Shown here in pieces: positions 1 through 64,000 of a DNA stretch of 64,000 nucleotides. Origin of the DNA: Ostreococcus lucimarinus (taxonomy: Eukaryota); the NCBI GenBank assembly GCA_000092065.1, contig CP000581.1; one strand, given 5' to 3'. Both the position numbers and the translations under genes were made by a program. How positions within the stretch are numbered: position 1 is the stretch's first letter; each line of letters starts with the position of its first letter. The notes beneath the pieces were generated by a model. That model was not told the DNA's origin. It worked only from the letters and a program-made list of their open reading frames with translations, and did not search any database.

Positions 1-161
1 CCCTAAACCCTAAACCCTAAACCCTAAACCCTAAACCCTAAACCCTAAACCCTAAACCCTAAACCCTAAACCCTAAACCCTAAACCCTAAACCCTAAACC
101 CTAAACCCTAAACCCTAAACCCTAAACCCTAAACCCTAAACCCTAAACCCTAAACCCTAAA
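1..161. repeat. Telomeric repeat array of 23 perfect (CCCTAAA) units (TTTAGGG on the opposite strand); left chromosome end
   Basis: Perfect heptamer tandem repeat read directly from position 1. The C-rich strand runs 5'->3' into the chromosome, as expected for a left telomere. TTTAGGG is the plant-type telomere unit. Confidence 0.95.
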
Positions 162-216
162 AACCGAACCCTAGTCATCCAAACCCTCGTTTATCCCGCC
201 CTCACTAACGTAGTCC
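162..216. repeat. Degenerate telomere-associated repeat remnants
   Basis: Immediately follows the perfect array and contains decayed aaccct units: ccctaaaaaccgaaccctagtcatccaaaccctcg. Confidence 0.5.
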
Positions 217-938
217 TCAACCCAAAACCAGTATCACACATTTCCAAAAAACCCAAACCGCGGCCTACGCCCGCGTCGACGTAAAGGTCCGGGTCGCCGC
301 CGTCACCCAGAGTGCCGCGAAACGCGCGCGTACATAGATGCAAATGCGTGTTTCATGCGTGTGCGCAAAATTCCAGCGTCGTCGACCGCCAGTGTAGTGG
401 TTTCGGTGACCCCTTTACTCGCGCAACTTTCAGGGCGCCAAAAGCGTCATGTTCCAGAGACACTGCTAACCCAAGTTTCTAACCCTAGTTTCAGGGAGGC
501 GCGTTCGAGGGGCGACGCGCTGGGAGACGACGCGGGACGACGACGGCGACGTGGGTGAATCGTTTTGCATTCGTATTTCTTTTATTTCTAGCCCGCGATC
601 GTTCATTCGCGATCCCCGTGTGGTTCGCGCATGTGCATCTTCACCGCGGGAGGATCAATTCTAATTCTACACGTTACATTTCTAAAGCTTCATCGTTCAT
701 TTTCACTCCCGACGCGTGTCACACATGTGCATCTTCACGCGCGCGTCCCAGCGCGACGAGGAATCGCGCGTCTCGCTTCGCGTACAAACATTCGCGCGCA
801 TGCGCGGCGCATGTTCTCGCGTGCGTCGCTCGTGCGCGTGCGCTCACAAACACGTACGCTTGACGCAAGTCGCTCTCGATGAAGCCGCCGCGAAGAAACG
901 AGAAGTAGCACACACTTAGCGTTTTTTAATTCCATAGT

Positions 939-3671
939 TTATGCGAGCTTGAGCAAAAAGTTCGGGTCGTTCGTCGACCCGGGGTACGTGTATAGTTGGA
1001 CGTCGGGTACGCAGATGGAGACGCCGCCAATGTCGACGTCTGTCTTGAGCACGACGTCAATGTCGGTTTTTGGAACTTGGAAGTACGCACCGACGACGAC
1101 ACTGCAATCGACGCCACCAAAACTTGCGCTTGAGCAGCGTTTTGCCCTGTAAGCGTCGTCGTATTCGAAGTTGTCGTTGAACTTGGCGCTCAACGCAGAG
1201 CACGCTTGTGTGCCTTGATTGTTCACAGTCGCGGCCATGTCCGCACCGGCATACGCTCTCTGCTCGGCTTTCATTTTCGGACCACTGCAAACCATGCCAG
1301 GCATACATAATTGCGTGGTGATGTCATTAACAGTTAAGACGAGCCCAACTTGAGCATGTGCATGCAAGTTGGCGTTCAAGTAGGGCGTCAATTCTACCTG
1401 CGGATCTGGGAGCACGGCGTTCAACGTGCCGTCGGTCACTAGTATACCGACTTCCATTCCCGTGACATCGACGCTGTAAGAGAACTCACCTTTCGCTTCT
1501 GCCTGCAAGAAGTACGGCAACGAAAGGTCAGCGCCCAAAGACATCTTCATCGTGAATGGAGTGTACGGAACTGGCAATTCCACCTCGAATGAAGCAGACG
1601 TTGGCAAGCCTTTCACCAGATCAAGCACGTTGCCAGATTTGAATGCAGACGCTTGCGCCTCGACGGCGAATTCCACGTGAAGCTTCGTGAACAAAACTGC
1701 TTTCATCGTGAAATCCTTGAGGGCCTGCATCGCATCGATAAGTTCCTGCTTGGCGGCGTCTGCAGCGTCCTGCAGGACGGCATCGCCAAGCTGCGCGTGC
1801 ATGTGTGGAAACTGCGTGATTGTATCTGGCTTTTCAAGCCAAGGATCTTCCAAGAGTGCGGTGCGTACTTTTGCGACTTGCAGCAAAACAAGGTGCTCGA
1901 CTCTATCCAGAAACTGATCGTGTACATTTTCAGCGTACTTGAGATGCGCGCTGCTCGCGGCGTGCACAGCGCGAAGGTGTTCCGCATGCGTCTCGATCTC
2001 ATCAGAAAGCAGCTTCCGGCCGCTGAGAGACTGCGTGACAGAGTTGAGCTTGGATTTCACAGTGTTTGCTGTGTCCTTCGCCGTATTTACGGAAGATTTC
2101 AGTGCGTCGATCGGACTCATCATAGAATCTTTAACTTCGTCCGCGGCGTCCAAGGCGCCGTCTCCAATTGATTGAAACAGAGGTTTGAAAAAAGCCATGA
2201 ACGCGTCGAGTATCCCCGTCGCCACTTTTTTGGGGAATAAGAACTCACTTATTTCAAAGCCCATGGTCCAGGACGGATCTGGAAATCCAGCCGTGAGGGT
2301 TGCTGGCGCGAAAGGACTGTCACCAAGCTTTTTCGGCCACGGCATGTCGTAAGATAGATCGACCAATGAAGCGGGTAGAATCTCCTCAAGAGGCAGGGAG
2401 ATGGTGAGCTCTGGTGTCCCACATTTGCCCCCGAGGTTCGCTTGCTCCTCGCTCGGAATGTGCGTTTCCTCTCTGCCAAGAGCGTCGCGGATCATCGCAC
2501 GCACGCGGTTATGAGCCAAAACCGTCGAAAAATGGTCACTCTTGCCGTTCACCACTCGGGATCCAGCTTCTGCGCTGCTCGCACCGAGTGACGCAGTTTT
2601 GAGAGCGCCCGTTATCTGACTGAGGAACTCATCTGCGTCAGCCGGAAACGCTTCGCTGATGAGTTGGTTGACAACTTTGTTCACCGCGTTTGGAATGCTC
2701 TTGGAGACGTCCTCAATCTTACTCGCGATCTCGTTCGCCTTGTTCGGGATCGCGGTGGTGAGATCGTTGATGACGTCATTAATATCGTTGATGGTGGTGG
2801 TGACGGCAGACTCGGCGTTTTTAATCGCACCAACCGTAGAGTCATACGCGGCGGTGAGCGCCGGATCGACGATGCACTTCGTGTTCGAATCACGAGCCAC
2901 AAAAAACGGCGCGCACGCATCGCATTTGCCAGTCGTAACGGTCGCGGCCTTCGTGCACCTGAATGACCATTTGTAAGGTATGTCCTGACACGCTCCGGGA
3001 GTGCATCCACCTCCGCAGCGTCTTTTGCATACCGTTCTACATCTATATCTTCTTCTTCTTCTTCTGCAGCGCACCGCTGTTCTGCAGCAAAAAGTAGGAG
3101 CACAAATTCGAGGGGCACAGATTCTGCGCGTCGCGCAGGTACCCTTGCTACCCGATGGAACATATCCGAGCGCGCACGCAGGAACAGTGGAGCAAGTTCC
3201 CTGGTACGAGCACGACCGAACCGCCAATTGCGGAACGGCGCAGTTCGCGGGAGCGCTACCACTGCTGATTGAACAGGCACCGAGCGTCGCCGATGCGTTT
3301 CCTGTCGCGGGTGATTCAAAATATTCAATCTCCTTCGATCCACCCAGAGAGGCTGCAGAAGCTGTCGAACGCCCGAAAAGCTTGTCGACGCGCATCCGCG
3401 TCACCGCGGCGTAGTACCGCGCGTAGCCCACTCCGACCGCTCCGACCGACGACACCACGTGGGCGGCGCTGACATCGGTGAAAAACTGACAAAACCCAAG
3501 CACAGCGACGCAAGCCGCGAGAAGCGCGCCGAACAACGCGCGCGCCCGACCCGAACGTCGCGAAACCGTGCGAACGCCCGCGCTCGTCGATGCCGACGCA
3601 TCGGGAATCGCCCCATACTTCACTACCGAGACGCGCGCGATCGAGGCGCGTTCATCAGCCATCGTCGTCAT
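939..3671 (-). CDS. Large subtelomeric membrane-anchored protein, paralog A (910 aa). It has an N-terminal signal-anchor, an amphipathic helical repeat region, a Cys/Arg-rich insert, a conserved PWPKKLG core and a beta-rich C-terminal domain. Family unknown.
   Basis: Continuous 910-codon ORF with high GC3. The ALFGALLAACVAVLGF hydrophobic anchor lies near the N-terminus. The protein is collinear with the divergent downstream gene at about 30% identity: YDMPWPKKLGDSPFAPATL~YEMPWPKKLGSSPFSPAKF, GRKLLSDEIETHAEHLR~GRRLLSEEDIAEHHHELR, GAYFQVPK~GAYYQVPK. Confidence 0.7.
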   Translation of the reverse strand: MTTMADERASIARVSVVKYGAIPDASASTSAGVRTVSRRSGRARALFGALLAACVAVLGFCQFFTDVSAAHVVSSVGAVGVGYARYYAAVTRMRVDKLFGRSTASAASLGGSKEIEYFESPATGNASATLGACSISSGSAPANCAVPQLAVRSCSYQGTCSTVPACALGYVPSGSKGTCATRRICAPRICAPTFCCRTAVRCRRRRRRYRCRTVCKRRCGGGCTPGACQDIPYKWSFRCTKAATVTTGKCDACAPFFVARDSNTKCIVDPALTAAYDSTVGAIKNAESAVTTTINDINDVINDLTTAIPNKANEIASKIEDVSKSIPNAVNKVVNQLISEAFPADADEFLSQITGALKTASLGASSAEAGSRVVNGKSDHFSTVLAHNRVRAMIRDALGREETHIPSEEQANLGGKCGTPELTISLPLEEILPASLVDLSYDMPWPKKLGDSPFAPATLTAGFPDPSWTMGFEISEFLFPKKVATGILDAFMAFFKPLFQSIGDGALDAADEVKDSMMSPIDALKSSVNTAKDTANTVKSKLNSVTQSLSGRKLLSDEIETHAEHLRAVHAASSAHLKYAENVHDQFLDRVEHLVLLQVAKVRTALLEDPWLEKPDTITQFPHMHAQLGDAVLQDAADAAKQELIDAMQALKDFTMKAVLFTKLHVEFAVEAQASAFKSGNVLDLVKGLPTSASFEVELPVPYTPFTMKMSLGADLSLPYFLQAEAKGEFSYSVDVTGMEVGILVTDGTLNAVLPDPQVELTPYLNANLHAHAQVGLVLTVNDITTQLCMPGMVCSGPKMKAEQRAYAGADMAATVNNQGTQACSALSAKFNDNFEYDDAYRAKRCSSASFGGVDCSVVVGAYFQVPKTDIDVVLKTDVDIGGVSICVPDVQLYTYPGSTNDPNFLLKLA

Positions 3672-3845
3672 GACTGCGCGCGACGAGACAATCCTTCGGC
3701 GCGGAGGTCACGCGACGCGCGCGCGCACCGAAGTCACGACCGACTCGCGTCGCCCAACAGTCTCGCCGACAAAAAGGGTGTTGACGCACATCACGAGCTA
3801 TTCACATATATTAAGACGTTTTGCACTAATAAACGCGTAACGGCT
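3672..3845. promoter_or_regulatory. Putative bidirectional promoter between the head-to-head paralogs; AT-rich island with a TATA-like element
   Basis: A 174-bp interval lies between the two divergent start codons at 3671 (-) and 3846 (+). A local AT-rich patch (ttcacatatattaagacgttttgcactaataaacg) carries atatatta at 3806-3813, about 35 bp upstream of the + strand ATG. Confidence 0.4.
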
Positions 3846-6299
3846 ATGATTTTTAAAACACGTCGATTGAATTGCGCGAGACGCGCGGGCGACGCCAATC
3901 CGCGACGTCGCGACGTCGCGAGCGGCGCAGCGATGGGTGGACGCCGATGTTTTTGCTCGCGATCCTCGCCCGTGGGCGTCGGGGCGCCCGCGCCCGCGCG
4001 GCGGCGGCGGCGGTGCGCGCGGGCATTCGGTGCGCGGGTGCTGTTCGTGTTGATGCTCAGTGGGTGCGGGCGCGCGTCGGGTGCGTCTGCGGCGCGCGGG
4101 CGGGCGGCGGCGGCGACGGCGGAGACGACGACGACGACGACGCCCAGGGTGCGGGCGAGCCGTGTCGACGTCTCGCACCAGCGCTCCGATCTCGGTGATT
4201 TCATAAGTGACTTGAGGGACAACATCAATCGCGTGGAAAATTTGTTCAACGCGGGTAAGAACGCGTTCAATCAAGTTGGCGCGGCGTTCGACGACTTGAG
4301 CAGGGACATACAATCCTTCCCAGGGAAAGTTAATGGTGTGAAGAATGAAGTTGGCAAGCTCGTCGGAACCATCGGTGATAAGGTTGAAGGTTTCTTGGAA
4401 GAAGTGTACGGAAAGCTCTTTCCGACAGACGCTGGTTCCATGGTGAACGATATCGCTGGTAAGTTTTCGCCAACGGCGTCTCTGGGAGAAGGTCGCGACG
4501 GACCGTATTTTGAAGATACATCCGCGATCGGTGGTCTCGTTCGAAGACTCAATCAAGACGTTCTCAGAGATGATCTTCGCCGCGTTCTGTATAACGATTA
4601 CGCCTCACAACTTGGCGCCGCACATAAACGCGCAGCCGAGCTCGGCTGCTCAACCTTGCCCGCAAATACAACCGACGGGGAGGCGGCAAAACTTGGATGT
4701 ACTTCCATCAAGAGTCTGAGCCAAGTATGCTACGACGCCCCGATGCGCGATTTGTTTCCTGAATCGGCATTTTCACAAGAATACGAGATGCCTTGGCCTA
4801 AGAAATTGGGAAGCTCTCCGTTTTCACCCGCGAAATTTGACGTTGGATTTCCAGTCGCCTCGTGGGAAACGTGCGCTGGCATAAACAAGTTCAACATTCC
4901 AACCAAAGTCGCCACAGATCTCATTAACGCGTTTCGACTCTTCTTTGGCGCCTTGTTTGATGGCATACAGGAAGGCGCGACGGAGGCGGCGACCGAGGCG
5001 AAGAACGCAATCATGGTTCCAGTCAACGCCATCGACGCGCAAATTGCAGTAATCAACAACCACTTGAAAACAGCGCAGGACCACATGAACAGTATTTCAC
5101 GCGTGTTCGGTGGAAGGCGTTTGCTTTCCGAAGAAGATATCGCTGAACATCACCACGAACTTCGTCGACACACGGAGGCTTTGGCTGCTTCCATCGCACA
5201 TGCCGATTTTGTGTACAAATCACAAATGCAACGCATCGAAGATCAAGTCTTGCTGGGTCTCGAACAAATCAGAGAAGTACTCATTCTCGATCCTTTGCTC
5301 CAGGATCCGAAGAAAATGGCCAATTTCCCGGATTACGGTGCCCTCTTGGAAAGGCGCGCAAGAAAAATGGGTGTTGAGCACGATACCGCTGAGCTTGGCG
5401 ATGCGGTTGAGAAACTGCGATCTGCGCGACGAGCGCTCACGAGCGCAATGGCAGAACTTAAAAACACCGATCTCGATATCGGCGTCTCATCGGATCTCGA
5501 GCTCACGCTCGAGGCGACGCTCAAGGGCGATGCTTTCGTACAAGGTGATTTCTTCGAGTCCATCATGGAGAAGACCAAGAAGCCAATCGAGAATCCTACC
5601 GTGATAAGGAAACAAGTTATGGGCGCTTATGGCTTCTATGTCAACTTGGCTTTTGGCGTTGGCTTCAAGTTGCCGTACTTCGCAAAGGCTGACGCAGAGG
5701 CCAAGCTCCGATATGGACTTTCGATTCCTGATATGAAGATTGGAATCAAGAGCGAAAAAGGACAGTTCTCCGTCTACTTTAACCCTCCGCAGCCGCACCT
5801 CGACGAAGACGGGCTCGAAGCGTCTGTATCGGCGCACCTTCAAGTCGGCGCCGAGCTCGAGATACCAATGGTGCAAATCGAGTTGTGCTGGGCTGGAGCG
5901 ATTTGCTCTGGTCCCGAAGTGTACTTCTCTCAAGGTGCTCAAGTCGGTCTGGACATGTTCGCAGCTGCCATGAACACCCCACCACCGTGTTTCGATGGTG
6001 AAACCACGCTTGCGACGTATTTCACCGATTTTGACTATCCAAGTAAGCCCGCTACGTGTTCGCTTACGGGTTCCGGTATGGCGGCGGGCGTTGGCGCGTA
6101 CTATCAAGTACCAAAGCCTGATGCGCTCGTCAAACTCGTCACGACGATCAGTTCGCCGTGTGAAGTTGACGTCCCGGATGTCGTTCTTTACAAATCCAGC
6201 AAGGAGGACGGCTTTTTCGCTCAAGGGGAAATTTTCCCACCTCAATGCGGCGCTGACATCGAGGCTGGCTCGGAACCCCCGCCAGATAAGTGTGGGTAG
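3846..6299 (+). CDS. Large subtelomeric membrane-anchored protein, paralog B (about 817 aa from the ATG at 3846). Same architecture as paralog A but without the Cys/Arg insert.
   Basis: The ORF runs to 6299. The upstream part of the ORF track (3459-3845) overlaps gene A on the other strand, so I place the start at the first ATG after it (3846). An alternative start is at 3933. The R-rich segment followed by hydrophobic VLFVLMLSGC is signal-anchor-like. It shares the PWPKKLG core, helical repeats and a C-terminal beta-rich domain with paralog A. Confidence 0.7.
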   Translation: MIFKTRRLNCARRAGDANPRRRDVASGAAMGGRRCFCSRSSPVGVGAPAPARRRRRCARAFGARVLFVLMLSGCGRASGASAARGRAAAATAETTTTTTPRVRASRVDVSHQRSDLGDFISDLRDNINRVENLFNAGKNAFNQVGAAFDDLSRDIQSFPGKVNGVKNEVGKLVGTIGDKVEGFLEEVYGKLFPTDAGSMVNDIAGKFSPTASLGEGRDGPYFEDTSAIGGLVRRLNQDVLRDDLRRVLYNDYASQLGAAHKRAAELGCSTLPANTTDGEAAKLGCTSIKSLSQVCYDAPMRDLFPESAFSQEYEMPWPKKLGSSPFSPAKFDVGFPVASWETCAGINKFNIPTKVATDLINAFRLFFGALFDGIQEGATEAATEAKNAIMVPVNAIDAQIAVINNHLKTAQDHMNSISRVFGGRRLLSEEDIAEHHHELRRHTEALAASIAHADFVYKSQMQRIEDQVLLGLEQIREVLILDPLLQDPKKMANFPDYGALLERRARKMGVEHDTAELGDAVEKLRSARRALTSAMAELKNTDLDIGVSSDLELTLEATLKGDAFVQGDFFESIMEKTKKPIENPTVIRKQVMGAYGFYVNLAFGVGFKLPYFAKADAEAKLRYGLSIPDMKIGIKSEKGQFSVYFNPPQPHLDEDGLEASVSAHLQVGAELEIPMVQIELCWAGAICSGPEVYFSQGAQVGLDMFAAAMNTPPPCFDGETTLATYFTDFDYPSKPATCSLTGSGMAAGVGAYYQVPKPDALVKLVTTISSPCEVDVPDVVLYKSSKEDGFFAQGEIFPPQCGADIEAGSEPPPDKCG

Positions 6300-6542
6300 A
6301 GTCAAACGAGAAACCTCTTTTTCATCCAACTCACCGGCCTCGCGTAGCAGCTTGCCCCGAGTAAAATACATACACAGAAGACATACATACGTGTTCCCAA
6401 ACCAGACGCTCGGCCTCCGCCGTCAGTTGTTTCCGTCGCCGCGATGTCCGGTTGTTGCGTAGTCGCACTCGAGGTGGACGCTCGCGAGTGTCTCTTCGGC
6501 GGGTCCCGCCCGCGTTGTCTTTCGCCTCCTTTCCAGGCGAAA

Positions 6543-6631
6543 GACTGTTTTCGAAAAAGTTGAAAGTTGAAATTGACTGTTTGCGAAAAAGTTGAAAGTT
6601 GAAATTGACAAAAAAGACTGTTTTCCGAGCG
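6543..6631. repeat. 32-bp tandem direct repeat (2 full copies plus a partial third) in an AT-rich island 3' of paralog B
   Basis: gactgttttcgaaaaagttgaaagttgaaatt at 6543-6574 is repeated with one mismatch at 6575-6606, then a partial copy follows. Each unit has an internal doubled gttgaaa. An 8-bp-stem hairpin, taccgtcg(caccgta)cgacggta, follows near 6643-6665. Confidence 0.85.
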
Positions 6632-7023
6632 TCAGCTCCTATACCGTCGCACCGTACGACGGTAGCACGGACGTACTTTTGATTGACGCCCGCTCGTCGC
6701 GCACCGCATCTTGAGGCGTCGAAACCGCCGAGAGTCGCCGCGCGATGGCGAAGAGAGCGCATGCAGAGAGCGCGCCCGCGACGCCGACGGTATCGGCGCG
6801 CGCGAGTGACCATCCGAGCGTCGCGCCACGCGTTTTGTAAACGCGTGCGGGCCAAGGTGTCGGTGTTACGGCACTTAGTGTTACGGACGACATGTATCAT
6901 ATCGATATCAGCTGTTCAGGCGAGGTTTCGTATGACAAAAGAGTGACGATCGGACCGACGGGCGATCCTTATTAAATATGGGAGTTCACAGTATTTACAG
7001 CGCGTACGTAAACCCTCGTTTGA

Positions 7024-7147
7024 ATGCGCGTCAGCGCGGTGCGTCTTCGTCTGCGCGTCGCGTCGCCCGGGCGCGCCGCTGACGCGCGCGCGCGAGGGAC
7101 GCGACGCATGACGCGCGCGAAGGATGCGATCGTCGTCGACGACGGGA

Positions 7148-7180
<33 letters not shown>

Positions 7181-8961
7181 TGCTCGCGGCGTCGACGCCC
7201 CGAGCGACGACGTTCGGGGAACGCGCGAACGCGCGCGTCCGCGCGTTTGACGATTTCACCGCGGCGTTCGTCGCGACCGAGTCGCTGGACGTGTCGGGGG
7301 GACCACGGGACGGCGCTCGGGGAAACGCCGCGGCGCGGTGGAGCGACGAAGCGTTCGCGCGCGCGATTCGGTGCGAATTGCGCGAACCGGACGCGAGCGA
7401 TGGATTCAGACGCGCGCCCAGGGGCGAACATCTCGCCAGACTCGCGACGACGGCGACGTCTGCGCGACGAAGAGCGACGAAGCGCGAGGCGGCCATCGCG
7501 CGCGAGGCGGTTTCCATTTTACGCTTGTGTGATGTCGTCGCGCCGGCGACGGCGCTGAGTGCGTCGAACGCCGGTGGCGCGAACGGGTCGTCGGCGAAGA
7601 AGAAGCGACGGCGCGAAGTGGTGGATCTGAGCGAGGCGGACGCGCCAACGGTGGTGACGACGCGCGAAACGTGGACGCCGCTTGAGCACGCGATTCGAGG
7701 CGAAGAGGCCAGTGCGAGCGCACTGAGGTCGCCGGGCGCGGTGCGCGGGCGAGCCGAGCGCGATTGGAAATTTTTCAACCAACTTCTCGACGCGTCGACG
7801 ACGACGAGCGACTCGACGCGCTCGCGCGGAGGCGACGCGTCGAAGACGAGGGGACGTCGTGGCGCCGTGGTGAGCGATTCAGACGACGATGATTCAGAAG
7901 CTAAGGCTGCGCGTGCGTACCGAGACGAAGATCTCGAGAGTGATGACGAAGACGAGACGAACGAGGAATACGCGCGCGTCGGAGCGCGGCTGTTGTTTTT
8001 GCACTCGTGCGCCGTCTTCTTTCGCGACGCGTACGCGCGCGTGTTCGCCGCTGAGTGTCACGGCGCACTTGGCGGAGAAGCGCGGAAACGCGCGGGAGAA
8101 TTGGCGCAAAATGCACTCCTGTATAGACTTGTGGTGGACGTCGCGCCCACGGAGGGCGATCGAAGCGCGTGGTTTGCAAAGATGGTGGATGCGTCGTGCT
8201 TGGGGAGCGAGCGCGCTGCGCTCGTGGCGCCCAGCGACGCCGGCGGCGACGGCAACGAGGCGCCGAGCCAAGGGAAGATGAAGCGATGCAGCGTTTCGCG
8301 CGCGTCCTTAGCGCCTTCGACGAGCGCAGGCGCCGAGGATTGCGGGATGAATGAGGTTTCCTCCGCCGCGCGCGACGTGCTCGAGGCGCTGTCGAGTCTT
8401 CTCGACGCGTGCGAGTCCAGCGATGGTGCGAGCCGGAGGCACGTTAAGATTCGCGTGCAGCTCGAGGATGCCTATGCGGAGGCGTGGAAGTGCACGGGCA
8501 AGGCTCGACTCGAACTCGATGAAGCCAAGCGCGCGTTCATGCGCGAGATTAGACATCCAAAGAATCGATTGACTCGCGCGCGCGAAATTTTAGCGAGACG
8601 CGTCGACCGTCGACACGCCCCTGGGATAATCGAAGGTGGGATGGGAGGCGGCGGTGGTCGTGGCGCGGTGGATGTTTTCAACTACGTGGCGGAAGATGCG
8701 GTGCGTGCGATCAAGGCGCAGCAACACTCCGACGGCTCTGGAGATTACAGATCCGCGGCGGCGGCGCTCGGCGTCATCGTCGGCGCAACCGCGTACGGCG
8801 CTCTCGCTCTCGATCCATCTGCGAGTACGTTCAAACATTCCTTCGCGCGATGTGTCGACGCCTTCGATGTAGAAACCACTCGAAGCGGCGTCATCGATCG
8901 CGACGCGAGCGCGTCCCTGGCTTTGGCTTTGGCGTTCTCGTCAGAAGAATCGGTAGTGTAG
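7024..8961 (+). CDS. Hypothetical acidic low-complexity protein (645 aa; poly-Asp tract)
   Basis: Long GC3-rich ORF. A (GAC)n tract at about 7150-7180 encodes poly-D. No recognisable domain. The antisense ORF 6972-7778 is judged spurious. Confidence 0.45.
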
Positions 8962-9167
8962 ACGTACGAATGCGCGATGGCCGCCGGCGGCGACTCGGAG
9001 ATATAGTAAGTGACCGGACCGTGACCCCTTGGATCCGGCGATTCCAAAAAGTGAAGGGGTCCGTTTTGGAAGAGGAGTGGTGTCGAACCGCAGACGGCGG
9101 CGGTGCGGTGCGCGGCGAGAGGACTCACGAGAGAAGGATGACCGACATCATCTTGTAAAACAATCTG

Positions 9168-9791
9168 CTACGCTTGATATCTCCGACGGCCCTGCAACAG
9201 CGTCTCGCGCTTTCTTCGCTCTCGTTCGTGCTGCGCGCGAAAGTATTGCGCGAACCCGACGAGACGTTGCTTCACGCCTCGCACGACCGCCGGCGATGCC
9301 GCCCACTGCTTTCTATACATGCCATTCACCGCCACCACGTCTATTCGGCCGCTGCTCGCTCGACCTTCCACGGCGGCGTTTTTCGCGACGCCACCCCCGT
9401 CTCTCCTCGGCAACGCGTCGATTCGCGCAGACGACGTCGGCGCGCTAGGGGCGACTTGGAACGCGTCCCCGTCCCACGGAGGCCGCGCGGTGGACGAACA
9501 AAAACGACGACATACTTTTTCGCTTCGTCGACCGCGTCCTCGATCTTTCGCGTCCCAATCAACGTCGTCGTCGTCGTCGTCGCGCGCGTCGAAATCGTCG
9601 GCTAACGACTTCTTCGAATCTTCGGTTGCATCGTCCCCGCGCGCGCGTCGCCGTCGCGAGAGATATCGAGCGATCGTGCGATCGCTTACACTCTCGCCGT
9701 CGTGACCGAGCTTTATCAGCTCGGCGCGCACGTCGTCGACGGTGACGCGATAAAGCGACATCGCGCGCGCGAGTGCGGGCGTCCCAGCCAC
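9168..9791 (-). CDS. Hypothetical protein (207 aa); the N-terminal segment is weakly SAP-like
   Basis: Moderate-length ORF with the segment LYRVTVDDVRAELIKLGHDGESVSDRTIARYL. No firm domain match. Confidence 0.3.
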   Translation of the reverse strand: MAGTPALARAMSLYRVTVDDVRAELIKLGHDGESVSDRTIARYLSRRRRARGDDATEDSKKSLADDFDARDDDDDDVDWDAKDRGRGRRSEKVCRRFCSSTARPPWDGDAFQVAPSAPTSSARIDALPRRDGGGVAKNAAVEGRASSGRIDVVAVNGMYRKQWAASPAVVRGVKQRLVGFAQYFRAQHERERRKRETLLQGRRRYQA

Positions 9792-9839
9792 TCAATCTCC
9801 CGCCGTCACTTCGCATCGACGCGTCGTTCTCCGCGCGAC

Positions 9840-11480
9840 ATGCCGACGAAAGCGCAGTGCTGGGTCGTGTCGTACGCCCGCGTCCGCGACGGCGCGTCGC
9901 GATCGGCGTCCGCGGAGGGTCTGTTGACGATCCCGCAGCGACACAATCTCATGCTGTTGCACACGCATCCGGACGGTGCGAGGTTGGCGCACGCCGCGCA
10001 CGTCGTCGGTCTTTCGCCGGGACGCAAGGTTCGGGTCGGTGACTACGAGTGCGAGCTTCTCATGCTCGCGCCTCACGGGGGGGGCGGTAATCCCGCGTAC
10101 GCGGCGGCATTCGTGATGCCCGGTGAAATTCTTCCGACGATGAACGCCATGAATAAGGACGAAAGTTGGCTCACTTGGCTAGGTTTGGACGATGAATTCG
10201 ACCAACACGAGCGCGTACAACTGCGGGCGCCTCAGTTACCGCATCCTGATGATCCACAGCCGTCCGGACCGGTGGCGTTCGGTTTCAGCGGCGCCGTCGC
10301 GTACGCGCCTGAACAAACTCAACGCGTGACGAGCTACCGGACGCCCCAGATGGCGCAAGAAGCGTATGAACGCGAGAGAATGCGCGAACCAAGCACTCAC
10401 ACGCAGCATCAGCCATCGCAGCGAGCGCCACCGGCGCATCTGCAGCAACCGCGGCTACCGCAGTATCAGCAACGCGTGGCGCCGCCGTCGACTGTAGAGA
10501 AGCGCGAGCAGCCGACGCCTGCCAACGAGGAGCAGCCGACGGTAATCCCGCGACAAACGCGAGTGTCTGTTTTCGAAGAAGAGTTTCTGGACGATCACGA
10601 GAGTTTCGAGCGTGAAGTGCGATTCGAGGAAGCTCCTGCGAACGACACAAACGATGCTCACGTCGCCCCAAAGCCAGCGACATCGTACGGTACTTCCGAC
10701 GAGATGGAGACTTTGCGAAGGCAGCTCGCAGAGCTTGAGCGTTTGACTGGTGTGAGCGCGGACGACGCCGAGCGAGTTTTGAATGCAAATATGAAGGATG
10801 TGCGTACCATTGTTCCGGATGAGGTCGTTGAGACGGCGATTGAAGCACCGACGACCGTTGGGGCGGCTGCAGCACAAGTCGTTAAGCCGCGCCACGAGGC
10901 GACGGTTGAAGTACCGCCGACAGTTCCGGTCTCGTCAAATGTGTTTAAAGAAAAGGATGCGGGTTTCAAGAAACAGGCTATAAGCACGGACGAGGCCGCA
11001 GCGCATGTAAAGGCGTGCGCACCCGTTGTTCGAGCGTCGCCGCAAAAGAGCAACCCTCCCGCGACGACATCGGTTCCGAACGTCGCCGTGACTCCTGAGG
11101 AAATAGACGCAAACGACGCGTGGGCCGCAGCGATCGCGCGACGAAACCGATCCGTAGATGAAGAAAGCGATTCTAACGATTCGGATGTTGACGTCGGCGA
11201 AAGTACGAAGCGCGAGCCGGCTGCGAAGATCGTGCATCAAATTTCAAAGCAGCCAAACAGGGTATCGTATTCGCAAGCGCCCAAGCCTCGCGAGATGGGA
11301 GCGCCGCCGCAAAAAACGCGCGCCGTAGACGCTTCTTCGCCCATCGTAGCGGCTATGGCTGCTACCTTTGAGGACGCGCAGAAGAAGGAAGCAGTGTTCA
11401 TCGAAGAGCCATACGTTACGGGATCGGTCTCGGCTCGAGCGAGCATTTTCGGCGAGCAGGCGTCGTTTCGCAAAGCGTAG
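9840..11480 (+). CDS. Hypothetical proline/glutamine-rich, largely disordered protein
   Basis: The ORF is 9702-11480. I start it at the in-frame ATG at 9840 to avoid overlap with the minus-strand ORF. It has low-complexity Q/P-rich stretches and a short helical motif TGVSADDAERVLNANMKDVRTIV. Confidence 0.4.
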   Translation: MPTKAQCWVVSYARVRDGASRSASAEGLLTIPQRHNLMLLHTHPDGARLAHAAHVVGLSPGRKVRVGDYECELLMLAPHGGGGNPAYAAAFVMPGEILPTMNAMNKDESWLTWLGLDDEFDQHERVQLRAPQLPHPDDPQPSGPVAFGFSGAVAYAPEQTQRVTSYRTPQMAQEAYERERMREPSTHTQHQPSQRAPPAHLQQPRLPQYQQRVAPPSTVEKREQPTPANEEQPTVIPRQTRVSVFEEEFLDDHESFEREVRFEEAPANDTNDAHVAPKPATSYGTSDEMETLRRQLAELERLTGVSADDAERVLNANMKDVRTIVPDEVVETAIEAPTTVGAAAAQVVKPRHEATVEVPPTVPVSSNVFKEKDAGFKKQAISTDEAAAHVKACAPVVRASPQKSNPPATTSVPNVAVTPEEIDANDAWAAAIARRNRSVDEESDSNDSDVDVGESTKREPAAKIVHQISKQPNRVSYSQAPKPREMGAPPQKTRAVDASSPIVAAMAATFEDAQKKEAVFIEEPYVTGSVSARASIFGEQASFRKA

Positions 11481-11544
11481 CGAATGTTGTATTACAATTT
11501 TTTCTTGAGATTGTGTGGTCTTGTGTTGCTTGTATTTGTGACGC

Positions 11545-12501
11545 TCACAGCGCTGGGATAAGTGAATCCTTCGGGGTCGTTTCCCTCCAGAGCGCCATAC
11601 CATTGTGCAAGTTCATCAAGATGCCAATATAGCAGAGCGGCGCGACGAGCGGTGGCATGAACGACGCCGCGGCGATGAAGTACGTAAAGGCGATGAAGAC
11701 GCTCGAAAACTTCGTTTCGGCGCCGGTGAGGTAGGCGAAGCAAGCACCGAGAGAGACGTACTTGTGCAGCGGGTGGATGAGTAGAACGGCGAGAGGGCCG
11801 TTTGGTCCGCTCGAGGCTGCCTGCCACGCCGTCCACGTCGAGTTTTGGCAGATGAGCGCAGCCATGAGCATGGCCGGGCCGACGGTTGCCACCTTACGAA
11901 TACCGTCGCACATGGAAGAACCAAGAACGTTGCGAATCTTGTTCGTCGCGGTCAGCAGATGCGCCCCGAGCGCGAGATGCCACACGGTCCAGTGGCGCGT
12001 CCAGATATCGGTGGCGCCGGCCGAACCGAAGTGCCAAATGCCGATCGCGGCGACGACGTAGAGAACACCGCAGTAAAGCCGGGGAATCTCATCGCCAATC
12101 TTAAATACGCCAGCAGATGCCATCAAAAAGTTGATGTATGGAGACGCGGCGGAGAAGAGCATGATGGCGGCGAGCGGCGCGAGCGGTCCCGCGGGCCCAG
12201 CCAATCCAGCAGCTTTCATCGCGGCTGCGTTACCGGCGCCGCCGAAGTGCAGTGCCTGCAGCGCGCTCGCGCTGAACACGAGCGGAGCTCCGTAGAGACC
12301 CAAACGCTGAACGACATCCTTCGCGCCACCGATCGACTGCACCTCCTTGATAGTGTCGTTGATCGGACCGGTGATGTCGTCGATGCCGACAGCCGCGTTT
12401 CTACTTCGAGAATGACGATTCGCGCGGGAAACTCGCCGTGGTTGCGTTGCGACGCGCGCGCGCAGCGTGACCTTGGAGGTGGTGTGCGAAGCAGTGAACA
12501 T
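11545..12501 (-). CDS. Polytopic membrane protein with an S/T/R-rich, transit-peptide-like N-terminus (318 aa); unknown function
   Basis: The ORF has several hydrophobic helices, including LAPLAAIMLFSAASPYINFLMA and YCGVLYVVAAIGIWHF. The N-terminal 40 aa are rich in S, T and R. It is convergent with the upstream gene, with 64 bp between the stops. Confidence 0.55.
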   Translation of the reverse strand: MFTASHTTSKVTLRARVATQPRRVSRANRHSRSRNAAVGIDDITGPINDTIKEVQSIGGAKDVVQRLGLYGAPLVFSASALQALHFGGAGNAAAMKAAGLAGPAGPLAPLAAIMLFSAASPYINFLMASAGVFKIGDEIPRLYCGVLYVVAAIGIWHFGSAGATDIWTRHWTVWHLALGAHLLTATNKIRNVLGSSMCDGIRKVATVGPAMLMAALICQNSTWTAWQAASSGPNGPLAVLLIHPLHKYVSLGACFAYLTGAETKFSSVFIAFTYFIAAASFMPPLVAPLCYIGILMNLHNGMALWRETTPKDSLIPAL

Positions 12502-12682
12502 TTATTTTCCGAACGGGTTTTGATCGACGCGGCCGGCGTCGTGAAGTGTCGTCGCACGGCACCGTGCAATTACAATTACAATTAATCGGGAAACCGCCAC
12601 GTCAGCTTTTGACAGTTTGACAACCCAAGGGGCGACGTTTCGTGTCACGACGCGACCATGGTTCACAAGATGACGCGCAAGT
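12502..12682. promoter_or_regulatory. Putative bidirectional promoter with a (CAATTA)3 repeat and a doubled TTGACA
   Basis: A 181-bp interval lies between the divergent starts at 12501 (-) and 12683 (+). It contains caattacaattacaattaat and ttgacagtttgacaac. Confidence 0.35.
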
Positions 12683-13768
12683 ATGTACCAGGTGCGCCGA
12701 AAAGGTGTGAGTCACAATAGACTGATCGCACTCACGTTCGTCATCGTCGTCGTCGCCACTGTCGTTCTTTCCAGCGCGCCGCGGCGACCGTCACGCGGTG
12801 GCGTCGCGGTGGCGTCGACGTGCGCGTCGTCGTCGAGGCAACTGACGGACTGGCTGGAATACCATCGAGCCATCGGCGTGACGCGCTTCTACATTTTCGA
12901 AGAGGGAATGGGGACGACAGCAGGTCGATGGTCGCCCGACGTGTACGTTTTTAGCCGGAAAACAGCGGATGAAAACCAAAAGAACTCGCCTTCGCGATTC
13001 GCGAAGTGGTTGGCGCCCTACGCCTCGGGAAACTCTACGTGCGGTGCGAACGCGCTTTTCGTGCGCCAAACACTCAATCTTGAATTGGCTATCGCGCGAG
13101 CGAAGAAAGATGGCATCGAATGGCTGTTGCACGTTGACGTCGACGAGTTGGTGTACCCCGCGGGTTCGTCGACGCTCGACTTACGAGACGTGCTTGCGCG
13201 TCAAAGTCCACACATCGACCGCGTGGTGTTCCCGAACTACGAAGCGGTACCTGAACGCCCATCATACGAGCTTAACGAGCCAAATACATTCAAAAGTGTG
13301 ACTTTATTCAAAAGGAATCACTTGCACATCGACACGGCGACGTACGCTCGATTCGCGCAGAGTGCGCGACGCGATAATCCAAACTTCTTTCTAGCGTACG
13401 CGAACGGTAAGTCTGCGTGTCGAGTGTCCTCTCCAGGACTTCGACCTAACGGTGCGCATCGATTTAAAACAAAAGGCGGTGGCAAAGAAGTGACGACGTC
13501 CGAAAGTGCCATCCTACACTACCCTTTTGTGAGCGCCGCGCGTGCGCGCGAACGAGCGCATCGATGCGACTGCACCGACGTCAAGGAATGCTCGATGTTG
13601 GCATTTGATCTCGTGCTTGCGAATAAGGTACGAGGTGAGGCGGCGGATTTCGAGTCGTGGTTTGACGAGCGAGTCGTGGAAAATAACTCGACTCGCCGCG
13701 AGGCGCTTCTCAAGGCGGGAGTCTACGCGCGGATTCACGCGCCGACTTTGCTCATAGGCAGAACTTGA
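12683..13768 (+). CDS. Type II membrane glycosyltransferase-like protein (GT92/DUF23-like)
   Basis: N-terminal hydrophobic anchor LIALTFVIVVVATVVL. The motif WLEYHRAIGVTRFYIF resembles the GT92 signature W-x-EYH-x-GV-x-F-Y-I. There is also a DxD-like VDVDEL. Confidence 0.5.
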   Translation: MYQVRRKGVSHNRLIALTFVIVVVATVVLSSAPRRPSRGGVAVASTCASSSRQLTDWLEYHRAIGVTRFYIFEEGMGTTAGRWSPDVYVFSRKTADENQKNSPSRFAKWLAPYASGNSTCGANALFVRQTLNLELAIARAKKDGIEWLLHVDVDELVYPAGSSTLDLRDVLARQSPHIDRVVFPNYEAVPERPSYELNEPNTFKSVTLFKRNHLHIDTATYARFAQSARRDNPNFFLAYANGKSACRVSSPGLRPNGAHRFKTKGGGKEVTTSESAILHYPFVSAARARERAHRCDCTDVKECSMLAFDLVLANKVRGEAADFESWFDERVVENNSTRREALLKAGVYARIHAPTLLIGRT

Positions 13769-13804
13769 AACTTCTGCGGTGTGTTGGATGTTTGAAAAGG
13801 CGCG

Positions 13805-16270
13805 TTAGTAGCTAGGTGGATCGATCGGTTCTTGGTTTTCGCTGGGATCGTGCAGCAAGACACGCTCCTCGATGCAGTCGTGCGTGCGAGGGGTGAGCTT
13901 AATGACTGTGTTCAGAGGAATCGAAAGCGTCGCGGCCTCGTCGCGATCGAGCCCGGCAAAGTAGGCGTAAATTAAACGCAACACGCCTTGATGCCCGACG
14001 ATGAGCACGTCCTCGCGATAACTCTCGAGCTCTTGCACCAGAGGGTCCAGGCGTGCGATGACGTCCAAGTAGCTCTCACCGCGCGGATAGCGGTACGAGA
14101 GCTTATTCTGTCGTCTCAGCTCGTATTCGCGTGGATATGCGGCGCGAATTTCTTCGTACGTCATACCGTCGCAGACGCCGGCGTAAATCTCGTCGAGATT
14201 TCTCAGCACGCGCGGAGCCATTTGGATCCAATCTTTACCACCGCCTGTTTTCACTTTGTCGTGCTTGAGATGACGCGCAGTGAGCTTGGTGCGCTGCAAA
14301 GACGACGTCCAAAGCCTCACCGGTCGTGCTTCGCCGTTCTCTGGATCACGGGTAATCACTCGGTCGGCGAACTCTGCGAGTTTCTGCGCGTACGCCTCGC
14401 CCATCGGAGTGAGTCCAGAGTCACCACCGATTTTACCGTGCGAATTATACTCGCTCTGCCCGTGTCGCGACAAATAAATCGAACACGTTGTCGCGTGCAT
14501 GTTCGAAAGAAACTGCGCCACGCGGCCGAGCAAGAACCCGTGGACTCGATTGAATTCGACTCGCCTTCCGCAATCTATGAGTTTTATGAAGCTTAAATCT
14601 ACCTCATCGTCGCTGCCCATGGGCTCGTACTCTTTTTCGTAGTTGCGAACGCGCTGCATGAAGTCTTTGAACGCTTGTTCCTCTGTCATGACGCCGGAGT
14701 AATCGCAGTTGTTGATTTTTGCCATCCGAACGTTCTTTTCCACCACCGCTTCGTCGGTACATATCGACTCTATGAAAAGCACTTTCAGTGGTAGCGTACC
14801 GATTTGCTCGATCAACCATCTACGACGCTCTCGCGTGCTATTCGTCGCGTCAAAGATTGCGACGCGTCCGCTGTCGACGCCGCGCTGCTCGAGAAAGCTC
14901 ATGCTATCTTCCTGGAACAGGAAGTCAATCATATCCTTCAGTGCTGCTCGCGCAAACTTCATTCGCTGCTCTTCATTCTCTTTGGTAAAGTAATCGGCCG
15001 TTTGACCGACGCCCGCATCTCGACGACGATATTCACCGACGTTGAACACGCGTGTGTTCGCACCGTGGAAAAATCGTAAATACTGACACAGTCGCTTCGC
15101 CATGTGCGTTTTACCTCGCGCCGGCAACCCTACCATAATCAACACGTGTTTTTCACCAATAATTCCCTGATCACCGTATTTTGGCGGCGGTATACTCTGC
15201 GGCGTAGGATTTTCCGCGGTAACAAACTGATCCTTGAAATCGCCGAATGTTTGCGGAAAACCGCCGGCGTACTTGGCTGTCGCACTGCGCTCCTCCGGCG
15301 CGCTTGTACTGGTTTGCTTCCCCATGACCGTACTCGTTTCGGTGTTTTCCGCCGACCCCGGTGTCACTACGAAGTTTGATCGCGCTTGCGGCGACGTTTC
15401 TTCTATGAGCGCGCTCGTGAACCGATGCACGGTCGGTGGCGACAACGAGGACGCCGGTAAAAACGAAGCCAACGACGCCGACTTCCCCCCTAGCCCTCGA
15501 GCTGCAACGAACCCTGGCGATGGTAACGCGCTGATTCCCTCACCCTCGCTCGTCGTCGTCGACTCGAAACTCGCGTCAGAGCTTCGCTTCCTCGCGTGTC
15601 CGCTCGCGCCGCTCCCAAACATCGCGCGTCCGACCTCGTCCTCGTCGTCGCCCGCTTTCGGCGACACCGCCTCAAGCATCGTCGTCAGCGCCGAGCTCAA
15701 TCCCGCGAGCGGCGTCGCTCGTTTCGGCGCGACGGGCGGTCGCGGCGATTTGCTTCGCCGCGTCCCGTCGTCTTCGCTCGTGCGCGGCGGCGTCGTCGTC
15801 GACCCGGACAGCGCGCGCACTTCGCCGGCGTCGAACGACATCCTCCGCACCGCGTCTTCGCACACGGTCAAGCACTCGCTCGTCGCGCGCGTCGCCGAGC
15901 CATCGTCGGACGACATGAACGATGCGATGCGCAGCGCAATGCCGACCGGGGCGACGCCAGAACGCGCGGCGGGCGTTGACTTGGCGAATCGCATCGACCG
16001 ACGGTGGAGACGACGCGCGAGCGACGCGCGAGGACGACGATGACGAGCGCGTCGACGTCGTCCAATCACTCGCTCCCGGCGCTGTGGCGACACGCGATGA
16101 AGAAGTGGGGACGTTGGCAGGGCTACGCGTGGAGCACGGTGGTCGTCGCGGGCGCCGCCGCGTACGCGATGTCGCTCGTCGTCGACGCGGGGGGCGAGAA
16201 AAGCAAAGTGAAGCGCGACGCAGACGGTGGCGACGCGAGTCGTGGCGAACGTAGACGTAGATAGCGGCAA
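13805..16270 (-). CDS. 6-phosphofructo-2-kinase/fructose-2,6-bisphosphatase (bifunctional) with a long low-complexity N-terminal extension
   Basis: Kinase P-loop GLPARGKTHMAKRLCQYL. Histidine-phosphatase motif LSRHGQSEYN with ...VGHQGVLR. The true start within the N-terminal low-complexity region is uncertain. The stop lies 36 bp from the stop of the convergent upstream gene. Confidence 0.9.
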   Translation of the reverse strand: MPLSTSTFATTRVATVCVALHFAFLAPRVDDERHRVRGGARDDHRAPRVALPTSPLLHRVSPQRRERVIGRRRRARHRRPRASLARRLHRRSMRFAKSTPAARSGVAPVGIALRIASFMSSDDGSATRATSECLTVCEDAVRRMSFDAGEVRALSGSTTTPPRTSEDDGTRRSKSPRPPVAPKRATPLAGLSSALTTMLEAVSPKAGDDEDEVGRAMFGSGASGHARKRSSDASFESTTTSEGEGISALPSPGFVAARGLGGKSASLASFLPASSLSPPTVHRFTSALIEETSPQARSNFVVTPGSAENTETSTVMGKQTSTSAPEERSATAKYAGGFPQTFGDFKDQFVTAENPTPQSIPPPKYGDQGIIGEKHVLIMVGLPARGKTHMAKRLCQYLRFFHGANTRVFNVGEYRRRDAGVGQTADYFTKENEEQRMKFARAALKDMIDFLFQEDSMSFLEQRGVDSGRVAIFDATNSTRERRRWLIEQIGTLPLKVLFIESICTDEAVVEKNVRMAKINNCDYSGVMTEEQAFKDFMQRVRNYEKEYEPMGSDDEVDLSFIKLIDCGRRVEFNRVHGFLLGRVAQFLSNMHATTCSIYLSRHGQSEYNSHGKIGGDSGLTPMGEAYAQKLAEFADRVITRDPENGEARPVRLWTSSLQRTKLTARHLKHDKVKTGGGKDWIQMAPRVLRNLDEIYAGVCDGMTYEEIRAAYPREYELRRQNKLSYRYPRGESYLDVIARLDPLVQELESYREDVLIVGHQGVLRLIYAYFAGLDRDEAATLSIPLNTVIKLTPRTHDCIEERVLLHDPSENQEPIDPPSY

Positions 16271-16325
16271 AGTGGTTTAGGTGACATTAAAGAAGAATAA
16301 ACAACGCGCGTGTAAAAATAATCAA

Positions 16326-17528
16326 TCAGTCGCGGCGGCGGCGCTGCTGCCTCTGAATTTCGTTCATAGATCGAGATACCGAGTTCGTGGTGTCTATGCC
16401 TAAGCGCATTCCCGGCAGTTGAGCCTCGGGCATCATGCGCACTTGCTTAGGTCGATCTGACCGCCGATAGACGGCTGTCGTCGGAGCGGATTCGGGCAAA
16501 CGAGCCGCGCAGCGACGACAAAAACGAGCGTCTGTCTCGTGCATGCTCAAGCCGCATTGCGGGCAGTCGCGATCATCGAACAGTCCTCTTCTCGAGATCG
16601 ATTCGTCCAACTCGTCAAAGGTGCCTGACATCCTAATGAAGCCGTTTTCGTCCTCCTCCTCGTCCTCGTCCATCATCTTGCGCAAATTCTCCGCGCCACT
16701 TATCGCGGCGAGCTTGGCGAGCTGACCCGGGACGACGATTAAAGCGACGATGATAGATATCACCGTCGCCACGCGTCCTCCCGCAGTGACGACTTCGAAC
16801 GGCTGACCGATCCCCGTGAGCGTTAGGATGGCCCAATACAACGTATCGTTCAAGTTGTGCACCATCGGGTTCGTGCCGACTTCCAAATCGTAGACAACGC
16901 CTGCGGCGATGACGAAGATGCACACAAACTCCGCACCGATACCGATAAGCTGCACGCCCATGCTGTCACTCTTCACTAATCCAAACAACACCGAATCCGT
17001 GGATCGGTCTAACAAACGCAACAAACGTAACACTCGAAGTAATCTCAAAAAGCGATAAAAAGGCGTGCTCCGATCGAGAACGTCGACGATGGCCAAAAGC
17101 GGTGGCACCGTGCTCGCCACGTCGACGACCGTCACCGGTTTCGTCCAAAACTTCAAGCTGAAATCTGCCGCGTACGCGCGCAGGCAAAGTTCGAATAAAA
17201 ACAACAAGTTGTACGCATCCTCGATGGACGTCAGCGAATCCATCGAGATGATGCCCGTGTACCAGGGAATGTCCTCGCGGTACAGGATATCCCAGCCACC
17301 CAAACTCGACACGTTATACGTCTCCAACAAGAACGTCCCGAACACGATCCCACTCGAGATCACCGCCCACCACCCGCTGGCGTCCAAATCCGCCAGCGCC
17401 AATCGCAGCGCCTCCTTCGGAGTCAGGCGTTGTTTCCGCCTCGCCGGCGACGACTCCGCGAGCGTCGTCGTCGTCGTCGTCGCCTCCTCCGTCGCCTTCG
17501 ACTGTCGCTGCGCCCGCGTCGCGGTCAT
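16326..17528 (-). CDS. Single-domain 6TM voltage-gated cation channel-like protein with a C-terminal zinc-ribbon (400 aa)
   Basis: Segments S1-S6 are recognisable. The S4 segment has a regularly spaced Arg motif: [19 protein letters not shown]. The pore helix and filter read [15 protein letters not shown]. The C-terminal CPQCG...CRRC is a Zn-ribbon. I place the start at ATG 17528. The ORF upstream of that (to 18920) is low-complexity and overlapped by the Nudix gene, so it is rejected. Confidence 0.8.
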
Positions 17529-18197
17529 CGCGCGCCTCGCGCGCGTCCCCCCGCGCCAGGCGCCCTCGTTCGCGCGCGCGCGCGAGAGAGAGTCGCGAAT
17601 CGCCGCGCGCGTCGTCGTCGTCGTCGTCCCTCGCGTCGTCGTCGTCGTCGTCGTCGTCGCCCGCGTCGTCGTCGCGCGCGCGCGTCGAGTCGCGCCGTAC
17701 GACGTCGACGCGCGCGTCGCGCATCTCGCGCATCTCGCGCATCTCGCGCCCGTCGCCGTCGCCGGCGCGCCCGTCGTCATCGTCTCGACCGTCGCCTCGA
17801 CGTCGCCTCGAAGTGACGTCGGTCGTCCGTCCGTCCGTCCGTCCGCCCGCGCGACGCGCGCGGCGGGCGAAATCGCGCGCGCGCGGCGCCGCGCCGTGCG
17901 TCCGTCGACTCGAGATCGACGCCCGCGACGCGCGCCGACCGACGACGCCGACCGACGACGCCGGGCGGCGCGGTCGCCGCGACCCACTCCGCGGCGCGCG
18001 GCGTCCACGGCGCGTCGGCGGACGACCGGACCGCGCGACGGCGGCGGCGACCGACGGCCGGGGCGCGGGCCGTGGACGACGGGATCCGAACCAGGCCCAG
18101 ACCCGCGGCGCGCGCGGGCCGGCCGAGCCTCGAGCGACGATCGCGGTGACGACGACGCGGCGAGCGTTTTCGAGCCCGCTCGAGGCGCGCGTCGACG

Positions 18198-18755
18198 ATG
18201 GCGGCGCGCACGGGAAGAGATAATCAGCGATACAACGCGGTGAATCAACGATTGGTGGCTGGATGCATATGTCATCGACCCGCGACGAAGGTTCGCGTGG
18301 AAGATTCCGCCGACGCGGACGCGTTCGCGCGCGCGCGCGAGGACGGCGTCGAAGTCCTCATGCTCAACTCGAAGAAAGGCGCGAGAGTGGATGGAAGGGA
18401 TTTGATCTTTCCAAAGGGTGGATGGGAACTCGATGAGACCGCATCCGAGGCCGCGGCGCGCGAGAGCATGGAAGAAGGCGGTGTCGCGGGGACGCTGAGC
18501 GCTTCGGAAAAGACGTACGAATTCGTGTCGAGGTCGAGGGTCAAGGCTGGATGCGCCGGAGACGAGGCCAAGTGCGTGGCGCACGTGTTCACCATGGAGG
18601 TGAAGTGCGAGTACGAGACGTGGCCTGAGGAAGGCGAGCGAACGAGGTATTGGCTCTCCCCGGACGAGGCGTGGAGACGATGTAAGCACGATTGGATGCG
18701 TCAGGCGCTCGCCGACCATCTCGCCGACGGGTTCGCGTTGGAAAAGAAGTTGTGA
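18198..18755 (+). CDS. Nudix hydrolase of the DIPP/Aps1 type
   Basis: Nudix box [23 protein letters not shown] matches the GX5EX7REUXEEXGU pattern. The FPKGGWE context is typical of diphosphoinositol-polyphosphate phosphohydrolases. Confidence 0.85.
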
Positions 18756-18977
18756 CGTTGTGACGCGCCGCGTCTTTGTGATTGTACGATATAACGATAT
18801 AACAGAAAACAAGATGAATAGTTGATGCGATTGCCTGCGTTTCGCGTTCGCGCGTGTTTTAGCCGTCGCGCGATGGCTCGCGGCTCGTCTGGCGCGTTCG
18901 CGTCGCGAGAAGCCGAACACTAAACGCGCGATCCGAGCGCTCGCGCGTCAGAACGCGTCGCGCGGTGTTCACGGGCG

Positions 18978-21269
18978 ATGGCGTCCGTCCCAAATCGGCG
19001 ACAAACGTCGAACGCAGTCGCCGCCGAACGATCGGAGCGTGGGCAGCGCGCGTCGACGAGCGGTGCGCGGCGAGGCGGTACGGACCCGGCGCTGGGTGTT
19101 GAGCCCAAGACTGCGGTTGAATCGAGCAATGCGACGGCGAGCGCGCCCGTGGATGGGCCGAAGTCCGCGGGTGAAGTCGCATCACCACCACCCGCGGTTG
19201 ATGCGATTGGGGACGGAAAGGAGATGGACGATTCCACGTACGACGACGAAGCCGAGGGCGAAGACAAAGCCGGTGATGCGACAGAGGAGGAGGAGGAGGA
19301 GGAGGAGGAGGAGGAGGAGGAGGAGGAGGAGGACGAAGACGACGAGGAAGAGGACCAAGAAGAAGAAGACGACGAGGAAGAAGGCGAGGACGAGGAAGAT
19401 GTGGCTGCGAACGATGGTCAGCAAAACGACGTCGCCAACTGCATCGGCGAGCACTGCTCCGACGCTATGAACGAGCAGATGTACCGCATCGTGGAAGACG
19501 TAGCGCTAAAAGCGGGGTTGGACGTGAACTCAAATGCAGCGGATGCGGAGAATGAGTTACTCGCGTTCGCAACTGGGGCAAGCGACGCCCCTCATACGAT
19601 GCAGGAAGAAGCGACGGATGAGCGCGTGGCGGCGCTAACCATGACGGTGATGATCGGCATCGTGTTGCTGACGGTGATGTTGGGCGTGATGTTGAAGCAC
19701 TACAAATCTCGATGGTTGAACTCGAGCGGTGCCGCTCTTCTACTCGGTATCGCCGTTGGATGCTTTGTGTTCCTTGGCTTGGAGCTATCTTATGAGACAA
19801 TGCCCGAAAACATGCGCTACACCATCAAGGCCTTCGCCCAGTGCATGCGGTTCGATACAAAGTTCTTCTTCTTAGTGCTCCTTCCGCCTTTGATTTTTGA
19901 AGCCGGTTACACGTTGCATCCGACGACGTTTTTTCAAAATGCCGACGCGATCTCAATGTTTGCTTTCGTAGGATCGCTCACGAGCGCGATATCGACCGGC
20001 GTGTTGATGTACGTGGCGGGCTTACTGGGCTGGAGTTATGAGTTTTCGTTGAAGAGCGCCATGTTGTTTGGAGCGCTGATTAGCTCAACCGATCCAGTCA
20101 CGACGCTTAGCATTTTCAGCGAATCACCGATATCCCCTGACGTGCACGCCATGATATTGGGCGAGAGTATTCTGAATGACGCCGTCACCATTGTGTATTT
20201 TGAGTCGCTCCTGCTTGGCATCGGCAACGCCGGCGATGTGACGGCGCTCGAGATGTTACAAACTGATGACGCTTTCACCCCGCTCATTTTACAAGCAATC
20301 GGCACATTCATGCTCGCTTTTGGGCAAGCGACTGCCGTTGGTGTTGGTATCGGGTGTTTCTCCGCCTTGCTGCACAAATACGTCAGCACGACGAGCTATT
20401 TCGAGGAAGGATGGGCCGTCGACTCGACGCTCGTGCTTTTGTTCCCGTACCTGAGTTATTCGCTCGCTGAATCTTTTGAGCTGAGCGGAATCGTATCCGT
20501 TCTATTCACGGGCATCATTATGGGTCGCTACACGCGTCCAAACCTCGCGCGAGCACCGCGCATGGTGACGATGTGCATTTTCAAAATTTTCAGCTTCCTT
20601 TCGGAGACGTTCGTGTTTGTATACATGGGGAGCGCGATGTACTCGTTCCGTGTCGAGCACGTAGTCACTGCGATAGTGGGACTGGTTGCATGCTATGTTG
20701 GACGCGCTGTGAACATATTCCCCGGATCTCTGTTACTGAACATGTCGTCGGCGAGGAAGAAGTCGCCAATTACACCGAATACGCAGTATCTCTTGTGGTT
20801 TTGCGGATTGAGAGGAGCCGTCGCCTTTGCGCTCGCCGTCAAGGCGCAGCGTGATCTTGGTGAACAAGGCCACGTCATGTTTGATGTGACACTCTTCATC
20901 GTGGCGTTCACGATAGTCATCCAGGGTGGTATGACACGTTGGGTCGTCGATTCGCTTCTCGAACCGACGACAGAAGCGCCCGCACAGCAAGACGAACCGA
21001 ACAAGCTGAGGCGCAACAGAAGCCTGGGAAGCTTTTTTAGATACATGAACGACATCGCAGAAAAGGTCATCGCGCCCATCTTGCTCGCGAAACGAGAGGA
21101 CGAGCACCTTGATGAGACCACATCTCTCTTGACGGGTGCGAGCGCAAGCGCGAGAGGGGCTCAACGCGAAGAGCTCGGCGAATCGCCGCGGTCGGCCAGA
21201 CACAGCGGGCTGGCGAGCGAGACCGTGGAGGCTGCGGTGGACAACACATTCTCACGAGATAATAGTTAG
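18978..21269 (+). CDS. Na+/H+ exchanger (NHE/NHX family) with an acidic poly-Glu N-terminal region
   Basis: Cation/proton exchanger core LLPPLIFEAGYTLHPTTFFQN, with multiple TM helices. The N-terminal poly-E comes from a (GAG)n tract. Confidence 0.85.
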   Translation: MASVPNRRQTSNAVAAERSERGQRASTSGARRGGTDPALGVEPKTAVESSNATASAPVDGPKSAGEVASPPPAVDAIGDGKEMDDSTYDDEAEGEDKAGDATEEEEEEEEEEEEEEEEDEDDEEEDQEEEDDEEEGEDEEDVAANDGQQNDVANCIGEHCSDAMNEQMYRIVEDVALKAGLDVNSNAADAENELLAFATGASDAPHTMQEEATDERVAALTMTVMIGIVLLTVMLGVMLKHYKSRWLNSSGAALLLGIAVGCFVFLGLELSYETMPENMRYTIKAFAQCMRFDTKFFFLVLLPPLIFEAGYTLHPTTFFQNADAISMFAFVGSLTSAISTGVLMYVAGLLGWSYEFSLKSAMLFGALISSTDPVTTLSIFSESPISPDVHAMILGESILNDAVTIVYFESLLLGIGNAGDVTALEMLQTDDAFTPLILQAIGTFMLAFGQATAVGVGIGCFSALLHKYVSTTSYFEEGWAVDSTLVLLFPYLSYSLAESFELSGIVSVLFTGIIMGRYTRPNLARAPRMVTMCIFKIFSFLSETFVFVYMGSAMYSFRVEHVVTAIVGLVACYVGRAVNIFPGSLLLNMSSARKKSPITPNTQYLLWFCGLRGAVAFALAVKAQRDLGEQGHVMFDVTLFIVAFTIVIQGGMTRWVVDSLLEPTTEAPAQQDEPNKLRRNRSLGSFFRYMNDIAEKVIAPILLAKREDEHLDETTSLLTGASASARGAQREELGESPRSARHSGLASETVEAAVDNTFSRDNS
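19285..19332 (+). repeat. (GAG)16 trinucleotide microsatellite encoding poly-Glu inside the NHX gene
   Basis: Perfect gag repeats are read directly. GA-rich imperfect repeats extend to about 19400. Confidence 0.9.
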
Positions 21270-21599
21270 CTAGCTTAGCACGCGCGCGTTCATAGCATCG
21301 AGACGCGTGTAATTCTTTCAAACAAACAGCAAAATTGACGAGCCAACTCTTGCCCGATGCTGACTCGGCAGACCGTGGAACATCATTCGAGCGCGCGAAC
21401 GGTGTCTGCTCGTACGCACCTCGCGCGGCGGCGACGAGTACCATACGAAACAAAAAAACAGACACCCCACTGGTTTCGTACGCCTGGACGCGCCGTACAT
21501 CCGTTCAAACGCGTGCTCTCGTCGTCAACGGCATCTAACGATTGCGCCCGACCGAATCGACGTTTCATCAGGATTCTGCGCGAGGCGAGTAAGGGAGCG

Positions 21600-23249
21600 A
21601 TGGACAATATAGATAACGTGCGCGGTACGGCGGTGTTGGACTCACCGTCACTGAATAAAGGCACGGGATTCACATTTACGCAGCGTGAGCGTCTGGGCTT
21701 GCGCGGTTTGCTTCCGCGCAAGTACGAAACCGTCGAGATTCAGGTGAAACGCGCGTGGACGCAGTTGTGCGCGTTCGAGGAAGATATGAACAGGTATATC
21801 TTTCTCGAAAATTTGCACATGCAGAACGAGCGGTTGTTCTATCGCGTACTCGTGGAACATCTCGAAGACTTGATGCCGATCGTGTACACGCCCACCGTCG
21901 GCGAGGCGTGCATCAACTTTGACGCACTCTACCGTAATCGCTGCGGAATGTATTTTAGTCGGTTAGATTCCGGCGTGATGCGACGGATGCTTGATAATTG
22001 GCCTTCTCCCGAGACCGAAATCATCGTCGTCACGGATGGAGGCCGAGTGCTCGGTCTCGGCGATTTGGGCACAAATGGGATGGCCATCTCGGTTGGAAAA
22101 GTGAGTCTCTACGTTGCGAGTGGAGGCTTCGATCCGGCGAAGTCGATGCCGGTTTGCTTGGATTTGGGCACAAGCAACGTCGCTCTGCGCGCGCACGACT
22201 TCTATCTGGGTGCGGATGAACCCCGCCTTACGGGTGACGCGCATCTCGCCGTGGTGACAGAATTTTGTCTCGCCGTAAAAGATAAATGGCCGAATTGTCT
22301 GATTCAGTTTGAGGATTTCAAAACTGAAGACGCGTTTAGGATTCTCGATCACATGCGCCATAAGGTTTTATGCTTCAATGACGACATACAAGGAACCGGG
22401 GCGACCATTTTAGCAGGCCTCATCAACGCGCTTCGAGCGCAAGGAACGCCGACAAAAGACGCGCGAATAATATTTTTCGGCGCGGGTTCGTCGGCCATCG
22501 GAGTGTCGACGCAGATCATACAGCTACTGATGAGCGAGGGGTTGAGCGAGGAGGACGCGCGGCAGTCGATTTATCTAATGGACTCTAAAGGTTTAATCAC
22601 TGACCAACGCGAGGATTTCGCAGGACTCTCGGATCAAAAGAAGCAGTTCGCGCAAGTCGGTGTCGAACCTTGCGACGACTTGGGCGCTCTGATTCAACGC
22701 GTAAAGCCGCATGCATTGTTTGGGTTGTCTGGTTTTGGTCCTGTGTTTACGCGGGAACACATCGAAATGCTGTGCGACCACATCGGCAAGCCCATCGTGT
22801 TTCCGCTCTCCAACCCGACAAGTAAGGCGGAAATCACCGCGCTTGACGCGTACACTTGGTCCAAGGGAAAGTGCTTATTTGCTGCGGGATCGCCGTTCGA
22901 TCCAGTCGTGATCGATGGTAAGACGTACACGCCTGGTCAAGGGAACAATATGTTCATCTTTCCCGGCGTCGGCTTCGCCGCCGTGAGCATTCAAGCAGAA
23001 TACGTTCCGGATTCCTTCTTTCTTTGTGCCGCGCGCGCGCTCGCCGCTATTGTCCCCGATGAGGACGTTCGCTCTGGCACCATTTATCCTTCTGTTTCTA
23101 TAATCCGTGACATCTCTCGTCAAGTCGCCGTGGCCGTGGCGAATCACGCGTACGACGTCGGCGTGGCCAAGCTCTATCCGCGACCGGGCGACATGAACGC
23201 ATTCATCGCCGAGCGCATGTACTTCCCCATGAACGACGGCGCGGTCTGA
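21600..23249 (+). CDS. NAD(P)-dependent malic enzyme
   Basis: Malic enzyme motifs: FNDDIQGTGA, FFGAGSSAIGV (a dinucleotide-binding GxGxxG) and GSPFDPV. The ORF track begins at 21357, but the conserved N-terminus starts at MDNIDNVRG (ATG 21600). Confidence 0.85.
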   Translation: MDNIDNVRGTAVLDSPSLNKGTGFTFTQRERLGLRGLLPRKYETVEIQVKRAWTQLCAFEEDMNRYIFLENLHMQNERLFYRVLVEHLEDLMPIVYTPTVGEACINFDALYRNRCGMYFSRLDSGVMRRMLDNWPSPETEIIVVTDGGRVLGLGDLGTNGMAISVGKVSLYVASGGFDPAKSMPVCLDLGTSNVALRAHDFYLGADEPRLTGDAHLAVVTEFCLAVKDKWPNCLIQFEDFKTEDAFRILDHMRHKVLCFNDDIQGTGATILAGLINALRAQGTPTKDARIIFFGAGSSAIGVSTQIIQLLMSEGLSEEDARQSIYLMDSKGLITDQREDFAGLSDQKKQFAQVGVEPCDDLGALIQRVKPHALFGLSGFGPVFTREHIEMLCDHIGKPIVFPLSNPTSKAEITALDAYTWSKGKCLFAAGSPFDPVVIDGKTYTPGQGNNMFIFPGVGFAAVSIQAEYVPDSFFLCAARALAAIVPDEDVRSGTIYPSVSIIRDISRQVAVAVANHAYDVGVAKLYPRPGDMNAFIAERMYFPMNDGAV

Positions 23250-23435
23250 GCGTGTCAACATCGCGTGATTTCTGACGCCGCGATCGCGCGCCGTTGCGAA
23301 AGCAGCCCGTTCTCTTGTAAAAATCTTCATCATTTTCGCGCGCGCGCCGCTCGGCTGAAAAAGTCGGACAAACGGCGCCCTCTCGAGCCACCCCGGCTGC
23401 GTCGCGTGGCGTCAGAAATCGACTCCGCGAGAACG

Positions 23436-26372
23436 ATGGGAGGCCTTTACGTCGTCAAGCGCGACGGTCGCGAAGAACCCGTGGCGTTCGACAAGATCAC
23501 GGCGCGCATTAAAAAGCTCGCCTATGGCTTGTCCCAAGAGTTCTGCGATCCGGTGCGTCGACGACGCGCGCTCGATGCGATTACTACGACGGGTTCGTTT
23601 GAATCGTTGAATGATGGCCGGCTCAACGAATCGGCGCGGACGTGTCTCGCGCGAGCGTTGAAACGGTGATTCGGCGCTCGGAAGCGGTGCACGAAAACAT
23701 CTTGCACGCGTCCATTGTTCGTCGACGCCCGTTGTTCGCTCGCGCGGCGCACGCGCCGCGCATGCATCACCTCGATCTCGCCTCTTCGCGACGTCGCGAG
23801 TTCGACAGGTGCAAAATTCAAAAAATTCAAATTGGCCTCTGATGGAATTTTTGAATTGACACCGCGTGGGGAAACGCGTCGACGGCGCGCGAACGCGATG
23901 TAACATCGCGAACGCGCGCTCGTGAACGAAAAACACACACTGACCGATCGCTTCATCGCTTTTTCGCCGTAGGTGATCGTCGCGCAAAAGGTGTGCATGG
24001 GCGTGTTTGCCGGCGTCACGACGAAGGAGTTGGATGAGCTCGCGGCGGAAACCGCGGCGTCGATGACTTCCAAGCACCCGGATTACGCGCAACTCGCGGC
24101 TCGCATCGCCGTGTCTAACTTGCACAAGACGACGAAGAAGTCATTCAGCGAGACAATGACGCAAATGTACGAGCACGTGAATGAGCGCAACGGCAAGTGG
24201 TCACCGTTGCTCGCGGACGACGTGTACGAAATCATCAAGGCGAACGCCGAACGTCTCGACGCGGAGATTGTGTACGATCGCGACTTCGAGTACGATTACT
24301 TCGGTTACAAGACTCTTGAGCGCTCGTATTTGTTGCGAATCGATGGTAAGGTGGTCGAACGCCCGCAGCACTTGCTCATGCGCGTGTCGATAGGCATCCA
24401 CAAGGAGGATATTGAAAAGGCCGTCGACACGTATCACATGCTCAGCGAACGCTGGATGACGCACGCGTCGCCGACGCTGTTCAACGCTGGTACGCCGCGC
24501 CCGCAGCTTTCGTCTTGCTTCTTGATTGCCATGAAAGAAGACTCCATCGAAGGTATCTACGATACCTTGAAGGAGTGCGCGTGCATCTCCAAGTCCGCTG
24601 GCGGCATTGGTTTGTCCATTCACGACATTCGCGCCACGAGCTCTTATATTCGCGGCACGAACGGTACGTCCAACGGCATCATCCCGATGTTGCGTGTGTT
24701 CAACGACACGGCGCGTTACGTCGACCAAGGTGGCGGCAAGCGCAAGGGTGCTTTCGCCATCTACATCGAACCGTGGCACGCGGACATCTTCGACTGGCTT
24801 GACCTTCGCAAGAATCACGGCAAAGAAGAAGCGCGCGCTCGCGATCTCTTCTATGGGTTGTGGACGAACGACTTGTTCATGAAGCGCGTCGAGGCGAACG
24901 GCGATTGGACGTTGATGTGCCCGAATGAGTGCCCGGGCTTGGCCGATTGCTGGGGTGAGGAATTCGAAACCCTCTACCAAAAGTACGAAGCCGAAGGCAA
25001 GGGCAAGAAAACCATCAAGGCGCAACAGTTGTGGTTCGCGATTCTCGAGTCTCAGGTGGAAACTGGTAACCCGTACATGCTCTTCAAGGATGCGTGCAAC
25101 CGCAAGTCCAACCAACAAAACCTCGGCACGATCAAGTCTTCCAACCTGTGCACCGAGATTGTGGAGTTCACGAGCCCGGAGGAAACGGCGGTCTGCAACT
25201 TGGCTTCCATCGCGCTCCCACGATTCGTTATCGAGAACAACCCGTCTTCGCCCACTGGTCGCACGGAGGTGAAGAAGCTCGTCGGTTCTCTGAAGGCGAA
25301 GGAACGTTATTTCGACCACGATAAGTTGTTCGAAATCACGCGAAAGGTTACGCGCAATCTGAACCGCATCATCGACGTCAACTACTACCCGGTGGAGACG
25401 GCGAAGCGCTCGAACATGCGTCATCGCCCCATTGGTCTCGGTGTGCAAGGTTTGGCGGATGTCTTCATCCTTCTTGGCTTGGCTTTCGACTCTCCGGAAG
25501 CGCAAAAGCTCAACGCTGAAATCTTCGAAACGATCTACTTCGCTGCGCTCACGGAATCCAACGCGCTTGCCGTCGTCGAAGGTCCCTATACGACGTACGA
25601 AGGGAGTCCGGTTTCAAAGGGCATCTTGCAACCCGACATGTGGGGTTTGACGCAAATGCCGGGCGGTGACCGTCACGACTGGGCTGGCCTGCGTGCGGCG
25701 ATCGCGCAACACGGTGTTCGCAACTCGCTGCTCGTTGCCCCGATGCCGACCGCGTCTACTTCTCAAATTCTCGGCAACAACGAGTGCTTCGAACCGTACA
25801 CGTCGAACATCTACGCGCGACGGGTGTTGTCCGGCGAGTTTACCGTCGTAAACCAGCACTTGCTTTCGGATTTGACCGAGCTTGGCTTGTGGGATCCCGA
25901 ATTGAAGAACTCCTTGATCGCCAACAATGGTTCAGTCGCTGATTTGGAAATTCCGGAGAACCTCAAGGCCATTTACAAGACGGTTTGGGAAATCAAACAA
26001 CGCATCCTCGTCGACATGGCGGCGGACCGCGGCGCCTTCATCGACCAGTCGCAGTCTTTCAACGTGCACATGAGCGATCCTAACAGCGGTAAGCTCACGT
26101 CGTTGCACTTCTACGCGTGGAAGAAGGGTTTGAAGACCGGTATGTACTACCTCAGATCTCGCGCGGCCGCGGACGCCATCAAGTTCACCGTCGACGTCAA
26201 GCAAAAGCAGGTGACCAAGGTTGACAAGGAAAACGAAGCGCCGGCGTCGCCGCGCAAGCCGACCAAGGCTGACCTTGATAAGATGTCGGAGGAAGAGAAG
26301 GAAGCCTACCTCGCCGCCAAGCTCCAATGCAGCTTGACGAACAAGGACGATTGCGTCATGTGCGGCGCGTAA
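23436..26372 (+). CDS. Ribonucleotide reductase large subunit (class I, alpha). Two exons (23436-23552 and 23973-26372); the intron at 23553-23972 is GT-AG.
   Basis: Exon 1 encodes the ATP-cone start [39 protein letters not shown]. Donor is GTGCGT at 23553. Acceptor is ...cgccgtag at 23971-23972. Exon 2 continues [29 protein letters not shown]..., collinear with eukaryotic R1. Catalytic motifs include [16 protein letters not shown] and the C-terminal Cys pair CVMCGA. Confidence 0.9.
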
Positions 26373-26541
26373 ACGCGGAAAATTGTCGCGAATTGCTTCA
26401 CGATTTTGCGCGCGCGCTCTCGAGAGCTTAGTTGATTTAGGTTCGTTTTCTTCACCTCCTCGACGACGTCATCATCTCGTCTACTTCTAAATTGTAACGA
26501 ATGGAAATGCATTAACCCACGTCCCACTCGCGTTTGACTTC

Positions 26542-29500
26542 TTGGCGCTCCGCGCGCGCCGCTCTGGATGCGAAAATCAACGACCGCCTCATCTCGCGCC
26601 TCGCGCCATGGACCCCAACGGGCGGGCGTTCTATCCCGGCGGTGGTGCCGTGCACTACGCCCACGCGGGCGCCGCGCACGATCATGCTTACGGCTCGGGC
26701 GTCGTCGCGCCTCACGCCCCCGGTCCCGTCGCGCTGCTTCCCGCGTTCGCGTTCGACGCGAGCACGACGCTGCAACCCGAGCTCTTGGACGAAGGTCATC
26801 TGCCACCGAGAATTACCTCGATCGCGTTCGATCTCGGCGAAGAGTTACTGTATTGCGGCACCGAAGACGGATGGTTGACCGCCATGTACGCTCCGACGCT
26901 CGGTCGACACGTCTCCGTCGAAGCGCACGCGCACGCCATCACGCAAGTCGTGCCGTTGGCGAGCGGAGCGCTGAGCCTGAGCGCGTCGAGCGTGACGTTT
27001 CACACGAGTGGGGGAGTGGAAACGCTGCGATGCGCGCAGTGCGACGGCGAAAGAAACGCGTTGAAAGCGATGGCGTATCAACATCCAAACGGGCGAATCG
27101 CGGGTAAGCTGTTCGTCGGGCGCGCGACGCCAGTCATCGAACAGTACGACATGACGAGAGGCGTGTTGTTGAAATCCGCCGAGACGAGTCAAGGCTGCGA
27201 GACCATGGATTGGGGGACCCAGCGCTCGTTGCTCGTCGTCGGACAGGTAAATGGTGAGCTTAGTTTTCGCGACGCGCGAAATAGCATGCGTCAAGAGCTA
27301 GTAGCCACGGCACACGGGTCCGGCACCGTCAAGTGCGTCACGGCGAAGGGAGATCTTGTCGTGACGTGCGGCACGACGCTCAGGGCTGGACAAGTGGTGT
27401 TGGACCAGTTCATTAAGGTGTTTGACGTGAGGTTCAACGCGAGATTAGTGAATCAGATACAATTTCCCGCAGGTCCAGTGTCGGTGGAATTTAATCACGG
27501 CTACGAGTCTCCGACGCTGAGCATAGCTGGCGCCACCGGCGCCGTGCGAACGCTCGATGTGACGAATCCTGCGGTGGCCCCGTTCAACTATCAAATCGAC
27601 ACGCATGGTGCTTCCATAGTCGGTCAAAGTGTGTGTTCGACCGGTGAGATGGTTGCGTTCAACGATGATTCAGGTTGGGTGCACATATACAGCTCGAACG
27701 AGGAACCGTACGTGAACAACGAGTCGTTTCCTACGGCGCCGGTGGACGAGGTCGTGCTGTCGCAGCAACGTTTCGAGCTTCCCGAGGAGTTATTAGCGTG
27801 TGGTCTCACCGCGGAAGAGGTGAACCCCGCCAAGGCTGAATACAAGTCGAATTCCAGTTTGCACGGCGCCAAAGTGATCGAGACGAAGAAGAAGGGCTTG
27901 CCAGAAATGTACGCGCGGGTGGAGTGCAATCGCTCGGCAATGACGGCAGAGAGGCGTTATGAGGAGTTTGACTTTTCAGCGTATAATAAGACGCGATTGC
28001 CGGGGTTGACGAACGACTTGGCGAATTGCTACGTTAACCCGGTGCTACAGATGTTGAATTTCGTGCCGGAGTTGCGTTCGAAGGTTGTCGGACACACGTG
28101 CGAACGGGAGTTTTGTTTGACGTGCGAAATGAGCTTTTTGTCGCACATGCTGAGCGCCTGCCCGCCAGGACTCGCGACGCAGCCTCTTAACTTTTTGCGC
28201 ACGCTTCGCCAGGTGCGCGAAGCAGCGGCACTTGGTTTAATCGAAGGTCACGATGAGCTTGAAGCTCGCGCCGAGCATTCTCCCATTCGCCGCGTGCAGG
28301 CGTTTTTGCGATTTATTTTAGAGCAATTGAACAAGGAAGAATTGTCGAGACGGCAAGCGCTCGGCGATATCGCCCCGACGGGTCCCACAGCTTGTGAGTC
28401 AATTTTTGGAACGATTTCAAAAGAGACGCTCAAATGCACGCAATGCGCGGTGACCGCATCAAAGGAAATACGAAACTTTCAAGTGGATTTGCAGTACCCT
28501 TCGACGAGAGACGGTCAACGGCCGGCGTTCGTGGATTTGCTGAGCAAGTCACTCGCCGTTTCGCAAGAAATGCGCGCGTGGTGCGAAGGACACAAGGCAT
28601 ATACGCGCATGAAGCAAAACCGCTTGCCTCTGTCGCTGCCGACCGTGCTGTCCGTGAATCTCGGCATGGCTGACTTGAAGGATTTGCACTGGTGGGGCGT
28701 AGACACGCTCGCACCTCCGACGATGGACGCGTTCGGTGGCAAGGTTGAAGAACGATGGCTACCGCATTTCATTCAAGTCGTGCTGGATGTAGATAAGAAG
28801 ACACTCGAAGCTAAACATGCGCTGGATCAGTCGCAGTTCCAAGACGTGGGGAACTCTGAAGTGTACGAGCTCACCGGACTCGTCGTGTTTAGTCGAAACA
28901 TCGACGACGAAATCAAAAAGGGTTCTGATTTACGGCAGACCAAGACTTCCGATATTTCCGGTCATCTGGTGAGCTTCATCAAGGTAAAGCCACCGTACGT
29001 AGACGTCGCGGGCGACTTCACGGCGTCGCCAAGAAAGCCTGGAAGCACGCCGGGCGTTTCGCCACTCAACAAGTCGGATGTCACGGTGAAAACGAGCGCG
29101 ACAGATGCGACTAGCCTGCCGCCCGCCGCGCCGACGACGAGTCCCAGTACACCAGCGACGGCTCGTACGTCGGCTCCAGGCACGCCCAACGAGTGGTTGC
29201 TGTTTAACGACTTCGTGGTCAGTCAAGTTTCCAGGGACGAAGTCACACAACTGTACGGACAGCTGAAAGTTCCATGCCTTTGCATGTACACAAAGGTTGA
29301 GAAGCCCGCGCCGCTACCGCTACCGCCGTCGCCGATAACCTTTGAGCTGTACAGGAAAATTACACTGGATATGTCTGTTCCTCGAGGGATGCCGTTTGTG
29401 CCGTTCTCGTGCGTCGGCGAAGATACGCCCGGTCCGGGAGTCTTGCTCGGCATCGACGCCGAGTTTGTCTCGCTCGCGCCGCCGATCATGTCCACTCGCG

Positions 29501-30420
29501 ACGACGGCACCGAGTATGAATCGGTGCCCGCACGGCTTGGATTGGCGCGTGTTTCAGTCGTGCGCGGTCACGGGGATAAAAAGTTGACGCCTATAATCGA
29601 CGACTACATTCGCGCGGTCGAGCCCGTGCACGATTACTTGACGCGATTCAGTGGTTTGGTACCAGGCGATTTGGATCCAGCGACGAGTCGGCATTTCATC
29701 ACGCAGCTGAAGCACGCGTACCTGAAACTTCGTTATTTGATCGACGCCGGATGCATTTTCGTTGGGCATGGCTTGAAACAGGATTTCAAGATGATTAACA
29801 TCGTCGTCCCTCCCGAGCAAGTCATCGACACCGTAGAACTTTTCCATTTCAAGCGCCAGCGCAAGTTATCGCTCAAGTTTCTGGCGACGTACTTGCTCGG
29901 CGAAGACATTCAAGGTGAAACACACGACTCCATCGAAGACGCGCGTACTGCGGTGAAGCTTTACGAGAAGTATCTCGATCTGCAAGCTCGAGGCGAGTTT
30001 GAATCAGAGCTTTTGGAAATTTATCGCTTCGGCAAGAAGTACGGCTTCAAGGGAGAGTCGAAGGACGACGACGTTTCCAAAGCGAACGAGGGCTTGATGA
30101 GTGCTGAGTCATGGGCGAATTTGCAGCAGGATATGTCCGCGCTCGGTATGTCGGACGACGGTGGTGTATCCTTGCTAGAGTTTGCGCAACCGCAGCAAAG
30201 GGCTACTCGATTCGGCGTGGAGCGGGCGCAAATGGCACCACCGTTCATGTCGCAAATGGCGCCGGCGCAAATGAGCGAAATGGTGGTGGGATTCGGCAAC
30301 GCACCACCGATGCCGACAAACTCTCAGCGCGGGATGCCCGGCGGTCCGCCGCCGTTGCCTCCATTACGTGCGCCGATGCCGCCGCCGTTTCCTCCGCCCA
30401 ACCAACGGCAATGGGGATGA
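26542..30420 (+). CDS. PAN2: PAN2 poly(A)-specific ribonuclease subunit (WD40, inactive UCH-like domain and a DEDD exonuclease)
   Basis: The UCH-like segment is NDLANCYVNPVLQMLNFVPELR. The DEDDh exonuclease residues are GIDAEFV..., HDYLTRFSGL and HDSIEDARTAVKLY. The N-terminal half has WD-like repeats. The start is either 26542 or the in-frame ATG 26608 (MDPNGRAFYPGG). Confidence 0.9.
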   Translation: MALRARRSGCENQRPPHLAPRAMDPNGRAFYPGGGAVHYAHAGAAHDHAYGSGVVAPHAPGPVALLPAFAFDASTTLQPELLDEGHLPPRITSIAFDLGEELLYCGTEDGWLTAMYAPTLGRHVSVEAHAHAITQVVPLASGALSLSASSVTFHTSGGVETLRCAQCDGERNALKAMAYQHPNGRIAGKLFVGRATPVIEQYDMTRGVLLKSAETSQGCETMDWGTQRSLLVVGQVNGELSFRDARNSMRQELVATAHGSGTVKCVTAKGDLVVTCGTTLRAGQVVLDQFIKVFDVRFNARLVNQIQFPAGPVSVEFNHGYESPTLSIAGATGAVRTLDVTNPAVAPFNYQIDTHGASIVGQSVCSTGEMVAFNDDSGWVHIYSSNEEPYVNNESFPTAPVDEVVLSQQRFELPEELLACGLTAEEVNPAKAEYKSNSSLHGAKVIETKKKGLPEMYARVECNRSAMTAERRYEEFDFSAYNKTRLPGLTNDLANCYVNPVLQMLNFVPELRSKVVGHTCEREFCLTCEMSFLSHMLSACPPGLATQPLNFLRTLRQVREAAALGLIEGHDELEARAEHSPIRRVQAFLRFILEQLNKEELSRRQALGDIAPTGPTACESIFGTISKETLKCTQCAVTASKEIRNFQVDLQYPSTRDGQRPAFVDLLSKSLAVSQEMRAWCEGHKAYTRMKQNRLPLSLPTVLSVNLGMADLKDLHWWGVDTLAPPTMDAFGGKVEERWLPHFIQVVLDVDKKTLEAKHALDQSQFQDVGNSEVYELTGLVVFSRNIDDEIKKGSDLRQTKTSDISGHLVSFIKVKPPYVDVAGDFTASPRKPGSTPGVSPLNKSDVTVKTSATDATSLPPAAPTTSPSTPATARTSAPGTPNEWLLFNDFVVSQVSRDEVTQLYGQLKVPCLCMYTKVEKPAPLPLPPSPITFELYRKITLDMSVPRGMPFVPFSCVGEDTPGPGVLLGIDAEFVSLAPPIMSTRDDGTEYESVPARLGLARVSVVRGHGDKKLTPIIDDYIRAVEPVHDYLTRFSGLVPGDLDPATSRHFITQLKHAYLKLRYLIDAGCIFVGHGLKQDFKMINIVVPPEQVIDTVELFHFKRQRKLSLKFLATYLLGEDIQGETHDSIEDARTAVKLYEKYLDLQARGEFESELLEIYRFGKKYGFKGESKDDDVSKANEGLMSAESWANLQQDMSALGMSDDGGVSLLEFAQPQQRATRFGVERAQMAPPFMSQMAPAQMSEMVVGFGNAPPMPTNSQRGMPGGPPPLPPLRAPMPPPFPPPNQRQWG

Positions 30421-30559
30421 AAACGAACAGGACGATGTACAATTGAAATGTAATCTAATGCAACCAGTCCGCAACCGGTACGTTTGATATCGCCGGCGAG
30501 CGTTTTCTCCTCTCGCTTCCTCCTCCTTTTGGATAGAGCGACACTGCGCGACTGACGGC

Positions 30560-32116
30560 GTGAGTGCGAAAAGACCGCGCGATAGATCGACGACATCGAG
30601 ACGTCGTGAGTCGGCGACGGCGCGGATGACTTTACCGGCGCGCGCGTCCACGTCAACGTTCGTGCGCGGAGCGGCGACGACGAGCGATGGGAACGCGGTG
30701 CGTCAAGCGAGATACATCGGGGCGCGACGACGATCGTCGCGCGCGCGGGCGGTGATGCCGGAGACGCTGGAAGCGTTGCCAACGTCGCCGACGACGGCGG
30801 GCGCCGCGTTGGGACTGGCGGGCGCCGCGTTGGGCGCCGCGGCGGCGTTGCGAGGACGACTCGGCGGTGGCGCGCGCGGCGGTAACAGTAACGCGCAAGC
30901 CGACCGAAGTAGCCGAACGGCGATGACGCGAGGGACGGGAGAATCAGACGAGAGCAAGGGAAGGCGGTATCTCATTGCGCCGCCGCCGCTGTTTCCACTC
31001 GTACCGGCGTTCGCGCGGCAGACGTACAGGTACGAGGTCGACCCGGGACGGATGTGGTTTTTCGAGCAAAAGCAAGGGATCGGGTTGGGGTTGAATGTGA
31101 GCGTAAACGTGCGAATGACTGTGATCAAATTGAAAACCGGCGGGTTGTGGGTGCACGCGCCGGTGGCGCCGACGGCGGAGATGGTCGCGCTGTTGGACGA
31201 GCTCGACGCCCCCGTTGAGCACGTGGTTTTGCCCACGACTTTGTTCGAGCACAAAATTTTCGTCGGGCCGTTTCAGCGCAAGTACCCGAAGGCGCAGTGC
31301 TGGATCGTCCCACAGCAGTGGAGTTGGCCGATAAATTTACCCCCGCAGTTTTTCGGCATCAACAAGACCGGAACTTTAGGACAAGATCGTCCGCCGTGGG
31401 ACGACGAGTTTGAGTACGAGCTCTTATCACCGCCCGCTCTCGGCGTTGCGTCGTACGTCTCGTTTATCGAAGCGGCGTTTTTGCACAAGCCATCAAAGAC
31501 GCTGCTCGTTACGGACGCCGTGGTGTACGTGAGCGAGAACATCCCCGACTGCATTCCAGATAGAGATTTAGAAGAGAGCGGGGACGACGATAACTTCACA
31601 ATCAGCGCGTTGAAGTTTTTGAACTTGTTCGACATAAAGACCAAGGCCCTGAGTCGCACGACGACGTCTAAGGACATGAGTCGATTGGAATTACTGCGTT
31701 TGGGTTGGCAGCGAAACGCGTTGCAGGCGTTGTACTTTGGCCCGAATGACTTGCTCTCCCCAGAGAAAAGTTGGCGCGATATTACGAATCGTTTGATCGT
31801 CGCCCCGGTTGTAGGTACGCTGGTGTACGAGAACGTTCCCGAGCCTGTCAACGAGTGGGCGAGACGCGTCGCGAAGTGGGACTTTAATCGCATCGTCCCG
31901 TGCCACTTTGACGCTCCCATTCGTGCGGGGCCTCGGGAATTCTCCGCCGCTTTTTCGTTCTTGCCGTCTTCTCGACCAGAAAAGGCGAAAGGGCGCGGAG
32001 GTGGTAAGTACTATCCCAACGAAGACATGATCCTACTTCGCGGCGTCGCAGACTTTCTCCTCAACACGGGAGTGATTTTCACAAACGAAACGCGCCCGAA
32101 GCGTCCGAATATGTAA
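30560..32116 (+). CDS. Conserved hypothetical protein, possibly organelle-targeted (DUF4336-like, metallo-beta-lactamase-fold family found in plants and algae)
   Basis: The N-terminus is S/T/R-rich. The conserved block is WVHAPVAPTAEMVALLDELDAPVEHVVLPTTLFEHKIFVGPFQRKYPKAQCWIVPQQW...LLVTDAVVYV. The family assignment is from memory only. Confidence 0.5.
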   Translation: MSAKRPRDRSTTSRRRESATARMTLPARASTSTFVRGAATTSDGNAVRQARYIGARRRSSRARAVMPETLEALPTSPTTAGAALGLAGAALGAAAALRGRLGGGARGGNSNAQADRSSRTAMTRGTGESDESKGRRYLIAPPPLFPLVPAFARQTYRYEVDPGRMWFFEQKQGIGLGLNVSVNVRMTVIKLKTGGLWVHAPVAPTAEMVALLDELDAPVEHVVLPTTLFEHKIFVGPFQRKYPKAQCWIVPQQWSWPINLPPQFFGINKTGTLGQDRPPWDDEFEYELLSPPALGVASYVSFIEAAFLHKPSKTLLVTDAVVYVSENIPDCIPDRDLEESGDDDNFTISALKFLNLFDIKTKALSRTTTSKDMSRLELLRLGWQRNALQALYFGPNDLLSPEKSWRDITNRLIVAPVVGTLVYENVPEPVNEWARRVAKWDFNRIVPCHFDAPIRAGPREFSAAFSFLPSSRPEKAKGRGGGKYYPNEDMILLRGVADFLLNTGVIFTNETRPKRPNM

Positions 32117-32235
32117 TGCTTTCACCCCAATTTCGCCGCCGTTGACCATCGCGCGATCTCGCGAAATAGTAACGCTTGACCGCGAGAAGGCATCGAATTC
32201 TTTCTAGAAAATGTTTGCGTATGTGCGCGTTAAAA

Positions 32236-33759
32236 TTAAAGCGCGGCTAGGCTATCGATCGCCCAGTTCAAGTAGGCTCTGAATTGACGCGCTGCTGGGT
32301 AGCTCATGTCTCGTGGGACACCGATTCGGTCTCGCAGGTAAGCCAACGACGCGATGGTCGGAGCCGCGGAAAAGGACGAGGCGCCGCTCACCGCGACGGG
32401 CGCGGGTGCGGCCGCGTCGAAATCATGGTCAAGCATCGCGTGCACGACGATTCGAAGCGCTTCGTCGACAGCAGGTATGTGCTGTTCCCCGGGTCGAGCG
32501 TTCGGGTCGGACAACGGCGCCGAGTAAGCGGGCTGGCCCGCTTCGCCGCAACCGCGCGCGGCGAATCGAACGACGTTTTCGCGATTGCCGATGACGCGCA
32601 GGGCAGCCTCGACGCGAGCTGCGCGAGGATCATCGACGCCCCACCAAGGTTCTAAACTGTTTTCGTCCAATGGTCCGAGAGGCAAACGCCAATTGACGCC
32701 ATCGACGCCGTCGATGGCGTCGCGTGCTTCGGCGTTGTCGCCGTTTTCGGCGCATCCTCCCAGCTGCGGCGGCAAATCGTGCGCGGTGGTGTAGTAATCA
32801 CTCTTGATGCCCGCGTACGATTTGCGTTGCGATATCGCGGCGAACCATCTGTCGACGTTCGGCCATCGACCGCCGTTTCCTTCAATCTTCACGCCCTTGT
32901 AGTACAAGATGCTCGCCGCCATGCGTTCGAGAAACGGCGCGAACGCGATGTCGACGAGGGTGAACTCTTCTCCCATAAAGTACGCCCCTCCACCGTTCGC
33001 CGCGAGCTCTGCGTCAACCTCGTCCAAAACTTGACAGTACTCGCTTTGCGCCGTGGCGTCCGACCACGAACTCGTGATCCATTGCATCCATCTCGAAAAG
33101 AGCGTTCGTTCCAGTCGCATGAGCTTCGTCGCTCGAGAACCTTCGGCGCTCCCCGGGGCGTACGGTAGCAAGCTCTTGTGCTCGGTAAACTCCTGTTCGA
33201 TCACTTGCGCGATCACGCTCGATTCCGTGATCGTCTGACCGTCGAGTTCAATCACTGGCAGCGCCCCGGACGGCACCTTGGCCGTAAAACTGCGCGGCTT
33301 CGCGCCGTAACAGCGCATGTTGATGCGTTCGAGCGCGTACGGGATCCGCTTCTCCTCCAGCTGCATCCAAATCTTTTGAGAATACGGGCACCACGACGCG
33401 CTGTCGCGATACAATTTCAACCTCGGCGTTCCCTCCGCGTCGAACGTCCGCGTTTCCGCGCGCGCGTCCGCGCGCTCCGCGTCCGTCGTCTCGCGTCTCC
33501 CCTCCGCCGCCGCCTCCAGCTCGCGCCACGTCGCCGTCGCGTCCTCGCGCGCCTCGAACGTCGTTCCTCCCATCGTCGCTCGTCCGTCGTCGTCGCCTTT
33601 CTCGCCGCGCGTCGCTCGTCGCCACGCCGTTCGCGCGCGCGTCCACGCGTCGCGCGCGTCCTTCGCGCTCGCCGTCGCGCGCGTCGCGCGCCGACGTCTC
33701 GCCGCGCGCGCGTTCGTCGACGGCGCGCGCGCGCTCCGCGCCGTCGCCGCGCTCGACAT
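32236..33759 (-). CDS. DHAR-like glutathione transferase (CPYS active site) with long N- and C-terminal extensions
   Basis: The thioredoxin-fold N-domain LKLYRDSASWCPYSQKIWMQLEEKRIPY closely parallels the dehydroascorbate reductase CPFSQR...LEEKK.PY. A GST C-terminal alpha domain follows. The 507-aa ORF has a low-complexity N-terminal 110 aa. Confidence 0.7.
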   Translation of the reverse strand: MSSAATARSARAPSTNARAARRRRATRATASAKDARDAWTRARTAWRRATRGEKGDDDGRATMGGTTFEAREDATATWRELEAAAEGRRETTDAERADARAETRTFDAEGTPRLKLYRDSASWCPYSQKIWMQLEEKRIPYALERINMRCYGAKPRSFTAKVPSGALPVIELDGQTITESSVIAQVIEQEFTEHKSLLPYAPGSAEGSRATKLMRLERTLFSRWMQWITSSWSDATAQSEYCQVLDEVDAELAANGGGAYFMGEEFTLVDIAFAPFLERMAASILYYKGVKIEGNGGRWPNVDRWFAAISQRKSYAGIKSDYYTTAHDLPPQLGGCAENGDNAEARDAIDGVDGVNWRLPLGPLDENSLEPWWGVDDPRAARVEAALRVIGNRENVVRFAARGCGEAGQPAYSAPLSDPNARPGEQHIPAVDEALRIVVHAMLDHDFDAAAPAPVAVSGASSFSAAPTIASLAYLRDRIGVPRDMSYPAARQFRAYLNWAIDSLAAL

Positions 33760-33853
33760 CCGCGCGCGGCGTCGCGCACTCGCGCGTCGCGCGCGCCGTC
33801 GGCTCGCCAGCGGATAACGCGCAGAGGGACCCTCGACGGGAGAGCGCGACGCG

Positions 33854-34735
33854 ATGATGCGACCGCGAGCGCGCCCTGCCGCGTCTGCGCAGCGCGCGTC
33901 GACGCGCGCGATTGGATCGCGCGCGATTGGATCGCGCGCGATCGGATCGCGAACGACGCGCGCGCGACGCGCGACGCCGACGCGGGCGCTGCGAAACTTT
34001 GACTACCCCGAGGCGCTGCTGTTCGACTGCGACGGCGTGCTGTGCGAGACCGAGCGCGATGGGCACCGGGTGACGTTTAATAAAACGTTCAAAGAGTTCG
34101 GGCTCGATCACGAGTGGGACGTGGCGCTGTACGGGGAGCTGCTGAAGATTGGGGGCGGGAAGGAGCGCATGACGCACTACTTTGACGGCGTCCCGGACGC
34201 GGAGCCGTGGAAGAGCGTCACCGACCCAGAGGCGCGGAAGGAGTTGGTGAAAAAGCTACACCTGAGAAAAACGGAAATGTTCTTGGAGCTCGTGAACGAG
34301 GGCGCGCTGCCGTTGCGACCGGGTGTGAAGAGAATGGTCGCGGAGGCGTTGGAACACGGCGCCAAGGTGGCGGTGTGCTCGACGTCGAACGAAAAGGCGG
34401 TGCAAGGGATCGTGAACACGATGCTGCCTGAATATGCCGATCGTATGCCCGTGTTCGCGGGGGACGTCGTGCCGAAGAAGAAGCCGAGCCCAGATATTTA
34501 CAACTTGGCGGCGAAGACGCTCGGCGTCGATCCGGCGCGATGCGTCGTCGTGGAAGACACCCACATTGGATGCACCGCGGCCAAGGCGGCGGGTATGCGG
34601 TGCTGCGTGACGAAGAGCATTTACAGCGAAGACGAGGATTTCTCTCGCGCCGACGCTGTGTTCGATTGCTTGGGCGACGAAGGCGACGAGCGCGTCAAGT
34701 TTCACCAGTTGACGACTCCCGGTGACTTTTGGTAA
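33854..34735 (+). CDS. CbbY-like HAD-superfamily phosphatase with a transit-peptide-like N-terminus
   Basis: HAD motif I is ALLFDCDGVLCETE. The motif order and spacing match CbbY/xylulose-1,5-bisphosphate phosphatase-type HADs. A tandem 15-bp repeat in the N-terminus encodes (RAIGS)3. Confidence 0.8.
   Translation: MMRPRARPAASAQRASTRAIGSRAIGSRAIGSRTTRARRATPTRALRNFDYPEALLFDCDGVLCETERDGHRVTFNKTFKEFGLDHEWDVALYGELLKIGGGKERMTHYFDGVPDAEPWKSVTDPEARKELVKKLHLRKTEMFLELVNEGALPLRPGVKRMVAEALEHGAKVAVCSTSNEKAVQGIVNTMLPEYADRMPVFAGDVVPKKKPSPDIYNLAAKTLGVDPARCVVVEDTHIGCTAAKAAGMRCCVTKSIYSEDEDFSRADAVFDCLGDEGDERVKFHQLTTPGDFW
33899..33947 (+). repeat. Tandem 15-bp repeat (cgcgcgattggatcg x3, last copy degenerate) inside the CbbY-like N-terminal presequence
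   Basis: Read directly. It encodes RAIGS-RAIGS-RAIGS. Confidence 0.8.
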
Positions 34736-34942
34736 GAGAAATCCGCGCCGAAGTTTCACGCACGCCAATTGACACCTTTCTTTTCAAATCACAGGCTCAA
34801 TCCGCCCTTGCCTGTGGACTACGACGGCAACTGGTACAACGCGGACAAGGAAGAGGACCCAGACGACGGGCTGACTCCGGAGGAACGCGCCATCTTAGCC
34901 GACTTGCAGTAGATTGAATATTATATTAACAACGCCCACTCA

Positions 34943-36166
34943 CTAAGGCCAAACTATCGGTAACTCTGGATGCTTCGCCACGGCCCCGGGTTTAATATCT
35001 TTGAGCCAGCTATCGTAAGACCACGCGTCTTCGTCGTGCGGCACGCGGCGGAGCTGATCCGTGTCCAATCGTCGAGCGCCGTCGGCGAAGTAGCACACGC
35101 TGAGCGCGTATCGAGGGACGCAATCTTCCGGTTGCGGTGGGCTCCAGTGAAGGCACCACCCGTGGTGTGCGGTAAGGTCACCTAAATCGAGCTCGTCGTA
35201 CGTGTCAATTTCGTACCGCCCTTCGAGATCTTCCATGCCTTCCAAAGTGCGCCAATACGGAAGTGAAAAATCTCGATGCGAACGGTTCGCAAAGTGCAAC
35301 GCGGCGTCATCCTCTTCGAGCGACCTCAGTGGAATCCAAAGTGTGACGAAGTCGTTCGTGTCGAGTGGTACCATATTTAAATCCGAGTGCCAGTTCGTTT
35401 CAGCCATGCCCGGCTCTTTTACGAAAATGCACGATTGGTAAATTCGAGCTCTTTCGCACCCCATGAGTTCGGCGGCGATTTTTGCAAATCGCTTGCTCAT
35501 TATGTACTCACGCGCCGCGCTAGTTTGCTCTCTGTGCAGATTGAACGTTTGTAAAAATCCCACGTCCTCCTGCGAGTGCTTCTTCAGCGCGCGCTTCGCG
35601 TCTTCCACGTCTCGCAACTCGCGAGCGTCGACTTGCGGGCACAGCACCGACACTCGATGTCGGTACGCCTCCATGCGTCGCGACATAATCTCGCCGCTCA
35701 GCGCCTTCACCATAGGTATCATTTCCATAGCGTCCACCGCGCCTCGTATGCACGTGTGCCCCTCTCGCTCGTATCGCAGGCACTCCTCGAGCGTCGTCCC
35801 GCGTCCGCCGTCGTCAAATAACGTCGTCGTCCCGCGTCCACCGTCGTCAAAATTTTTCGTCGACGCATTCGCTGATACCGCTCGCAAATCATCGGAAGCG
35901 CGCACGGCGCGCTCGCGCGACGGTTCACCTTTGCTCGTCGTCGCCTTCGACGACGCCGCGCGCGCGCCGTCGTTCGTTCTTTCACCGCGACCGCCGCCAC
36001 CGTTAGGCGGCGGCTTCGACGTCGACGCGCGTTTTTGTCGTCCTTCCGCGGGCGGCTTGGCCCAATCGGGCGCGTCGCTTCGATTCGAACGTCCACCTCG
36101 GCCGGGGCGAGGCGCGCGACCGCCGCGCCCGGCCGCGGCGACGATGACGATGGCGTGGTGCAGCAT
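34943..36166 (-). CDS. Phytanoyl-CoA dioxygenase (PhyH) family 2-oxoglutarate/Fe(II) oxygenase
   Basis: PhyH-type jelly-roll motifs are WHSDLNMVPLD and TLWIPL. The N-terminus is low-complexity with a tandem duplication. Confidence 0.8.
   Translation of the reverse strand: MLHHAIVIVAAAGRGGRAPRPGRGGRSNRSDAPDWAKPPAEGRQKRASTSKPPPNGGGGRGERTNDGARAASSKATTSKGEPSRERAVRASDDLRAVSANASTKNFDDGGRGTTTLFDDGGRGTTLEECLRYEREGHTCIRGAVDAMEMIPMVKALSGEIMSRRMEAYRHRVSVLCPQVDARELRDVEDAKRALKKHSQEDVGFLQTFNLHREQTSAAREYIMSKRFAKIAAELMGCERARIYQSCIFVKEPGMAETNWHSDLNMVPLDTNDFVTLWIPLRSLEEDDAALHFANRSHRDFSLPYWRTLEGMEDLEGRYEIDTYDELDLGDLTAHHGWCLHWSPPQPEDCVPRYALSVCYFADGARRLDTDQLRRVPHDEDAWSYDSWLKDIKPGAVAKHPELPIVWP
35791..35853. repeat. 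Tandem duplication of about 31 bp inside the PhyH N-terminal region
   Basis: cgtcgtcccgcgtccgccgtcgtcaaataa is followed by cgtcgtcccgcgtccaccgtcgtcaaaatt. On the minus strand it encodes a duplicated FDDGGRGTT. Confidence 0.8.
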
Positions 36167-36257
36167 GGAGCGCTTTCCAGGAGTCGACGAGTGACGCGAC
36201 GAGCGCGACGCGATGATGAATCAATCTTCTTCTAACTATTCGAGGCTGGCTATGATG

Positions 36258-38708
36258 CTACACGACGGCCGATGATGGACCGTCCTCTGACATGCTCGAA
36301 TGCAACGACGCGTCGGCGTCTGCGTCGGCGGCAAAAAGCGCGATGGCGGAGCGATTCCAAAACACGCCGCTTTGCGCGTGCACGACGCCCCACACGTACG
36401 GTATTAAAAAGTACGGCGCGTTCACTTCGTCTTCGACGTACGCGAAACGCATGGGGTGGAAATCATGCACGGAACAATCGCGATCGCACGCGTTTTGGTT
36501 TCGCTTTTGCGGACTCGGCGTCAACGACGTCTCCGAAATCACGCGCTTGAGACGTCTGACGGAAATCGGGCTATCAGTCTCACGATTCTGTGCCGATTCG
36601 ACGGCGTCTTTGTAATGCTGCAGCACGGTCTCAATGTTTTGCACGTACTCCGCGAACACCTCGTGCGTTCGATACGTCGTGAGCAATTCTTCGCGGTGCA
36701 TGAGCGCGTAGACAATCTCCGGGTTGTGTTCGAGTGAATCGAGATCGGTGGCGAGACAGTTTAGTATCTCGAAAATGACCCGAATAAAGTCCTCGCACAC
36801 GTCCGCGTCGGAAAAGGGCTCGCGTAAACCATCGCTAGACAAAGCATTTTCGCGAGTGATTTTGAAGTACCTGCGCGTGAACAACGCCAGAGTATTCACC
36901 AGGCGTTGCGCCGCGTAACCAGAAATGTCGCGCGTGACGCATGCCATGTTGGCGATGCTGCCGAGTGCGTTCAACATTTTTGAAACTGTGGCAGTTTTTG
37001 CGACGTTGTACTTTATCGTGCGTGAAAGGACGACAACTATTAAACTTGCGAGCGAACTGTTTTGTAGGATGCGTTCCTTGTACCAATTTGACGACGCGAT
37101 CGTCTCCGTCTGCATCATCCTGTTGAACCGCACGTCCTGAGACAGGATCAAAAATATCGTGACAATCAACTGCGACACGTGTGCAAGTTTGTTTGATTCC
37201 GCTTCGTACAGCTCTTTGAGTAGCCCTTGTACAAACCTCGACGTCGCCGCACTCGAGCTCAAATGTGAAACGAACCGTGAGTTTGTGGATAGCGTCACGT
37301 ACGAAAGCAACAAGCCGACGTCGGTACACAAGGATGCGCTCAGAGCAACAGCGAGCCGCTCAAAGTCCACCAACTCCGAGGGTCTTTTGTTCGACGCCAC
37401 GGACGAACGCGACGAGATGTCCTTCATATTTTTTACCGCAATGCGAAACGGATTCTCGTCGCGGTTGCCGAAAGCGCCGTGCGTACACAACGCCAGGAAT
37501 AAATTTGCGCACTCGTCCGCGAGAGGAGATCGAGAAGTGTGCGCGCACTTGATGACGACGTGAGACCCCGTATTATCGGTGACGTCTTTGTTCGGCTTAC
37601 TGCGCATGGAAAGCATCGAACTTAGCACGCTCGCCATGCCGCGCGTGATTCCATTAGCTTCGGCGTTCTCTCTGTTGACCGCGCCTTCGTAAATATCACC
37701 GATGTTTGGTGGTCGCTCGATGACGCGACGCAACAGCGCGCACATCAGCACGCCCGTGCGCCTGCTGTCGCTTGAACCGATCGCCGCGATCCTGCGAGCG
37801 AGTGGATGCCCGATTTCTCTCGCCTCGGCGTCGTCGAGATTGAACGTGAGTTGCGACGACGTCGCGACGAGCAAAAGCCGCGCGCACGCAACATGCAACG
37901 CCATCGCCTGCGCTGTGACGTGTTTGCCGCATAGAACATCTACACACGCTCGCAGTAAGTCGTCAAACGGCGAAGTGTTCTCCAAAGACGCGTTCGGTCC
38001 TCCGCCGGTTTCCCAGCGCTCGTCTCGCGCAAACGTAGCGGCGAGCGCGCGCACTCGCTCGCTGCGCCCACCCCCGAGCGCGGCGACGCCACCAAATCCG
38101 CCATCACCCTCACTCGCGAATTCGATGAAATACTTGATGAATATCGACACCAACAAGGTGACGTTTATCGCGCTCACCGGCGTCGAGCGCGCGTTTCCGC
38201 TCGCCACGCTCAGTTGCCTCGCCGCGTGTTTCGCCAACTTATACAACCCACCATTTCGCGCGTTATTCACGAACAACGCCCGTCCATACGGCCGCAGTAT
38301 TTCATCTAGCGTCCTCTCGCTCACCGACGTCATCGGTTCACTCACCGCGTTCCCTATCTCGTACCAAAACACATCCGTAATCTCCGGCGTCGCGTCTCGC
38401 GTCTCGCACATCGCCTTTAGACTCCGTCGGAGTTCCCCGTACGTCCCGCTCACCGACGCCGTGGACGCGCGCGTCGTCGCGCGCGTCGTCGATCGGCCTC
38501 CCTCTCGTTCGCGTCTCGTCGCCGACGTCGTCGTCGTCGTCGTCGTCGTCGTCGCATCTTCCGCGCGTCGCGCACGATGATGTCTGCCACCTCGGTCGTT
38601 GTCGTTCGCGCGTTCGCGCGCGTCCGCCGCGTCGTCCGTCGCGTCGAGCGTCTCCCATTGATCGCCCTCGTCGTCGCCGCGCGTCGGCGTCGACGCCGCG
38701 CTCCCCAT
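36258..38708 (-). CDS. DYM: Dymeclin (Golgi-associated, N-myristoylated MGxxxS N-terminus)
   Basis: The start MGSAAS at ATG 38708 is a myristoylation consensus. The C-terminal blocks are collinear with animal dymeclin: [13 protein letters not shown]~[36 protein letters not shown]~[43 protein letters not shown]~[20 protein letters not shown]. Confidence 0.85.
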   Translation of the reverse strand: [816 protein letters not shown]

Positions 38709-38907
38709 GACGCGCGTCGCTCTGCGGCGTCGGGCGACGACCACGCGTCGCGCGGCGCTACACGTCGACGCGCGCGCGCGAACGCGCGAACGCGACGCGA
38801 CGCGTCGAGCGTCGACGCGACGCGCGCGCGCGAATCGTGCGCGCGCGCGGTACGGCGCGAGAGACGCGCTCGAACGCGCCGTCGCGCGCGTTTAAAAATT
38901 TGCAAAT

Positions 38908-39795
38908 TTGCAGCGCGCGCGAAAGCCGATGACTGCGCCGCGCGATGACGCGGCGAACGCGATGCGAGACACGGTGATGGCGACGGTGTCGTCATCGGTG
39001 ACGTTCGCGCTGTCCGCGATCGCGACGCAGAGGATCGGGCTGATTTTAAACGTCGGGTGTTACGGCGGCGCGCTCGGCGGCGCGCTGAGCGCGGCGTGCG
39101 CGAGCGCGAGCGCGGCGGCGAGCGGACACGCGGCGAGAGAGACGGTGAATTTATATAGCGATGATAAAAGTCGGCGAGGCAAAAGATGCTCGAAATCTCG
39201 GCGACGGTCGAGTTGGAACGCGGCGATGGGGGTGGACGAGGACGAAGTCGCGCGAGACGTCGGCGTCGGGCTCGCGACGTTTATGGCGCTGAGTCGAGGC
39301 AATTTGGGAAGGATTTTACCGAGCGACGTCTCTCGCGTGGGCGCGAACGCGTACAAGAGTATCGCCGCGCGTGGCAGCGATTACGCGAGCGAAGGACAGA
39401 AAAAAACGCTGCAAAAGTGGTTTAAAAAATTTGGCTGTCATCACTGCGGAAGCTCGAAAGGCAAGGTCATCGGCGACCACATGCCGCCGAACAAGACCGC
39501 GTTCGGTAGCGGGGCGCGCGCGGCGGCGAATCGAGGCGCGTCCACGACCAGACGCGTGTTCAACTTCATTCGCGGCGTGCCTTTGCAGCGTTTCTATCCT
39601 CAATGTGAGTCGTGCTCGGCGTTACAGAGCATCGCCGTGCGCACCGGCGCGACGAAACTCGTCTCGCACGCCGTCGGCGTTAGGTACGCCGTCTTCGCCG
39701 GCGCCGCCGTCGGCGTCTCGACGTTGCACTTCGGGACAATCAAAACCTGGGTGGACGATAAAGTTAAGCGCATCAACGGCGTCGTGCGCGCGTGA
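38908..39795 (+). CDS. Hypothetical membrane protein with a CHHCG...GDHMPP motif (295 aa)
   Basis: Hydrophobic N-terminal segments. The central motif is FGCHHCGSSKGKVIGDHMPPNK. No confident family. Confidence 0.4.
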   Translation: MQRARKPMTAPRDDAANAMRDTVMATVSSSVTFALSAIATQRIGLILNVGCYGGALGGALSAACASASAAASGHAARETVNLYSDDKSRRGKRCSKSRRRSSWNAAMGVDEDEVARDVGVGLATFMALSRGNLGRILPSDVSRVGANAYKSIAARGSDYASEGQKKTLQKWFKKFGCHHCGSSKGKVIGDHMPPNKTAFGSGARAAANRGASTTRRVFNFIRGVPLQRFYPQCESCSALQSIAVRTGATKLVSHAVGVRYAVFAGAAVGVSTLHFGTIKTWVDDKVKRINGVVRA

Positions 39796-39970
39796 GCCGC
39801 GGACGAACGCCGATAGTATTGGTCATAGCAAATCATAGGTCACCAGCCGCCGGCGCCCTTCGCCGCTCTCGCCGCACTCTCGCGCGTCTCGCGGTCCCGA
39901 GCGTCGCGCGCGACATCGAGACGCGAGAAACGCGCGCGAAGGACGCGTTCGCGGCGATCGCGCGCGCGTC

Positions 39971-40225
39971 ATGGTCGCTCCGGGATGGCAAAACAAGAAG
40001 AAGAAAACCTTGAAGGCGCGCGACAGCAAAAACTCGAAGGCGCTGAAATTGAAACGAGGGACGAAAGCCAAACACGACGCGATGAAGAAGCGCGTGAGCG
40101 GTAAAGCGCGGACGGGGAAAGCGGCGAGGCACGCGCTGCGGAACGAACGGCGCGCGGCGAGAAACGCGATAGATGATGCGGCGAAGAAGGCGAGCATGGA
40201 GAACCAAGACGTCGTGATGAAGTAG
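39971..40225 (+). CDS. Small lysine/arginine-rich basic protein (84 aa), hypothetical
   Basis: Purine-rich AAG/AAA codon run. This is unusual for chance ORFs in 65% GC DNA. No homology assignable. Confidence 0.3.
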   Translation: MVAPGWQNKKKKTLKARDSKNSKALKLKRGTKAKHDAMKKRVSGKARTGKAARHALRNERRAARNAIDDAAKKASMENQDVVMK

Positions 40226-40393
40226 ACCGCAGACCGAGTCGCGTCCGCGAGGGAGCGTCGGAGATTGTAATAGTACGTATTTGAAGAGAAATTAATTAAA
40301 TCACGTTCGTGTGTTTGAATGTGCGAGTCAAATCGAAAACCGCGCGCTGCTATCTAGAACGTCTTCGACGAACGGAAAAACAACGGCGCTCTG

Positions 40394-42697
40394 TCAGACG
40401 ATTTCAGGGGTGACTGTGTCGTCTCCAGACGCTGCAGCGGCGGCTTGCGCGGTCATGAGCTTGAAGACCCGACTCGCGAAAACAGATGGCTTCTCGATGG
40501 AGAAACCAGACGTCAGCAAAGCGGTGTCGAACAAGAGTTGGCAGTTGTCTGCGGCTTCGGCGACGCCGGATTCCTTCATCTTTTTCAACTGAGCGATGAC
40601 GGGAGAAGCGGGGTTGATTTCCATCGTCTTCTTGCCCTTCATGTAATCTTGCGCGCGGTTATCACCCATGGCTTGGGCTTTCATGATGCGCTCCATGTTC
40701 GCGGACCAGCCGAATTTGGAAGTCACTAAGACGCACGGGGTGTCTGTGAGACGGTTTGACACCTCAACCTTTTCGACTTGTTCGCCGAGCGTGGCCTTCA
40801 TCCAGTCCGTGAGATCTTTGTACTCTTCCGCGAGCGCTTCGCGCGCGGCTTTGTCTGCATCGTCCTCATCACCGAGATCAAGCGCTTCCTTGGAAGCGTC
40901 GACGATGGGCTTTTCCTTGAACGTCGCCAAGTTGGCCATGGCGACTTCATCAATCGGATCGAGCAAGTATAAGACTTCGAAGCCCTTTTGCTTGAGCTTT
41001 TCGAGGAACGGAGAAGCTTCAGCGGCGTCCTTGTTGTCTGCAGCGACAAAATAGATGCTGTTTTGGCCCTCCGGCATGTCGTTCAAGTAGTCGTCCAAGC
41101 CTCGCAACTCGCCGTCGTCGCCGCTCTTCGACGTGGTGAAGCGCAAGAGTTCAGCCAAATCCTTGCGGTTGTCCGTGTCTTCGATGACGCCCAACTTCAG
41201 ATTACGTCCAAAGTTTTCCCAGAACGTGTCGTAATCGTCACCTTCACGCGCGGCGATGTCACGAAGCATGTCAAAAGTCTTGCGAATCAAGCGCTTGCGA
41301 ATGACGCGAACGATGCGAGATTCTTGAAGGATTTCGCGAGAGACGTTGAGAGGCAAGTCGGAAGAATCGACGACGCCTCGAACGAAGGTGAGGTATCGCG
41401 GCAACAACGACTCGTCAAACTCGTCGGAGATGAACACGCGTCGAACGAAGAGTTTAATAGCCTTCGATTTGGACATCATGTCCTGTTGCTCGAACGGCGC
41501 CATGCCTGGGATGAACAAGATGGAGCGGAATTCGATGTCGCCCTCCACGGCGAAATGCGAGTGCGCGAGCGGGTCGAGGAACTCTTTGAACGTGGATTTG
41601 AAGAACTCGTTATACGACTCTTGCTCGACATCCTTGGGCGAACGAACCCAGATGGGCTTATCGTTGTTGGCCGTCGTCCACTCTTCCACTTGCTCGAACT
41701 CCTTCTTCTTCACGGGTTTGGGTTCCGGCTCGGTGAACTCCTCGCCCTTGGCCTCGGCTTCGATCTTCTTCTTCTCCCACGCTTCCTTCAAAGCATCGGT
41801 AGAAGCCTTGTCTTCGACTTCCTTTTCCTTGGTCGTCTTCGCCCAGACATCGATGGGGAAAGAGATGAACTCGCTGTACGTCTTCACGAGCGACGACAGC
41901 TTTTCCCCTGTGGAGAATTCCTCGCATCCTTCCTTGAGGTGCAAGACGATTTTTGTCCCGCGCGCGATGGCTTCTTCGCTCTCCTTCACGGTGTACGAGC
42001 TGGCGTTGATCTCGGACTCCCACACCCACGTCTTGTCGTCGTCACCCGACGCCGCCTTGGAGTACACGGTGATTTTATCAGCCACCAAAAACGCCGAATA
42101 AAAGCCGACGCCGAATTTACCGATCAAGTTTTCCCCGTCGCTTCGGCTCTGCAACATTTCCATAAACTTGGCCGTTCCCGAGCGCGCGATCGTCCCGAGC
42201 GACGACACGAGATCTTCTTTGTTCATCCCAATCCCCGTGTCCTCGATCGTCAGCGTTTTCGCCTCGGGATCTCCCTTAATCTTAATTCTCAACTCCTCGT
42301 TCCCTCCCATGGCGTTCGGGTCCGAGAGCGCGGAGAATCGAAGCTTGTCGCACGCGTCGCTCGCGTTCGACACGAGCTCGCGCAAGAACACATCCTTATT
42401 GCTGTACAACGAGTTCACGATCAAATCCATCAATCGGTGCACCTGCGCGCGCGCGAGCACCGCGATCGTCAGTCTCGCCGAAGTTCCCTCCGTTCCCTCT
42501 CGCGTCTTCTAGAAGGCCTTCTAGAAGGCTCTCTTCCGTCGCGCGCGCGACGCCCTCGCGCGCCTCCGTCTTCGCCACCACTCGCGCGCCGTCTCGCGTC
42601 GTGCGCGCACCTCGGCTTGATACTCAAACGTCTCTTCCGTCGCCGCCGCGCGCGTCGTCGTCAGCGCGCGCGCGCGTCGCGGCGTCGCCGTCCGCAT
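40394..42697 (-). CDS. Plastid-type HSP90 (HSP90C/HtpG-like). Two exons (42697-42611 and 42442-40394); the intron at 42443-42610 is GT-AG.
   Basis: Exon 1 is MRTATPRRARALTTTRAAATEETFEYQAE. Donor GTGCGC. Acceptor cgcgcag. Exon 2 is [36 protein letters not shown], matching the chloroplast HSP90C N-domain [40 protein letters not shown]. Full GHKL ATPase, middle and C-domains follow. Confidence 0.85.
42506..42527. promoter_or_regulatory. Perfect 22-bp palindrome cttctagaaggccttctagaag with two TTCtaGAA heat-shock-element-like dimers, inside the HSP90C first intron
   Basis: Read directly. nTTCnnGAAn is the HSE core. Two copies are separated by ggcc. It sits 85-105 bp downstream of the predicted start codon. 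Confidence 0.4.
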
Positions 42698-42817
42698 CGC
42701 CGCCGCCGCCTCGACGTTCGTCGTCGTCTTCGTCGTCGTCTTCGTCGTCGTCGCGCGTCGTCGTGTGCGCGCCGTGCCGCACTTTGCGTCGGATTGGATT
42801 GGTTTCGTCGCGGCGGC

Positions 42818-43681
42818 ATGGGCGCCGTCGGGCGATTCACGGGCGCGCCGCTGGCGCGCGTGATGTGCGCGATGACGCTCGCGACGTCGGTCGCCGCGCG
42901 CGCGATGCACGGCGCGCGCGCGGCGACGGTGATCGAGCGCGCGCTGTCGAGGACGCGCGGACGAGGACGCTGGGGCGACGCGCGCGCGCTCGCGGCGATG
43001 GTCGGACGCGAGTGGGGGTTTTGTCACGGCGCCGCGGAGCTCGTGATCGGGATGACGCTGCTGAGCGAGCTCGGTCGAGCGGTCGAGCGGGCGTGCGGCA
43101 CGCGGAGGTTCGCGGGGGCGACGTTGGCGGCGCGGTGCGCGATGGAGATCGTGTCGAGGGTCGCGTGGCGCGCGCGAGGGGTCGGGAACGACGTGTCGGG
43201 GCCGTACGGCGTGGTGTTCGCGCTGTTGGCGATGTATGGACGGGAGATTCCGGCGACGGCGACGTACGCGGCGGGCGTCGGCCCGCTGAGCTTCGCGTTG
43301 AGCGATAAATCGTTGACCTATTTCAGCGCTCTGTGCCTGGCGCTCGGTCGAGGGATCGTCAGCGCGAGATTGGCGCTCATAGGAACGTTCGCGGGGTACG
43401 TCGTCACGGATGGCATCGGCCTCGATCACCGCGCGTTGGCGGCGCCGGAGTGGGTGGCGAGCCTGTGCAGAGGCTTCGGCGCGCCCGGGCCAATCATCCG
43501 CGTTCGCGCGAGTAGTCGACCGCGAGGGCGCGGTGGTGACGGCGCGGTCGGCGTCGAACCGAGCGCGGAGAACATTCAATTGCTCGTGTCCATGGGATTC
43601 GATGAAGCCGCCGCCGCTCGAGCGTTGCGCCGGGCGAACGACGACGTGCAGCGCGCGACGAACATTTTACTCACGGCGTGA
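42818..43681 (+). CDS. UBAC2-like rhomboid-fold membrane protein with a C-terminal UBA domain
   Basis: Multi-TM region. The C-terminal UBA is ENIQLLVSMGFDEAAAARALRRANDDVQRATNILL. The ORF track extends to 40988 on this strand, but that part is antisense to HSP90C and is rejected. The start is placed at ATG 42818. Confidence 0.7.
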   Translation: MGAVGRFTGAPLARVMCAMTLATSVAARAMHGARAATVIERALSRTRGRGRWGDARALAAMVGREWGFCHGAAELVIGMTLLSELGRAVERACGTRRFAGATLAARCAMEIVSRVAWRARGVGNDVSGPYGVVFALLAMYGREIPATATYAAGVGPLSFALSDKSLTYFSALCLALGRGIVSARLALIGTFAGYVVTDGIGLDHRALAAPEWVASLCRGFGAPGPIIRVRASSRPRGRGGDGAVGVEPSAENIQLLVSMGFDEAAAARALRRANDDVQRATNILLTA

Positions 43682-44360
43682 GCGCGCGCGCCGTGCGTAA
43701 TATCGCGCGCGCCGTGCGCTCATCGCATGTAATATCTGTATGTCTAGTAGAATTCGTTGTTGTTACACGCCGCGCGCCCGTCGTCGCAAAATCTAAAACT
43801 GCGCGATTCTCGGCAAGAGCGACGGCATCGCCGCGTGTCGTCGATAGTTCCCCGTCAACGCCAATCCGCGCGCGCCGAATCCCCCCCCCCCTCGCACGCT
43901 TTCGCAGCACGTCGTCGCCAACGCTTCTTCCCCGCTCGCCGCGAACGTCGTCGCGGTGTCTCCGCCTCCGCGCTCCCGCGCCCCCGTGTGCACGCCTTGC
44001 TTTTGCTTGTGTTTCGGCGACTTCGTGCACACCACGAACAGCCTCCCGCGCCGTCGCACGATCCTGCACGCCTCGCACAGTTTCTTTATCGCCGTTCGAA
44101 CCTATCGCGTCGCGCGTCGTCGTCGGCGTCAGTCGTCGCGTCGGTCCCGTCGTCGAGCGAGGCGTAGGTCACGCCGAGCGTCGCGTCGCGTCGCGTCGTC
44201 GCGTCGTCGCGTCGTCGGTCGCGCGCGCGACCGCGACCGCGTCGTCCGCGACGTCGTCCGCGACGTCGTCCGCCATCTCGCGCCATCTCGCGCACCTTCA
44301 TCGCGTCGAGGCGACGATCGCGCCGCAGTGCGGGACGCCGCGACGTCGCGCGGCGACGCC

Positions 44361-45077
44361 ATGGCGCGCGAAAACGTCTTCCACGTCGAAAAGCACGCCA
44401 ACGACGCGCTGCACAACCCGCCGAAGCGAGGGCGGACGCACACGGTGCGAGAGATCGAGGCCGCGGCGCGCGCGCTCGGACGCGCGACGACGAAGGACGA
44501 CGACGGCGACGGCGACGGCGATGGCGACGGCGTCGCCGCGGGCGACGTCGTCGTCGTCGATGGATGCGTCGTGCGCGTCGACGCGACGCGAAAACGATCG
44601 ACGAAGACGACGCGCGCGCGCGAGTCCGCGCTCGCGACGAGCGGGGCGCTGGGTAAGGGCAAACGAAGAGCGCTCGCGGAGGAGGACAGGTGGAAGACGA
44701 TGTCGCGCATCGAGAGCGGCGGGACGGCCGGCGCGGCGGCGCTTCGAGAGGCGAGGCGAGCGACGTTGGGACTGTCGCGCGGAGTTCGTGGGGAACGGGG
44801 CGACGACGACGGACCGGTCGTCGTGCCGGAGGGAGATTTACGCTTCGTCGACGGTTGGGCGGTCGGACGTCTGGACGGCGCGGCGGAAGGTTCGGAGACA
44901 GTAACGGGCGCGAGATCGCTCGATAGATCGCCCGACGGCGTCGCGGTGAAGTCGAAATCGATCGATGTATCGTTCGGACGCGCGAAGAAGAAGCGGCGAG
45001 ACGCGGGACGAGTCGCGGAGACGACGACGACGAGTCGACGCGTCGGCGGTTTATCGTTCGACGTCGAAGAAGATTAG
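44361..45077 (+). CDS. Hypothetical protein (238 aa), low-complexity
   Basis: ORF from MARENVFHVEKHANDALHNPPKRGRTHTVREIEAAARALG. The surrounding region carries several overlapping R-rich ORFs on both strands, so the gene model is weak. Confidence 0.25.
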   Translation: MARENVFHVEKHANDALHNPPKRGRTHTVREIEAAARALGRATTKDDDGDGDGDGDGVAAGDVVVVDGCVVRVDATRKRSTKTTRARESALATSGALGKGKRRALAEEDRWKTMSRIESGGTAGAAALREARRATLGLSRGVRGERGDDDGPVVVPEGDLRFVDGWAVGRLDGAAEGSETVTGARSLDRSPDGVAVKSKSIDVSFGRAKKKRRDAGRVAETTTTSRRVGGLSFDVEED

Positions 45078-45157
45078 CGCGTAGAGCATGGCTCAGCCAT
45101 CAACCACTAGGATCGCTGGGATATAGTAATAGAGCTAGTACAGCAATTGCGAAATGC

Positions 45158-45823
45158 TTACATGACGACGCACTGGTCGCCGTTTGCCGGCGACGCATCG
45201 TTCGGATTATCCGGGATGGGTGCGTCCAGAGGCGCCGCGCTAGAATTCCGCGAGTTGCGGTAACATTCGGGCGGTTTGAATTCTACGCTCTTGACCGGGG
45301 CAGACTTGACTACGACTGGCGCTGCTTTCGGCAAATCGCGCGGCGCTGGAACGAGCGCTGGGGCCTGATTTACCACCGCCGCCGGCGCCGACGTGGACTC
45401 GCCGCGCGCCGCCGACGCAGTCGCGACTTCGACGTCCAATCCATCAATCGCTAATTTCTCACACTTCTCCGCCGCCTGTCTGACGAGTCTTTCGACCGCG
45501 TCCTCTACTTTCGCCTCTACTTTCGCCTCGCTCTGTGTGCCTCTCTCTTCCTCATCAATCACTTTCAAAAAGTCGAGGCGAGTGCCGCCGACGTCTTCGG
45601 CGCCGCTGAACCGCCCAGTCCTCGTCCCACTATCGACGCCGAAGCCACCGCCGAACGCGTCCACGGGCGTGTTCGGCATCGATTTCGCTTTCCTCTGCGC
45701 CTCTAGTCTCGATCGCGCGCTGCTAACGCGAGCCATCGCCGCTTCGGTGGCTTTGCCTATGTCGTCAAAGTCCCGTCGGTTTCGCTCTTTCACCGTCGGC
45801 GACGCGCGGGCGGACTGCGACAT
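45158..45823 (-). CDS. Hypothetical protein (221 aa)
   Basis: ORF only. No domain recognised. Confidence 0.3.
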   Translation of the reverse strand: MSQSARASPTVKERNRRDFDDIGKATEAAMARVSSARSRLEAQRKAKSMPNTPVDAFGGGFGVDSGTRTGRFSGAEDVGGTRLDFLKVIDEEERGTQSEAKVEAKVEDAVERLVRQAAEKCEKLAIDGLDVEVATASAARGESTSAPAAVVNQAPALVPAPRDLPKAAPVVVKSAPVKSVEFKPPECYRNSRNSSAAPLDAPIPDNPNDASPANGDQCVVM

Positions 45824-45858
45824 CGAACGATGAATCGAATTTCTCTCGCTGAGACGTC

Positions 45859-46128
45859 TTATCGCGTCTTGCGTTCCTCCAGCGCGGCGTTTGCGCGCGC
45901 TATATCACGCTCGGTGCGATGGCTCAGGTAAAGCAAAGCCGTCGGTAGCGCGCAAAGGGTGCACAACGCGAGCAATGGAGACGATAACACGAAGCCTTTG
46001 AGTGCGTCGCGCAACGGCTTTAAGACCTCGGTCGTGGTTGAGTGCAAGAGCTCGAACTCCATGCACACCGCCGAGTCGCGAACTGCGGCGGGGCGCGCGG
46101 AAGCGAAGCGCCGAGAAGAGTGAGACAT
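45859..46128 (-). CDS. Small hypothetical protein with one hydrophobic segment (89 aa)
   Basis: ORF with FVLSSPLLALCTLCALPTALLYL. It could be a 5' part of the downstream ORF if an undetected intron exists, but no splice consensus was found. Confidence 0.2.
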   Translation of the reverse strand: MSHSSRRFASARPAAVRDSAVCMEFELLHSTTTEVLKPLRDALKGFVLSSPLLALCTLCALPTALLYLSHRTERDIARANAALEERKTR

Positions 46129-46170
46129 AGCGCGGACGAATGAATATGAAAATATGAAAACTACCTATAC

Positions 46171-47652
46171 CTACAGTTTACTCAAACCCACTGCAGCGGC
46201 CGGTAGGACCTTGTACGGGTTCATGATCCCGAACGGATCGAGCGCGCGTTTCATCGTCGCCATGAGTTCGACGGCTTTGGCGTCTTTACTATAGTGAATT
46301 TCTTCCGCCTTCATCACCCCTAACCCGTGCTCAGCGCTGACACTTCCCCGTTCATCGCGCGTGTACTCGTACACGAACGGCTCAATCGCACGTTCGATGG
46401 CGTCGTCGTATTCCGCGCACGACACATTCAAATGCAAATTTCCGTCTCCCGCGTGCCCGTATCCGAGCACCTTCACCCGCGATCCGAACATCGGACGTAA
46501 ACGATCGCGCAATACGACGACTAAATTGTACATGCGAGCCGTCGGCAGTGAAAGGTCGTATTTGTACACCGCGCCCGCGTACTTGAGCGCCACCGATATG
46601 CGTTCGCGAAGAGTCCACAACGCGAAGGCGTGCTTCTCGTCTCTACCCACGACGCCATCGACGACGATGCGCTGACTCTTGACGACGTTCAAAAATGCGT
46701 CGAGTTTAGCGGTATCGTGTTTCGCATCGCTACCGCTGGTCTCGATGACGACGTAAAACTCGCACGGCTTCCCGGGTAGAGGGTCTCGCGTGCCGCTGAG
46801 TTGGGCCAAGACCAAGTCCAAACTTTCTCGGTCGAAAAACTCGTACGCGCTCAGAATTTCCCCGAGGAGCCCTCGAGCGAGCTTGAGCATCTCAACGCAC
46901 TTCGCGAACGATTCCAAGCCGAACAAAGCCACGTTTACGCTCCGCGGCGCGCGCGGCGTGGAAATCGCCACCTTTGTCACCACGCCGAGCGTTCCTTCGG
47001 CGCCGATGAAGAGTTGCTTCAAATCGTACCCCGTGTTGTCTTTCCGCAGCGTGCGAACGAGGTCCAGTACATCCCCGTTCGGTAAAACGACCTCCAACCC
47101 GAGCACGCTTCCCCGTAAGCTGCCGTATCGCAACAATCTCAAACCGCCCGCGTTGGTCGACACGCACCCGCCCATTTGACACTTCCCTTTCGCCCCTAAA
47201 TCGAGAGGCACCGTCATCCCTCGCGCGCGCACCGCGCTCTCCAGCTCCTCTAACACCACTCCCGCCTCGCACACCGCGCATCCCGCGTCTTCGTCGATGG
47301 AGACGATATCTCGCATGCGCTCCAGCGACACCACGACTTCGTCTCGCGTCGGCGTCCCGCCGCCCACCAACCCCGTGTTCCCTCCCTGCGGCACCACCGC
47401 GATCCTCCGCGCGTGGCAGTGACGCATGACTTTCGAAACTTCTTCCGTCGTTCGCGGCAGCACCACCACCGCGCTCGCGCCGACGTATTTCCCCATCCAG
47501 TCGACGCTGTACTTTTTCACATCTTCCGCGCGCGTCAACACGCGCGTCGCGTCGCCGCCGAGCGCGTCGACGAACGCGTCCGCGTCGCTCGCGCGCACGA
47601 CACTGAACGGCCACTGTCGCGCGCGCGCGTCGCTCGCGCCGGCGCCGCCCAT
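46171..47652 (-). CDS. FAD-linked oxidase: D-2-hydroxyglutarate dehydrogenase / D-lactate dehydrogenase (cytochrome)-like, mitochondrial type
   Basis: FAD-binding PCMH domain with VVPQGGNTGLVGGGTP. The C-terminal FAD-oxidase domain has the HAGDGNLH motif. Confidence 0.85.
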   Translation of the reverse strand: MGGAGASDARARQWPFSVVRASDADAFVDALGGDATRVLTRAEDVKKYSVDWMGKYVGASAVVVLPRTTEEVSKVMRHCHARRIAVVPQGGNTGLVGGGTPTRDEVVVSLERMRDIVSIDEDAGCAVCEAGVVLEELESAVRARGMTVPLDLGAKGKCQMGGCVSTNAGGLRLLRYGSLRGSVLGLEVVLPNGDVLDLVRTLRKDNTGYDLKQLFIGAEGTLGVVTKVAISTPRAPRSVNVALFGLESFAKCVEMLKLARGLLGEILSAYEFFDRESLDLVLAQLSGTRDPLPGKPCEFYVVIETSGSDAKHDTAKLDAFLNVVKSQRIVVDGVVGRDEKHAFALWTLRERISVALKYAGAVYKYDLSLPTARMYNLVVVLRDRLRPMFGSRVKVLGYGHAGDGNLHLNVSCAEYDDAIERAIEPFVYEYTRDERGSVSAEHGLGVMKAEEIHYSKDAKAVELMATMKRALDPFGIMNPYKVLPAAAVGLSKL

Positions 47653-47672
47653 GGACGCCGACGCGACACTCT

Positions 47673-48677
47673 GTGACGCGACACCCGGTCTGGCCGACGC
47701 CGATGCCGCTCGAACTCGTCGACGCGGACACGCAGGTGGCGGGAAATCACGCGCACGGACGCATGGCGAAACAATCGCCGTGCGGGACGTGGTTTTACAA
47801 GCCCCACGTCGCGGGCGACGCGCGGAGCGCGGTAGAGTTTGCGTTTTACGCCGACGTTTCGAGAGAGGCGAAACTCGACGACGACGACGACGACGACGAC
47901 GCGGTGCCGCGCGAGCGCGTCGATGACGCGGTGCCGACGCCGAAGACGCCTGATGACGCGAACGACGCCGCGCGCGCGCTGCGAGCGTTCGTGTGCGCGC
48001 GGATACCGAGGTGTCCGGCGTCGCGCGCGAGCAAGACGCGAGGACGAAACGAGACGTTCGGGACGAGCGATGGGTTCGGGGATGGGTTAGACGTGGATGG
48101 GTACCTGAGATTGAAGAATTTGACGTTCGGATACGCGCGACCGTGCGTGATCGATCTGAAGATCGGCGTTCGAACGTGGGATGGGAAGCACAGCGCGGAG
48201 TATTTGGAGAAGCGAGCGAAATCAGAGGCGGGGACGACGCACGAGACGCTCGGTTTCAAGGTGTGCGGCGCGCAGACGTACGACGCGAGTGGTGCGCTGC
48301 AAAGGTTGTCGAGGGATGAATGTAAACGCATACGCATGAGCGAGGCGCTGACGAAGGAGACGTTGGAAAATTTCGTGCGCGATCCCGCGACCGGGGAGAG
48401 GAACGCGTGGTTTTGGCCGGCGCTTTTGAAGCAGTTGTTAAGCGAACCGCTCAGAGCCCTGTCGTATCGATTAGTCGGTACATCGTTGCTCGTCGTGTAC
48501 GAAAGTGGGAGCTTGGCGCCGTCAGAAATCGCGGGCGCGGTGTGCGTTCCAGAATCGAAATTGGAGGCTAGGTACATCGACTTTTGCCACGCCGTGCGTA
48601 AATGCGACGGCGAAGACGTGGATCATAATTTCGAGGGTGGGTTGAAACTGTTCCAGAGATTCGTCGAATCGATGTAG
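47673..48677 (+). CDS. Inositol polyphosphate kinase (IPK family; IPMK/IP6K-like)
   Basis: IPK signature motifs: PCVIDLKIGVRTW (PxxxDxKxG), SSLLVVYE (SLL) and IDFCHAV (IDF[AG]H). Confidence 0.8.
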   Translation: MTRHPVWPTPMPLELVDADTQVAGNHAHGRMAKQSPCGTWFYKPHVAGDARSAVEFAFYADVSREAKLDDDDDDDDAVPRERVDDAVPTPKTPDDANDAARALRAFVCARIPRCPASRASKTRGRNETFGTSDGFGDGLDVDGYLRLKNLTFGYARPCVIDLKIGVRTWDGKHSAEYLEKRAKSEAGTTHETLGFKVCGAQTYDASGALQRLSRDECKRIRMSEALTKETLENFVRDPATGERNAWFWPALLKQLLSEPLRALSYRLVGTSLLVVYESGSLAPSEIAGAVCVPESKLEARYIDFCHAVRKCDGEDVDHNFEGGLKLFQRFVESM

Positions 48678-48714
48678 AAGTGCTAGAAACGATTAGCTAG
48701 ACGTAGGTTATGTA

Positions 48715-50844
48715 TCACGGGAGGTCACCGATCGCCTTAAACGCCTCTGACACGCGGATAAACATCCTCGTCGCCGATTTTCGTTCGCTCTCCGCCTTGT
48801 GCGTGTGCTTATCGGGATGCCACAACAGCGCGGCTCGGCGGTACGCCTTGGCTATTTCTTGCTTTGATGCATTCACGGCGACGCCCAGAGTTTTGTAGTG
48901 CTCGACTTGCACGTTACGTTCGCGTTGGATCTCAAAAACTCGCTGCGAGCGCTCGCGTTGGCGCTCGCGCTGCTCGTGTTCAAACCTGGCGCGACTCGCT
49001 TCTCTCTCGCGAGCCCAGTCTTTGCATACGCTGTGATCGGACGCGCGACAACCACATATCGAGCAAAAGCACACGATTTCTGGATTGTTTGCTTCGGTCT
49101 GCGGGAAGACGAGTTTGAATCCGGGGCACTCCGTGCACGTCTGACAGCCGACGCGTTCGGCGCCGGAGACGGCGTCGCATGTCGATTCGCAAACTGTTTC
49201 CTCTCGCTCTAGCGCAATCTGCACGCGCTCACCTAGTAGTCGCACGCGATGGCGTCGAGCGCAAGCTTCATCTTCCTTGCGAGTCTTTTCGATGCGTTCA
49301 AGACGCTCACGCTTGCGAAATTCCTTTTCGTTGCAATGGTTACTCGACTCACATCCACAACGTGCACATCGAGTGCCATCGCGGGCGAGCACCACTGCAT
49401 TGTACAAAGCCGTGTATTCTTCATTGTTCGCGTCGTGATTCGGCAACGGCGCGCGCTTCCATGAAGAAAATTTCGCGAAGGACGTGCACGCTTTGTCGCA
49501 AATCTTGCACGGACCGCGAAGCACACCTTCAGCGTCGGCGTCGCCCATCTCACCGCACGGTTCTTTAACCTTGAACAAATCGGCGAGAGAATCAACCTTT
49601 AACCCTGGCGGCTTGATCATTTTCACTTCCGTCGCTCGCCGTTTCGTCGCACCCGCGAGAACGATCTTCTCTGCGTTACGCTGTTGCTGGCGTGCAAATT
49701 GCTCTTCTTCCCATCTTTCGGCCCAGAGTTCATCTGCATCTTCGACTTCAGCAGCGTCCGTCACGGAGTCGGCGTGTTCGCGCTCGAATGCTTTAAACAT
49801 GTTCATACTATCTGCCATTCGCAGGTCGTCGTCCTGCTCGTCGGTATCTTCGCCGGCGACGACGCGCAATAATCGTGACATTAGCGATGACTCTTCCTCC
49901 TCTTCCTCCTCCTCCTCCTCCTCCTCCTTTTCTCTACGATTGGACATGGGCATAGAAACACCAACTGTGCTCGTCGCCGCATGCTTCATCGATACTTCGC
50001 TATCGACGTTGCGAATCGCGGTTTTTACCGGCCCGAGACGTTCGCACGTCGCCACTTCGACGCGAATGTCGCGCATCACGCGCTCGAGACGCGACAACAG
50101 CGACTTGGCTTCCTCGATCGACTGTTTTATCGTCAAACAGACGGAATCAGTATCCTCAAAGTCAGCAGGCGCGGGCGATGGCGTCGCCGTCGGCGGTCCC
50201 GCCGGTTTCGTTGGCGCCGGTTTCGTCCGCGGCGCGCGCGAGCGTTCGCACGCTTTCAACCCGTCTCGCGCCGTTTGTGACGTCGGGTCGAGCTTCAACG
50301 CGAGTTCGAATGATCTCTTGGCCACATCGGTGTTCCCCATCGCCAACGCCGCCGCGCCCACGCGCGTCCTCGCCTTGGCGTAATGCCCGTCGATGTCCAC
50401 CGCGCGCTCGGCGTCGCTCAGCGCCTGCGAATACTTGCCCATCTTCAAAAAGCACGCGCTACGATTGGAGTAACTCTTCGCATCCCCAGCCCTGCACTCG
50501 ATCGCCCGCGTGTAGTGCCCCACCGCCCGTTCGAACCGACCGTCGTCGAACGCGTCGTTCCCTCTCTCGCGCCAATCCGCGTTCTCGTCCACGGCGTGCT
50601 CCGCGCTCGCGCACCCGCACCTCGAGCAATTCGTCAGCGTCAAATCGTTGTGCGGATGCGCTCGCGTCTCCCCCGCGCTCGACGCGTCTCGCGCGTACTC
50701 ATTCGTGCGTTTCAAGTACCCCCCCGCGCACGCCGCGCCGCACCGCAGGCACTCGCCCCGGCACTTCCCGAACAGGTCCCGCGTCGTCTCGCGATTCGGT
50801 TCCAAGTGCGCCTCCGCGCGTCGTCCCGCGCGCGCGTCCATCAC
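48715..50844 (-). CDS. TPR-repeat DnaJ (J-domain) protein with three CxxCGCxxxxH Cys-rich repeats and a poly-Glu tract
   Basis: C-terminal J domain YKTLGVAVNASKQEIAKAYRRAALLWHPDKH. N-terminal TPRs (WRERGNDAFDDGRFERAVGHYTRAIE...). Three repeats: NCSRCGCASAEH, CARCGCESSNHC and CFCSICGCRASDHS. A (CTC)n tract at about 49891-49929 on + encodes poly-E. Confidence 0.8.
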   Translation of the reverse strand: MMDARAGRRAEAHLEPNRETTRDLFGKCRGECLRCGAACAGGYLKRTNEYARDASSAGETRAHPHNDLTLTNCSRCGCASAEHAVDENADWRERGNDAFDDGRFERAVGHYTRAIECRAGDAKSYSNRSACFLKMGKYSQALSDAERAVDIDGHYAKARTRVGAAALAMGNTDVAKRSFELALKLDPTSQTARDGLKACERSRAPRTKPAPTKPAGPPTATPSPAPADFEDTDSVCLTIKQSIEEAKSLLSRLERVMRDIRVEVATCERLGPVKTAIRNVDSEVSMKHAATSTVGVSMPMSNRREKEEEEEEEEEEEESSLMSRLLRVVAGEDTDEQDDDLRMADSMNMFKAFEREHADSVTDAAEVEDADELWAERWEEEQFARQQQRNAEKIVLAGATKRRATEVKMIKPPGLKVDSLADLFKVKEPCGEMGDADAEGVLRGPCKICDKACTSFAKFSSWKRAPLPNHDANNEEYTALYNAVVLARDGTRCARCGCESSNHCNEKEFRKRERLERIEKTRKEDEACARRHRVRLLGERVQIALEREETVCESTCDAVSGAERVGCQTCTECPGFKLVFPQTEANNPEIVCFCSICGCRASDHSVCKDWAREREASRARFEHEQRERQRERSQRVFEIQRERNVQVEHYKTLGVAVNASKQEIAKAYRRAALLWHPDKHTHKAESERKSATRMFIRVSEAFKAIGDLP

Positions 50845-51229
50845 CGCGCGCCTCGCGCTCGCGCTCGATCGCGTCGGTCGCGTCGATCGCTCGGCTCGCG
50901 TCGATCGCTCGCGTCGCGTCGGTCGCGTCGGTCGCGTCGATCACTCGCGCGGCGTCCATCGCTCGCGAGGCGTTTTCGCCGTTTCTTTCCCATCGCGCGC
51001 GCGGTCGATCGGTCGACGACGTCAGCGTCAGCCCTATCGCGCGCGTCGCGATCGTCGCGCCGCACACGCGCGCGAGCGCGGTGGAAATCTCGGGTCTCGC
51101 GCGTCGACGCGCGCGCGAACGATGCGCGGCGTCGCGGTGGCGCCGACGCGGTGCGCGACGCGCGCGCGCGGCGACGCGACGCGCGGCACGGCGACGCGCG
51201 CGGGACGCGCGACGCGACGGGGACGCGCG

Positions 51230-51820
51230 ATGGCGCGGACGGGCGACGACGAGGCGGCGAACGCGAAGGCGAGCGCGAGCGCGGGGAAGAAGTGCGCGGC
51301 GGTCGTCGCGGGATGCGCGATGGCGCTCGCGATGGCGAGCGCGCGGGTCGCGGTGGCGGATTCGCTGCCGGATGAAGTCGACGTCAAGGTGCTGTGCGAC
51401 GCGGCGTGCGAAAAGCGGTTGGAGAGTCAAGAGTTTAAGACGACGAAGAGCGGGCTGAGGTACAAGGAAATCAAGGAAGGCGACGGGATGGAACCGCCGG
51501 TTGGGTTCCAGGTCGTCGTGGATTACATCGCCATGGATGAAAAGGGACGAATTTTCGATAACAGCTTGGCCAAGGGCAAGCCGAACGATATTCGCGTCGT
51601 CGACTGCGTGGGTTCGGGCGATTTTGATTCCTGCACCGTGATTCCGGGCATGGACGAGGGGCTGCTGACGATGAAGTCTGGTGGTGTTCGTAGGTTGTAC
51701 ATTCCGGGCGAGCTGTCGTTTCCGAAAGGGTTGGCGAGCGCGCCGGGTCGACCAAAGGTGCCGCCGTTTTCGCCAGTCGTCTTCGACGTCAATCTCTTGT
51801 ACATCCCGGGTTTCGATTAG
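51230..51820 (+). CDS. FKBP-type peptidyl-prolyl cis-trans isomerase with an N-terminal targeting or signal region (thylakoid-lumen-type architecture)
   Basis: FKBP domain GLRYKEIKEGDGMEPPVGFQVVVDYIAMDEKGRIFDNS...VIPGMDEGLLTMKSGGVRRLYIPGELSF. The hydrophobic AAVVAGCAMALAMASA precedes it. The ORF-track portion 50648-51229 overlaps the DnaJ gene and is rejected. Confidence 0.85.
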   Translation: MARTGDDEAANAKASASAGKKCAAVVAGCAMALAMASARVAVADSLPDEVDVKVLCDAACEKRLESQEFKTTKSGLRYKEIKEGDGMEPPVGFQVVVDYIAMDEKGRIFDNSLAKGKPNDIRVVDCVGSGDFDSCTVIPGMDEGLLTMKSGGVRRLYIPGELSFPKGLASAPGRPKVPPFSPVVFDVNLLYIPGFD

Positions 51821-51901
51821 GAGGTTTCGCGTCATAATAACAAACATCAAAGTCAACATTACTCTCATATAAATTCGTTCCTATATGAAAAAAGTCGTGC
51901 C

Positions 51902-54223
<2,322 letters not shown>

Positions 54224-54291
54224 TGGACGCGATGCAATATAAATTAATATTCGCTGAAACAACGCGCGCGTCTCGTCGGCGCAACTCGCAC

Positions 54292-55746
54292 TCAGTGATC
54301 GTCGTGATCGTGGTCGTGGGGATGCGCCGGCGCGCCGCTCAGGAGAAATTTCGTGTTGGAGAAATCCTGCAGCAGCGGATTGTACCCGCTTCCGGTGACC
54401 GTGGCCGCGACGTCGGCGTAGTCCGTCATGAACTTTTTCGTCGTCACTATTGTACACAGCCGCGCGTTGGCGCGATGGGTGTTTTGACTTGACGTCGCGA
54501 AGTCGATCGCTCGCAACGTGTCAAAGCACGTCGGAAAGAAGACGTCAGCCGATCCCGCCAGTCGCTCGGGCAAGAGATATGTGTCGTGATCGTCGGTTTG
54601 CCCGCCCACGCGCTGAGTTGCGACGAGAGGCGCGTTCACGCCTTCGATGCGCACGTTTGGTAGGGTGTCGAAATCCGCCGCGATGAAACGATGGTTCGGG
54701 CGCTTGGCGTGCAACGTCTCCATGAGTTGCATCGAGCCAGTGGGAACGAACCATGTTTCGTCCCCGCTCGACGCCAAAGAAGTAAGCGCGCGACGAATCG
54801 AGTGCATGAACCCGCGTGGGTTGTACGCGCCACCATCACCGTCCACGGCTAAGTCTGCGGTCAAATCGATCGCCTGCAACGTTCTCTGAATCAACGCATC
54901 CGCGAGCGGTGCCTCGCGTTGCGCGAGCTCGCCGGTCGTCAAATTTCTCACTATTTCCGTTTGCATCCATTCACCTTCACCGCGTTTAGGCCGCCACACC
55001 CTGTCGTGTGGTAGGTTATCCAACACCTCGAGCGCGATGACGAAACAGGTCTCCTCGTTCGTCGCGCCCCACGTTTGGAGACTCGTCGCGTCGCCCACCG
55101 TCGCGTCGTGGACGTCATTCGCGTGTCCCGAACGCCGCACGCGGTTGAGCTGGTCATCACACAGCCTTTTACTAATATCAATCGACGTATACCTCATCTT
55201 TTCGTACACTTTCGGCGCCTCTCTTTTCACCGCGTCTAAAAATCCACTCGCAAACGTACCCGCGCCGCCGCCGATTTCGTACACACGCAACGGCTCCAAC
55301 GCCTCGTCATCGCCGCAATCGCCCCGATGCGTCTCTAATACATATCGCACCAACGCATCGGCGTAATGTGGGGCGAAGATCTCTCCCGGCGTCAACCATT
55401 GCGCGCCTAAACGCGCGTATCGCCGGTTGAGCTCGCCAAAGTAATCATCTTGTCCCCGTAGCGCCTTGAAATCGATCGCGCCTTCGTCCATCGTCCCCAC
55501 GGGCGCGCTCGTTTTGCGATCATTGGTAAAGTACCCTTTGTTCGGCGCGTACAGCGCGTCGTGGAGGTGCTCGCGCAGCAGCGTGCGCTTCGCCTCGGAC
55601 GGTTTCGTCTCGTTCGACGGTTTCGACCGACGCGACGACGTCGACGCCTCGCGCGACGCGTCGTTCGCGAGAAAGACGTCCGAACGCGCGCCGCGCGCGA
55701 GCAGAGATGTGATTTCTCGCGCTCGGCGCGCGCGACGCGCGAGCAT
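54292..55746 (-). CDS. NDUFAF7/MidA-like (DUF185) SAM-dependent methyltransferase, probable mitochondrial
   Basis: PNKGYFTND resembles the PAKGYY of NDUFAF7. The Rossmann motif VYEIGGGAGTFASGFLDAV aligns with LVELGPGRGTL..DIL. The N-terminus is presequence-like. Confidence 0.6.
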   Translation of the reverse strand: MLARRARRAREITSLLARGARSDVFLANDASREASTSSRRSKPSNETKPSEAKRTLLREHLHDALYAPNKGYFTNDRKTSAPVGTMDEGAIDFKALRGQDDYFGELNRRYARLGAQWLTPGEIFAPHYADALVRYVLETHRGDCGDDEALEPLRVYEIGGGAGTFASGFLDAVKREAPKVYEKMRYTSIDISKRLCDDQLNRVRRSGHANDVHDATVGDATSLQTWGATNEETCFVIALEVLDNLPHDRVWRPKRGEGEWMQTEIVRNLTTGELAQREAPLADALIQRTLQAIDLTADLAVDGDGGAYNPRGFMHSIRRALTSLASSGDETWFVPTGSMQLMETLHAKRPNHRFIAADFDTLPNVRIEGVNAPLVATQRVGGQTDDHDTYLLPERLAGSADVFFPTCFDTLRAIDFATSSQNTHRANARLCTIVTTKKFMTDYADVAATVTGSGYNPLLQDFSNTKFLLSGAPAHPHDHDHDDH

Positions 55747-55897
55747 CGCGCGCGGTGGCGACGACGACGGCGTCGATGACCAGTCGCGCGTCGCGCACTG
55801 GGGGCGTCGCGCTCGAGCGACGACGTCGACGAAGATTCGATCGACGATCGTGCGCGTCCGTGGAACGAATGAATGGTTCGTGCGAATGATGACAACA

Positions 55898-58444
55898 CTA
55901 AAGCTTCGAGCGGCGAATCTCCATCTTCGCTATGGTTTCTAAGTGCACCTCATCCGGCCCGTCGGCGAGGCGGAGGGTGCGGGCGCCGGCGTAGAGACGG
56001 GCAAGAGGAGTGTCCTGACTCACGCCGGCACCGCCGTGGATTTGGATGGCGGCGTCGATGACGGAAAGCGCTGCGGCCGGTGCGGCCACTTTACAGGCAG
56101 CCACGGCGCCTCGAGCGAGTTTGATACCTCGCGCGTCGAGTTCGTGCGCGGCTTGCAGCGTGAGCAATCGAGCGCCGTCCAGCGTGACGCGACATTGACC
56201 GAGTCTTTGGAGTACTGCCCCGTTTTCCGCGAGTGGTTTGCCGAAGGCGACTCGAGATTTTGCTCTCGCGCTTGCGAGTTCCAACGCGCGCTCACCCATG
56301 CCGATCAATCGCATGCAATGATGTAATCGTCCCGGACCCAGACGACCCTGGGCGATTTCAAAACCGCGCCCTTCGCCGAGTAATATGCTCGCCGCGGCGT
56401 CGACGCGCACATTGGTGAACGTCACCTCGGCGTGTCCGTGCGGGGCATCGTCGTACCCGAAAACGGTCAACGGACGAACGACGCGCACGCCCGGGGCATC
56501 CATCGGACACAGCACCATGCTCTGTTGGCGATGCTTCGCCACGCCCGATCCATCTTTTGCGGTTTTGCCCATGAAAATAATAACCTTACACCTCGGATCG
56601 CACGCCCCCGAGGTCCACCATTTGCGTCCGTTCAAGACGTAATCTGATCCTTCGCGCGCGATGGCGCTCTCGATGTTCGTCGCGTCCGAGCTCGCGACTG
56701 CGGGCTCGGTCATGGCGAAGCACGATCGTATTTCACCGGTGAGCAACGGGCGCAACCATCGCTCTTGCTGCTCTACCGAGCCGTATCGCAACAAAACCTC
56801 CATATTGCCCGTATCAGGCGCAGAACAATTGAATGCCTCGCTCGCCCAAACACTCGCGCCCATGACTTCGGCGAGATACGCGTATTCGAGATTCGTCAGT
56901 CCTGGACCCGCGAACAGCGTCGACTCTTCGCCGTCGTTGGGGCGAATTTTCAATAGCGCCGCGCTGTCGAGGGGCAGCCACAAGTTCCACAACCCAGCGC
57001 TTTTAGCCGCAGTCTTCAATGATTCCACCGCGGGCGATACGCTCCATCGTTCAGGCGTGATGGCGTGCGCCTCGAGTTCTTCCTCCGCCTTGTACACGTG
57101 CGCGTGCATGAAGTGCTTGAGCTTGTTCAGCAACGACGCCGCTTTGGCGCTCGGCTCAAATCCTACCGCGGTAGCTGACGTCGTTTCCGAGCGATGCGCG
57201 AGATCGTTGACACCCCGCGGCACGTTCGCACCCTTAACCACCAATAACGCGCGCCTGGCGAAGACGTCTACGAGCTGTCCCATTTCGTGCGCGTTTGCAC
57301 TCGACGCGTTGCCTTGCATCGCGCGCGCGCGCACCCCAGCGAGAATCGCAGCTCCTCGAAACAATGAAAGCGCGATATAAAACGGCCACGTCGTCGAGGC
57401 GCCTTCCGTCATAGGGTTCGGAAGCCCGCTTGCGCGCGACCAAGAGCGCACGTACGCGCCGACGTCTGGTACGCCTCGCGGTAAATTCGCGGGGTCCAGC
57501 GTAGGGTAGAGCTCCAACCCGGGAGGCAAATAATAAGGCAAACAATTGAACGCCACATCCGCGTATGGCGCACCCAGAGTGCTCAATTCCCAATCTAAAA
57601 CCGCCAAAACGTCGACTTGGTCGTCGCCGTTCGAGCGCGCGCGACTCAGGACCAAGTTGTCCAATCGAAAGTCGCCGTGCACCAACCGCCCGCTAATCTC
57701 TTTCGCCGGCGCGTTCGAGCGCAGCCAAGCGATCAAAGTCATCATGGATTCTTCTGCGTGTACGCCGACCCCCGGTCCCACGCTCGCTTCGTACTGTTTC
57801 GCCCACCGTTCCGTCTGTCGCTCGCCGTAGCGCTCGGCTTTACCGAAATCGCCCAACCCCACCGCGCGCGGGTCCACCGCGTGCAGCGTCCCGAGCGTTC
57901 GCGCCATCTTCTCGTACACCGCTCCGCGACGACGCTCCGAGCATTCCTCCATGCGCGGTTGCAAATAAATATCCCCATCGACGTAAGACATGACGTAAAA
58001 GGCCTCGCCCAGCACGCGCGCGTCCTCGCACAGCGCGAGCGCGTCGGGCGTCGGCACGTTCGTCGTACGCAGCGCCCGCATCACGGCGTATTCGCGCTCG
58101 ACCGCGTGCGCGGACTTCAGCAACGTTCCCGCCGGTTTCTTTCGCACGACGTACGTCCCGCAGACGTCACCGCGGCGCGTCAGCGCGAGGATCTTATACG
58201 TCGGGTTCGACTGTCCGTGCGCAAACTGGTCGACGTCGAGCGACGCGCACGCGCGAGGGAACCCGGGTACGCGCGCGCGACAGAAGCGCAGAAGCGCGGT
58301 CTCGTCGATCGGGTGGCGACATTTCCCCATCGCGCGCGTCGAAGTATGGGAACCGCGTTGGAGCGTGGTTTGGTTTTGCTTGTTATTACTCGCGACGGCG
58401 ACGGCCGCTACGAAAGTCTTGGTTGGCGCGCGAGCGGCGTGCAT
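55898..58444 (-). CDS. ACAD10/ACAD11-like fusion protein: N-terminal aminoglycoside-phosphotransferase (APH) kinase-like domain plus C-terminal acyl-CoA dehydrogenase
   Basis: The APH domain carries catalytic [13 protein letters not shown] and DWELSTLG. The ACAD domain includes the GGAGVSQD-type FAD region. A likely start is the internal [10 protein letters not shown]. Confidence 0.85.
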
Positions 58445-58463
58445 AGATAAGTGTGAAGAGATA

Positions 58464-59558
58464 TCAATCGTCTTCTTCTTGGAGCAAGAGATAGTAGGCG
58501 AACGCGCACAAGCCGATGAAGGCGAACGGCGCGGCGCCGGCGCCGTATTCTTGCTTTTTGACGTTGCGGAACGAGTTGCGATCGAGCGCGCCAGAATACT
58601 TCTTGCGCTGCGCCGGCGCCGCCGCGGGCTTGGGCTTTGCGGTAGCCTTCACCTTGGACCCGGATTTCTTCGCCGCGTACGATTTCTTCGCCGTCGATCG
58701 CTTGCTCTTGGCGGCGTACGGAGACGGCGCGTCGCGGTTGCGGAACGCTTCGAGTTCAGCCTCCTTCTCCTCGGGCGTCTTTGATCGAAGCGCCTCCATG
58801 CGCTCACGCTGCGCGTCACGTCTCGCGCGCGCCGCCGCGGTCTCTTCTTTCGCTTGGCGCGCTCTGGCTTGCAACAGTTCGCGTTGCGCCGCCCGTCGAG
58901 CCTCCACCGCCGCCATCGCCGCGGCGTCTCTCTCCTTAATCTGCGCCCGCAACTTCGCTTGCCTCTCGGAATCTCTCGATTGCACCTCCGCTTGTACCTT
59001 GGCCAACCGCGCCGCGTTTTCCTCGCGCTTCTGTTGCGCCCTCAACGTCGCGTCGCTCGGCCCGTTCGCGCTCGGCGCGCTCGTCTTCGTCTTCGTCTTC
59101 GTCTTCGTCTTCGTCGATCCCCCATCGTTCGCGTCCGCGCCCGCCCCGACGAGCGCGCGCCAATTCCACGATTCAAACTCCTTCAAATCCTTATCGTCCT
59201 CAAGCGCCGGCGCGACGGATTCTTCCGAGTCCTCCACCGCCCTCGCGTACAGCGTCGCCGCGTCGAGCGTCTCCGCGCTCGCGTCCCCCCCCGCCTCCTC
59301 CGCGCGCGCGTCCCCGACGCTCGACATCGCCAGCGCCGCGCTCGCGACGACCGCCGCGACGTCCCGCATCGTCCATCGCGCCTTTTCGTCCTCCCACCGT
59401 CCCGCGCGCGTCACCGCGCGTCGCGTCTCGTCGGCATTCGCATTCGCGTTCGCGTTCGATCGATGAATCCGACGCGTCGATTTCGTCGTTCGTCGCGCGC
59501 CGGACGCGCGTCCCGCGTCGGCGACGCCGCGCGTCGTCGCGCGCGTCGTCGCCCGCAT
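58464..59558 (-). CDS. Hypothetical coiled-coil protein with a C-terminal hydrophobic tail anchor
   Basis: ORF with a long charged helical region ([42 protein letters not shown]...). The terminal segment is [21 protein letters not shown] (KT)n segment comes from an acgaag repeat. Confidence 0.45.
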
Positions 59559-60020
59559 CCCGATCGTCGCTCGCCCTCGCGCGTCGCGACGCGTCGGCCG
59601 ATGTCGTCACCGGACGCGATCGTTCGCCGTTCGAGCGCGGTCGGTCGGTCGTTCGGTCGCGCGCGCGCGTCGCGTCGCGTCGTCCGTCGCGCGCGCGGGC
59701 GATCGCGCGCGGCGATCGGCGCGACGCGACGCGCGCGACCGCTCGCGATCACGCGTCGCGCGTCGCGCGCCGCGCGCGAATCTCGAGCCGGCGCCGTCGC
59801 GCCGGCGCGGCGTCCGGCGCGCGCGCGCGTCGCGACGACGCGACGTACGCGACGTTGGCGCACGCGAGGAGGGCGAGCGCGGCGTACGCGGCGCCCTTGC
59901 CCGGCGGGCGCGCCCGCGCGAGGACGTACCCGAACGTCGCGCCGTCCGTCGCGCGCGCGCGACGACGTGACGACGCGACGACGCGACGACGCACGACGCG
60001 ACGCGACGACGCGACGCGCG

Positions 60021-61013
60021 ATGGCGACGGCGCGCGCGCGACGCGCGAGCGCGTCCGCGTGGCGCGTCGCGGCGCTCGCGTGCGCGCTCGCGTGCGCGGC
60101 GTGCGGCGCGTACGCGGCGAGCGCGCGCGACGCGAGTTCGTTGTTCGACGGCGTCGCGAGGCGACGGCGCGGACGACGCGGGACGGCGCGCGACGGCGAC
60201 GGCGCGGACGACGACGACGGCGACGACGACGCGCGAGTTCCCGCGTCGTCGACGGTGTGGACGCGGCGCGCGCTGTCGGTGCTGGTGCCGCTGCGCGGCG
60301 TCGCGCGGCGGTGGTTGTTGGGCGAGGGCGCGCGCGCGAGCGGCGCGTTCGTCGATCCGTCGCTGCCGATATACGTCGCGGGCGCGACGTCGTGCCGAGC
60401 GCTGGAGCGAAGGCTGGGGAAAGAGCTGTGGGTGTGGTTCGTCGACGCGATCGGGATCGGGCGGGCGAGCGCGGGGCGGGCGAGGTTGACGAGCGTGCTG
60501 CGAGACGCGAGGACGACGGAGGCGTTGGACGAGACGTTCGATGAATTAGCGAAGAGGTACCCGCGAGGACGATGCGAGGATGACGACGATGAGGGCGACG
60601 CGCGCGCGGTGAGCCTGAGCGCGGAGGGGCTGATTAAGTTTAGCGACGGGATACGCGGGTCGATTCGGAACGTCATGGCGCTTCGACCGGAAGCCGTGGC
60701 GATTCAGCCCGCGAGCGCGAGCGAGCACGCCTTCTTGCGGGATAACTTTGATTTATTGTTCCCGTCCACCGATCCCTTGGATCGGTCGACGTTTCACGCG
60801 CTGGCGAAGCTCATTTTAGTGCGCCGCATCGTCAAGGCGTTGGTCACGGATTTCGGCGGCGTCGAACGCATTCGACGCGGACTCGCCGAGCCGCTCGTCA
60901 TCGACGTCCAAGTCGTCGTCGAGGGCGACGTGGTGTTTCGCGTGCACACGGTCGCGCCGAAAAGTGACGCCGTGAGCGGCGTGGGACAGCGTTTAGGGGT
61001 AATTTCCGAATAG
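60021..61013 (+). CDS. Hypothetical secreted or signal-peptide protein (330 aa)
   Basis: In-frame ATG at 60021 gives [32 protein letters not shown] (signal-peptide-like). The ORF track upstream of it (58854-60020) is low-complexity antisense to the previous gene. Confidence 0.4.
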   Translation: MATARARRASASAWRVAALACALACAACGAYAASARDASSLFDGVARRRRGRRGTARDGDGADDDDGDDDARVPASSTVWTRRALSVLVPLRGVARRWLLGEGARASGAFVDPSLPIYVAGATSCRALERRLGKELWVWFVDAIGIGRASAGRARLTSVLRDARTTEALDETFDELAKRYPRGRCEDDDDEGDARAVSLSAEGLIKFSDGIRGSIRNVMALRPEAVAIQPASASEHAFLRDNFDLLFPSTDPLDRSTFHALAKLILVRRIVKALVTDFGGVERIRRGLAEPLVIDVQVVVEGDVVFRVHTVAPKSDAVSGVGQRLGVISE

Positions 61014-61052
61014 CCGAGCGTCGCGCTCGACGCGGCGAAGTAGAAAAAAGTT

Positions 61053-62150
61053 GTGATGAGTCCGTCGCGCGCGCCATCCGCCGCCGCGCGCGACCGCGCG
61101 CGCGAGGCGCGCGACGCGTCCATCGGCGCGCGCGTCGCGTCGCGCATCTCGGATCTCGACGCCAGGACGTCGCGCGGTGTCTCGTCCGCGTCGAGTGTCA
61201 ACGGACTCGGTTTGTTTAGTGTTGCGACGCCGCACGCGCCGCGGACGCGCGCGATGTCGCCGAGCAAGCTCAGGGTGAACACGCAGCGTCTACATCGCGC
61301 GTATTCGAGCGGAGATTTAGGCCGCCGGCCGAAATTCGCCACCAACGTCGCGGTGCTGCTGCTGACAAACGTCGGGCTTTTGTCATTCTTCTTGGGCGGC
61401 GTGTACTTTGTGCTGTCGGGATGGGACCAAACCGCGACGCTGTGCGTCGTCGGGTACGTGTGCTGTGGTTTGGCGTTGGCGATACCGTCGATGACATTCT
61501 CGAAGTCGTTGGATGACGAGAAGGTGGCGTGCGATGACGATGAGGCCAAGCGCGACGAAGACTCGAGGGTGTTGTACCGCGTCTTCGCGGGCGTGCTCAA
61601 CGTCGCGGGTTTAATTTTAGGAATTCTCGGGTCGTTACTGTACAGTCCTGGATTTTGTAAGTGGGCAACGAGTGGGCGATTCGATCCGTACGTGAATGAT
61701 GCTGATTTCGAGACGTTGACCGATCGAGCGAACGTGATTTGGGCGATTTCATTTCTGCTGTTCCCAATCGGCAGCGGGCTCTTCTTGTACGACAGAAAAC
61801 GGACGTTGGAAAAGAGAGCTGCGTTGAAGCAGCGCCGCGCGCCTGGATATTTTTCGCAAGAGCTGTATTTATACACGTGGATTGAGATCGCGCTCGTCGT
61901 ATTCGCCGTCGGCGGCATGCTGTTTTGCTTTGACGACAACGAAGGCCTCCTCGTGGGCTCGCTCGTCCTCTTTTTTATAGGAGGCGGGATCAAGGCTGGT
62001 TTGATGTTCCACGAATTGAGGATGTTCTTTGGTGGCACGTGCGATGCAATGCGTGAGGATCGCGACTCCGACGATTCAGACGAGCGATCGCCGCTGATTG
62101 GGGATAGGGATAACATGTCGGACACGTCGTCCTTGCTCGGCGACGCCTGA
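61053..62150 (+). CDS. Hypothetical polytopic membrane protein (365 aa) with an acidic C-terminal tail; locally lower GC
   Basis: Several hydrophobic helices: VAVLLLTNVGLLSFFLGGVYFVL, CVVGYVCCGLALAIP, LNVAGLILGILGSLLY and IALVVFAVGGMLFCF. The antisense S-rich ORF 60794-62125 is rejected. Confidence 0.5.
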   Translation: MMSPSRAPSAAARDRAREARDASIGARVASRISDLDARTSRGVSSASSVNGLGLFSVATPHAPRTRAMSPSKLRVNTQRLHRAYSSGDLGRRPKFATNVAVLLLTNVGLLSFFLGGVYFVLSGWDQTATLCVVGYVCCGLALAIPSMTFSKSLDDEKVACDDDEAKRDEDSRVLYRVFAGVLNVAGLILGILGSLLYSPGFCKWATSGRFDPYVNDADFETLTDRANVIWAISFLLFPIGSGLFLYDRKRTLEKRAALKQRRAPGYFSQELYLYTWIEIALVVFAVGGMLFCFDDNEGLLVGSLVLFFIGGGIKAGLMFHELRMFFGGTCDAMREDRDSDDSDERSPLIGDRDNMSDTSSLLGDA

Positions 62151-62206
62151 TTTATTTAAGAGCTAGAGTATCCATTAGACGACTTGAAGTAAGATTCTAG
62201 TACGAT

Positions 62207-63868
62207 TTAGGCTACAAACGGACGACTATTCTTGTTTCGAGCCGTCAGCACCTCGACCCCATCGGACGTGATGAGCAGCGTGTGCTCGTACTGCGCGCTT
62301 CGCGCTCCGTTCGTCGTCACCGCCGTCCATCCATCCGGCCAGTGCACGACTTTGTGCGACGATGACTCGTTAAACATGGGCTCGATCGTGAACGTCATTC
62401 CTTCCTTCATCACACCGATCGCCTTATTGCGAGCGTAGTGTGGAACGTTCGGGGCGCAGTGGAAAAGCTGGCCGATGCCGTGCCCGCAAAAGTCCTTCAC
62501 GCTCGCGTATCCGCCTCGGGAAGCTTCCTCGGCGATGATTTCGCCAAGGTCTCTGAATCGTCGACCGGGTCGGCAGTACGCGATGGCCTTTTCCAGGGCT
62601 TTGCGCGTGCAGTCCATGAGCTTCTGCGCCGCTTTCGACTTGGCTCCGCCCTTGCCGACGTAATACGTTTCATTCAAATCGCCGTGGTATCCGTTCAGGC
62701 GAACCGTGATGTCCAAATTGACGATGTCGCCGTCCTCGAGAGGGCGCGCGTCGGGAATGCCGTGACACACGACCTCGTTCACGGATGTGCACAGCGACTT
62801 TGGAAAACCCATGTAGTTGAGCGGCGACGGATACGCGCCGTTTCCAACCGTCACCGCGTGACATATACGATCGAGCTCCTCCGTCGTGACGCCGGGCTCG
62901 AGCGCCCACGCCACTGTATCCATCACGTGTCGCGCCAAAGAACACGCCGCGCGCATCGCCTGTCGAGCCTCATGCGGCTTTACCTCTACGGTGCTTTGGA
63001 ATCGTGACCCAAACTCCTCTTCCGGCCATCCAGAACTGGCGTAATCGGGAGGATTCAACCCGCTCGGGTACGATCGTTTCGCGGTCGTCTTTCGCGGTCG
63101 TAGCTTCCCCGTCCACGCGAACGTGGGCATCTTCCCTGACCTCGAGCTTCGCTTCGCGCCCGCGCTTTGCACGTGAAACGTAAAATCATTTTTGTCCCCG
63201 TCCCACCAATCCATCGTTTTTCGCACTTCATCCAACGTTCGCCACTTCCCCGCCCGCGCCGCCTCGAGTCGAGCCGCCGTCTCCCTCGCGCGCGCGTCCT
63301 CGTTTCCACCCGCCGTCTCCGCGACCTCCCTCGACGCCTCGACGTCCGACCCCCAGGACTCATCGCTGTCGCATCCTTCGTCGTCGCTCGAGTCCACCGC
63401 GCGGATTTCGTGCTCCGTCGTTCCGCGCAGCTCGACCGAGCCGCCGCGCGCGCTAAAGCGCGCGTCCTCGCCCTCGAACACGTGCACGAACGACACGCTC
63501 TCGTGGACGTCGGGAATCAACCGCGCGATGACGAACGAAGGTCCGGAGTCGCATCGCGCGCGCACGGTGACGCGCTTCGCGCCCTCGCGCGCGGAGAGCA
63601 GCGTCACGCCCGTGCACTCGAAGGACGTCTCGCACGCGCCGCCGAGCGTGCGGTGACGGAAATACCGCGGCGCGTCGTCGTCGACTCGAAGCGCGAACGA
63701 CATGATCGAACGTCGACTCGCGGACGCGACGTTCGCGCGGCGTCCAGGCGTCGATCGAGCGCGTCGACGTTCGCGACGGCGCGGGACGCGGAGTGTCGCC
63801 TCGAACCTCTCTCTACTCACACAAAACGCTACGCTACGCGCCCGCGCGACGCCCGCGCGACGCCCCAC
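62207..63868 (-). CDS. Methionine aminopeptidase 1 (M24A, type I) with an unusual N-terminal extension of about 270 aa
   Basis: The catalytic domain is collinear with MetAP1: AYPSPLNYMGFPKSLCTSVNEVVCHGIPDARPLEDGDIVNLDITV..GYHGDLNETYYVG...HGIGQLFHC...TFTIEPM. The N-terminal 270 aa lack the usual MetAP1 zinc fingers. They contain a beta-rich segment (MSFALRVDD...SFVIARL...SFVHVFEGEDARFS) followed by an acidic tract. Confidence 0.85.
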   Translation of the reverse strand: MGRRAGVARARSVAFCVSRERFEATLRVPRRRERRRARSTPGRRANVASASRRSIMSFALRVDDDAPRYFRHRTLGGACETSFECTGVTLLSAREGAKRVTVRARCDSGPSFVIARLIPDVHESVSFVHVFEGEDARFSARGGSVELRGTTEHEIRAVDSSDDEGCDSDESWGSDVEASREVAETAGGNEDARARETAARLEAARAGKWRTLDEVRKTMDWWDGDKNDFTFHVQSAGAKRSSRSGKMPTFAWTGKLRPRKTTAKRSYPSGLNPPDYASSGWPEEEFGSRFQSTVEVKPHEARQAMRAACSLARHVMDTVAWALEPGVTTEELDRICHAVTVGNGAYPSPLNYMGFPKSLCTSVNEVVCHGIPDARPLEDGDIVNLDITVRLNGYHGDLNETYYVGKGGAKSKAAQKLMDCTRKALEKAIAYCRPGRRFRDLGEIIAEEASRGGYASVKDFCGHGIGQLFHCAPNVPHYARNKAIGVMKEGMTFTIEPMFNESSSHKVVHWPDGWTAVTTNGARSAQYEHTLLITSDGVEVLTARNKNSRPFVA

Positions 63869-64000
63869 CGTCGAACGACGCGCACCTCGTTCGTCACCGC
63901 GCCCCGTTCGAGGCGCGTCGTCACGACGTCGCCTCGCGCGTCGTCTCCGGCGCGTCGCCGTTCCACCTCGCCCACCGTTGAAAATTATACGCCTGCACGT

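What the first reader, a model, noticed from the sequence alone, without database searches (positions are those of the whole stretch)
939..6299. Telomere-adjacent head-to-head pair of large, anciently duplicated membrane-anchored proteins of unknown family sharing a bidirectional promoter
The first two genes inside the telomere are a 910-aa protein (939-3671, -) and an ~817-aa protein (3846-6299, +) transcribed divergently from a 174-bp AT-rich interval with a TATA-like element. They are collinear paralogs at roughly 30% identity. Shared landmarks are YDMPWPKKLGDSPFAPATL / YEMPWPKKLGSSPFSPAKF, GRKLLSDEIETHAEHLR / GRRLLSEEDIAEHHHELR, LPYF, LCMPGMVCSGP / LCWAGAICSGP and GAYFQVPK(T)D / GAYYQVPKPD. 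Both have the same architecture: a short N-terminus, a hydrophobic signal-anchor, a long region of amphipathic repeats of the apolipophorin/LEA/perilipin kind, the PWPKKLG core, and a beta-rich C-terminal domain. Paralog A also carries a Cys/Arg-rich insert that may be an EGF-like module or an unrecognised intron containing (TCT)n. I do not recognise the family. Subtelomeres in many eukaryotes house contingency or surface gene families, which fits a divergent paralog pair right at the chromosome end.
Basis: partly seen in the sequence, partly recalled or inferred. Interest (0 to 1): 0.8.

Follow-up and report, generated by a model that had tools for sequence, protein, structure and literature searches.

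The report
Conserved orphan gene pair at chromosome ends
Next to the telomere of this small green-alga chromosome sit two large, anciently duplicated genes for membrane or secreted proteins of a family with no known relatives, and related algae keep them together as one unit that repeatedly turns up at different chromosome ends.

Summary
ORF A (939-3671, minus strand, 910 aa) and ORF B (3846-6299, plus strand, 817 aa; 788 aa from the second ATG) are real collinear paralogs (29% identity over 672 aa, E=2e-77), and all the quoted motifs are present.

No Pfam, NCBIfam, PDB-sequence or fold search places them. Only 46 cluster representatives among 1.84 billion proteins match at E<=1e-10.

The head-to-head pair is kept in every related lineage sampled, down to 32% identity. 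Both genes are under purifying selection (dN/dS 0.12-0.22).

The pair behaves as a cassette of about 5.6 kb. The flanks share no homology between six lineage groups. Copies 98-99% identical sit in different contexts with sharp breakpoints. One lineage has one or two tandem units. Telomere repeats lie 0.2-9 kb away in five further contigs, yet one lineage has the pair inside a 145-kb contig.

My best reading is a co-regulated pair of N-terminally anchored secretory proteins that work together. Nearly all family members keep an RRLL/RKLL motif that matches the site-1-protease consensus. The biochemical function is not shown.

The contingency-gene, intron and EGF ideas are not supported.

The parts
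1..161 (.). Telomere, (CCCTAAA)23
162..938 (.). Subtelomeric spacer. Element 442-848 recurs at 77% identity at the end of L062. Element 492-593 recurs at 87% identity just beyond the cassette in L019 and L020. Short-read contigs from more than 10 samples all break at 871.
939..3671 (-). Gene A, 910 aa, orphan family, 'A' subfamily
   Evidence: dN/dS 0.16-0.17
3480..3539 (-). A hydrophobic signal-anchor (aa 45-64), preceded by a 44-aa basic N-terminal tail
2874..3275 (-). A Cys/Arg-rich domain (aa 133-266, 20 Cys). It includes (TCT)6 at 3048-3065, which encodes RRRRRR. It is conserved in orthologs and in P0076 and P0083, so it is coding and not an intron.
2175..2351 (-). A conserved core: YDMPWPKKLGDSPFAPATL (aa 441-459) through the Phe-rich segment VATGILDAFMAFFKPLF (aa 483-499)
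2004..2021 (-). A GRKLLS motif (aa 551-556), a candidate site-1-protease-type cleavage site
990..1700 (-). A C-terminal beta-rich domain (about aa 660-893), including LPYF, LCMPGMVCSGP and GAYFQVPKTD
3672..3932 (.). Divergent intergenic region or 5' leader. It is 174 bp up to the first ATG of B and 261 bp up to the second. TATATTAA lies at 3807-3814.
3846..6299 (+). Gene B, 817 aa (788 aa from ATG 3933), 'B' subfamily
   Evidence: dN/dS 0.12-0.22
4023..4070 (+). B N-terminal hydrophobic segment AFGARVLFVLMLSGCG, followed by ASGASA. It could be a signal peptide or a weak anchor.
4782..4958 (+). B conserved core: YEMPWPKKLGSSPFSPAKF through VATDLINAFRLFFGALF
5112..5129 (+). B GRRLLS motif, in a low-confidence loop between two long predicted helices
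5460..6296 (+). B beta-rich C-terminal domain plus the B-specific Cys tail FPPQC...DKCG
6300..6545 (.). 3' flank of B that still belongs to the shared cassette. Identity to L019/L020 ends exactly at 6545.
6543..6609 (.). 32-bp tandem duplication that starts at the cassette breakpoint

Best explanation
A and B are the two members of an old, lineage-restricted pair of paralogous genes. The host is most likely an Ostreococcus-like member of the Mamiellales; that identification is inferred.

Shown: both are real, intact, intron-free genes under purifying selection. Their head-to-head arrangement has been kept since before the sampled lineages split. The whole unit of about 5.6 kb duplicates and relocates as one piece, repeatedly into subtelomeres.

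Inferred: each protein enters the secretory pathway through an N-terminal signal-anchor. This leaves a short basic tail in the cytosol and the rest outside the cell or in a lumen. The exposed part consists of amphipathic helical bundles, the PWPxKLG core, a helical hairpin about 100 A long, and a C-terminal sheet of very long strands. The two proteins are made together from the shared upstream region and work as a hetero-complex. Each precursor is cut by a site-1-protease-type subtilase in the loop at the tip of the hairpin, at the conserved G-(R/K)-(R/K)-L-L-S site.

Relocation most likely goes through subtelomeric recombination, break-induced copying and telomere healing, not through transposition. 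The biochemical activity of the complex (adhesion, membrane activity or receptor) is unknown.
For: - Paralogy is clear, E=2e-77.
- Orthologs of both genes were found in five further lineages, at 89/87, 72/76, 69/75, 55/58 and about 32/35% identity. They are always head to head wherever both sides of the locus are present.
- The A+B clade has 97% bootstrap support against the single-gene paralogs.
- dN/dS is 0.12-0.22 for both genes. The core is the most constrained part and the N-terminus the least.
- Tandem duplication in L007 and L001 copies the whole pair.
- A has a 20-residue hydrophobic anchor, and B orthologs have 17-20-residue segments.
- A carries a domain with 20 Cys. There are invariant Cys in the C-terminal domain, and distant members give a weak ricin-B lectin match. 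All of this fits an extracytosolic location.
- RRLL or RKLL is kept in 20 of 22 family members checked, at only 15% mean column identity. One member has no [RK][RK]LL match at all, and in another the only match lies at a different position.
- In the AF2 model of B the motif sits in a loop with pLDDT<50 between helices 324-392 and 400-452.
- It matches the S1P consensus R-(R/K/H)-L-(A/L/S/T/F), the RRLL site of Lassa GP-C, and the RRLL/RKLL cleavage motifs of plant pectin methylesterases, whose pro-region is removed in the Golgi by a subtilisin-like protease.
- Cassette behaviour: identity of 98-99% to L019/L020 stops 8 nt after the A stop codon and at 6545, and both flanks differ. No flank homology is shared among six lineage groups.
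- Telomeres lie close to the pair in L019, L020, L003, L007 and L013. A copy of the subtelomeric element sits at the inner junction in L019.
- The 817-aa ORF is present, 816/817 identical, in a Tara gene catalogue.
Against: - No experiment or transcript map was available. Hetero-complex formation and cleavage are both inferences.
- The AF2 model is only moderate (pLDDT 63, pTM 0.44; the core alone gives 51), so the fold description is tentative.
- Each protein has only one N-glycosylation sequon, which is few for a large secreted protein.
- The hydrophobic segment of window B is short.
- The long basic pre-sequences, followed by a hydrophobic stretch and A-x-A, could also be read as organelle or lumen targeting signals.
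- Placement of the most distant pair (P0074/P0073) inside the A and B clades has only 54% and 67% bootstrap support, and the point-estimate tree joins the two together.
- The pair is not always subtelomeric. It lies inside a 145-kb contig in L042.
Confidence: 0.45

Rival explanations
1. This is a subtelomeric contingency or variant-surface gene family. The pair sits at chromosome ends so that recombination can diversify or switch a surface coat, for example to escape prasinoviruses.
For: Telomere repeats lie within 0.2-9 kb of the pair in the window and in five other contigs. Copy number varies between one and two units within one lineage. Nearly identical cassettes sit in different contexts. 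A third family member is also subtelomeric. The N-terminal 100 codons evolve fastest, with dN/dS about 0.6.
Against: Overall dN/dS is 0.12-0.22. Orthology is one-to-one, with identity falling smoothly from lineage to lineage. Only one or two copies are seen per locus, and no copy array was found in the 64-kb window. The pair is internal in L042. (TCT)6 has the same length in five contigs of the same species.
Confidence: 0.15
2. This is a domesticated or endogenous viral or mobile-element cassette. The two genes would be envelope-glycoprotein-like genes that moved in as a unit, which would explain the sharp boundaries, the different flanks and the protease-site-plus-long-helix layout.
For: The unit has sharp boundaries and different neighbours in every lineage. 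Its GC (0.55) is somewhat lower than that of most neighbours. There are weak sub-threshold helical matches to CoV S2, paramyxovirus F0, HA2 and baculovirus PEP. The site is an S1P-type site like the one in arenavirus GPC.
Against: The IMG/VR viral contigs hold no relative. The BFVD fold search gave nothing (best E 0.007, TM<0.2). There is no transposase, integrase, terminal inverted repeat or LTR. The 83-bp direct repeats in one lineage are explained by tandem duplication. Sequence identity falls in smooth steps between lineages and selection is purifying. The anchor is N-terminal, and the residues after the cleavage site are acidic rather than a fusion peptide. GC3 lies within the range of the neighbouring genes.
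Confidence: 0.08
3. The two paralogs have independent functions. They stay adjacent only because a short shared regulatory region is hard to split in a very compact genome, and the telomere association is a by-product of generally unstable chromosome ends.
For: Distant family members occur as single genes. No conserved motif was found in the intergenic regions of six lineages. Large terminal deletions, duplications and translocations are documented for Ostreococcus chromosomes.
Against: The arrangement survives even though all flanking synteny is lost in six lineage groups. It also survives duplication and divergence down to 32% identity. That is hard to explain unless selection acts on the pair as a unit.
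Confidence: 0.2
4. These are organelle proteins, for example of the thylakoid lumen or envelope. The long basic pre-sequence with RR, a hydrophobic stretch and A-x-A would then be a bipartite transit or twin-arginine signal, and the long amphipathic strands would form a membrane beta-sheet.
For: The N-terminal regions run 44-60 residues before the hydrophobic stretch, contain Arg runs, and end in VSA/ASA. N-glycosylation sequons are scarce. The C-terminal strands alternate hydrophobic and polar residues.
Against: The 20-Cys domain of A and the ricin-B-like domain of relatives are typical of extracellular proteins. The N-terminal tail of A is conserved between species (RYGAIP), unlike transit peptides. 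An S1P-type site implies passage through the Golgi.
Confidence: 0.07

Closest known systems
Subtelomeric gene families (trypanosome VSG, Plasmodium var, yeast and Chlamydomonas subtelomeric duplications)
   Same: Genes for predicted surface or secreted proteins lie within a few kb of telomeres. They are copied between chromosome ends, vary in copy number, and have junctions inside shared subtelomeric elements.
   Different: There are only one or two pairs rather than large arrays. Orthology is one-to-one and selection is purifying. The pair is sometimes internal. There is no sign of silent donor copies or hypervariable regions.
Substrates of site-1 protease / SKI-1 / plant SBT6.1 (arenavirus GPC RRLL, plant pectin methylesterase RRLL/RKLL, SREBP, ATF6)
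   Same: A conserved basic-basic-Leu-Leu motif sits in a predicted exposed loop of a protein that carries an N-terminal secretory signal.
   Different: There is no sequence or fold similarity to any known substrate. Cleavage is untested. The presence of an S1P ortholog in this genome was not checked.
Exchangeable apolipoproteins / apolipophorin-III / LEA-type amphipathic helix bundles
   Different: All scores fall below the family cut-offs. The resemblance is compositional and covers only about 120-135 residues. The conserved core and the beta domain have no counterpart.
'Accordion' tandem repeats and terminal rearrangements of Ostreococcus outlier chromosomes (PMC13390643)
   Same: Both show tandem expansion and contraction, terminal deletion with a new telomere, and translocation between chromosome ends in the same group of algae.
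   Different: The window carries housekeeping genes (ribonucleotide reductase, malic enzyme, PFK2), so it is not evidently the small outlier chromosome. The unit here is a defined two-gene cassette conserved across genera.

Membership tests
Any Pfam / NCBIfam / PDB-sequence family | Score at or above the curated family cut-off, or a significant E-value | tested here: not met
   The best Pfam matches are Baculo_PEP_C at 17.2 bits (cut-off 38) and ATG17_like at 20.7 bits (cut-off 43). NCBIfam gave nothing with E below 0.001. PDB phmmer and profile searches gave only coiled-coil-type matches with E>=3.7e-4 in the helical region.
Any known fold (PDB, BFVD) | Significant structural match covering the conserved core or the beta domain | tested here: inconclusive
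EGF-like module (Cys-rich insert of A) | Match to an EGF or EGF-like profile with the six-Cys pattern | tested here: not met
   No EGF family appears in the Pfam scan, even at E<=1.
Unrecognised intron in A | Frame interruption, or a segment absent or unconserved in orthologs | tested here: not met
   The ORF is continuous. The segment aligns in frame in orthologs, and similar Cys-rich segments occur in P0076 and P0083.
Subtelomeric contingency / variant surface family | Telomere-proximal location | tested here: met
   In the window the A stop codon lies 778 bp from the telomere tract. Telomere repeats lie 0.2-9 kb from the pair in L019, L020, L003, L007 and L013. The pair is internal in L042.
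Subtelomeric contingency / variant surface family | Many paralogous copies per genome | tested here: inconclusive
   One or two pairs are seen per locus, plus at least one distant paralog type. No whole genome was available.
Subtelomeric contingency / variant surface family | Diversifying selection or hypervariable regions | tested here: not met
   dN/dS is 0.12-0.22 in three ortholog comparisons.
Site-1-protease substrates | R-(R/K/H)-L-(A/L/S/T/F) motif in an accessible loop | tested here: met
   RKLL (A) or RRLL (B) is conserved in 20 of 22 members checked. The motif lies in a low-confidence loop between two long helices. The consensus comes from PMC2685025.
Site-1-protease substrates | Passage through the secretory pathway and actual cleavage | not testable with these tools
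   Only hydropathy supports an N-terminal signal or anchor. No proteomic data were available.
Transposon / integrative mobile element | Terminal repeats, target-site duplication, transposase or integrase | tested here: not met
   No inverted or direct repeats flank the window cassette. It holds only the two genes. The 83-bp direct repeats in L003 correspond to the junction of a tandem duplication.
Endogenous viral element / viral glycoprotein | Homologs in viral genomes, or a viral glycoprotein fold | tested here: not met
   The IMG/VR scan found no relative. The BFVD fold search found nothing significant.
Class I viral fusion proteins | C-terminal anchor, with a hydrophobic fusion peptide immediately after the cleavage site | tested here: not met
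   The anchor is N-terminal, and the residues after RRLL are S-E-E-D (acidic).

The most novel reading that the evidence does not exclude
The A/B cassette encodes a previously unknown kind of heterodimeric, protease-matured, membrane-active surface machine of picoalgae, with a new fold made of a long helical hairpin and very long beta-hairpins. It would serve as a virus receptor or defence determinant, or as a gamete recognition or fusion device. The cassette would persist as a self-contained unit that spreads between chromosome ends by break-induced copying and telomere healing.
Probability: 0.12. Interest if true: 0.85.

Novelty: new variant of a known kind. Interest (0 to 1): 0.55.

Why it matters
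Mamiellales such as Ostreococcus, Bathycoccus and Micromonas are among the most abundant eukaryotic phytoplankton. Their surface biology, which governs virus attachment, mating and cell contact, is almost unknown at the protein level.

This work defines a conserved, strongly constrained two-gene module for large predicted surface proteins with no known relatives. It offers a testable maturation site (RRLL/RKLL) and a second recurrent linker motif ([AS]-x-L-G).

It also gives a concrete, sequence-resolved case of one gene cassette being duplicated, lost and moved between chromosome ends in natural populations. That bears on how these tiny, compact genomes generate structural variation. Gene targeting and telomere-to-telomere assemblies now exist for O. 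tauri, so the predictions can be tested directly.

Tried and rejected
- The AFDB libraries were not installed.
- Folding the conserved core alone gave a worse model (pLDDT 51), so no separate fold search on the beta domain was possible.
- A third word-indexed homolog search with a 31-sequence profile added nothing useful. The 31-sequence alignment was also too divergent for the locus scans.
- The bacterial 'relative' L002 is a chance GAYYQVPKTD match in a filamentous-haemagglutinin-like protein.
- The AAA genes near the pair in L019 and L003 are unrelated to each other beyond the AAA fold.
- The matching lengths of neighbouring ORFs (645 and 592 aa) in the window and in L003 are a coincidence: there is no homology.
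- A conserved GGGTGTTG-like word in the intergenic regions did not survive a k-mer test.
- Nothing was found in the window for a transposon-like structure, tRNA or Rfam RNAs, or (TCT)n length variation.
- I could not identify the assembly GCA_014466335.1, or any paper on this gene family.
Full report
**1. What is in the sequence**

The window opens with 23 perfect CCCTAAA repeats at 1-161, followed by a 777-bp non-coding subtelomeric stretch. Next comes ORF A (939-3671, minus strand, 910 aa). After a short interval there is an ORF on the plus strand that ends at 6299. Its first ATG is at 3846, giving 817 aa. Gene callers used the second ATG at 3933, giving 788 aa (P0016). A Tara catalogue entry is the 817-aa form and is 816/817 identical.

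The region between the two ATGs stays open and in frame in the 88%-identical lineage, with similar residues (DANPRRR versus DATPRRR, read). The longer form is therefore plausible.

BLASTP of A against B gives 29% identity over 672 collinear residues, E=2e-77. The window has no other copy. The first 9 kb have no tRNA and no Rfam RNA.

The composition (GC 0.53-0.70), the TTTAGGG-type telomere, the dense intron-free ORFs and the marine metagenome matches point to an Ostreococcus-like prasinophyte. That is an inference, not a test.

**2. The proteins**

A has a conserved 44-residue basic N-terminal tail, a 20-residue hydrophobic anchor (aa 45-64) and a domain with 20 Cys (aa 133-266). In window B the hydrophobic stretch is only about 11-13 residues and is followed by ASGASA. 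B orthologs have 17-20-residue segments.

The AlphaFold2 model of B is of moderate quality (pLDDT 63, pTM 0.44). In order along the chain, it predicts:
- a five-helix bundle;
- small helices and strands around the PWPKKLG core;
- a Phe-rich conserved segment that leads into a 69-residue helix;
- a low-confidence loop holding GGRRLLSEE;
- a 53-residue return helix;
- a C-terminal domain of strands 25-30 residues long.

Two short linear motifs stand out.
- G-(R/K)-(R/K)-L-L-S is kept in 20 of 22 family members checked, although mean column identity is only 15%.
- [AS]-x-L-G occurs 3-9 times per protein against about 1-1.7 expected (z = 1.8-7.7, at least 2.5 in 20 of 22 members). It occupies conserved linker positions, and three of the six sites in B border low-confidence segments.

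The Cys-rich domain aligns in frame in orthologs, and similar domains occur in the distant homologs P0076 and P0083. In P0015 and P0074 it is replaced by Lys/Ala/Glu-rich repeats. (TCT)6 at 3048-3065 encodes RRRRRR and has the same length in five contigs of the same species. It is coding sequence, not an intron.

**3. No known family**

- Pfam, NCBIfam and PDB-sequence searches give only sub-threshold matches of the coiled-coil or amphipathic-helix kind: ApoLp-III, ApoA-I, Baculo_PEP_C, CoV S2 and paramyxovirus F0.
- Foldseek against PDB and BFVD finds nothing significant.
- A profile search of 1.84 billion cluster representatives returns 75 proteins at E<=1e-3 and 46 at E<=1e-10. Nine of the longer hits were scanned against Pfam; none reaches a family cut-off, and one has a weak ricin-B lectin match.
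- No relative is present in IMG/VR viral contigs.

**4. Conservation of the pair**

Orthologs of A and B occur in five further lineages, at 89/87, 72/76, 69/75, 55/58 and about 32/35% identity. Wherever the contig covers both sides, the genes are head to head.

In a neighbour-joining tree the A+B group is separated from the single-gene paralogs with 97% bootstrap support. Placement of the most distant pair (P0074/P0073) within A and B gets only 54% and 67%. Their C-terminal tails are A-like and B-like respectively.

Both genes are under purifying selection. dN/dS is 0.16 and 0.22 against the 88%-identical lineage, and 0.17/0.16 and 0.16/0.12 against two more distant ones. The N-terminal 100 codons are the least constrained. 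More distant family members occur as single genes.

**5. The pair is a unit that moves, often to chromosome ends**

*Window-type arrangement.* Independent assemblies confirm it: L022, L099 (an 80-kb scaffold that starts 350 bp from the tail of A) and more than ten short-read contigs of about 6.3 kb. These short contigs all break 68 bp past the A stop codon and at the (GAC)n tract near 7160.

*A second context for nearly the same sequence.* Two long contigs, L019 and L020, carry the cassette at 98-99% nucleotide identity (dS 0.002-0.008). Identity stops 8 nt after the A stop codon (931) and at 6545, and both flanks are different. On the inner side, an 87% copy of the window's subtelomeric element 492-593 follows immediately, in the orientation expected for a former chromosome end. 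On the outer side lie an AAA-ATPase gene and then telomere repeats.

*Other lineages.* Flanks share no detectable homology between six lineage groups. Telomere repeats lie 230-300 bp from the pair in L013 and L007, about 0.7 kb away in L020, 2.7 kb in L019 and 9 kb in L003. By contrast, in L042 the pair sits in the middle of a 145-kb contig.

*Copy-number change.* In the 72%-identity lineage the unit is single in L003 and L009 but doubled in tandem in L007 and L001 (period 5888 bp).
- The single copy in L003 is bounded by 83-bp direct repeats plus a diverged remnant of the A-downstream region.
- In L007 the telomere is joined exactly at the edge of that repeat, and the distal urease cluster seen in L003 is absent.

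*A third family member.* The 1466-aa ORF in L062 (close to P0077; 24% identical to B, E=4e-38) lies 2.7 kb from a 77% copy of the window's subtelomeric element 442-848.

*Mechanism.* There are no terminal inverted repeats, no transposase and no integrase. Subtelomeric recombination, break-induced copying and telomere healing explain the pattern better than transposition. Such terminal rearrangements are documented in Ostreococcus (PMC13390643).

**6. How it most likely works**

Shown: two intact, constrained paralogs; a pairing kept despite complete loss of flanking synteny, duplication and deep divergence; and a recurrent but not obligatory subtelomeric position.

Inferred: selection on the pair as a unit implies co-regulation and joint function, most simply a hetero-complex. 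The N-terminal anchor, the Cys-rich domain, the invariant Cys in the beta domain and lectin-like domains in relatives point to the secretory pathway and an extracytosolic location.

The conserved RRLL/RKLL motif at the tip of the helical hairpin matches the S1P consensus R-(R/K/H)-L-(A/L/S/T/F) and the Lassa GP-C site RRLL (PMC2685025). It also matches the RRLL/RKLL cleavage motifs of plant pectin methylesterases, whose pro-region is removed in the Golgi by a subtilisin-like protease (PMC4008260). I therefore propose Golgi cleavage into two chains held together by the hairpin. The [AS]-x-L-G motif may mark further processing sites or helix caps.

What the complex does (adhesion, membrane remodelling or virus receptor) is not determined.

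Caveats: each protein has only one N-glycosylation sequon, the model is of moderate quality, and no expression or proteomic data were available.

**7. Comparison with what is known, and verdict**

The locus resembles classical subtelomeric families in position and dynamics. It differs from them in copy number and in the mode of selection. It resembles S1P substrates only in the motif, and apolipoproteins only in helical composition. It is not a member of any tested family.

I rate the locus as a new variant of a known kind: a lineage-specific orphan family organised as a conserved two-gene cassette in dynamic subtelomeres. Interest is moderate to high for algal genome and cell-surface biology.

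Noticed in passing
L001 (PBUZ01000041.1): This contig is deposited as a 'Methanobacteriota archaeon' MAG (isolate RS440), but it carries the eukaryotic A/B pair in tandem at 72-79% identity. It looks like a mis-binned picoalgal contig.
   Followed up: partly
A, B and all family members; e.g. window 2586-2600 (TASLG in A): The short motif [AS]-x-L-G recurs 3-9 times per protein against about 1-1.7 expected (z = 1.8-7.7). It sits at conserved linker positions between predicted domains. It could be a processing site or a helix cap, but its meaning is unexplained.
   Followed up: partly
L003 6597-6679 and 12481-12563; L007 49-131 and 5937-6019: 83-bp direct repeats bound the pair unit in one lineage, and their spacing equals the tandem period of 5888 bp. 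In L007 the telomere is joined exactly at the outer edge of the repeat, and the urease gene cluster that lies distal to the pair in L003 is missing.
   Followed up: yes
window 6543-6609: A 32-bp unit (GACTGTTT[T/G]CGAAAAAGTTGAAAGTTGAAATT) is duplicated in tandem, and the array starts exactly where identity to the L019/L020 cassette ends.
   Followed up: partly
window 7137-7180: A (CGA/GAC)n microsatellite encodes poly-Asp in the 645-aa ORF. More than ten independent short-read assemblies end their contig here.
   Followed up: partly
L020 12686-12988: The contig end carries TTAGGG (6-mer) repeats rather than TTTAGGG. An interstitial (TTTAGGG)3 and a duplicated block of about 190 bp lie just inside. 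This may be a long-read homopolymer error or a real variant repeat.
   Followed up: no
L062 447-4847 (close to P0077): This third family member is a 1466-aa protein with a weak ricin-B lectin match near its N-terminus and a long array of helical repeats. It lies 2.7 kb from a 77% copy of the window's subtelomeric element.
   Followed up: partly
P0086 and P0095 (C-terminal about 450 residues): These distant family members carry three copies of an unannotated repeat of about 150 residues (SG.MSW..G.TN....E..LH.AGHA.N ... LR..R). It has no Pfam match.
   Followed up: no
L013 50-105 and 253-275: The subtelomere of the most distant pair lineage has three copies of CGGGTATGAAAATTGTT directly after the telomere, and an interstitial telomere repeat just before the tail of the A-like gene.
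   Followed up: no
window 584-644 and 678-738: A 61-nt direct repeat (70% identical, 94 bp apart) lies inside the subtelomeric spacer. The overlapping ORFs at 555-882 have no support as genes.
   Followed up: no

Follow-up and report, generated by a model that had tools for sequence, protein, structure and literature searches.

A green-algal selectivity-filter variant in a predicted zinc-ribbon Kv-type channel of Ostreococcus lucimarinus

Which ions would pass through a Kv-type channel that carries TGIGQPF at the place of the potassium signature, and what would a zinc ribbon do behind its last transmembrane helix? These questions are raised by one gene in a stretch of 64,000 nucleotides of Ostreococcus lucimarinus DNA (contig CP000581.1; the whole stretch is called the window below). 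Clade-wide, frozen loss of the K+ signature in an otherwise intact Kv-type channel is rare, and the clade with the GIGQ filter offers a natural experiment on the number of filter sites that a voltage-gated pore requires. The gene set of Ostreococcus is among the smallest of any eukaryote, and a strictly conserved, predicted non-K+ voltage-gated channel, possibly organellar, bears on cation signalling in picoalgae.

The gene and its voltage-sensor and pore core

Translation of the window gave an uninterrupted 400-aa open reading frame on the minus strand, and exact-sequence look-up showed its product to be identical to XP_001415711.1/ABO94003.1 of O. lucimarinus CCE9901, confirming the coordinates and reading frame given in an earlier note on this DNA. 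The database annotation of XP_001415711.1 was only "VIC family potassium channel". A second copy (paralogue) was sought in the rest of the 64-kb window and none was found. The features of the locus were as follows (AF2, AlphaFold2; residues are numbered from the first codon of the 400-aa frame).

16326..17528, minus strand: channel subunit coding sequence, 400 aa and stop (list of open reading frames, translation, exact-sequence look-up, Pfam)
17529..17780, minus strand: possible N-terminal extension (frame open upstream, ATG at 17780, simple-repeat DNA)
17301..17372, minus strand: S1 transmembrane helix, aa 53-76 (AF2 helix; a 13-residue stretch invariant among Mamiellales)
17169..17243, minus strand: S2, aa 96-120, with the charge-transfer-centre pattern F110-x-x-E113-x-x-x-R117 (AF2 helix; conservation)
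17088..17156, minus strand: S3, aa 125-147, with acidic D136 (AF2 helices 125-129 and 131-147; conservation)
17007..17063, minus strand: S4 voltage sensor, aa 156-174, Arg 159/162/165/168/171, followed by R175 (sequence; conservation)
16881..16961, minus strand: S5, aa 190-216 (AF2 helix; E200, C203 and F205 invariant)
16794..16853, minus strand: pore helix and filter, aa 226-245, with G239-I-G-Q-P243 at the place of TVGYG (conservation; alignments to KCNQ2, BK, Kv1.2, NaK, CNGA1 and plant CNGC)
16704..16784, minus strand: S6 inner helix, aa 249-275, with P267 and Q269 (VPGQ) at the presumed gate hinge (AF2 helix 249-294; invariant columns)
16644..16670, minus strand: acidic run DEDEEEDEN, aa 287-295, within the helix that prolongs S6 (sequence; acid-rich in orthologues)
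16509..16565, minus strand: four-Cys zinc ribbon, aa 322-340 (C, C, H, D, A, C, C invariant in 32 members; matches the consensus of relatives)
16386..16418, minus strand: conserved Mamiellales tail motif, aa 371-381 (R, G and D invariant in a 13-sequence alignment; low AF2 confidence)
16332..16388, minus strand: terminal basic helix, aa 381-399 (full AF2 model; residues 95-114 of the tail-only model; pLDDT 82-88)

The upstream in-frame ATG at 17780 would add 84 aa rich in T, R and A and poor in acidic residues. This simple-repeat stretch may encode a transit-peptide-like extension or else be 5' UTR, and the choice of start codon is uncertain. Nearly all eukaryotic members, including the O. mediterraneus orthologue, which is transcribed (MMETSP transcripts), had a basic, hydroxylated, acid-poor N-terminus of 60-200 aa, whereas prokaryotic relatives, those with a zinc ribbon among them, had no such long extension.

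The single-domain 6TM voltage-sensor-plus-pore layout that the earlier note had proposed was borne out. A Pfam scan detected Ion_trans (E=7.7e-14) and Ion_trans_2 (E=1e-4), and an AF2 model (mean pLDDT 77; 80-94 in the transmembrane core) contained helices S1 to S6 as listed above, with the pore helix at 226-238. A profile search of PDB sequences gave KCNQ2 as best match (7.8e-17), followed by Kv1.2, Kv4 and Nav repeats, while the top Foldseek matches of the AF2 model were Kv4.3, KCNQ2, Kv1.3 and Kv1.2. Both the sequence and the predicted fold of the pore domain are Kv-like. The sole NCBIfam match, to a Methanocaldococcus hyperpolarization-activated Kv model, reached 29 bits against a cut-off of 300 and is silent on gating polarity. 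In the Pfam scan, matches with E of 0.1 or lower included no cNMP-binding family.

Conservation was scored on a 70-sequence family alignment with identity down to ~30%. E113, R117, R162, R165, R168, R171, L235, G239, Q242 and P243 were invariant, as were P267 and Q269 of the S6 hinge; F110, D136, R159, T236, L237, T238, I240, G241, F244 and E245 were conserved in at least 90% of sequences. The S4 segment carried five Arg at every third position, as the earlier note had seen, where Kv channels have at least four basic residues so spaced, and the gating-charge transfer centre could be recognised by sequence from F110-x-x-E113 in S2 and D136 in S3. By its residues this is a complete Kv-type voltage sensor, with 5-6 S4 arginines, F-x-x-E in S2 and an Asp in S3.

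The best sequence and fold matches (KCNQ2/Kv7.2, Kv1.2, Kv4.x, KvAP) have the S4 arginine ladder and the charge-transfer centre in common with the Ostreococcus protein, and the long S4-S5 linker of Kv1.2 could be aligned with that of a sister family. Unlike the solved Kv channels, the protein had neither a T1 domain nor the K+ signature. No solved chain covered a zinc ribbon after S6, the profile matches ending at about position 229 of 268.

A single 6TM subunit with a charged S4 is likewise found in the bacterial sodium channels (BacNav, e.g. NaChBac) and the EukCats, and a C-terminal coiled coil occurs in a paralogous GIGQ subfamily. Their filter is different, consisting of an acidic residue and a Trp (e.g. 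TLESW) on a different pore-helix arrangement; such a motif was sought in the protein and was absent, and the family pore profile gave no alignment to the NaChBac pore. A relationship to BacNav or EukCat channels was rejected on these grounds. EukCats have been described from diatoms, haptophytes and dinoflagellates, not from prasinophytes (PMC6509283).

A filter variant of green algae

The sequence LTLTGIGQ begins at residue 235 (TLTGIGQ at 236), and GIGQP took the place of T-V-G-Y-G of K+ channels in HMMER, hhalign and MAFFT alignments. In the KCNQ2 profile alignment LTLTGIGQP lay opposite ITLTTIGYG, and by comparison with KCNQ2, Kv1.2 and BK a Thr was changed to Gly, the Tyr to Gln and a Gly to Pro. 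The filter thus reads T-G-I-G-Q-P-F, and the K+ signature T-x-G-[YFL]-G-[DE] was missing in every clade member. A one-residue gap was placed at the Tyr position by MAFFT and after the filter by HMMER, so the exact geometry is uncertain.

Against NaK, Q242 lay opposite D66, the Pro opposite N68 and F244 opposite F69; against CNGA1, GIGQP lay opposite TIGET. In the HMMER register, with manually entered NaK, CNGA1 and NaChBac reference sequences, the lower T-V/I-G half was kept and Tyr-Gly lost, as in NaK and CNG channels, but the Asp or Glu that comes right after the conserved Gly in those channels was replaced by the invariant Gln242. A pore-only profile matched NaK and NaK2CNG chains as well as it matched Kv7 (E ~1e-3). 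GIGQ could also be set without a gap against SLGQ of AtCNGC1 and MtCNGC15b by HMMER, by hhalign (probability 2.7%, not significant) and by anchoring on the pore-helix Trp. The register that GIGQP appears to share with NaK, animal CNG and plant CNGC channels allows a concrete prediction of selectivity.

These reference channels differ from the Ostreococcus protein in other respects. NaK of Bacillus cereus (TVGDGN) and NaK2CNG keep the lower half of the filter and have the upper half replaced, as here, but NaK, a 2TM channel, lacks a voltage sensor, is one residue longer and has Thr and Asp in the positions of the Gly and Gln found here. NaK and HCN keep only sites S3 and S4 and are non-selective, restoration of TVGYGD makes NaK K+-selective, and selectivity in NaK is set by the number of contiguous filter sites (PMC9822992). 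Animal CNG channels have Glu instead of Gln, are ligand-gated through a CNBD and have no zinc ribbon. In a survey of eukaryotic Kv-like and CNBD channels, with plant CNGCs outside the analysis, animal CNG channels were the only clade-level departure from TVGY/FG (PMC7576140), a case comparable to the present clade. In plant CNGCs (AtCNGC1, 9j34; MtCNGC15b, 9kcu) the filter has four residues, the last two being Gly-Gln, and counted from the pore-helix Trp it appears to be in register with GIGQ. None of the C-linker, cyclic-nucleotide-binding domain, calmodulin sites and degenerate S4 of these channels is seen here, where the arginine ladder is full. The likeness of the two filters is probably convergent. 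The MtCNGC15b filter spans S344-Q347 with Gln347 as the constriction; PCa/PNa is ~1 and PNa/PK ~9, Na+ and Ca2+ being preferred over K+, and the Q347E change abolishes the Ca2+ current (PMC12284214).

The ten-residue filter motif was fixed in Mamiellales, Pycnococcus and Chlorokybus; Pyramimonas had TGNEQP as a variant. The motif was kept in nearly every homologue down to ~30% identity. From Chlorokybus to Ostreococcus no other stretch of the protein was as well conserved, and both paralogue families had the motif. That a filter of the GIGQ type marks a whole green-algal clade had escaped the earlier note.

A neighbour-joining distance tree was made from the transmembrane core with the ribbon left out, and its deeper nodes were weak. 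The GIGQ/GNEQ clade was recovered with 100% bootstrap and was nested, with 81% support, among canonical-filter zinc-ribbon channels of algae, cyanobacteria and archaea; the nearest representatives outside the family all had TLTTVGFGD or TLTTVGYGD. By this comparison, the green-algal clade belongs together with a large set of canonical K+ channels that bear a four-Cys ribbon directly behind S6, and TTVG(F/Y)GD was replaced by TGIGQPF in the algal clade and then frozen. A search seeded with Chlorokybus for land-plant or other streptophyte members returned only the prasinophyte sequences already in the set.

The earlier note had placed the filter outside both the K+ signature and the BacNav/Cav motifs, and sequence and alignments agree. 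No member has a known selectivity, nor does the filter fall in any subfamily that has one, but it can be classified: the register appears to be the half-filter one of NaK, CNG and CNGC channels, and the tree groups the protein with zinc-ribbon K+ channels. Literature searches gave no match for TLTGIGQ, or for GIGQ with "selectivity filter", and found no paper characterising a family member or an Ostreococcus channel.

The zinc-ribbon tail

According to the AF2 models the tail is composed of an acidic helix, the zinc ribbon and a disordered region. Four of the six cysteines of the protein lie in CPQC (at 322) and CRRC (at 337), spaced CPQC-x11-CRRC, and the four Cys, together with a His, an Asp and an Ala, were invariant among 32 zinc-ribbon-bearing algal members. 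Zinc ribbons have two CxxC knuckles ~11-13 residues apart in beta-hairpins; the spacing agreed, and AF2 placed short strands beside each knuckle (pLDDT ~92 in the full model, 80-89 in the tail-only model, 80-93 overall). The Pfam zinc-ribbon families (Zn_Ribbon_1, DZR, DUF7575) stayed below threshold, at best 13-16 bits against cut-offs of 25-28. Foldseek of the tail-only model put zinc ribbons and fingers (L40e, RanBP2/NZF) on top, all with E of at least 0.3, suggesting a small zinc knuckle at most.

The same module was widespread among relatives. The signature CxxCG(L)xxHxxDAx(F/Y)CxxC was present in 59 of the 78 canonical-filter representatives of the nearest-neighbour list, and the Ostreococcus ribbon agreed with every conserved position of the 59-sequence consensus. 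It was found again at all 80 prokaryotic loci inspected (of 536 confirmed), 41-60 residues past GxGD. Holders of the signature with a TTVG(F/Y)GD filter came from cyanobacteria, proteobacteria, Bacteroidota, planctomycetes, archaea and red algae; examples are Salinigranum rubrum WP_103426816.1, Galdieria phlegrea EP00871_P004713 and homologues in Nostoc, Microcystis, Vibrio, Shewanella and Bacteroides. The CxxC pairs of the predicted ribbon described by the earlier note were borne out and are kept in orthologues; that such a ribbon is unusual for channels was not borne out.

These zinc-ribbon Kv-type channels were the closest neighbours both in a profile search of 1.8 billion proteins and in the tree. 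They share the 6TM voltage-sensor-plus-pore layout, (F/L)FG in the S4-S5 linker and a P-x-Q hinge in S6 (IPWQ in theirs, VPGQ here). They differ in their filter, TTVG(F/Y)GD against TGIGQPF, and in the position of the ribbon, which starts 41-60 residues past the filter in relatives but ~80 past Q242 in the Ostreococcus protein, behind the acidic helix and ~50 residues farther from S6 than in prokaryotes. Since the same signature follows S6 in this large canonical-filter clade, the ribbon appears to be inherited. Paralogues within the GIGQ clade had another module as tail and no ribbon: P0086-P0120 carried a coiled coil, P0088 and P0209 a SAM domain.

The neighbourhoods of the 80 prokaryotic zinc-ribbon Kv loci showed no conserved gene, the biggest "cluster" being an antisense open reading frame over the channel gene itself. 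A zinc ribbon behind S6 marks a very large Kv family across bacteria, archaea and algae; no description or structure of it was found in the literature, nor any paper on zinc ribbons in Kv channels. The family includes easily expressed prokaryotic members and may hold a new cytoplasmic assembly or regulatory module.

Permeation and the role of the ribbon

On balance we lean towards the gene encoding a subunit of a voltage-gated, tetrameric cation channel that has lost K+ selectivity, may pass Ca2+ or Na+, and has an inherited zinc-ribbon tail. Of its filter only the lower T/G-I-G part would be left, with the loss of the first Thr hydroxyl and of Tyr-Gly, from which K+ sites S4, S1 and S2 are built. 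The pore would then resemble NaK, CNG and plant CNGC channels in its short filter, discriminate little between Na+ and K+ and perhaps admit Ca2+; a ring of four Gln242 side chains, with Glu245 outside it, would sit at the outer constriction. Voltage would move S4, and the S4-S5 linker would open the S6 bundle at the Pro267/Gln269 hinge. The ribbon would face the cytoplasm (or stroma) as a structural Zn(Cys)4 knuckle retained from a K+ channel ancestor. Since the tails of sister groups, a coiled coil or a SAM domain, are oligomerisation modules at the same place, it would most likely serve to assemble the subunits or to stabilise the tetramer at its cytoplasmic end; it may instead bind a partner or sense redox state or zinc.

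Several points weigh against this reading. The selectivity is predicted from the register of the sequence, and the stretches that align with NaK, CNG and plant CNGC channels are short; the hhalign match to the CNGCs is not significant. No acidic residue stands right after the conserved Gly as in NaK and CNG, and a Gly instead of Thr/Ser as first filter residue has no characterised precedent. For the ribbon, the sub-threshold Pfam scores, the weak Foldseek matches and its greater distance from S6 must be counted. That a few K+ channels may do without the signature has been reported (TbIRK, PMC5429665), and this also favours an alternative that we regard as unlikely, namely that the protein is still a K+-selective voltage-gated channel whose unusual filter reaches selectivity in another way. 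The closest relatives outside the clade are all canonical K+ channels, the pore helix and the T-L-T before the filter are K+-channel-like, and database names include "VIC family transporter: potassium ion channel" and "Voltage-dependent potassium channel". These annotations are automatic and based on family membership only, and the whole clade is without the signature; Gly, Gln and Pro stand where the Thr hydroxyl and Tyr-Gly would build three of the four K+ sites, and the number of contiguous sites decides selectivity in NaK. A preference for Ca2+ and Na+, by analogy with the Gln ring of CNGCs, would give prasinophytes a single-domain voltage-gated Ca2+ entry path and seems to us rather doubtful. 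It would fit the gapless match of G239-I-G-Q242 to S344-L-G-Q347 of MtCNGC15b, the constriction at Gln347 and the loss of Ca2+ current in Q347E, and the invariance or near-invariance of Q242, P243 and the nearby E245. Yet the likeness covers a few residues and is not significant, Gln is followed here by Pro and in CNGCs by Asn or Gly, and the architectures are otherwise unrelated, the nearest channels being of the Kv1/Kv7 type and a CNBD being absent.

Silent Kv subunits exist in animals, and the degenerate filter and the paralogous GIGQ subfamily of related picoalgae could be taken to mean that the pore does not conduct, the protein being a voltage sensor or a silent subunit that co-assembles with the coiled-coil paralogue. 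We consider this very improbable: the ten-residue filter motif is conserved above all other stretches and in both paralogue families, which speaks for selection on permeation, and the S6 hinge residues are invariant. As to the ribbon, a redox/zinc switch or a partner docking site in place of an assembly element is conceivable, if on the doubtful side. CxxC pairs are typical targets of plastid thioredoxins; the His, Asp and Ala between the knuckles are as strictly kept as the Cys, beyond the needs of a purely structural knuckle, and the best fold matches, not significant, include protein-binding zinc fingers of the RanBP2/NZF type. The module is, on the other hand, equally present in anaerobes, gut Bacteroides, marine gammaproteobacteria and archaea, the surroundings of the prokaryotic loci hold no conserved partner gene, and the coiled-coil and SAM replacements in sister groups suit oligomerisation better.

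A bolder proposal, which we hold to be distinctly unlikely, is that the GIGQ channels are targeted to an organelle (plastid envelope or thylakoid) as voltage-gated, Ca2+/Na+-permeable channels. They would descend from a zinc-ribbon K+ channel of cyanobacterial type that the green lineage had taken up, would have lost K+ selectivity and converged on the Gln-ring filter of CNGCs, and would have the ribbon as a new assembly or gating module. The N-terminal extensions, the cyanobacterial homologues in the 81% group and the SLGQ register are compatible with it. If true, it would add a previously unrecognised class of single-domain voltage-gated cation channels in the smallest free-living eukaryotes, and the ribbon would be a new cytoplasmic assembly/gating module in hundreds of uncharacterised prokaryotic Kv channels. 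Equivalence to the cyanobacterial thylakoid channel SynK was rejected, SynK being "core-only", without regular S4 charges or regulatory domains (PMC2853561).

Judged from the filter, "potassium channel" annotations in algal genomes can mislead.

Gene, surroundings and possible location

The channel is encoded by an unbroken ORF of 400 codons plus stop (ORF list and translation). By exact-sequence look-up its product is identical to XP_001415711.1/ABO94003.1 of O. lucimarinus CCE9901, which is annotated as "VIC family transporter: potassium ion channel". In O. tauri the orthologue carries the name "Voltage-dependent potassium channel", and MMETSP transcripts are on record for the O. mediterraneus orthologue. 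The DNA is therefore nuclear and comes from a prasinophyte green alga, and the genes around the channel agree with this. The features of the region are as follows.

13805–16270, minus strand: bifunctional 6-phosphofructo-2-kinase/fructose-2,6-bisphosphatase (PFK2/FBPase2; 6PF2K E=4e-65, His_Phos_1 E=5e-33)
16326–17528, minus strand: channel gene
17529–17900: dense simple repeats directly upstream of the annotated channel start
18198–18755, plus strand: Nudix hydrolase, divergent from the channel gene
18978–21269, plus strand: Na+/H+ exchanger (PF00999 E=3e-53), after the Nudix hydrolase

The repeats comprise (CGT)n of ~22 copies, 3.7 copies of the 9-mer TCGCGCATC and (CGTC)n. The true start of the channel coding sequence is uncertain and may be the annotated ATG or an in-frame ATG at 17780 (+84 aa); the frame stays open, and the 84 residues gained would be T/R/A-rich, acid-poor and encoded by simple-repeat DNA. 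The PFK2/FBPase2 start probably lies further downstream, because the mechanical ORF takes in ~370 aa of low-complexity N-terminal sequence. Several ORFs of 100–390 aa (e.g. 17065–18243, plus strand) lie across the channel gene and the DNA upstream of it, either antisense or in another frame, with Arg/Ala-rich translations typical of chance ORFs in 60–65% GC DNA. At 19284–19399, (GAG)n encodes a long poly-Glu/Asp tract in the Na+/H+ exchanger.

N-terminal extensions of 60–200 aa were present in nearly all eukaryotic members and absent from prokaryotic relatives. Over the first 40 residues they are basic and rich in hydroxylated residues, most members having 0–3 acidic ones, and look like organelle transit peptides. 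Together with the cyanobacterial affinity of the family, these extensions make a plastid location a plausible hypothesis, the start codon in O. lucimarinus itself being uncertain.

Voltage sensor and selectivity filter

The protein matched Pfam Ion_trans (E=7.7e-14) and Ion_trans_2 (E=1e-4). An AlphaFold2 model from an alignment of 70 sequences (mean pLDDT 77; membrane core 80–94) contained helices S1–S5, a pore helix and S6, the last running on as one long helix as far as residue 294. S4 carries Arg at 159, 162, 165, 168 and 171. Down to ~30% identity, little or no variation was seen in these arginines, S2 F-x-x-E-x-x-x-R, the S3 Asp, the filter or the Pro/Gln hinge of S6. The voltage sensor is of complete Kv type, and the pore is Kv-like in sequence and predicted fold. 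The earlier note had described a 6TM voltage-sensor-plus-pore layout with Arg at every third S4 position, a filter matching neither the K+ TxGYG motif nor the single-domain bacterial-type Na+ or the Ca2+ channel filters, and C-terminal CPQC…CRRC pairs; every element was found where it had been placed and under strong constraint, and the structure prediction that it had proposed recovered S1–S6 and the pore helix. These observations stood, and its interpretation was supported only in part. The helical extension of S6 bears an acidic run, DEDEEEDEN (aa 287–295; 16644–16670), which is acid-rich in all orthologues.

The filter motif occupies residues 235–245. In a profile alignment the KCNQ2 segment ITLTTIGYGDKYPQT paired with the algal filter stretch, and a single-sequence alignment with BK needed a two-residue gap at that same place; with MAFFT the gap was one residue long and fell on the Tyr of the K+ filter. 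In all three, G-I-G stands where K+ channels have T-V-G, and Gln-Pro-Phe takes over from the Tyr-Gly-Asp that closes the K+ signature. The protein has the architecture and voltage sensor of Kv channels but lacks the K+ signature that defines them, which leaves the database name "potassium channel" unjustified. A BacNav/EukCat identity was rejected on the GIGQP filter and because the pore profile gave no alignment to the NaChBac pore; a CNBD channel identity was rejected by the Pfam scan.

When the family pore profile was aligned to hand-entered reference pores of NaK, CNGA1 and plant CNGC, Q242 aligned with D66 of NaK TVGDGN, GIGQP with TIGET of CNGA1, and GIGQ with SLGQ of plant CNGC. The hand-entered AtCNGC1 stretch differed from PDB 9j34 at two positions, both outside the filter, and hhalign against the PDB sequence of MtCNGC15b gave the same gapless GIGQ/SLGQ register, without statistical significance. 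NaK and HCN, which retain just sites S3 and S4, are non-selective, and conversion of NaK TVGDGN to TVGYGD makes it K+-selective (PMC9822992). By inference, the filter of the algal channel should be short and should not select for K+. On sequence, the pore may be either simply non-selective or Ca2+/Na+-preferring. In MtCNGC15b, whose filter is S344–Q347, the constriction is made by Gln347, the Ca2+ current is lost in Q347E, and Ca2+ and Na+ are preferred over K+ (PMC12284214).

The subunits would form a tetramer in which S4 movement is coupled via a long S4–S5 linker bearing a conserved (F/L)FG motif, gate opening takes place at the hinge formed by the invariant Pro267 and Gln269, and cations permeate a two-site filter capped by rings of Gln242 and Glu245. 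Such a filter would represent a natural, testable K+-to-non-K+ conversion within an intact voltage-gated channel.

The zinc ribbon and its Kv relatives

CPQC at 322 and CRRC at 337 provide four of only six cysteines in the protein. In the Pfam scan zinc-ribbon families matched below threshold only. The ribbon was confidently predicted to be a small knuckle (pLDDT ~92 within the full model, 80–89 for the tail alone); in a fold search with the tail model its nearest matches were zinc ribbons and fingers, none significant. Another tail motif (aa 371–381; 16386–16418) is strictly conserved in Mamiellales.

A profile search of 1.84 billion cluster representatives gave 6087 matches at E ≤ 1e-3. Next after the GIGQ family (green-algal channels with filter TGIGQP, or TGNEQP in Pyramimonas) came channels of 240–600 aa, here called the sister family, that share the C-terminal motif but have a canonical K+ filter, TLTTVGFGD or TLTTVGYGD, e.g. 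WP_103426816.1 of the haloarchaeon Salinigranum rubrum and one from the red alga Galdieria phlegrea. The ribbon was found in 59 of 78 canonical-filter representatives, with the consensus C-x-x-C-G-(L)-x-x-H-x-x-D-A-x-(F/Y)-C-x-x-C (His 57/59, Asp 42/59, Ala 57/59), and the Ostreococcus ribbon agrees at every conserved position. Scanning prokaryotes at one genome per species confirmed at least 536 loci. In all 80 of these kept for inspection the ribbon lies 41–60 residues after GxGD; they came from many cyanobacteria (Nostoc, Microcystis, Microcoleus and others), gammaproteobacteria (Vibrio, Shewanella, Dyella), Bacteroidota including Bacteroides, planctomycetes, Methanosarcinales and Woesearchaeota. 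The distance is nearly fixed (44–50 residues in most loci) from Bacteroides to Methanosarcinales. The earlier note's view that such a ribbon is unusual for channels thus needs correction.

The closest solved structures to the sister family are Kv1.2, Kv2.1 and Kv4 (E ~1e-33), and its S4–S5 linker aligns with that of Kv1.2. These matches stop short of the ribbon, leaving it uncovered by any solved chain; it is a widespread, structurally unsolved module on Kv channels, open to testing. Known oligomerisation modules occupy the same position in sister subfamilies, and a role in assembly or stabilisation is therefore favoured. The strict conservation of His, Asp and Ala between the knuckles leaves room for a partner-binding or redox/zinc-sensing element; no conserved neighbour genes were found around the 80 loci, giving no hint to the role.

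The GIGQ family and its phylogeny

A search of 5.8 billion proteins gave 258 relatives, almost all with the GIGQ filter motif, including Ostreococcus, Bathycoccus, Pycnococcus, Pseudoscourfieldia, Pyramimonas and Chlorokybus, an early-diverging streptophyte; no land plant appeared among the members when the search was started from the Chlorokybus protein.

Tails and filters in the GIGQ family
This gene and orthologues, Pycnococcus, Chlorokybus: zinc ribbon; TGIGQP
P0086–P0120: C-terminal coiled coil; TGIGQP
Pyramimonas-type: SAM domain; TGNEQP

A neighbour-joining tree was made from the membrane core only (ribbon excluded, 100 bootstraps). The GIGQ/GNEQ clade was monophyletic (100%). It was nested in a group (81%) of zinc-ribbon channels with canonical filters from algae, cyanobacteria and archaea, while proteobacterial and Bacteroidota channels formed a group apart from it (99%); support was weak at deeper nodes of this distance tree. 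This tree and the shared ribbon signature support a course in which the K+ filter and ribbon would be ancestral, the GIGQP filter derived, and the coiled-coil and SAM tails later replacements.

In a survey of eukaryotic Kv-like channels, strong departures from TVGY/FG were confined to single sequences, animal CNG being the one clade in the data set that departs as a whole (PMC7576140). The GIGQ clade adds another. The gene itself was already in databases, under a generic, probably misleading name. No description of the ribbon-tailed Kv architecture was found in the literature searched (most subscription-journal papers lay outside its reach), perhaps because Pfam zinc-ribbon models miss the ribbon at their thresholds. 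Within that literature, neither the GIGQ filter clade nor the Kv family with the ribbon appears to have been described.

P0086–P0120 and P0202–P0205 form a paralogous, ribbonless GIGQ subfamily of related picoalgae, whose tail is a heptad-repeat coiled coil, e.g. ELRAARARLRAFEREVDALRDENARL. In the Pyramimonas-type proteins P0088, P0209 and P0212 the filter is TLTGNEQP or TGNDQP and a SAM domain replaces the ribbon. Among near relatives, P0235, P0247 and P0317 form a deviant filter group (FTSQGAPF); P0232 and P0286 are two-repeat (2 × 6TM) proteins with pores ATHGSPY and TTTGSGAP; P0233 combines TVGFGPAP with a zinc ribbon, as P0306 does TLTTIGTISPQT, which looks like a CNG-type deletion.

What the first reader, a model, noticed from the sequence alone, without database searches (positions are those of the whole stretch)
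48715..50844. TPR-DnaJ co-chaperone with a thrice-repeated CxxCGCxxxxH cysteine module
Besides N-terminal TPRs and a C-terminal J domain, which is a DNAJC7-like layout, the protein has three copies of a compact C-x2-C-G-C-x4-5-H motif: CSRCGCASAEH, CARCGCESSNH and CSICGCRASDH. I do not recognise this as a standard zinc finger. It could be a novel metal- or redox-binding module on an Hsp70 co-chaperone.
Basis: seen in the sequence. Interest (0 to 1): 0.5.

Follow-up and report, generated by a model that had tools for sequence, protein, structure and literature searches.

The report
Algal co-chaperone with three zinc modules
A real, conserved gene of an Ostreococcus-like marine green alga encodes an Hsp70/Hsp90 helper protein with three copies of an unannotated module of six cysteines and one histidine, most likely a two-zinc cluster like the one in the GCN5/PCAF N-terminal domain; this is moderately interesting and needs metal analysis.

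Summary
One intron-less gene (48715..50841, minus strand, 708 aa) encodes a TPR domain with EEVD-clamp residues, a C-terminal J domain with an intact HPD motif, and exactly three CxxCGCxxxxH motifs.

Each motif is the second half of a larger module of about 55-75 aa: R-G-x-C-x2-C-x2-3-C-x2-3-[FY] ... C-x2-C-G-C-x4-H. That gives six Cys and one His per module. All 21 of these residues are invariant in orthologs down to 27% identity, while most other Cys vary.

A profile of the module finds 116 cluster representatives among 1.8 billion proteins. Named members come from green algae, haptophytes and Symbiodinium. The long hits scanned keep the M1-TPR-M2-M3-J layout. The module also occurs next to a ubiquitin-like domain and next to a glycosyltransferase-like domain.

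Pfam, NCBIfam and PDB sequences give no significant match. AlphaFold models module 3 as a compact domain (pLDDT 91). Its top PDB match, which is not significant, is the binuclear Zn2Cys5His2 region of GCN5 PCAF_N. That region has seven ligands in the same order, and the second half has the same spacing.

Best reading: a DNAJC7-like class C J-protein carrying three undescribed, probably binuclear, zinc modules. Homology to PCAF_N and metal binding are both unproven. Classification: new variant of a known kind.

The parts
48715..50841 (-). Whole coding sequence: 708 aa from the ATG, plus stop codon. Single exon. Cys-module/TPR/J-domain co-chaperone.
   Evidence: The ORF is. A 99% identical protein (P0001) and 16 further full-length orthologs (P0002-P0017), including O. 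tauri Q01H55, are. The same neighbours (FKBP, IPK, FAD oxidase) flank the gene in L001 and L002.
50596..50775 (-). Cys/His module 1 (res 24-83). Predicted ligands are C32, C35, C39, C73, C76, C78 and H83, with aromatic Y43. It runs directly into the first TPR helix.
   Evidence: HMM domain of 63.6 bits. All ligands are invariant in the 9-10 orthologs that have an N-terminus.
50275..50583 (-). Three-motif TPR domain (res 88-190) with two-carboxylate-clamp residues R92, N96, N127, K157 and R161.
   Evidence: Pfam TPR_1/TPR_2. The best natural PDB matches are HOP TPR2B/TPR1, RPAP3, PP5, SGTA and CHIP. In the printed alignment to HOP TPR1 these residues pair with K8, N12, N43, K73 and R77. K157 and R161 are invariant; N96 and N127 are at least 90% conserved.
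49735..50274 (-). Poorly conserved Pro/acidic linker (res 191-370), including a poly-Glu run.
   Evidence: Mean identity to orthologs is 0.27. The poly-Glu run is a (CTC)n array at 49891-49928.
49696..49725 (-). Short conserved motif WAERWEEEQF (res 374-383).
   Evidence: Identity among orthologs is 0.91, inside a linker at 0.27-0.36. It is recognisable in the distant homologs P0128 and P0107.
49336..49530 (-). Cys/His module 2 (res 439-503). Predicted ligands are C446, C449, C453, C493, C496, C498 and H503, with aromatic F456. It has the longest insert between the two halves.
   Evidence: HMM domain of 72.3 bits. All ligands are invariant in 14 orthologs.
49168..49335 (-). Charged linker between modules 2 and 3 (res 504-559); it looks helical from its sequence.
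   Evidence: Sequence composition only. Identity to orthologs is 0.43. No fold was predicted for this stretch.
49009..49167 (-). Cys/His module 3 (res 560-612), the most compact copy. Predicted ligands are C567, C570, C573, C594, C597, C599 and H604, with aromatic F576 and trailing W610.
   Evidence: HMM domain of 64.2 bits. Ligands are invariant. The AlphaFold2 model has pLDDT 91.1. Its top Foldseek hit is 7by1, the GCN5 PCAF_N domain.
48718..48903 (-). J domain (res 648-709) with HPD at 676-678. It ends right after helix III, so helix IV is absent.
   Evidence: Pfam DnaJ E=8.8e-14, covering profile positions 1-54 of 63. H676, P677 and D678 are invariant, and all orthologs stop within a few residues of the same point. 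The stop codon is followed 38 bp later by the neighbouring convergent IPK gene.

Best explanation
The gene encodes a cytosolic class C J-domain co-chaperone found in marine algae.

Proposed mechanism:
- The three-motif TPR domain carries the two-carboxylate clamp that, in HOP, CHIP, PP5 and DNAJC7, grips the C-terminal EEVD tail of cytosolic Hsp70 or Hsp90.
- The C-terminal J domain, with an intact HPD, triggers ATP hydrolysis in Hsp70.
- The three repeated Cys/His modules are small, independently folding metal-stabilised domains. Each most likely holds two Zn(II) ions through six Cys and one His, with one bridging thiolate (Zn2Cys6His). This is the arrangement seen, as Zn2Cys5His2, in the Zn region of the GCN5/PCAF PCAF_N domain.
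- The modules would give the co-chaperone rigid surfaces for choosing a client or partner.

What is shown: the domain composition, the clamp and HPD residues, the strict conservation of 7 residues per module, a confident compact fold, and the spread of the module as a mobile domain.

What is inferred: zinc as the metal, the binuclear geometry, cytosolic location, EEVD binding, and the interaction role.
For: - Pfam finds TPR and DnaJ.
- The clamp residues align with HOP K8/N12/N43/K73/R77. The nearest solved TPRs are all EEVD binders.
- The HPD motif is invariant.
- All 21 proposed ligands are 100% conserved in 9-14 orthologs at 27-55% identity. Of the 13 other Cys, only C131 is invariant.
- Across the three copies and the orthologs, R, 6 Cys, G and H are the only invariant columns.
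- The module profile finds 116 representatives at E<=1e-3, 36 of them at E<=1e-10, among 1.84 billion proteins. The long hits have the same M1-TPR-M2-M3-J order.
- The module also sits in unrelated architectures, so it behaves as an autonomous domain: an Emiliania UBL protein, a Symbiodinium GT2-like protein, and a protein with a bacterial-type SH3 (SH3_3) domain.
- Of 177 unique module copies, 167 have CxxCGCxxxxH. The spacing of the first half varies (x1-x6), which structural Zn sites tolerate.
- AlphaFold2 with a 101-sequence alignment gives pLDDT 91.1.
- The top Foldseek hit among 350,542 PDB chains is 7by1, GCN5 PCAF_N (28-30% identity over 42-43 columns). Rubredoxins follow.
- The PCAF_N Zn region binds two Zn through C107, C113, C115, C142, C145 (bridging), H147 and a final His, with conserved W118 (PMC8586995). 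From the 7by1 sequence, the pattern is C-x5-C-x-C-x2-W...C-x2-C-x-H-x4-H.
- A global hhalign puts all seven ligands and the aromatic residue in register.
- Two family members (P0189, P0210) carry exactly C-x4-C-x-C-x2-Y...C-x2-C-G-H-x4-H, the Cys5His2 version. Seven more have the C-x4-C-x-C first half.
- In HypB, a CxxCGC motif chelates one Ni(II) or Zn(II) through its three thiolates, which shows the triad is a competent metal site (PMC12284835).
Against: - No metal has been measured.
- hhalign gives only P=0.029 in local mode and a probability below 2%.
- An HMM of the PCAF_N Zn region scores the modules no better than shuffled sequences.
- phmmer with the most PCAF_N-like module does not retrieve 7by1.
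- The model coordinates could not be inspected, so Cys-Cys distances were not checked.
- The first half resembles a ferredoxin CxxCxxC motif, and a few modules give weak Fer4 hits (E 0.02-0.18).
- The J domain lacks helix IV, so its potency is uncertain.
Confidence: 0.6

Rival explanations
1. The modules are ordinary one-zinc ribbons. The two CxxC knuckles bind a single Zn as Cys4. The extra invariant Cys, Cys and His are free or weakly bound, and act as a redox or oxidative-stress switch on the co-chaperone, as with the zinc centre of Hsp33 or the fingers of DnaJ.
For: After 7by1, the Foldseek hits are rubredoxins and rubrerythrin, which are Cys4 knuckle pairs. Nine of 101 modules give weak TFIIB zinc-ribbon hits. 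Redox-sensitive zinc centres in chaperones are established knowledge rather than something tested here.
Against: Seven residues, not four, are invariant over the whole family. The sixth position is Cys in 174 of 177 copies, His in two and Tyr in one, which is how a metal ligand behaves. The seven-ligand pattern matches a solved binuclear site.
Confidence: 0.15
2. The modules are PCAF_N-type atypical ubiquitin-ligase elements. The protein would then be a chaperone-coupled E3: a CHIP-like TPR clamp plus a J domain that hands Hsp70/Hsp90 clients to an E2.
For: [quoted passage not shown] The ligand pattern and the top structural hit point to that region. The same module is fused to ubiquitin-like domains in haptophyte proteins: P0184 hits Pfam ubiquitin at E=0.0024, and its Emiliania cluster member is named 'Ubiquitin-like domain-containing protein' in UniRef. 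CHIP is among the TPR matches.
Against: Homology to PCAF_N is not established. The rest of PCAF_N, namely the coiled coil and the MSL3-like domain, is absent. The review itself says it is unknown whether the Zn region alone is an E3, and notes that a similar cluster in RAG1 lies outside the ligase region. The ubiquitin Pfam hit is below threshold.
Confidence: 0.12
3. The modules bind iron-sulfur clusters and make the J-protein redox-active.
For: The first half of module 3 is C-x2-C-x2-C-P, which looks ferredoxin-like. Fer4_2 and Fer4_10 give weak hits for 4 and 2 of 101 modules, at best E of 0.18 and 0.02. J-proteins with Fe-S domains exist in Chlamydomonas chloroplasts (CDJ3-5); this is from my own knowledge and was not checked here.
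Against: The spacing of the first three Cys varies from x1 to x6 across the family, and even among the three copies in this one protein. Cubane-binding motifs do not tolerate this. There is no Pfam hit at a meaningful E-value. No transit peptide is evident, because module 1 starts at residue 24 and the leader is conserved. The final ligand is His.
Confidence: 0.08
4. The CxxCGC triads are HypB-like high-affinity nickel (or other soft-metal) sites, and the protein is a metal-handling chaperone.
For: The CxxCGC motif of HypB binds Ni(II) with picomolar affinity through its three thiolates, and it also binds Zn(II) (PMC12284835).
Against: The HypB site needs the free N-terminal amine as its fourth ligand. 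Here the motif is internal, is always followed by an invariant His, and is always paired with three more Cys. There is no other similarity to HypB.
Confidence: 0.03

Closest known systems
DNAJC7 / TPR2 (and DNAJC3), the 'DnaJ-TPR' class C J-proteins of eukaryotes
   Same: Clamp-type TPR repeats lie N-terminal and a J domain with HPD lies at the C-terminus. DnaJ-TPR is a recognised, eukaryote-only architecture (PMC10410713). The expected logic is the same: dock on EEVD tails and fire the Hsp70 ATPase.
   Different: There are only three TPR motifs, or two triplets in the larger algal relatives, against nine in DNAJC7. The TPR is closest to HOP and RPAP3, not DNAJC7. Three Cys/His modules and a long acidic linker are inserted. 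The J domain lacks helix IV. Full-length homologs were found only among algae.
[quoted passage not shown]
   Same: Both have seven ligands in the same order (3 + 4). The second half has identical spacing, C-x2-C-x-[C/H]-x4-H. Both have an aromatic residue three positions after the third Cys, preceded by Gly (C-N-G-W against C-P-G-F), and a helix follows the last His. It is the top Foldseek hit. Some family members carry the exact Cys5His2 signature.
   Different: The sixth ligand is Cys instead of His in 174 of 177 modules. The first-half spacing is usually C-x2-C-x2-4-C rather than C-x4/5-C-x-C. There is no significant sequence similarity. The coiled-coil and MSL3-like parts of PCAF_N are missing. 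The module is repeated three times and attached to a chaperone cofactor instead of an acetyltransferase.
Zinc binuclear cluster of the RAG1 dimerisation domain
   Same: It is cited as the other known Zn2Cys5His2 cluster with a shared thiolate (PMC8586995).
   Different: It was not compared here. It did not appear among the Foldseek hits.
HOP/STI1, RPAP3, PP5, SGTA and CHIP TPR clamp domains
   Same: These are the best solved-structure matches of residues 84-202 (E down to 1e-37 for whole HOP, summed over its TPR domains). The clamp residues are conserved.
   Different: Those proteins pair the clamp with DP, phosphatase, U-box or other domains. None has this module or a J domain.
HypB N-terminal CxxCGC nickel site
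   Same: The six-residue motif is identical. It proves that the three thiolates can chelate one metal ion.
   Different: HypB uses the N-terminal amine and square-planar Ni(II) in a disordered tail. Here the motif is internal, within a folded seven-ligand domain.
Class A DnaJ zinc-finger-like region (CxxCxGxG x4) and the DNAJC24/DPH4 CSL finger
   Same: These are cysteine-rich zinc modules inside J-proteins that help client handling (PMC10410713).
   Different: The motif is different and there is no profile match. Those are mononuclear Cys4 sites.

Membership tests
J-domain protein, class C with TPR (DnaJ-TPR architecture) | J domain with a conserved HPD tripeptide | tested here: met
   Pfam DnaJ E=8.8e-14 at res 648-706. 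H676, P677 and D678 are invariant in 16 sequences.
J-domain protein, class C with TPR (DnaJ-TPR architecture) | TPR repeats in the same polypeptide | tested here: met
   TPR_1 and TPR_2 are above Pfam thresholds, with three motifs at res 88-190.
J-domain protein, class C with TPR (DnaJ-TPR architecture) | Complete four-helix J domain | tested here: not met
   The match covers profile positions 1-54 of 63. The protein and all orthologs end just after helix III.
DNAJC7 orthologs | Nine TPR motifs forming several clamp domains, and closest similarity to DNAJC7 | tested here: not met
   There are only three motifs. Beyond the algal family, database hits are HOP/STI1 proteins. The nearest PDB TPRs are HOP and RPAP3; DNAJC3 appears only at 5.5e-15.
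EEVD-binding (two-carboxylate clamp) TPR domains | Clamp residues equivalent to HOP TPR1 K8, N12, N43, K73 and R77 | tested here: met
   R92, N96, N127, K157 and R161 pair with them in the printed alignment to HOP. They are conserved in orthologs. Which residues form the clamp is established knowledge (Scheufler et al. 2000), not something tested here.
EEVD-binding (two-carboxylate clamp) TPR domains | Binding of the Hsp70/Hsp90 C-terminal peptide | not testable with these tools
   This needs ITC or pull-down with Ostreococcus Hsp70/Hsp90 tails.
PCAF_N (PF06466) Zn region | Significant sequence match to the family profile | tested here: not met
   There is no PF06466 hit on the protein at E<=10. 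One of 101 modules hits at E=0.14. My own Zn-region HMM scores the modules no better than shuffles. hhalign gives P=0.029.
PCAF_N (PF06466) Zn region | Seven Zn ligands, C,C,C...C,C,H,H, spaced C-x4/5-C-x-C-x2-W ... C-x2-C-x-H-x4-H | tested here: inconclusive
   The number, order, second-half spacing and aromatic position are the same. The sixth ligand is Cys, and the first-half spacing differs in this protein. The exact signature occurs in the relatives P0189 and P0210.
PCAF_N (PF06466) Zn region | Same three-dimensional fold | tested here: inconclusive
PCAF_N (PF06466) Zn region | Followed by a connecting coiled coil and an MSL3-like helical domain | tested here: not met
   No such domain is detected. 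The modules are followed by TPR, a charged linker or the J domain.
PCAF_N (PF06466) Zn region | Binds two Zn ions; needed for E3 ligase activity | not testable with these tools
   This requires metal analysis and ubiquitination assays.
CSL/DPH-type, B-box and DnaJ CxxCxGxG zinc fingers | Match to the family profile | tested here: not met
   None is listed among Pfam hits at E<=10 for the protein. None is among the 25 families that most of the 101 modules hit at E<=1.
4Fe-4S ferredoxin-type domains | Fixed CxxCxxCxxxCP spacing and a profile match | tested here: not met
   The spacing varies from x1 to x6. Only weak Fer4 hits occur (E>=0.02) in 6 of 101 modules.
HypB-type CxxCGC nickel site | CxxCGC at the extreme N-terminus, using the free amine as fourth ligand | tested here: not met
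   The motif is present but internal, at res 73, 493 and 594. The requirement is described in PMC12284835.

The most novel reading that the evidence does not exclude
The module is an ancient, free-standing version of the PCAF_N binuclear zinc element and has the same activity, recruiting a ubiquitin-conjugating enzyme. This algal family would then be a new kind of chaperone-linked ubiquitin ligase that unites, in one chain, a CHIP-like EEVD clamp, a J domain that loads Hsp70, and three E3 modules. It would also show that the 'metazoan-specific' GCN5 Zn region derives from a mobile domain widespread in marine protists, where it is also fused to ubiquitin-like and glycosyltransferase domains.
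Probability: 0.12. Interest if true: 0.75.

Novelty: new variant of a known kind. Interest (0 to 1): 0.45.

Why it matters
TPR/J-domain co-chaperones decide which proteins Hsp70 and Hsp90 fold, recycle or discard. What selects their clients is poorly understood. This family, found in ecologically dominant marine picoalgae, carries three copies of a strictly conserved Cys/His domain that no curated profile library searched here (Pfam, NCBIfam) describes.

If the domain is a binuclear zinc cluster of the PCAF_N type, two things follow:
- It gives that so-far isolated, atypical zinc site a wider family and an evolutionary origin.
- It suggests a testable link between chaperone cycling and ubiquitination or metal/redox status in algae.

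At the least, it defines a new domain family of about 55 residues that can be added to the domain databases. That would improve the annotation of proteins now labelled 'tetratricopeptide repeat' or 'stress-induced phosphoprotein 1'.

Tried and rejected
- **Profile libraries.** Pfam and NCBIfam on the whole protein at E<=10 found only TPR and DnaJ. Pfam on 101 individual modules gave no consistent family. The most frequent was the TFIIB zinc ribbon (9 of 101, best E=0.013).
- **PDB by sequence.** Two module profiles gave only chance hits: a thyroid receptor finger at E=3.8 and eL42 at E=0.31. phmmer with the most PCAF_N-like module did not find 7by1.
- **Word-indexed homolog search with the module alignment.** It scored only 207 candidates and returned two short proteins. 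This was largely a wasted search.
- **Homology to PCAF_N.** hhalign against one sequence and against an 11-sequence Zn-region alignment was weak: P=0.21 and P=0.029. HMMER with that Zn-region HMM was indistinguishable from shuffled controls. The homolog search seeded with the mouse GCN5 Zn region listed only PF06466-annotated, mostly fragmentary proteins, so no bridging sequences were obtained.
- **Rejected: chance motif.** 7e-5 motifs are expected by chance and 3 are seen.
- **Rejected: recent internal duplication.** The three copies are only 25-34% identical to each other, and each copy type is conserved across green algae and haptophytes.
- **Rejected: spurious ORF.** Orthologs and synteny support the gene.
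- **Rejected: chloroplast Fe-S J-protein.** There is no transit peptide, and the Cys spacing varies.
- **Weak SAND_ULT1 hit.** It covers module 2 of one relative (P0132, E=2e-4, below threshold). It was not reproduced in other modules and was set aside.
Full report
**Numbering.** Residues are counted on the 709-codon ORF that starts at the GTG at 50844, as in the finding. The probable start is the ATG one codon later (50839-50841), which gives 708 aa.

**1.

The ORF listing shows a 709-codon ORF at 48715..50844 on the minus strand. A regex scan finds exactly three matches to C-x2-C-G-C-x4-H:
- CSRCGCASAEH, res 73-83, window 50596-50628
- CARCGCESSNH, res 493-503, window 49336-49368
- CSICGCRASDH, res 594-604, window 49033-49065

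The motif occurs in no other frame of the 64-kb window. From the protein's own composition, 7e-5 such motifs are expected. Pfam confirms three TPR motifs (res 88-190) and a C-terminal DnaJ domain (res 648-706).

**2. The gene is real and belongs to an Ostreococcus-like alga**

- A 99% identical protein and sixteen further full-length orthologs (P0002-P0017) at 38-53% identity exist in public data.
- One ortholog cluster contains O. tauri Q01H55, named 'Tetratricopeptide repeat'.
- Contigs carrying the 99% and the 47% orthologs have the same neighbours: Methyltransf_28, a split Peptidase_M24 gene, FKBP, this gene, IPK and an FAD oxidase. These are therefore true orthologs.
- The gene has a single exon. 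Its stop lies 38 bp from the convergent IPK gene.

**3. The motif is half of a larger module**

Each motif lies 19-39 residues downstream of C-x2-C-x2-3-C-x2-3-[FY] and a conserved Arg. The three first halves are:

| Module | First three Cys | Aromatic |
|---|---|---|
| 1 | C32, C35, C39 | Y43 |
| 2 | C446, C449, C453 | F456 |
| 3 | C567, C570, C573 | F576 |

I aligned the three copies from all orthologs. The only invariant columns are R, six Cys, the Gly of CGC, and the His. In the ortholog alignment all 21 proposed ligands are 100% conserved. Of the 13 remaining Cys, only C131 in the TPR is invariant. The linkers are 23-43% identical.

**4. The module is a widespread, unannotated domain**

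- A profile of the module, searched with full HMMER against 1.84 billion cluster representatives, found 116 proteins at E<=1e-3 and 36 at E<=1e-10.
- The long hits tested have the same order, module 1 - TPR - module 2 - module 3 - J. Some have two TPR triplets.
- Named members come from Ostreococcus, a pedinophyte, Prasinoderma coloniale and the haptophyte Diacronema lutheri.
- The module also occurs in other architectures:
  - at the C-terminus of Emiliania/Gephyrocapsa proteins with a ubiquitin-like domain;
  - at the N-terminus of Symbiodinium glycosyltransferase-2-like proteins;
  - twice in a protein with a bacterial-type SH3 (SH3_3) domain.
- Of 177 unique copies, 167 have CxxCGCxxxxH, 7 lack the Gly, 2 have His and 1 has Tyr at the sixth ligand position. 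The spacing in the first half varies.
- There is no significant or consistent match in Pfam or NCBIfam, and none among PDB sequences.

**5. Fold and closest known structure**

With 22 sequences, AlphaFold2 gave pLDDT 72. With 101 diverse module sequences, it gave pLDDT 91 for module 3, a compact domain with two short strands and two short helices.

The review of that structure describes a 'Zn region' that sequence analysis had not predicted. It holds a binuclear Zn2Cys5His2 cluster liganded by C107, C113, C115, C142, C145 (bridging), H147 and a last His, with a conserved W118. A similar cluster is known in RAG1 (PMC8586995).

Reading the 7by1 sequence gives the pattern C-x5-C-x-C-x2-W-x23-C-x2-C-x-H-x4-H. 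By my count the last ligand is H152, not the H151 printed in the review.

The algal module is C-x2-C-x2-4-C-x2-[FY]-x(n)-C-x2-C-x-C-x4-H. Compared with the PCAF_N Zn region:
- It has seven ligands in the same order.
- Its second half has identical spacing.
- The aromatic residue is at the same offset, after a Gly.
- A global hhalign puts all of these in register.
- Nine modules have the C-x4-C-x-C first half that the review describes as the Pfam consensus.
- P0189 and P0210 carry the full Cys5His2 signature.

Seven ligands for two tetrahedral ions require one bridging thiolate. That is what the solved structure shows.

**6. Limits of that link**

Homology is not demonstrated:
- hhalign reaches only P=0.029.
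- An HMM of the Zn region, built from a narrow set of 11 PCAF_N sequences, scores the modules no better than shuffled controls.
- phmmer with the most PCAF_N-like module does not find 7by1.
- The coiled-coil and MSL3-like parts of PCAF_N are absent.

I therefore say the module works like the PCAF_N Zn region. I do not file it under PF06466.

**7. The chaperone parts**

The TPR domain's nearest natural solved relatives are HOP TPR2B and TPR1, RPAP3, PP5, SGTA and CHIP, which are EEVD binders. In the printed alignment to HOP TPR1, residues R92, N96, N127, K157 and R161 pair with the clamp residues K8, N12, N43, K73 and R77. K157 and R161 are invariant, and N96 and N127 are nearly so.

The J domain keeps an invariant HPD. 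It stops after helix III in every ortholog, at Pfam profile position 54 of 63.

DnaJ-TPR is a known eukaryotic class C architecture, as in DNAJC3 and DNAJC7 (PMC10410713). Here there are three TPR motifs rather than nine, and the TPR is closest to HOP.

**8. Most likely mechanism**

- Shown: the domains, the clamp and HPD residues, and seven invariant residues per module in a confidently folded, mobile domain.
- Inferred: the protein is cytosolic, since it has no transit peptide and an EEVD-type clamp. It docks on Hsp70/Hsp90 tails, fires the Hsp70 ATPase, and uses three Zn2Cys6His modules as rigid partner- or client-binding surfaces.
- Confidence is about 0.6 for the whole statement. It is higher (about 0.9) for the co-chaperone part and lower (about 0.6-0.65) for the binuclear zinc part.

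**9. Rivals**

| Rival | Confidence | Key points |
|---|---|---|
| One-zinc ribbon plus redox-active extra Cys | 0.15 | Rubredoxin and TFIIB-ribbon echoes |
| PCAF_N-like E3 ligase function | 0.12 | Supported by fusions to ubiquitin-like domains; weakened by unproven homology |
| Fe-S cluster | 0.08 | Weak Fer4 hits, but the Cys spacing varies |
| HypB-like nickel site | 0.03 | Identical CxxCGC triad, but HypB needs the N-terminal amine (PMC12284835) |

**10. Verdict**

It is a new variant of a known kind: a TPR/J co-chaperone carrying an undescribed domain family that probably forms an unusual binuclear zinc cluster. It is not categorically new. Interest is 0.45. The decisive experiments are metal analysis and a structure of one module.

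Noticed in passing
window 50852-50967: An imperfect tandem array with a 9/18-bp period (consensus TCGCGTCGG, about 9 copies; TRF score 100-174) lies directly upstream of the start codon. It sits in the short divergent intergenic region shared with the FKBP gene.
   Followed up: no
window 49891-49928: A (CTC)n array encodes the poly-Glu run (about res 306-318). Its length and composition differ from the 99% identical metagenomic protein P0001 (EEEEEE-EEEEEE against EEEE-EEEGEE), so the tract is polymorphic.
   Followed up: partly
window 49696-49725 (res 374-383): The short motif WAERWEEEQF is 91% conserved among orthologs, inside a linker that is otherwise 27-36% identical. It is still recognisable in distant relatives (P0128 'WAEAWEAEQW', P0107 'WAAAWEEEQY'). 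It may be a binding peptide; its function is unknown.
   Followed up: partly
window 48718-48903: The J domain ends right after helix III in this protein and in every ortholog (Pfam profile positions 1-54 of 63). The family therefore has a naturally helix-IV-less J domain with an intact HPD.
   Followed up: partly
P0184/P0201/P0207/P0212 (Emiliania huxleyi A0A0D3J247 cluster); P0199 (Symbiodinium A0A1Q9CFY9); P0186; P0205: The same Cys6His module occurs outside the co-chaperone family: at the extreme C-terminus of haptophyte proteins with a USP14-like ubiquitin-like domain, at the N-terminus of dinoflagellate glycosyltransferase-2-like proteins, twice in a small protein that looks UBL-like by eye (no Pfam support), and twice in a protein with a bacterial-type SH3 (SH3_3) domain.
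   Followed up: partly
P0132 res 428-492 (module 2 of a distant relative): A sub-threshold Pfam hit to the ULTRAPETALA1 SAND domain (PF23292, E=2e-4, 22.1 bits against a cut-off of 25) covers the second half of module 2. It is not among the 25 most-matched families for the other modules.
   Followed up: partly
window 51902-53567 (-): The neighbouring methionine-aminopeptidase-2-like gene (Peptidase_M24 by synteny) is split into two ORFs, 52179..53567 and 51902..52192. The non-coding stretch between them looks like an intron and contains a short CTCGCT-type repeat. Gene callers on related contigs also call the last 96 aa separately.
   Followed up: partly
window about 46171-53567; L001; L002: Gene order is conserved between the window and two related metagenomic contigs whose TPR/J proteins are 99% and 47% identical: Methyltransf_28, MetAP2, FKBP, TPR/J gene, IPK, FAD-linked oxidase. 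The co-chaperone therefore evolves fast within a stable neighbourhood.
   Followed up: partly
PDB 7by1 sequence against review PMC8586995: The review lists the last Zn ligand of mouse GCN5 as His151. Counting from C142 and E140 in the deposited sequence (CRSCEHPLADH) puts that His at 152, giving C-x2-C-x-H-x4-H. The original JBC paper was not available to check.
   Followed up: partly

What the first reader, a model, noticed from the sequence alone, without database searches (positions are those of the whole stretch)
62207..63868. Methionine aminopeptidase 1 with an atypical 270-aa N-terminal extension
Eukaryotic MetAP1 normally carries either N-terminal zinc fingers (cytosolic form) or an organellar presequence. 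Here the catalytic domain is preceded by about 270 aa with a beta-rich block (SFALRV...SFVIARL...SFVHVFEGEDARFS) followed by an acidic DSSDDEGCDSDESWGSD tract. That is reminiscent of nucleoplasmin/HD2-like N-domains, and there is no C6H2 finger. This could be a domain fusion, or two adjacent genes merged by a stop-free high-GC frame.
Basis: partly seen in the sequence, partly recalled or inferred. Interest (0 to 1): 0.5.

Follow-up and report, generated by a model that had tools for sequence, protein, structure and literature searches.

The report
Nucleoplasmin-like domain fused to methionine aminopeptidase 1
This Ostreococcus gene encodes the enzyme that trims the first methionine from new proteins, but its usual ribosome-docking zinc finger is replaced by a nucleoplasmin-type domain and an acidic tail, a combination kept across related marine picoalgae and not found in the literature searched.

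Summary
The coding sequence is 62207..63703 on the minus strand (498 aa, single exon), starting at MSFALRV. The 55 codons up to the GTG at 63868 are 5' non-coding sequence.

Architecture:
- aa 1-99: nucleoplasmin-like (NPL) beta-sandwich. The AF2 model has pLDDT 89. The 50 Foldseek PDB matches listed are all nucleoplasmin folds, led by AtFKBP43 NTD (TM 0.80/0.88). A family profile hits AtFKBP53 NTD at E 8e-6.
- aa 100-134: disordered acidic arm with a conserved SDESWGSD motif.
- aa 135-170: two helices.
- From about W167: the conserved MetAP1 linker.
- aa 249-498: an intact M24 catalytic domain with all metal ligands.

The catalytic domain is the cytosolic MAP1A/human MetAP1 type, but the zf-C6H2 finger found in all other green-lineage MAP1A is absent. 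The fusion is conserved, with synteny, in O. tauri and in more distant picoalgal relatives from marine metagenomes. A complete MMETSP transcript ORF carries it. The O. lucimarinus reference protein (XP_001415725.1, partial) omits it.

Function of the module is inferred: probable pentamerisation and docking of basic clients or the ribosome, replacing zf-NACbeta recruitment. I found no paper describing this architecture. I rate it a new variant of a known kind, of moderate interest.

The parts
62207..63703 (-). Complete single-exon CDS of NPL-MetAP1 (498 aa plus TAA stop at 62207-62209)
   Evidence: ORF list. The exact 498-aa product is called on an independent Logan contig. It has a continuous alignment to human MetAP1.
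63407..63703 (-). Nucleoplasmin-like (NPL) domain, aa 1-99, eight beta strands
   Evidence: AF2 N-domain model: pLDDT 88.9, pTM 0.79. Foldseek PDB: AtFKBP43 NTD 7wim E 8e-8, TM 0.80/0.88, rmsd 1.6-2.0; then HDT1-4, FKBP53, NO38, NPM1, NLP, FKBP39. Profile versus PDB sequences: 6j2z E 8e-6, 7wim E 7e-4. The window sequence alone scores 14.9-16.4 bits against Pfam NPL, below the gathering score of 23.4. 13 of 25 orthologues hit NPL, best E 7e-10.
63464..63475 (-). Acidic loop EGED (aa 77-80) inside the NPL core, aligned with the A1 tract DDDDE of AtFKBP53
   Evidence: HMMER alignment to 6j2z. The A1 tract is described in PMC7026663. Residues checked.
63302..63406 (-). Disordered acidic arm, aa 100-134 (11 D/E, 2 K/R, pI 4.05)
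   Evidence: pLDDT below 50 for aa 99-130 in the full-length model. Composition. An acidic tract is present at this position in all orthologues, with variable length.
63344..63367 (-). Conserved SDESWGSD motif (aa 113-120) in the acidic arm; S116 and W117 are nearly invariant
   Evidence: Alignments A1/A2. Residues checked.
63194..63301 (-). Two-helix linker, aa 135-170, with invariant W154 and W167
   Evidence: AF2 helices 135-151 and 157-167, block pLDDT 74-94. Invariant columns. dN/dS 0.16-0.32.
62960..63193 (-). Ancestral eukaryotic MetAP1 linker, aa 171-248 (FHVQ..GAKRSSRS..MPTFAWTGKLRP...), basic, pI 10.3
   Evidence: Aligns with the post-zinc-finger linker W-LYC..RG..R..P.F.WTG.LRP of Chlamydomonas, Klebsormidium, Marchantia and Brassica MAP1A. 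Also aligns with human MetAP1 residues 80 onward.
62210..62959 (-). M24A catalytic (pita-bread) domain, aa 249-498. Metal ligands D331, D342, H408, E441, E473; catalytic H314 and H415.
   Evidence: Pfam PF00557 E 4e-52. Human MetAP1 2b3h E 4e-101. These residues are invariant in 25 orthologues and verified.
63704..63868 (-). 5' non-coding stretch wrongly included in the mechanical ORF
   Evidence: No codon periodicity. In orthologous loci the stretch has stop codons (L006, L007) and indels that are not multiples of three (alignment with L006). It lies in the 217-nt spacer after the upstream MPC gene.
63921..64000 (-). 3' end of the upstream neighbour, a mitochondrial pyruvate carrier (MPC) gene that runs off the window
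   Evidence: Called gene with PF03650 on L001 127-324, mapped onto the window. The same MPC-then-MetAP1 order is seen in L002, L006 and L007.

Best explanation
This is the cytosolic-type methionine aminopeptidase 1 (MAP1A orthologue) of Ostreococcus lucimarinus. It is encoded by one exon and translated from the ATG at 63703. In it the ancestral N-terminal zf-C6H2 zinc finger has been replaced by a plant-type nucleoplasmin-like (NPL) domain, a short acidic disordered arm with a conserved SDESWGSD motif, and a two-helix linker.

Shown here: the fold and family of the N-domain; the intact catalytic site; the loss of the finger; and the conservation of the fusion across several divergent picoalgal lineages.

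Inferred, step 1: like every NPL domain solved so far, the N-domain forms a homopentamer, so five active MetAP1 domains hang from one ring on flexible acidic tethers.

Inferred, step 2: the NPL/acidic module takes over the targeting role of the lost finger. In animals that finger binds the NACbeta C-terminal tail at the ribosomal exit and touches NatD on histone-translating ribosomes. Here targeting would work by avidity, and by the acidic arm with its aromatic anchor holding basic partners such as nascent histones, ribosomal proteins or basic ribosomal surface proteins. The enzyme would still work mainly in the cytosol on nascent chains.

The confidence of 0.75 applies to the identity and architecture (about 0.9 on their own) taken together with the general idea that the module replaces the finger as an oligomerising or targeting device. 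My separate estimates are about 0.6 for pentamer formation and about 0.3 for docking of basic clients.
For: MetAP1 identity and activity:
- Pfam M24 E 4e-52.
- Human MetAP1 E 4e-101, against mitochondrial MetAP1D E 1e-73.
- All five metal ligands and both catalytic His are invariant.

NPL identity:
- AF2 pLDDT 89.
- The 50 Foldseek PDB matches listed are all nucleoplasmin folds.
- Profile versus PDB: 6j2z E 8e-6.
- 122 of 144 profile hits in 1.84 billion proteins are Pfam NPL, 34 of them with FKBP_C.
- The nearest non-MetAP relatives are plant FKBP53 and a Pyramimonas NPL-FKBP.
- More distant homologues start MSxFFGIEV, close to the MVFWGLEI start of the Pyramimonas NPL-FKBP.

Finger replaced:
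- Other green-lineage MAP1A carry PF15801.
- Homology with them resumes near W167.

One gene:
- GC3 is 0.89 in the NPL part. dN/dS is 0.43 (NPL) and 0.32 (helices) against L006.
- A complete MMETSP transcript ORF carries both parts.
- MPC synteny is conserved.

Cytosolic role:
- It is the only O. tauri MAP1A-type protein among the top 120 hits.
- The acidic arm has only 2 K/R, and no NLS-like pattern occurs in the N-terminal 200 aa.

Role of the lost finger: PMC12716425.

Pentamer, acidic arms and histone binding of NPL domains: PMC4414354 and PMC7026663.
Against: - Pentamerisation, client binding and localisation were not tested; only monomer models could be made.
- The window's own sequence is below the Pfam NPL gathering score.
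- The NPL part evolves fast: dN/dS 0.43 against a close relative, 0.73 against O. tauri with saturated sites, and 47-50% aa identity. Constraint on it is therefore weak.
- The pore His of FKBP39/HD2-type NPLs is Glu29 here.
- The acidic arm (35 aa) is much shorter than the tails of more than 100 residues in known NPL chaperones.
- There is no transcript or peptide evidence for Ostreococcus itself.
- An acidic arm would not bind rRNA, so direct ribosome docking through it is not obvious.
Confidence: 0.75

Rival explanations
1. The NPL/acidic module does what it does in NPL-FKBPs and HD-tuins. It takes the protein to the nucleus or nucleolus as a histone or ribosomal-protein chaperone. The MetAP1 domain then acts there on specific clients, or as a passenger, while general cytosolic methionine removal is left to MetAP2.
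For: - All characterised NPL proteins are chromatin or nucleolar histone chaperones, and NPL-FKBPs pair the same module with an enzyme domain.
- An A1-like acidic loop and an acidic arm are present.
- O. tauri has a gene annotated as MetAP2 (PMC8002553).
- MetAP1 is the MetAP that processes histones H2A and H4 in human cells.
Against: - No basic or NLS-like stretch follows the NPL domain. K+R is 2 in aa 100-134, and no bipartite pattern occurs in the N-terminal half.
- The arm is short.
- This is the only MAP1A-type enzyme seen for O. tauri among the top hits.
- An O. tauri line with an insertion in the MetAP2 coding region is viable. This suggests another cytosolic MetAP is active, though inactivation was not shown.
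Confidence: 0.2
2. The N-terminal ORF is not part of the MetAP1 protein. Either two adjacent genes are joined by a stop-free GC-rich frame, or translation starts at the internal Met192, as the partial reference model implies.
For: The O. lucimarinus reference protein XP_001415725.1 covers only aa 184-489. High-GC DNA gives long spurious ORFs; the 55-codon upstream extension of this very ORF is one.
Against: - The fused frame is kept in relatives down to 25-30% identity in the N-terminal part, with conserved W154, W167 and Q179 bridging the two parts.
- Met192 is replaced by L, V or P in orthologues.
- GC3 is 0.89 and dN/dS below 1 in the N-terminal part.
- The N-terminal part folds as a known domain.
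- A complete MMETSP transcript ORF contains both parts.
- There is no spacer between the parts, whereas the real spacer to the MPC gene is 217 nt.
- O. tauri's curated model is full length.
Confidence: 0.03
3. The extension is an organellar targeting sequence, as in plant MAP1B/C/D and human MetAP1D.
For: Eukaryotic MetAP1 paralogues without zinc fingers are usually organellar (established knowledge; MetAP1D appears).
Against: - The first 99 residues form a compact beta-sandwich starting at residue 2 and are followed by an acidic tract. That is the opposite of a basic, unstructured presequence.
- The catalytic domain is closer to human MetAP1 (E 4e-101) than to MetAP1D (E 1e-73).
- It carries the WTGxLRP linker shared with zf-C6H2-bearing plant MAP1A and human MetAP1.
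Confidence: 0.02

Closest known systems
Canonical eukaryotic cytosolic MetAP1 (human METAP1, yeast Map1, plant MAP1A)
   Same: Type-1 M24A catalytic domain with all metal ligands. The basic linker with the WTGxLRP motif is shared. Human MetAP1 matches at E 4e-101 over aa 184-496, and plant MAP1A is 55-58% identical.
   Different: The zf-C6H2 domain (PF15801) is missing. In animals that domain binds the NACbeta tail and contacts NatD. About 165 aa of NPL domain, acidic arm and helices occupy its place.
NPL-FKBP histone chaperones (AtFKBP53, AtFKBP43, yeast Fpr3/Fpr4, Drosophila FKBP39)
   Same: Same layout: an N-terminal NPL beta-sandwich, then an acidic disordered arm, then a C-terminal enzyme domain that acts on polypeptides. 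They give the best structural and sequence matches to the N-domain.
   Different: The enzyme is a methionine aminopeptidase, not a prolyl isomerase. The charged arm is 35 aa without basic blocks, against more than 100 residues. The pore His is not kept. Pentamer formation and histone binding are untested here.
Plant HD-tuins (HDT1-4 / HD2)
   Same: NPL fold at the extreme N-terminus, followed by acidic sequence. TM 0.73-0.77 to HDT1-4.
   Different: HD-tuins end in a C2H2 zinc finger and have no enzyme domain of established activity.
Nucleoplasmin / nucleophosmin (NPM1-3, NO38, NLP)
   Same: Eight-stranded jelly-roll core, TM 0.72-0.80.
   Different: Sequence relationship is weaker than to the plant NPL clade. 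Nucleoplasmins carry no C-terminal enzyme domain.

Membership tests
Methionine aminopeptidase type 1 (MEROPS M24A, Pfam PF00557) | Pita-bread catalytic domain recognised by the family profile | tested here: met
   PF00557 E 4e-52, 177 bits against a cutoff of 23. Human MetAP1 E 4e-101.
Methionine aminopeptidase type 1 (MEROPS M24A, Pfam PF00557) | Five dinuclear-metal ligands (D, D, H, E, E) and the two catalytic His | tested here: met
   D331, D342, H408, E441 and E473 plus H314 and H415 are present and invariant in 25 orthologues. Equivalence to human D229/D240/H303/E336/E367 comes from the alignment and from established knowledge.
Methionine aminopeptidase type 1 (MEROPS M24A, Pfam PF00557) | Type 1 rather than type 2 (no helical insert in the catalytic domain) | tested here: met
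   The alignment to human MetAP1 over 313 residues has only small gaps. Archaeal type-2 MetAP chains score only E 1e-14 to 1e-15.
Eukaryotic cytosolic MetAP1 (MAP1A type) | N-terminal zf-C6H2 zinc finger (PF15801) | tested here: not met
   No PF15801 hit at E up to 1. No CxxC in aa 1-192. Other green-lineage MAP1A have it.
Eukaryotic cytosolic MetAP1 (MAP1A type) | Conserved linker W..Y....G..R....P.F.WTG.LRP before the catalytic domain | tested here: met
   Alignment with Chlamydomonas, Klebsormidium, Marchantia, Coccomyxa and Brassica MAP1A.
Nucleoplasmin-like (NPL) domain family (Pfam PF17800) | Match to the family sequence profile | tested here: inconclusive
   The window sequence alone scores 14.9-16.4 bits, E 0.016-0.044, below the gathering score of 23.4. 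However, 13 of 25 orthologues match, best E 7e-10. The orthologue profile hits AtFKBP53 NTD at 8e-6 and recovers 122 Pfam-NPL proteins.
Nucleoplasmin-like (NPL) domain family (Pfam PF17800) | Eight-stranded beta-sandwich (jelly-roll) fold | tested here: met
   AF2 model with 8 strands, pLDDT 88.9. Foldseek probability 1.00, TM 0.80/0.88 to 7wim. The 50 matches listed are all NPL or nucleoplasmin cores.
Nucleoplasmin-like (NPL) domain family (Pfam PF17800) | Domain at the extreme N-terminus, followed by an acidic, disordered tract | tested here: met
   The fold starts at residue 2. aa 100-134 have pI 4.05 and pLDDT below 50. The rule is stated in PMC4414354.
Nucleoplasmin-like (NPL) domain family (Pfam PF17800) | Homopentamer (or decamer) formation | not testable with these tools
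   Only monomer prediction was available. Pentamers are reported for all studied NPL and nucleoplasmin cores.
Nucleoplasmin-like (NPL) domain family (Pfam PF17800) | Histone binding / chaperone activity | not testable with these tools
   Needs pull-downs or nucleosome assembly assays.
Nucleoplasmin-like (NPL) domain family (Pfam PF17800) | Pore His-x-Ser/Thr motif on beta3 (a feature of the FKBP39/HD2 subgroup; fungi have Arg-x-Thr) | tested here: not met
   The window has E29-C-T31 at the aligned position. One metagenomic homologue has R at this position and another keeps H. PMC4414354 does not count this motif among the defining features of NPL domains.

The most novel reading that the evidence does not exclude
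In these picoalgae the NAC- and zinc-finger-dependent way of bringing MetAP1 to nascent chains has been replaced by a ring of five MetAP1 enzymes built on a histone-chaperone scaffold. The acidic arms, with a conserved Trp anchor, would capture very basic nascent or newly made proteins such as histones and ribosomal proteins. Methionine removal would then be physically coupled to chaperoning. That would make a fourth functional class of NPL proteins and a new mode of co-translational enzyme recruitment.
Probability: 0.2. Interest if true: 0.7.

Novelty: new variant of a known kind. Interest (0 to 1): 0.5.

Why it matters
MetAP1's zinc finger has recently been shown to be its handle on NAC at the ribosomal exit and a contact to NatD during histone processing. 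A whole lineage of abundant marine algae has exchanged that handle for a histone-chaperone-type oligomerisation domain. This is a natural experiment on how N-terminal processing enzymes are recruited.

It also adds a fourth domain architecture to the NPL family. The paper that defined the family lists only nucleoplasmins, NPL-FKBPs and HD-tuins.

On the practical side, the O. lucimarinus reference protein is a partial model that hides the domain. Metagenomic gene callers also mis-call the intron-containing relatives. Automated annotation therefore under-reports the fusion.

O. tauri is genetically tractable, so the predictions can be tested.

Tried and rejected
- **Merged genes or internal start.** Rejected on conservation, codon statistics, transcript ORF and fold.
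- **Transit peptide.** Rejected.
- **Upstream GTG start at 63868.** Rejected.
- **Hidden upstream zinc-finger exon.** Rejected. The MPC gene ends 217 nt upstream on the same strand, and the NPL fold begins at residue 2.
- **N-terminal part alone as a homologue query.** It found only close relatives.
- **Third homologue search, with the profile.** It added no named taxa. Apart from O. tauri, O. lucimarinus and Crustomastix, the lineage labels of the homologues are therefore my inference.
- **Representative search.** It was repeated with unedited substrings.
- **AFDB Foldseek search.** It was meant to give named UniProt organisms, but the library was not available.
- **Literature searches.** Searches for nucleoplasmin with methionine aminopeptidase, and for Ostreococcus or Micromonas MetAP, gave nothing on this architecture.
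- **Peptide evidence.** Searches of the held (partly truncated) supplements of three O. tauri proteome and phosphoproteome papers found only the PA2G4-like M24 protein ostta20g00110. This gene did not appear.
- **O. tauri 'MetAP2' insertion line T3.** I could not tell whether it lies in this gene or in a true MetAP2; no coordinates are given in the text.
- **NLS scan.** A simple pattern scan found nothing in the N-terminal half. This is weak negative evidence only.
Full report
**Observation**

Pfam places Peptidase_M24 at aa 249-479 of the ATG-started protein (E 4e-52). It finds no zf-C6H2, and gives a sub-threshold NPL match at aa 24-90 (14.9-16.4 bits, gathering score 23.4). Human MetAP1 residues 80-381 align to aa 194-496 (E about 1e-100); mitochondrial MetAP1D scores E 1e-73.

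**True start**

The mechanical ORF starts at a GTG, but the gene starts at the ATG at 63703 (MSFALRV, 498 aa). Four lines of evidence support this.
- All orthologues start at the same Met.
- The 55 upstream in-frame codons have GC1/2/3 of 0.73/0.75/0.65. The NPL part has 0.67/0.52/0.89.
- In the orthologous loci L006 and L007 the upstream stretch has in-frame stops. Its alignment with L006 has indels that are not multiples of three.
- The upstream same-strand neighbour, a mitochondrial pyruvate carrier gene, ends 217 nt before the ATG.

The true CDS is therefore 62207..63703, in a single exon.

**Source**

The O. lucimarinus CCE9901 protein XP_001415725.1 ("predicted protein, partial", 306 aa) is 100% identical to aa 184-489. 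The window is therefore O. lucimarinus or an identical strain, and the reference model lacks the N-terminal 183 aa. O. tauri's model (515 aa, 72% identical) is full length.

**What the N-terminal part is**

Sequence evidence:
- 13 of 25 related MetAP1 proteins match Pfam NPL (best E 7e-10), and two carry it as a precomputed domain.
- A profile of 15 N-terminal regions hits the solved NPL domains of AtFKBP53 (6j2z, E 8e-6, profile positions 3-106) and AtFKBP43 (7wim, E 7e-4).
- The same kind of profile, run against 1.84 billion representative proteins, gives 179 hits at E up to 1e-3. Of 144 examined, 122 are Pfam NPL and 34 also carry FKBP_C.
- The nearest named non-MetAP hits are FKBP53 of Riccia, Physcomitrium and Sorghum, and a Pyramimonas NPL-FKBP.
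- More distant homologues begin MSxFFGIEV, close to the MVFWGLEI start of the Pyramimonas NPL-FKBP.

Structure evidence:
- The AF2 model of aa 1-104 has pLDDT 88.9, pTM 0.79 and eight strands.
- The 50 Foldseek PDB matches listed are all nucleoplasmin folds. AtFKBP43 NTD leads (E 8e-8, TM 0.80/0.88, rmsd 1.6-2.0), followed by HDT1-4, FKBP53, NO38, NPM1, NLP, PfNPM and FKBP39.

**Full anatomy**

| Residues | Part | Notes |
|---|---|---|
| 1-99 | NPL core | Contains an EGED loop aligned with the A1 tract of FKBP53 |
| 100-134 | Disordered acidic arm | pI 4.05, 2 K/R; near-invariant S116-W117 in SDESWGSD |
| 135-170 | Two helices | Invariant W154 and W167 |
| 171-248 | Basic MetAP1 linker | Homology to canonical green-lineage MAP1A resumes at about W167 (W-xYxxxxG..R...P.F.WTG.LRP) |
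| 249-498 | Catalytic domain | D331, D342, H408, E441, E473, H314 and H415 all present and invariant |

The NPL/acidic/helical block (about 165 aa) sits exactly where Chlamydomonas, Klebsormidium, Marchantia, Coccomyxa and Brassica MAP1A have the zf-C6H2.

**One gene, not two**
- The fused frame is conserved in Ostreococcus clades (47-93% identity in the N-terminal part). It is also conserved in two more distant groups of marine relatives (25-34%).
- I take those groups to be Micromonas-like and Bathycoccus-like. This rests on composition and similarity only.
- In a Tara scaffold of the first group (L002), exon 1 (MSPFFGIEVAPGEPAYFRPDD...) is separated from the rest by a 100-nt GT..AG phase-1 intron inside the NPL domain. 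The MPC gene is again the upstream neighbour.
- A complete MMETSP transcript ORF (P0303, 556 aa) carries NPL, acidic arm and MetAP1 together.
- Met192, the suggested internal start, is L, V or P in orthologues.

dN/dS by region:

| Region | Versus close relative L006 | Versus O. tauri |
|---|---|---|
| NPL | 0.43 | 0.73 |
| Acidic arm | 0.64 | 0.67 |
| Helices | 0.32 | 0.16 |
| MetAP part | 0.13 | 0.05 |

The module is therefore coding but evolves several times faster than the enzyme.

**Distribution**

A family-specific NPL HMM matches 23 of the top 120 MetAP1 homologues. None of those 23 carries zf-C6H2 in the precomputed domains. The land-plant and other green-algal MAP1A entries do not match the NPL HMM, and almost all carry the finger. 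Crustomastix (Dolichomastigales) and a related sequence have neither the finger nor a detectable NPL.

**How it probably works**

Shown here: an intact type-1 MetAP of the cytosolic lineage joined to an NPL fold.

From the literature:
- NPL and nucleoplasmin cores form pentamers, are followed by acidic arms and bind histones. Only three architectures have been described (nucleoplasmin, NPL-FKBP, HD-tuin) (PMC4414354, PMC7026663).
- The MetAP1 zinc finger binds the NACbeta C-terminal tail and contacts NatD on histone-translating ribosomes (PMC12716425).

Inference:
- The N-domain pentamerises the enzyme.
- The acidic arm, with its aromatic anchor and CK2-like serines, docks basic partners and so replaces zf-NAC recruitment.
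- I favour a cytosolic, nascent-chain role for three reasons: this is the only MAP1A-type protein seen for O. tauri; the arm is short and lacks basic or NLS-like blocks; and an O. tauri line with an insertion in a gene annotated as MetAP2 is viable.
- A nuclear or nucleolar chaperone-type role, as for the NPL-FKBPs, remains a serious rival.

**Novelty**

Literature searches found no description of an NPL-MetAP fusion. Some homologues do carry both Pfam domains in precomputed annotation, so the databases hold the fusion implicitly. I rate it a new variant of known kinds: a MetAP1 with a new N-terminal module, and a fourth NPL architecture. Interest is moderate.

**Limits**
- Structure prediction was monomer only.
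- There is no Ostreococcus transcript or peptide evidence.
- Taxon labels for the metagenomic homologues are inferred.

Noticed in passing
window 62207-63703 (-), compared with NCBI XP_001415725.1: The O. lucimarinus CCE9901 reference protein is a 306-aa 'predicted protein, partial', identical to aa 184-489 only. The public model therefore lacks the whole NPL/acidic part and the last 9 residues.
   Followed up: yes
L002 3724-3990 (Tara scaffold); proteins P0021, P0029, P0025: In the more distant homologues I take to be Micromonas-like, a 100-nt GT..AG phase-1 intron splits the NPL domain. Metagenomic gene callers either read through it (spurious 35-45 aa inserts in P0021 and P0029) or start at a downstream Met (P0025 and P0018 begin MLASL...). 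This hides the domain.
   Followed up: yes
P0040 (Crustomastix stigmatica, MMETSP0803) and P0036, N-terminal about 150-180 aa: These Dolichomastigales-type MetAP1 proteins also lack the zf-C6H2 finger. They show no NPL signal either, with Pfam or with the family-specific HMM. Their N-terminal region is of unknown fold, so the finger may have been lost before the NPL domain was gained.
   Followed up: partly
hits P0126-P0269 of the representative search: Some proteins recovered by the NPL profile also match other Pfam families. Examples, one protein each, are ubiquitin, Tudor-type domains, PAP_assoc/poly(A) polymerase, OST-HTH/LOTUS and an esterase. NPL may therefore be a more promiscuous N-terminal module than the three published architectures suggest. 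I did not check that these proteins also carry NPL.
   Followed up: no
window 63921-64000 (-) and beyond the window end; L001, L002, L006, L007: A mitochondrial pyruvate carrier (PF03650) gene lies directly upstream on the same strand. The MPC-then-NPL-MetAP1 order is conserved from Ostreococcus to the more distant Tara relative L002.
   Followed up: partly
window 61053-62150 (+) versus 62207 (-): A conserved 365-aa ORF with hydrophobic stretches and no Pfam family converges on the MetAP1 gene. Only 56 nt separate the two stop codons, so the two 3' UTRs must be very short or overlap.
   Followed up: no
window 58854-61013, both strands: This stretch has the highest GC in the window (0.70 for 58001-60000). 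It carries long overlapping Arg/Ala-rich ORFs on both strands (719, 421 and 229 aa). These look like mechanical products of composition.
   Followed up: no
O. tauri chromosome 1 (L007 = CAID01000001.2, 50097-57644): PMC8002553 reports a viable O. tauri line (T3) with a vector inserted in the coding region of a chromosome-1 gene called 'MetAP2'. The NPL-MetAP1 gene is also on chromosome 1. The text gives no coordinates, so I could not tell whether it is the same gene.
   Followed up: partly
supplement of PMC10540734: The only M24 'methionine aminopeptidase' entry found in the held, truncated part of that O. tauri proteome table is ostta20g00110. It is a PA2G4/EBP1-like protein, not this gene.
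   Followed up: no
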